From Naegleria gruberi (Eukaryota): 6,144 bases of DNA. Shown here piece after piece: positions 1 through 6,144 of the stretch. Location: assembly GCA_000004985.1 (NCBI GenBank), contig GG739155.1; one strand, given 5' to 3'. The notes under the pieces are model-generated. The model was given only the letters and a program-made list of their open reading frames with translations. It was not told the DNA's origin and did no database searches. The position numbers were made by a program, and so were the translations under genes. Every line of letters begins with the position of its first letter. Positions within the stretch are counted from its first letter, which is position 1.

Positions 1-19
1 AAATATTGATATTCCTTTT

Positions 20-970
20 TTACATGTCATAGATTTTAGCTCCACTAATTCTCATTCCTAGTTGGTGTTGATAGACGTACTTGGATTCTTCTTCCAAAAT
101 CTTTTGTGGTGAGGCATCTTCGCCATAGGTTCTTTGACCCATTTTAATGTCCATCACATTTGGATGATCCATATTAGCTGTAATATCCTCTAATACTATA
201 AAATCGATTGGTTTGAAAGTTTGTTGTGAAGGAAGTGTTGGTGTATTGGCAGGTGACACTGATGATGAAGACACTTCCGATGAAGATTGACTATTCAAAT
301 CACTATTAGTACTAACACCTGCTTGTTGTAAATATAAAGTATCCATCACTGAGCTGTTTGATGTAATATCAGGTATTTCTCCTTCTTCCAAAGGTACAAA
401 AGTTCTTTGTACTCCATAATATTTCGGAATGAAAGGAAGAAGATAGGCTGCCAATTTAACTTGATTCTCATAGAAATGAACCTCTGACCACGATCTCTTC
501 TTTCCTGGTTGTATTGCCTTGTATATTTTACAATCCCTGACCATCAATGAAAGTTCCTTTTTTTTCTTTCTCGTTCCATGTCCAGCCACTTGATTTATAC
601 AAGCCTCCAAACAATTTATATCAATAGGTGTAATCTTCAACTCTCCATAATCTGTTTTTTCGATATAGTACTGTTCTTGTTGATCAGCAGCTAATGATGA
701 GGATGACTCTCCACTGACGGCGGACATTTTTCGCTTTTTTTTTCTTCTTCGTTTTTTCAATTGTTTTGTATTGATGTTGTCTTGTTGTTGTTGTATTATT
801 GGTGATGATAATGATGATGGAAAAGAATCTTCATCTGGTGTTGAGCAGTATTCTTCTTCTCCTTCATCATCATTCGTTGGTGCATTAAAGATATTGTTAT
901 TATTAACGATCATTTGAAGATTGAATTGGTTGTTGTTATCGGAATACAGATGAGTTTTAAAAGTTTTCAT
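20..970 (-). CDS. Inositol polyphosphate kinase (IPK superfamily; IP6K/Kcs1-like or IPMK-like), N-terminal exon of ~316 codons. The ATG at 968-970 is the first in-frame ATG after an upstream TAG. The frame closes with TAA at 20-22, directly after the inositol-phosphate-binding motif, so the catalytic C-terminal half is missing from the window.
   Basis: The 316-codon ORF is far longer than chance allows in AT-rich DNA. The translation contains 'CINQVAGHGT', matching the QVGGH/QVAGH N-lobe motif of IPKs. It contains 'FIVLEDITANMDHPNVMDIKMGQRTYGEDASPQK', matching the IP6K/IPMK 'LLLEN...[21 protein letters not shown]' PxVxDxKxG inositol-binding signature. It ends with 'LGMRISGAKIYD', matching 'LGVRICGMQVYQ'. 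The N-terminal region carries poly-N, poly-Q and Ser-rich low complexity and a polybasic 'KKRRRKKKRK' stretch that looks like a nuclear localisation signal. The expected downstream SSLL and IDF(A/G)H catalytic motifs are absent. On the minus strand the stop overlaps a possible donor, GACAT|GTAAAA. Confidence 0.8.
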   Translation of the reverse strand: MKTFKTHLYSDNNNQFNLQMIVNNNNIFNAPTNDDEGEEEYCSTPDEDSFPSSLSSPIIQQQQDNINTKQLKKRRRKKKRKMSAVSGESSSSLAADQQEQYYIEKTDYGELKITPIDINCLEACINQVAGHGTRKKKKELSLMVRDCKIYKAIQPGKKRSWSEVHFYENQVKLAAYLLPFIPKYYGVQRTFVPLEEGEIPDITSNSSVMDTLYLQQAGVSTNSDLNSQSSSEVSSSSVSPANTPTLPSQQTFKPIDFIVLEDITANMDHPNVMDIKMGQRTYGEDASPQKILEEESKYVYQHQLGMRISGAKIYDM

Positions 971-1043
971 CAGCCATGTGATAATGAATATCTAGATTAC
1001 GAAAAACTTGGGGTGATGAGATGAACTTGGTTTTTTTATTAAT

Positions 1044-1225
1044 ATTAGACTTCCGGAAAAAGTTTTGCTAAAAGTCGACTTTTTTAAGGTACTTTCACGC
1101 TAATTTGCAAAAAGGTGCCTAAAAGGTGCCTTTTTTACCTAAAAACTACTTGAAATACATCCAAAGTTTGTTCAAGAAAATCTTGAGCAACTTTCAAACT
1201 GTTTTCAAACAATTCCTCAAGAATG
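1044..1225 (+). repeat. Copy A of a dispersed, MITE-like repeat. The outer terminus ATTAGACTTCCGGAAAA is at 1044-1060. An internal palindrome-derived block AAAAGGTGCCT AAAAGGTGCC TTTTTT lies at 1110-1136. A GTTTG..AGCAA..TTTCAAA..CAAGAATG module follows.
   Basis: Aligning this segment by eye with the reverse complement of 5359..5469 gives a 17/17 identical terminus, both copies carrying TTCCGGAA. Both share the AAAAAGGYGCCTTTTT palindrome. Both share the downstream words GTTTGAGCAA, TTTCAAA/TTTGAAA and CAAGAA(A)TG in the same order. Copy A has extra internal sequence and a half-duplication of the palindrome. The inward end of the homology is approximate; similar words continue to about 1300. 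Confidence 0.6.
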
Positions 1226-1639
1226 ATTAATTACTTCTCAACCAAATTCTCAAAACGTTCAAGTATTTGCTGAAAAAACCCCAAGGGCCCTCAAACTTCT
1301 GAACTCACTTAACTATATCCTTTTCCAAAAAATCCACCAATTCCTTAAGAGATCCAAGGTTTTTGAATGTCACCATCTCGGGTCACTGTAGTTTTGATGG
1401 ATTTTTTTACATCAATCACGAAATCTTTCGAAAGCTCTGGTCTTTTGGGCTCCTCAACTTTTCTTGGCATGATGATTGTTTTCTTTTTGATAAGGTTCAG
1501 GTTTTTTCTCTTTCTGGGTGGAATGATGTTCAAATCAGATCTCTTCCTCTTCTGGATTTTTTCTTGCACAGCATGTGTCGCCATCAAGTATTTAATTTTT
1601 GTCTTTTCGCAAAGGGTGCTGTATTTTAAAAAAATGATG

Positions 1640-1730
1640 CAACAACACGCACACAACATCCACCTCCCACAAACTACATCCCACAACATGACTTCAACAC
1701 TAACAACAAACAAATAATCAAACATCAACA
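1640..1730 (+). promoter_or_regulatory. A/C-rich, almost G-free leader (CAACAACACGCACACAACATCCACCTCCCACAAACTACATCCCACAACATGACTTCAACACTAACAACAAACAAATAATCAAACATCAACA) directly upstream of ATG 1731. It is a probable 5' UTR or core-promoter region of the plus-strand gene.
   Basis: The tract of about 90 nt has only two or three G residues and very few T. The context is A at -3 (CAACAATGA). G-poor, A-rich leaders are typical of fungal and yeast 5' UTRs. The lack of stop codons on both strands here explains the spurious ORFs that overlap it. Confidence 0.35.
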
Positions 1731-2805
1731 ATGAGCATTCCACATATGTTTAAATGGAATTGGAAGAAGTCTTCTGATATTACCGCTATCAAGAAGAAGA
1801 AACCAACAAAACGTGGTAGGTTGTAGTTTTGTATAATAATTAATTAAATAATTAATTAATCGGATAAGTGAACATTGTTAACAACCAGAGAGATAATATA
1901 ATTCTAGATATGGATGACACTTTAAATACAATGCCAAACGAAGGAACTATTCAACATTGGCCACTTACTTCCAATCAAGCCTCCAATTTTTCATTACCAA
2001 CCATTAATTTTGTACCATTGGAAGAACCAACACAAAATGAAAGTATGTTTCATAATACTTAATATTTAAATATTTGAAAGCCTTTTCATATTTGGCTCTT
2101 CTTACACAACCCTCTCCTCCAAGTAAGTATTTCTTATTTAAATTTAAATTTATAATTTATAATGTAGAAATTAATTATCAATGTGGAAGAGTAATGGTTT
2201 CTAATAACAATATGTGGAATACTGATAATGATACAACATACTGTCTTTCTGATAATGAATCTAAAGCCTTAATGGAAAGAATTCAATTTTTTATCACACC
2301 AAATGGTGGTGAAGACACATTCAACATTAAATTGTCACCAGCCTCTCCTAAATATAACCACACAAGAGTCAAGGAAGCCAAGACATTAATAGAAAGAAGT
2401 GTGGTAGCAAGAATGAATCCTGATTCAGCAAGAAATGTAACTTGGAGACAGAATTTATGTTTTACACTTCCATTTGGTCCAATTTCAGATTTATTCTTCT
2501 CTCAGTTAACTCAATCCAAACCATCATCTGTTAAACTTACATCTAAGTATTACTATATGGAAGGCAAATCCTCTAAAGGTTTGAAACTTGATACAAAAGT
2601 GTATGTATGGGATGAAGATAATATGCCAAGTTTAAAATCTGAACATTGGTTTTTGAAAAAGTGGAATGGGAAGAATGATACGTTTCGAGCTAGATGTATT
2701 CAGTTTACTTTAACTTACAGGCCTCAACTCGACATTATTCGTGTTGAATTTAAATATACAACTCAAAAGTGGAACAATATTCTACAAGCTTGGCAAGATA
2801 TGTAA
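1731..2805 (+). CDS. Multi-exon gene encoding a hypothetical protein of no recognised family. The proposed exons are 1731..1815, 1908..2042, 2081..2122 and 2168..2802(2805). Intron 1 is 1816..1907 (GTAGGT...TTCTAG). Intron 2 is 2043..2080 (GTATGT...GAAAG). Intron 3 is 2123..2167 (GTAAGT...AATGTAG).
   Basis: A 243-codon ORF at 2074..2805 is significant in AT-rich DNA. The short ORF at 1731 (MSIPHMFKWNWKKSSDITAIKKKKPTKRG) ends at a canonical donor in phase 1. A TTCTAG acceptor restores the frame of the 1868..2062 ORF (..DMDDTLNTMPNEGTIQHWPLTSNQASNFSLPTINFVPLEEPTQNES). A GTATGT donor at 2043 and an AG at 2079-2080 then restore the frame of the 2074 ORF. The 45-nt candidate intron 3 is AT-rich low complexity (translated it reads YFLFKFKFIIYNV) flanked by GTAAGT and TAG. 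All exon junctions are phase-consistent. The splice sites are inferred, not verified. Either ATG 1910 or ATG 2074 could instead be the true start. Confidence 0.45.
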
Positions 2806-2862
2806 GATGTAAGTAATAAATCTTCATACCAAAACTCAAATATCCTTAATTGAAATTTCAAG

Positions 2863-2984
2863 TTGTCGAATCAAGGATCCAATTAAGATGTTGGCAGCCC
2901 GCCAAAAGTTAAACCCGCCAAAATTTGGGCATTTTGAAACTAAAAAAAATAGAGGATGGTACCACCAAGAAACCGTCCATCAGA
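2863..2984 (+). CDS. Possible additional exon (..ICRIKDPIKMLAARQKLNPPKFGHFETKKNRGWYHQETVHQ) that continues into the assembly gap. It would be joined to the previous exon through donor AT|GTAAGA at 2802 and acceptor TTTCAAG at 2856-2862, a 61-nt intron.
   Basis: Using the GTAAGA donor one nucleotide before the TAA at 2803-2805 and the AG at 2861-2862 keeps the reading frame open from the 2074 ORF into the open frame that holds ATG 2888 and runs into the Ns. The alternative is that the gene simply stops at 2805. Continuity across the gap cannot be tested. Confidence 0.25.
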
Positions 2985-3677
2985 NNNNNNNNNNNNNNNN
3001 NNNNNNNNNNNNNNNNNNNNNNNNNNNNNNNNNNNNNNNNNNNNNNNNNNNNNNNNNNNNNNNNNNNNNNNNNNNNNNNNNNNNNNNNNNNNNNNNNNNN
3101 NNNNNNNNNNNNNNNNNNNNNNNNNNNNNNNNNNNNNNNNNNNNNNNNNNNNNNNNNNNNNNNNNNNNNNNNNNNNNNNNNNNNNNNNNNNNNNNNNNNN
3201 NNNNNNNNNNNNNNNNNNNNNNNNNNNNNNNNNNNNNNNNNNNNNNNNNNNNNNNNNNNNNNNNNNNNNNNNNNNNNNNNNNNNNNNNNNNNNNNNNNNN
3301 NNNNNNNNNNNNNNNNNNNNNNNNNNNNNNNNNNNNNNNNNNNNNNNNNNNNNNNNNNNNNNNNNNNNNNNNNNNNNNNNNNNNNNNNNNNNNNNNNNNN
3401 NNNNNNNNNNNNNNNNNNNNNNNNNNNNNNNNNNNNNNNNNNNNNNNNNNNNNNNNNNNNNNNNNNNNNNNNNNNNNNNNNNNNNNNNNNNNNNNNNNNN
3501 NNNNNNNNNNNNNNNNNNNNNNNNNNNNNNNNNNNNNNNNNNNNNNNNNNNNNNNNNNNNNNNNNNNNNNNNNNNNNNNNNNNNNNNNNNNNNNNNNNNN
3601 NNNNNNNNNNNNNNNNNNNNNNNNNNNNNNNNNNNNNNNNNNNNNNNNNNNNNNNNNNNNNNNNNNNNNNNNNNNNN
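2985..3677. other. Assembly gap: a run of 693 N.
   Basis: The N run is contiguous. Its length is a multiple of 3, so ORF callers read straight through it. Every ORF-track entry made mostly of X is an artefact. Confidence 0.99.
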
Positions 3678-4977
3678 GCTTGTAAATCAACAGAATTCTC
3701 AACTAAGAGATAGACTGATGTATTGGAGAAATCAAGTTTCAAATTCAACATTTTATTCTCAACTAGATTGTGATACCATTATCCCAATAGAAGTAGTTGA
3801 TGGTATATACAGGTTGAAACATCTTCCATCAATTCCATCCTGTGCTGACGATTTTTTAAGACATTATTGGGTTGATCAGCAACTTTTCCATTTAATAATC
3901 AATAATTTGAATACCAAATACTATGCCACTAGTGGTGAAACCTTAACGACTTGCCCATTTTGTTTTTATTCATGGAAAATGAGAAAGTTTTATTTCAAAT
4001 TCCAAGATTTGAAGATTTGGCAGTGGAAAAGAACGGATGATCATTGGAAGAACTGTATTGGGTATAGTTTGAAAAATACTGGTATTTGTATTGCTCACGG
4101 ATTGAATAGAATCATGTATACAATGTTAGCATTAACTATAGGTTCGAACGAAGATGATATGAGATATTTTGCAGCATTATTCAGCACTGGATCTATTGAC
4201 GACAGATTCCTCAATAAGCAATTGATGAAACCATATATCAGATCAGATTTGTTACTGTATTATGATAACATTGTTTGGACAAATAATGGTATTAAGGTTA
4301 AAGAAACCAACCCACAAAATCAAGCACGGAATAATGGAGTTGGATCAACAACAGTTGAATTTAATCAACTACTATTCAAAATGACAGACAAAATCGTTGT
4401 CACATTTGATGTATGGTTCCCAATTATGCAGAAATATTTTGAGGAGAGGAATAGAATAAGTTCATTATCCAGAATATCTCAATGTATTGCTCAAATGCAA
4501 CAAGAACAACAAATTGCTGAAAGGCCGAAATTGGATGATAATATAAAGCGATTATGGAGGAATTTTCAAGATGTATGGAAGTTGTGCTATGATGATAGAG
4601 ACGTTTGGAACGCTTATAAGGCTAATGATTATATTCTTCCAAAATTAATTCTAGAGATTTTCCACAAATCAATGTACAAGAATGTAGGCGAGTCTGCTAA
4701 TGGTATTGCCGATTATGTTCATATCATTTGTTTCCATCTAATTGAATTATTTGAGAAATTCGGGCTTGCCCCATGGGAATATCATAATATTGATTCAGAA
4801 GCTTTACATTCGCATCAGAAGACTACTGAAAATGCAACAACTTTAAATGGTGGATGCTTTCATGATGAAACAGAGGATTTGCTTGTTATGGATTTGAAGA
4901 AATTCTTCTGTAGATTGGGTGATGACTCTTTCTTGTGTGATATCTATGATAATAATAAAGCTGTTTCTTATAGATAA
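3678..4977 (+). CDS. Hypothetical protein: 433 codons of open frame ending at TAA 4975-4977. Its 5' end is lost in the gap. It may be the 3' part of the 1731 gene. No family is recognised.
   Basis: An uninterrupted 433-codon frame in AT-rich DNA is extremely unlikely by chance. The amino-acid composition is diverse and not low-complexity, with Cys/His/Trp-containing stretches such as 'TCPFCFYSWKMRKFYF' and 'HWKNCIGYSLKNTGICIAHGLNRIMYTML'. The window contains no ATG for it; the ORF-track M at 2956 lies before the gap and is meaningless. Confidence 0.6.
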
Positions 4978-5282
4978 TCAAATGTCTTGAATATGTATGA
5001 TTAGAAATGTCACATGTTGGAAAAATTCCCACTTCGCAAGTAGAACAAATAAGGATGTTGTTGGATTTATTTGATTTTTTATTAAGGAAACGGCTGCGAA
5101 ACTCATTGAGTTCCCCCGTCGTATTTCTTGTGGTTTGACTCGCTGTGCTTGTTTCACACTTTTTTCTTGTTCCTGTTTCATGCTTAATTCAGAATATGGT
5201 GTTTCATTAAGATTTTCTTCCACTTCCTCAACATCTTCCGTTCCATCAACAATAGAATCAGCAAGATTAGGGAACCTTTCAA
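4978..5282 (-). CDS. Probable downstream (3') exon of the right-hand minus-strand gene. The open frame 4978..5331 has no ATG near its 5' end. A strong acceptor, a polypyrimidine tract followed by CTGAAG|TT, lies at 5283-5288 on the minus strand.
   Basis: The minus-strand frame is open from 5331 to TGA 4978. It reads ..ERFPNLADSIVDGTEDVEEVEENLNETPYSELSMKQEQEKSVKQAQRVKPQEIRRGNSMSFAAV.. The stretch upstream of 5282 on the minus strand is GCTTTCTTTTTCCTGATGTCAACCTTTACTTTACTGCATTTGCTGAAG, a long pyrimidine tract ending in AG. The motif 'RFPNLADSIV' resembles 'SFPNLDEFVV' at the N-terminus of the 5542..6075 ORF, which suggests one gene with an internal duplication. The last ~35 codons ('NPTTSLFVLLAKWEFFQHVTFLIIHIQDI') look non-coding, so the true 3' end, or a further intron, is uncertain. 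Confidence 0.3.
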
Positions 5283-5358
5283 CTTCAGCAAATGCAGTAA
5301 AGTAAAGGTTGACATCAGGAAAAAGAAAGCTTCAATAAATGTGCAGGAAAGGTTTAAA

Positions 5359-5469
5359 CATTTCTTGAATTATGCTCAAACAAATTTCAAAAATTGCTCA
5401 AACATTTTTCAAACCACTTTTTTAAAAAGGCGCCTTTTTGTTTCTTTTTGACTTTTCCGGAAGTCTAAT
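5359..5469 (-). repeat. Copy B of the same repeat, in inverted orientation relative to copy A. The outer terminus TTTTCCGGAAGTCTAAT is at 5453-5469. A perfect 16-bp palindrome AAAAAGGCGCCTTTTT is at 5424-5439.
   Basis: The reverse complement reads ATTAGACTTCCGGAAAAGTC...AAAAAGGCGCCTTTTT...GTTTGAGCAATTTTTGAAATTTGTTTGAGCATAATTCAAGAAATG. This is colinear with copy A. The copy probably lies inside an intron of the right-hand minus-strand gene. Confidence 0.6.
5424..5439. repeat. Perfect 16-bp palindrome AAAAAGGCGCCTTTTT with a GGCGCC core, inside repeat copy B. Copy A carries the variant AAAAAGGTGCCT AAAAGGTGCC TTTTTT (1109-1136) with the half-site duplicated.
   Basis: Read directly from the sequence. 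The reverse complement of AAAAAGGC is GCCTTTTT. Confidence 0.9.
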
Positions 5470-5541
5470 TTAGAATTTGAAATTATTTAAAAATTCAAGT
5501 TTATGAGTGAATTATTATTTACTACAAGAATTGATTGTAAT

Positions 5542-6075
5542 TTAGATATGAGACTTGCCATCAAGAATGATAAAAGAATGATCATTGTAAAAATTGAAAA
5601 TGTACCAATACCAGTAACAACAACGGAAGAAACCAAATGTGAAATTATTGATAACTGCACCCAAGAAGTATCTACAGAACATATCAGTAGTATCAGCAGT
5701 CCATTCGAATCTCATTTCAACTGGTGAAGTAATTGGTTGACCAATGATTGGATATTGTGAGCTATATTGAACATTGTAATTGATTTGAGTTTTCTTATTT
5801 CTTTCTCTCAATTGAGAAGCAACTTGTGGTGGAATAACAACGAATTGACCTCTTCCATATCTAACTTGTTCCAAAAACTTTGGATTATAATATTGGTGGA
5901 CGAAAGGATATAAGAAACCAAATGTCAAAATAGCACAAGTCTTCATCAAGGTATATAACAATTCTCTTTGCCATCCAAGATGAACACCATAATAACGAAT
6001 CACTCCACGACAATCATTTTCAGGTTGCCAAACCACAAACTCATCCAAATTTGGAAAACTTCCACTTGCTTCCAT
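5542..6075 (-). CDS. Hypothetical small membrane protein, 177-codon ORF. ATG 6073-6075 is the first in-frame ATG after an upstream TGA at 6130-6132. It has one strongly hydrophobic segment, 'LLYTLMKTCAILTFGFLYPFV'. The C-terminal ~45 codons, rich in F, Y, W and C, look like intron or UTR read-through.
   Basis: The ORF length is significant for AT-rich DNA. The N-terminal 130 residues have balanced composition: MEASGSFPNLDEFVVWQPENDCRGVIRYYGVHLGWQRELLYTLMKTCAILTFGFLYPFVHQYYNPKFLEQVRYGRGQFVVIPPQVASQLRERNKK... The tail 'MFCRYFLGAVINNFTFGFFRCCYWYWYIFNFYNDHSF' looks like translated AT-rich non-coding sequence. A phase-1 donor candidate T|GTAGAT at 5674-5675 would join to the exon at 5282. I could not match the protein to a named family. 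Confidence 0.5.
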   Translation of the reverse strand: MEASGSFPNLDEFVVWQPENDCRGVIRYYGVHLGWQRELLYTLMKTCAILTFGFLYPFVHQYYNPKFLEQVRYGRGQFVVIPPQVASQLRERNKKTQINYNVQYSSQYPIIGQPITSPVEMRFEWTADTTDMFCRYFLGAVINNFTFGFFRCCYWYWYIFNFYNDHSFIILDGKSHI

Positions 6076-6144
6076 CTTTTCATCTTGAGTTGGTTTTCTT
6101 GGCTTTACTTCCTCTGCCCAAGAATTCTCTCATCCAAATGAGAA

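Follow-up and report, generated by a model that had tools for sequence, protein, structure and literature searches.

A 4.4-kb inverted repeat pair in Naegleria gruberi as the probable ends of a small unit split by a candidate RAG1/Transib-like transposon

Two diverged repeats with identical outward-facing ends are located 4.4 kb apart, in inverted orientation, on a small scaffold of Naegleria gruberi, which raises the question of whether they delimit one mobile element and what the genes between them are. The first-pass annotation proposed either independent insertions of a MITE-like family, one of them in an intron, or the terminal inverted repeats (TIRs) of a single large composite element with captured host genes. 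The window analyzed here is the complete N. gruberi scaffold of 6,144 bp; as reported, about 700 bp of the interior are hidden in an assembly gap (693 N at 2985-3677).

The outer inverted repeats

The features assigned to the outer pair were as follows.

1044..1060 (+): outer left terminus ATTAGACTTCCGGAAAA, pairing with 5453-5469 and including the palindrome TTCCGGAA at 1051-1058
5453..5469 (-): outer right terminus, ATTAGACTTCCGGAAAA read on the minus strand, pairing with 1044-1060
1044..1302 (+): outer left arm, in which AAAAGGTGCCT is duplicated in tandem and 1120-1135 is a near-palindrome
5258..5469 (-): outer right arm, in which AAAAAGGCGCCTTTTT at 5424-5439 is a perfect palindrome
1345..1566 (-): left (3') half of the outer-unit ORF, with its stop at 1345-1347, broken at 1566/1567
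5152..5331 (-): right (5') half of the outer-unit ORF, with its first ATG at 5181

The identical outward ends were confirmed: ATTAGACTTCCGGAAAA forms a perfect 17-bp inverted repeat that occurs nowhere else in the window, where two matches were found at up to three mismatches against 0.04 expected from shuffles. The terminal palindrome TTCCGGAA was likewise present at both ends (1051-1058 and 5455-5462). The palindrome AAAAAGGYGCCTTTTT, announced for both copies, is perfect at 5424-5439 but displays one mismatch at 1120-1135. Inward of the termini, the relationship between the arms is genuine: 1108-1302 aligned with the reverse complement of 5258-5450 with a score of 83, whereas other segments of the window gave an empirical null distribution of 38 +/- 6 (maximum 58). 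Indels were numerous, ungapped columns were 76% identical, and relatedness spanned about 200 bp. The copies initially delimited at 1044..1225 and 5359..5469 are thus related and diverged, as stated, but the module-like arms run further inward, to ~1302 and 5258, which gives them a size of ~200-260 bp.

Each arm displayed a single 17-mer; even when three mismatches were allowed, the window contained no inner terminus. With one terminus per arm, the arms are therefore best read as halves of one unit and not as two MITEs, neither being a complete element. A composite transposon with two complete flanking elements was also considered and rejected, each arm carrying only one 17-mer. As noted before, the outer pair lacked a clean target site duplication (TSD): its flanks, ...TTATTAAT and TTAGAATTT, offered only a self-complementary TA or AT. 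The genes next to the pair are NAEGRDRAFT_76790, which has its 3' end towards it, and an inositol-polyphosphate-kinase gene, which has its 5' end towards it. As annotated, the former is the single ORF 5545-6075(-), which stops short of the right arm, so that the supposed intronic position of one copy was not retained.

The inner element and its boundaries

Between the arms, a second element was delimited, with features of the CMCT clade (CACTA/EnSpm-Mirage-Chapaev-Transib), which gave rise to RAG1.

1567..5147 (+): candidate autonomous DNA transposon, CMCT / RAG1-Transib type, delimited by homology break points and multicopy ORFs
1567..1576 (+): inner left terminus CACAGCATGT, a 10-mer also found at each end of the metagenome element
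5066..5147 (+): conserved 3' subterminal block and inner right terminus, aligning to metagenome contig L001 at 2556-2642
1563..1566 (no strand): CTTG, left candidate 4-bp TSD copy, identical to 5148-5151
5148..5151 (no strand): CTTG, right candidate 4-bp TSD copy, identical to 1563-1566
1731..2805 (+): gene A (NAEGRDRAFT_76788), exons 1731-1815, 1908-2042 and 2168-2805, 285 aa
2806..2955 (+): spacer or possible intron between genes A and B, with a CCGCCAAAA repeat at 2898-2926
2956..4977 (+): gene B, candidate DDE transposase, interrupted by the gap at 2985-3677

The boundaries were set by homology to a metagenome element. Similarity to contig L002 begins at 1559/1567 and similarity to L001 ends exactly at 5147, with the terminal GCTGTG; non-coding sequence immediately inside these break points was alignable and that immediately outside was at shuffle level. 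The break-point copies come from another species, in which flanking DNA would diverge anyway. The ends read 5'-CACAGC...GCTGTG-3', with CACAGCATGT on the left and ...ACTCGCTGTG on the right (5138-5147; reverse complement CACAGCGAGT). The metagenome element displayed the 10-mer CACAGCATGT at L002 126-135 and its reverse complement at L001 2633-2642, a perfect 10-bp TIR. The inverted repeat in the window is short (6 perfect bases, 8/12 matching), and its flanks, TCTTG and CTTGT, match in register over four bp but not over five. A brute-force scan of the window returned seven chance pairs with at least 8/12 matches and a 4-bp direct flank; the terminus and flanking-repeat signal counts here only because the boundaries had been fixed independently, by homology. 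On this sequence evidence, seen at a single copy, CTTG/CTTG is a candidate TSD.

As assembled, the inner element measures 3,581 bp. Judged by the related proteins P0001 and P0020, the gap looks ~300 bp too short, and the real length is probably ~3.9 kb. Genes A and B are co-oriented and follow each other in L001/L002 and L033 as they do here, gene A homologues preceding gene B in L002 and L033. For gene A, which displayed no Pfam domain, JGI model P0016 has other middle exons than the model given here. The spacer harbors a GTAAGA donor at 2804, from which JGI model P0020 splices, AG acceptors at ~2951-2953 and a motif conserved in L001/L002. In protein P0010 of N. lovaniensis, a gene-A-like stretch was found at the N-terminus (tblastn, E 1e-6), and genes A and B appear to be fused there. 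Gene A is proposed to be an accessory or N-terminal module of gene B's enzyme.

A nested insertion and its alternatives

In-silico excision of 1567-5151 produced an 841-bp unit (1044-1566 + 5152-5469) whose ends are the 17-bp repeats, and left only about 145 bp of other intergenic DNA at the locus. It also rendered a 133-codon minus-strand frame continuous across the joint (5331->5152 | 1566->1348), at the centre of the unit. As evidence, this restored frame is weak: each half also runs on open into the insert, and the chance of such a restoration is ~1 in 3. We consider the inverted pair to represent the ends of this one unit, split by the nested CMCT-clade transposon at 1567-5147, with a probability of roughly two in three. 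N. gruberi would first have carried a single 841-bp unit in the intergenic region between NAEGRDRAFT_76790 and the kinase gene; a CMCT-clade cut-and-paste transposon would then have inserted at its centre, duplicating the 4-bp target CTTG and moving the outer arms 4.4 kb apart. Transposons nested in other transposons are common. The earlier pairing of the two arms as ends of a single element is probably right, but the interior genes are not captured host genes, since they have their own CA...TG termini, a 4-bp flanking repeat and a RAG1/Transib-like transposase, and are multicopy.

The outer unit itself is most likely a non-autonomous TIR element, a candidate whose family and mobility we infer. 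Like MITEs and other non-autonomous TIR elements, it is short, lacks a transposase gene and displays perfect TIRs and structured subterminal arms; unlike them, it has neither a TSD nor a second copy found, and it contains the 133-codon open frame. The metagenome and the protein collection, together with the window as the N. gruberi DNA considered, yielded no second copy of this putatively mobile unit. The metagenome scan gave 29 chance matches, none with arm similarity. Alternatively, although this is unlikely, the outer unit would be immobile, consisting of a small host gene (a minus-strand ORF of 83-133 codons) flanked by an inverted duplication and hit by the transposon. Its open frame between the arms, oriented like both neighboring genes, would fit a host gene, as would the missing TSD and the lack of another copy in the searches made. 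However, this lysine/glutamate-rich, low-complexity ORF displayed no Pfam match and its product no exact counterpart in a collection of 15 billion proteins, while perfect 17-bp ends on diverged arms suggest selection on termini, as in transposons.

It is quite improbable that a single large transposon extends from 1044 to 5469, with the 17-bp repeats as true ends and the CACAGC motifs internal, as subterminal binding sites or as promoter and terminator. The perfect 17-bp repeat far exceeds the inner one in length, chance terminus and flanking-repeat pairs are common in the window, and the metagenome contigs stop 110-125 bp past CACAGC and therefore could not reach the outer arms, which are 110-264 bp away. 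Yet ATTAGAC...GTCTAAT departs from the CA..TG type of terminus and lacks a flanking direct repeat, whereas the CTTG repeat stands exactly at the CACAGC boundaries, where cross-species similarity breaks off on both sides next to conserved non-coding DNA, and the metagenome element has its perfect 10-bp TIR there. Two independent MITE-like insertions facing each other by chance are very doubtful: the divergence and indels of the arms are those expected of old copies of one family, but neither arm has a second terminus (the window holds just the two matches to the 17-mer), the outward ends are 17/17 identical although the interiors differ, and the right arm lies outside any annotated intron. An assembly artefact, in which a repeat would have been collapsed or wrongly joined over the gap, is hardly credible. 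The window is a whole scaffold whose apparently undersized gap falls inside a repeated element, but both arms are in uninterrupted sequence, with the gap 1.9 kb and 1.6 kb away, and a single ORF in one orientation, colinear with P0020, covers both gap sides.

Gene B and its relatives

Contrary to the initial statement that no transposase-like ORF was recognizable, the ORF at 2956-4977 is a candidate DDE transposase, of which NAEGRDRAFT_54856 represents the C-terminal 332 aa. The CMCT signature comprises D, D, C(2)C, H(4)H and E residues, CA..TG termini and TSDs of 2-5 bp (PMC12730594). Across the gene B family alignment, all of these residues are conserved, the C(2)C occurring as CPFC, CGCC or CPKC and H-x4-H being conserved throughout. 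Motifs visible in the window are C(2)C (3952-3963), CIAH (4087-4098), H(4)H (4720-4737) and DSE (4792-4800). In P0001 numbering, D208, D285 and the third acidic residue, E696, would form the catalytic triad on an RNase H-like core of predicted fold, with C415xxC418 and H670x4H675 as putative zinc-binding residues. The termini are of the 5'-CA..TG-3' type, starting with CACAGCATGT at 1567 and finishing with ...CGCTGTG at 5147, and likewise in L002/L001. As a candidate TSD, the CTTG/CTTG repeat at the homology-set boundaries would fall within the 2-5 bp range; it was seen at one copy with both flanks, and 4-bp chance matches are frequent in a free scan.

The predicted core fold of gene B matched RAG1, HzTransib and BbRAG1L best, although both AlphaFold models were of low confidence (mean pLDDT 52.6 and 53.8); a Foldseek search with the first model gave no match. 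hhalign placed the family's YVHIVCFHLTELFDKFG on a RAG1 segment, aligning H937 and H942, with an E value of only 0.09 against H937-E962. Ten family members searched against Pfam at E up to 10 matched no family, the RAG1 model included, and profile and sequence searches of the PDB were equally negative, so that no known transposase was linked to gene B by sequence in these searches. Only 13 relatives were detected among 1.84 billion representative proteins. The inner element is a candidate carrier of a previously unrecognized, distant RAG1/Transib relative.

Gene A and gene B proteins were encoded on at least six N. gruberi scaffolds (6144, 8124, 8535, 222118, 348446 and 499907 bp). The other copies were on scaffolds with NAEGRDRAFT_53739, _71313, _72056 and _76646 and on the 8,124-bp contig with EFC35653; P0020 was 99.5% identical to the window over aligned stretches. 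Near-identical copies at unrelated loci, a sign of (recent) activity, were thus found at the protein level on six scaffolds. The family was encountered in Naegleria, in metagenome sequences and in one AT-rich eukaryote assembly. In N. lovaniensis, the apparently fused ORFs are joined to two Zn2Cys6 DNA-binding clusters in a gene that displayed no detectable terminal repeats.

Comparison with known systems and significance

The closest known systems are RAG1 and the CMCT families (EnSpm/CACTA, Mirage, Chapaev, Transib, Plavaka, ESTA, Lanisha), the predicted core fold of gene B being nearest to RAG1, HzTransib and BbRAG1L. To these families, gene B displayed no sequence similarity detectable by Pfam or PDB HMM searches, and the inner element has an upstream gene A module of no assigned fold. 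In gene B, ~130 aa separate the second D from C(2)C, against 19 aa in RAG1. The RSS heptamer is CACAGTG, and the inner terminus CACAGCA has CACAG in common with it. Chapaev elements have a 4-bp TSD (Repbase classification), compatible with the candidate CTTG, as compared by description only. Chapaev belongs to the Transib/CMC grouping (PMC4411706), but its N-terminal Chapa zinc-finger and RING domains (PMC4411706) were not seen in the inner element, again in a comparison by description.

Transib in the strict sense is represented among the best structural matches by the HzTransib transposase (6pqn_A). However, Transib TSDs are five bp long (PMC4411706), whereas the inner flanks match over four, and at the sequence level gene B was not recognizable as related to the Transib/RAG1 core in the searches above. 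A genome usually contains just one or a few autonomous Transib copies (PMC4411706), as opposed to the at least six near-identical ones here. As in TransibSU/ProtoRAG (RAG1L + RAG2L), a RAG1-like transposase and a second gene share the same TIRs; but TransibSU genes are head-to-head (PMC4411706), whereas gene A precedes gene B and is co-oriented with it, the two apparently forming one protein in N. lovaniensis, and nothing in the sequence of gene A marks it as kelch/RAG2-like.

The inverted pair itself is best read as ordinary, a repeat-bounded unit split by a transposon and not a gene-capturing composite element. The inner element belongs to a young multicopy family combining the RAG1/Transib motif set and predicted fold with no detectable sequence similarity to curated families. 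It is conceivable, if somewhat short of probable, that it represents an undescribed deep-branching RAG1/Transib-like (CMCT) lineage in Heterolobosea (Discoba), recently active in N. gruberi, with a two-ORF layout, invisible to Pfam and solved-structure sequence searches, and with ORFs fused to Zn2Cys6 clusters and maybe domesticated in N. lovaniensis, where this fusion is a candidate transposase domestication. If confirmed, the 'predicted proteins' NAEGRDRAFT_76788, _54856, _53739, _71313, _72056 and _76646 would be transposon genes, an apparently intact, recently active element would be usable for biochemistry, and RAG1-like (CMCT) transposases would extend to heterolobosean amoebae.

The inverted repeats and their flanking genes

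The window, a whole small scaffold of 6,144 bp, was AT-rich (~33 % GC) and displayed the following features:

23-970 (-), 5' exon of an inositol polyphosphate kinase (IPK) gene
1044-1060 (+), 17-mer ATTAGACTTCCGGAAAA, outer end of the left arm
1044-1566, left part of the outer unit
1567-5147, inner element
1731-2805 (+), gene A (NAEGRDRAFT_76788)
2956-4977 (+), gene B (candidate DDE transposase)
2985-3677, run of 693 N, the only one in the window
5152-5469, right part of the outer unit
5453-5469, reverse complement of the 17-mer, outer end of the right arm
5545-6075 (-), NAEGRDRAFT_76790 (177 aa)

With up to three mismatches allowed, the 17-mer had only these two matches in the window (0.04 expected), and both copies contained TTCCGGAA. 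A second palindrome, AAAAAGGYGCCTTTTT, was perfect at 5424-5439 and displayed one mismatch at 1120-1135. The local alignment of 1108-1302 with the reverse complement of 5258-5450 scored 83, against 35 +/- 6 for mononucleotide shuffles and 38 +/- 6 (maximum 58) for an empirical null built from the remaining segments of the window, both strands included. Identity was 76 % over ungapped columns, gaps occupying 42 of the 215 columns. A MAFFT alignment of the arms was mis-registered, and their kinship rests on the local alignment. Given the 17-mer at both ends, both palindromes and an arm score well above the null, the inverted pair described in the first-pass annotation is real. Its copies are related, as had been proposed, while their extents had been drawn too short, the arms reaching further inward to about 1302 and 5258.

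One of the readings offered there had placed one copy in an intron. Since NAEGRDRAFT_76790 ends at its stop codon (5542-5544), the right arm lies downstream of this gene and outside annotated introns. The ORF at 5545-6075 was 100 % identical to the N. gruberi protein, which is an orphan (its only match among 5.8 billion proteins was itself) with a weak sub-threshold match to DUF898 in Pfam. On the left, the ORF at 23-970 encodes a long, low-complexity N-terminus rich in N, Q and S, followed by the start of the kinase domain (Pfam IPK, E 1e-16). It meets a stop at 20-22, yet only profile positions 1-61 of 190 were covered; the coding sequence probably runs into an intron before this stop, and the remainder of the gene would then lie past the end of the scaffold. 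When the window was scanned for Rfam families and tRNAs, the one match was sub-threshold and miRNA-like, to mir-598 at 807-874 (-), and was judged to be chance (21 bits at E 0.78, the gathering score being 69; within the IPK coding region).

Limits and copies of the inner element

Two metagenome contigs, L001 and L002, carried copies of the inner element. In BLASTN and local alignments, similarity to L002 began at 1559/1567 and similarity to L001 stopped exactly at 5147. With a slash at the boundary, the left junction reads ...TTTTTTCTTG/CACAGCATGTGTCG... and the right one ...GACTCGCTGTG/CTTGTTTCAC...; the metagenome element has the 10-mer CACAGCATGT at either end (L002 126 and, reversed, L001 2633-2642). 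Beyond these boundaries no cross-species similarity was found, and the two metagenome flanks, compared in inverted orientation, were not alike either. The four bp on each side of the inner element were CTTG and CTTG, a candidate target-site duplication seen in one copy. When the same regions were scanned freely, seven chance pairs appeared that had at least 8/12 terminal matches and a 4-bp direct flank; terminus and flanking repeat thus count as evidence only because homology had fixed the boundaries first. TTTTTTCTTG was encountered both to the left (1557-1566) and to the right (5160-5169) of the insertion point, and the target therefore formed part of a short direct repeat rich in pyrimidines. 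On L002 the left flank, TATTTTCCT, was similar, and this likeness hints at a target preference. The copies on L033 and L034/L035 were too degenerate for termini and target-site duplications to be defined.

The ORF downstream of the gap (3679-4974) had a single match in a search of 5.8 billion proteins, namely P0001 (754 aa, 53 % identity), which is encoded on L001, a 2.7-kb ENA metagenome contig. On this contig P0001 is preceded by the end of a gene-A-like ORF and followed by a conserved non-coding block. The spliced model of gene A matched three proteins: P0016, which is the annotated product of the window itself; a nearly identical paralogue encoded on a 348-kb scaffold of N. gruberi; and P0018, a metagenome homologue on L002. 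L001 and L002 share a 1,250-bp overlap (97 % identity), so that combined they amount to a near-full copy of the element in a related organism. In N. gruberi, the protein clusters listed products of gene A or gene B on six scaffolds. In one of these proteins, the 900-aa JGI model P0020, the two genes are joined; it shares 99.5 % identity with the window over their overlap and supplies the sequence hidden by the gap. By these sequence comparisons, the inner two-ORF unit is a young multicopy family and not a set of captured host genes. Judged from P0001 and P0020, the gap seems to hide ~330 codons, expected to include the core with D208 and D285 (P0001 numbering), and is therefore probably ~300 bp shorter than the missing sequence.

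JGI models of near-identical element copies (P0016, P0017, P0019, P0020, P0025 and P0026) diverged, ranging from 101 to 900 aa; among these six exons differed, and gene A and gene B were fused in some and split in others. A 182-aa fragment of gene A (P0017) serves as representative of the 90 % cluster to which the 900-aa and 332-aa models of gene B belong, which is why the N. gruberi self-match was absent from the first protein search. Viral contigs and prokaryotic genomes were also searched for gene B loci with the protein as guide, and nothing was found.

Gene A, gene B and family placement

Homologues of gene A lay upstream of gene B in L002 and in L033 (9387-12225; GCA_041937235.1, JBEGDK010000039.1), a degenerate copy with the order gene A to gene B in a eukaryote assembly of 28 % GC. 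Gene B of L033 was broken into at least two ORFs. A fused arrangement was encountered in P0010, a 1,159-aa protein of N. lovaniensis (PYSW02000061.1, locus L032 10001-13765; genome PMC6125883), in which a gene-A-like stretch is followed by two fungal-type Zn2Cys6 clusters and a gene-B-like (RAG1/Transib-like) region. The gene-A-like stretch was detected by tblastn on the DNA (E 1e-6) and, in the annotated protein, by BLASTP at E 0.004 over 36 aa only. No terminal inverted repeats were found around P0010 in N. lovaniensis. This protein may be a transcription factor or a domesticated transposase. Gene A could also be spliced to gene B in the window, from a GTAAGA donor at 2804, which P0020 uses as well, to AG acceptors near 2951-2953. 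By the order of the homologues, the P0010 fusion and the possible splice, gene A most likely belongs to the transposase, as an accessory module or as its N-terminal one. Pfam searches with gene A and its relatives gave nothing meaningful. The motif CCGCCAAAA was repeated in the spacer between the two genes (2898-2926) and conserved in the metagenome copies (L001 113-125, L002 1469-1481); an extra copy was located just beyond the right end of the element in L001 (2721-2730).

For gene B, HMMER recovered only 13 relatives, mostly fragments, from 1.84 billion representative proteins. No member matched a Pfam family, barring the two Zn2Cys6 clusters (Zn_clus) of P0010, and profile searches of PDB sequences found nothing. 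Family alignments (P0001 numbering) displayed conserved aspartates in [KR][YH]..D.R (D208) and PD[LM] (D285), a CxxC (C415, C418), a C.AH motif, an H-x4-H (H670, H675) and, 21 residues past H675, a glutamate (E696). In RAG1 chains of the PDB, residues 934-966 cover H937, H942 and E962, and hhalign set the family's YVHIVCFHLTELFDKFG on RAG1 in the H937/H942 register, at an E of only 0.09.

The AlphaFold2 model of P0001 (15 sequences) had a mean pLDDT of 52.6, and Foldseek of the full-length model against the PDB returned nothing. A second model of the isolated core (P0001 125-330, six sequences; pLDDT 53.8, pTM 0.48) had its elements in the RNase H order (beta1-beta2-beta3-alpha1-beta4-alpha), D208 following beta1 and D285 following beta4. 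These two separate low-confidence models converged on one small structural family (RAG1, HzTransib and BbRAG1L), generic RNase H proteins being absent. We take gene B to encode a putative RAG1/Transib-like DDE transposase of the CMCT clade (CACTA/EnSpm-Mirage-Chapaev-Transib), and we infer catalysis and zinc binding for it.

CMCT lineages share the motif set D, D, C(2)C, H(4)H and E and mostly have 5'-CA..TG-3' termini and target-site duplications of 2-5 bp (PMC12730594). The gene B family carried this motif set, and the inner element likewise displayed CA..TG termini and, in one copy, a 4-bp direct flank. Transibs have 5-bp target-site duplications (PMC4411706). Strict membership in Transib fails because the 5-bp flanks of the inner element were mismatched (TCTTG versus CTTGT) and gene B failed the sequence-similarity test. 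Chapaev elements have a 4-bp duplication in the Repbase classification, which the length of the candidate duplication fits. The inner element is filed here at the level of the CMCT clade.

The outer unit and the proposed nested arrangement

In-silico deletion of 1567-5151 left 841 bp bounded by the 17-mers, the reconstructed empty site reading ...GGATTTTTTCTTGTTTCACAC... across the joint. The arms occupied ~260 bp and 212 bp of this unit. Between them a 133-codon frame was open on the minus strand (5331->5152 / 1566->1348; first ATG at 5181); its continuity across the joint is weak evidence, because both halves are also open into the insert. A Pfam search with this ORF gave nothing meaningful, and no exact-protein match was found for ten candidate small ORFs of the unit. 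The outer unit resembled neither the inner element nor the flanks of L001 and L002. No second copy was found in any collection searched, viral and JGI metagenome contigs included. The 17-mer had no match in viral contigs; its 29 matches in JGI metagenome contigs, most of them unrelated, were devoid of arm similarity and of the GGYGCC palindrome and were all judged to be chance. With the outer unit also taken out, ~145 bp remain between the two flanking genes. The N. gruberi genome is compact, and such spacing is plausible.

The first-pass annotation had offered two readings of the pair. Two independent MITE-like insertions are disfavoured; each arm has a single 17-mer terminus, and the arms are accordingly two halves of one unit rather than two complete MITEs. 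A composite element that captured host genes is disfavoured by its interior, which is a young multicopy two-ORF family and not captured genes. Most likely, the members of the inverted pair are the opposite ends of a single repeat-bounded unit of 841 bp, into which a CMCT-type transposon has inserted. A probability of roughly 0.7 is given to the nested insertion, and the outer unit has about even chances of being a transposon in its own right.
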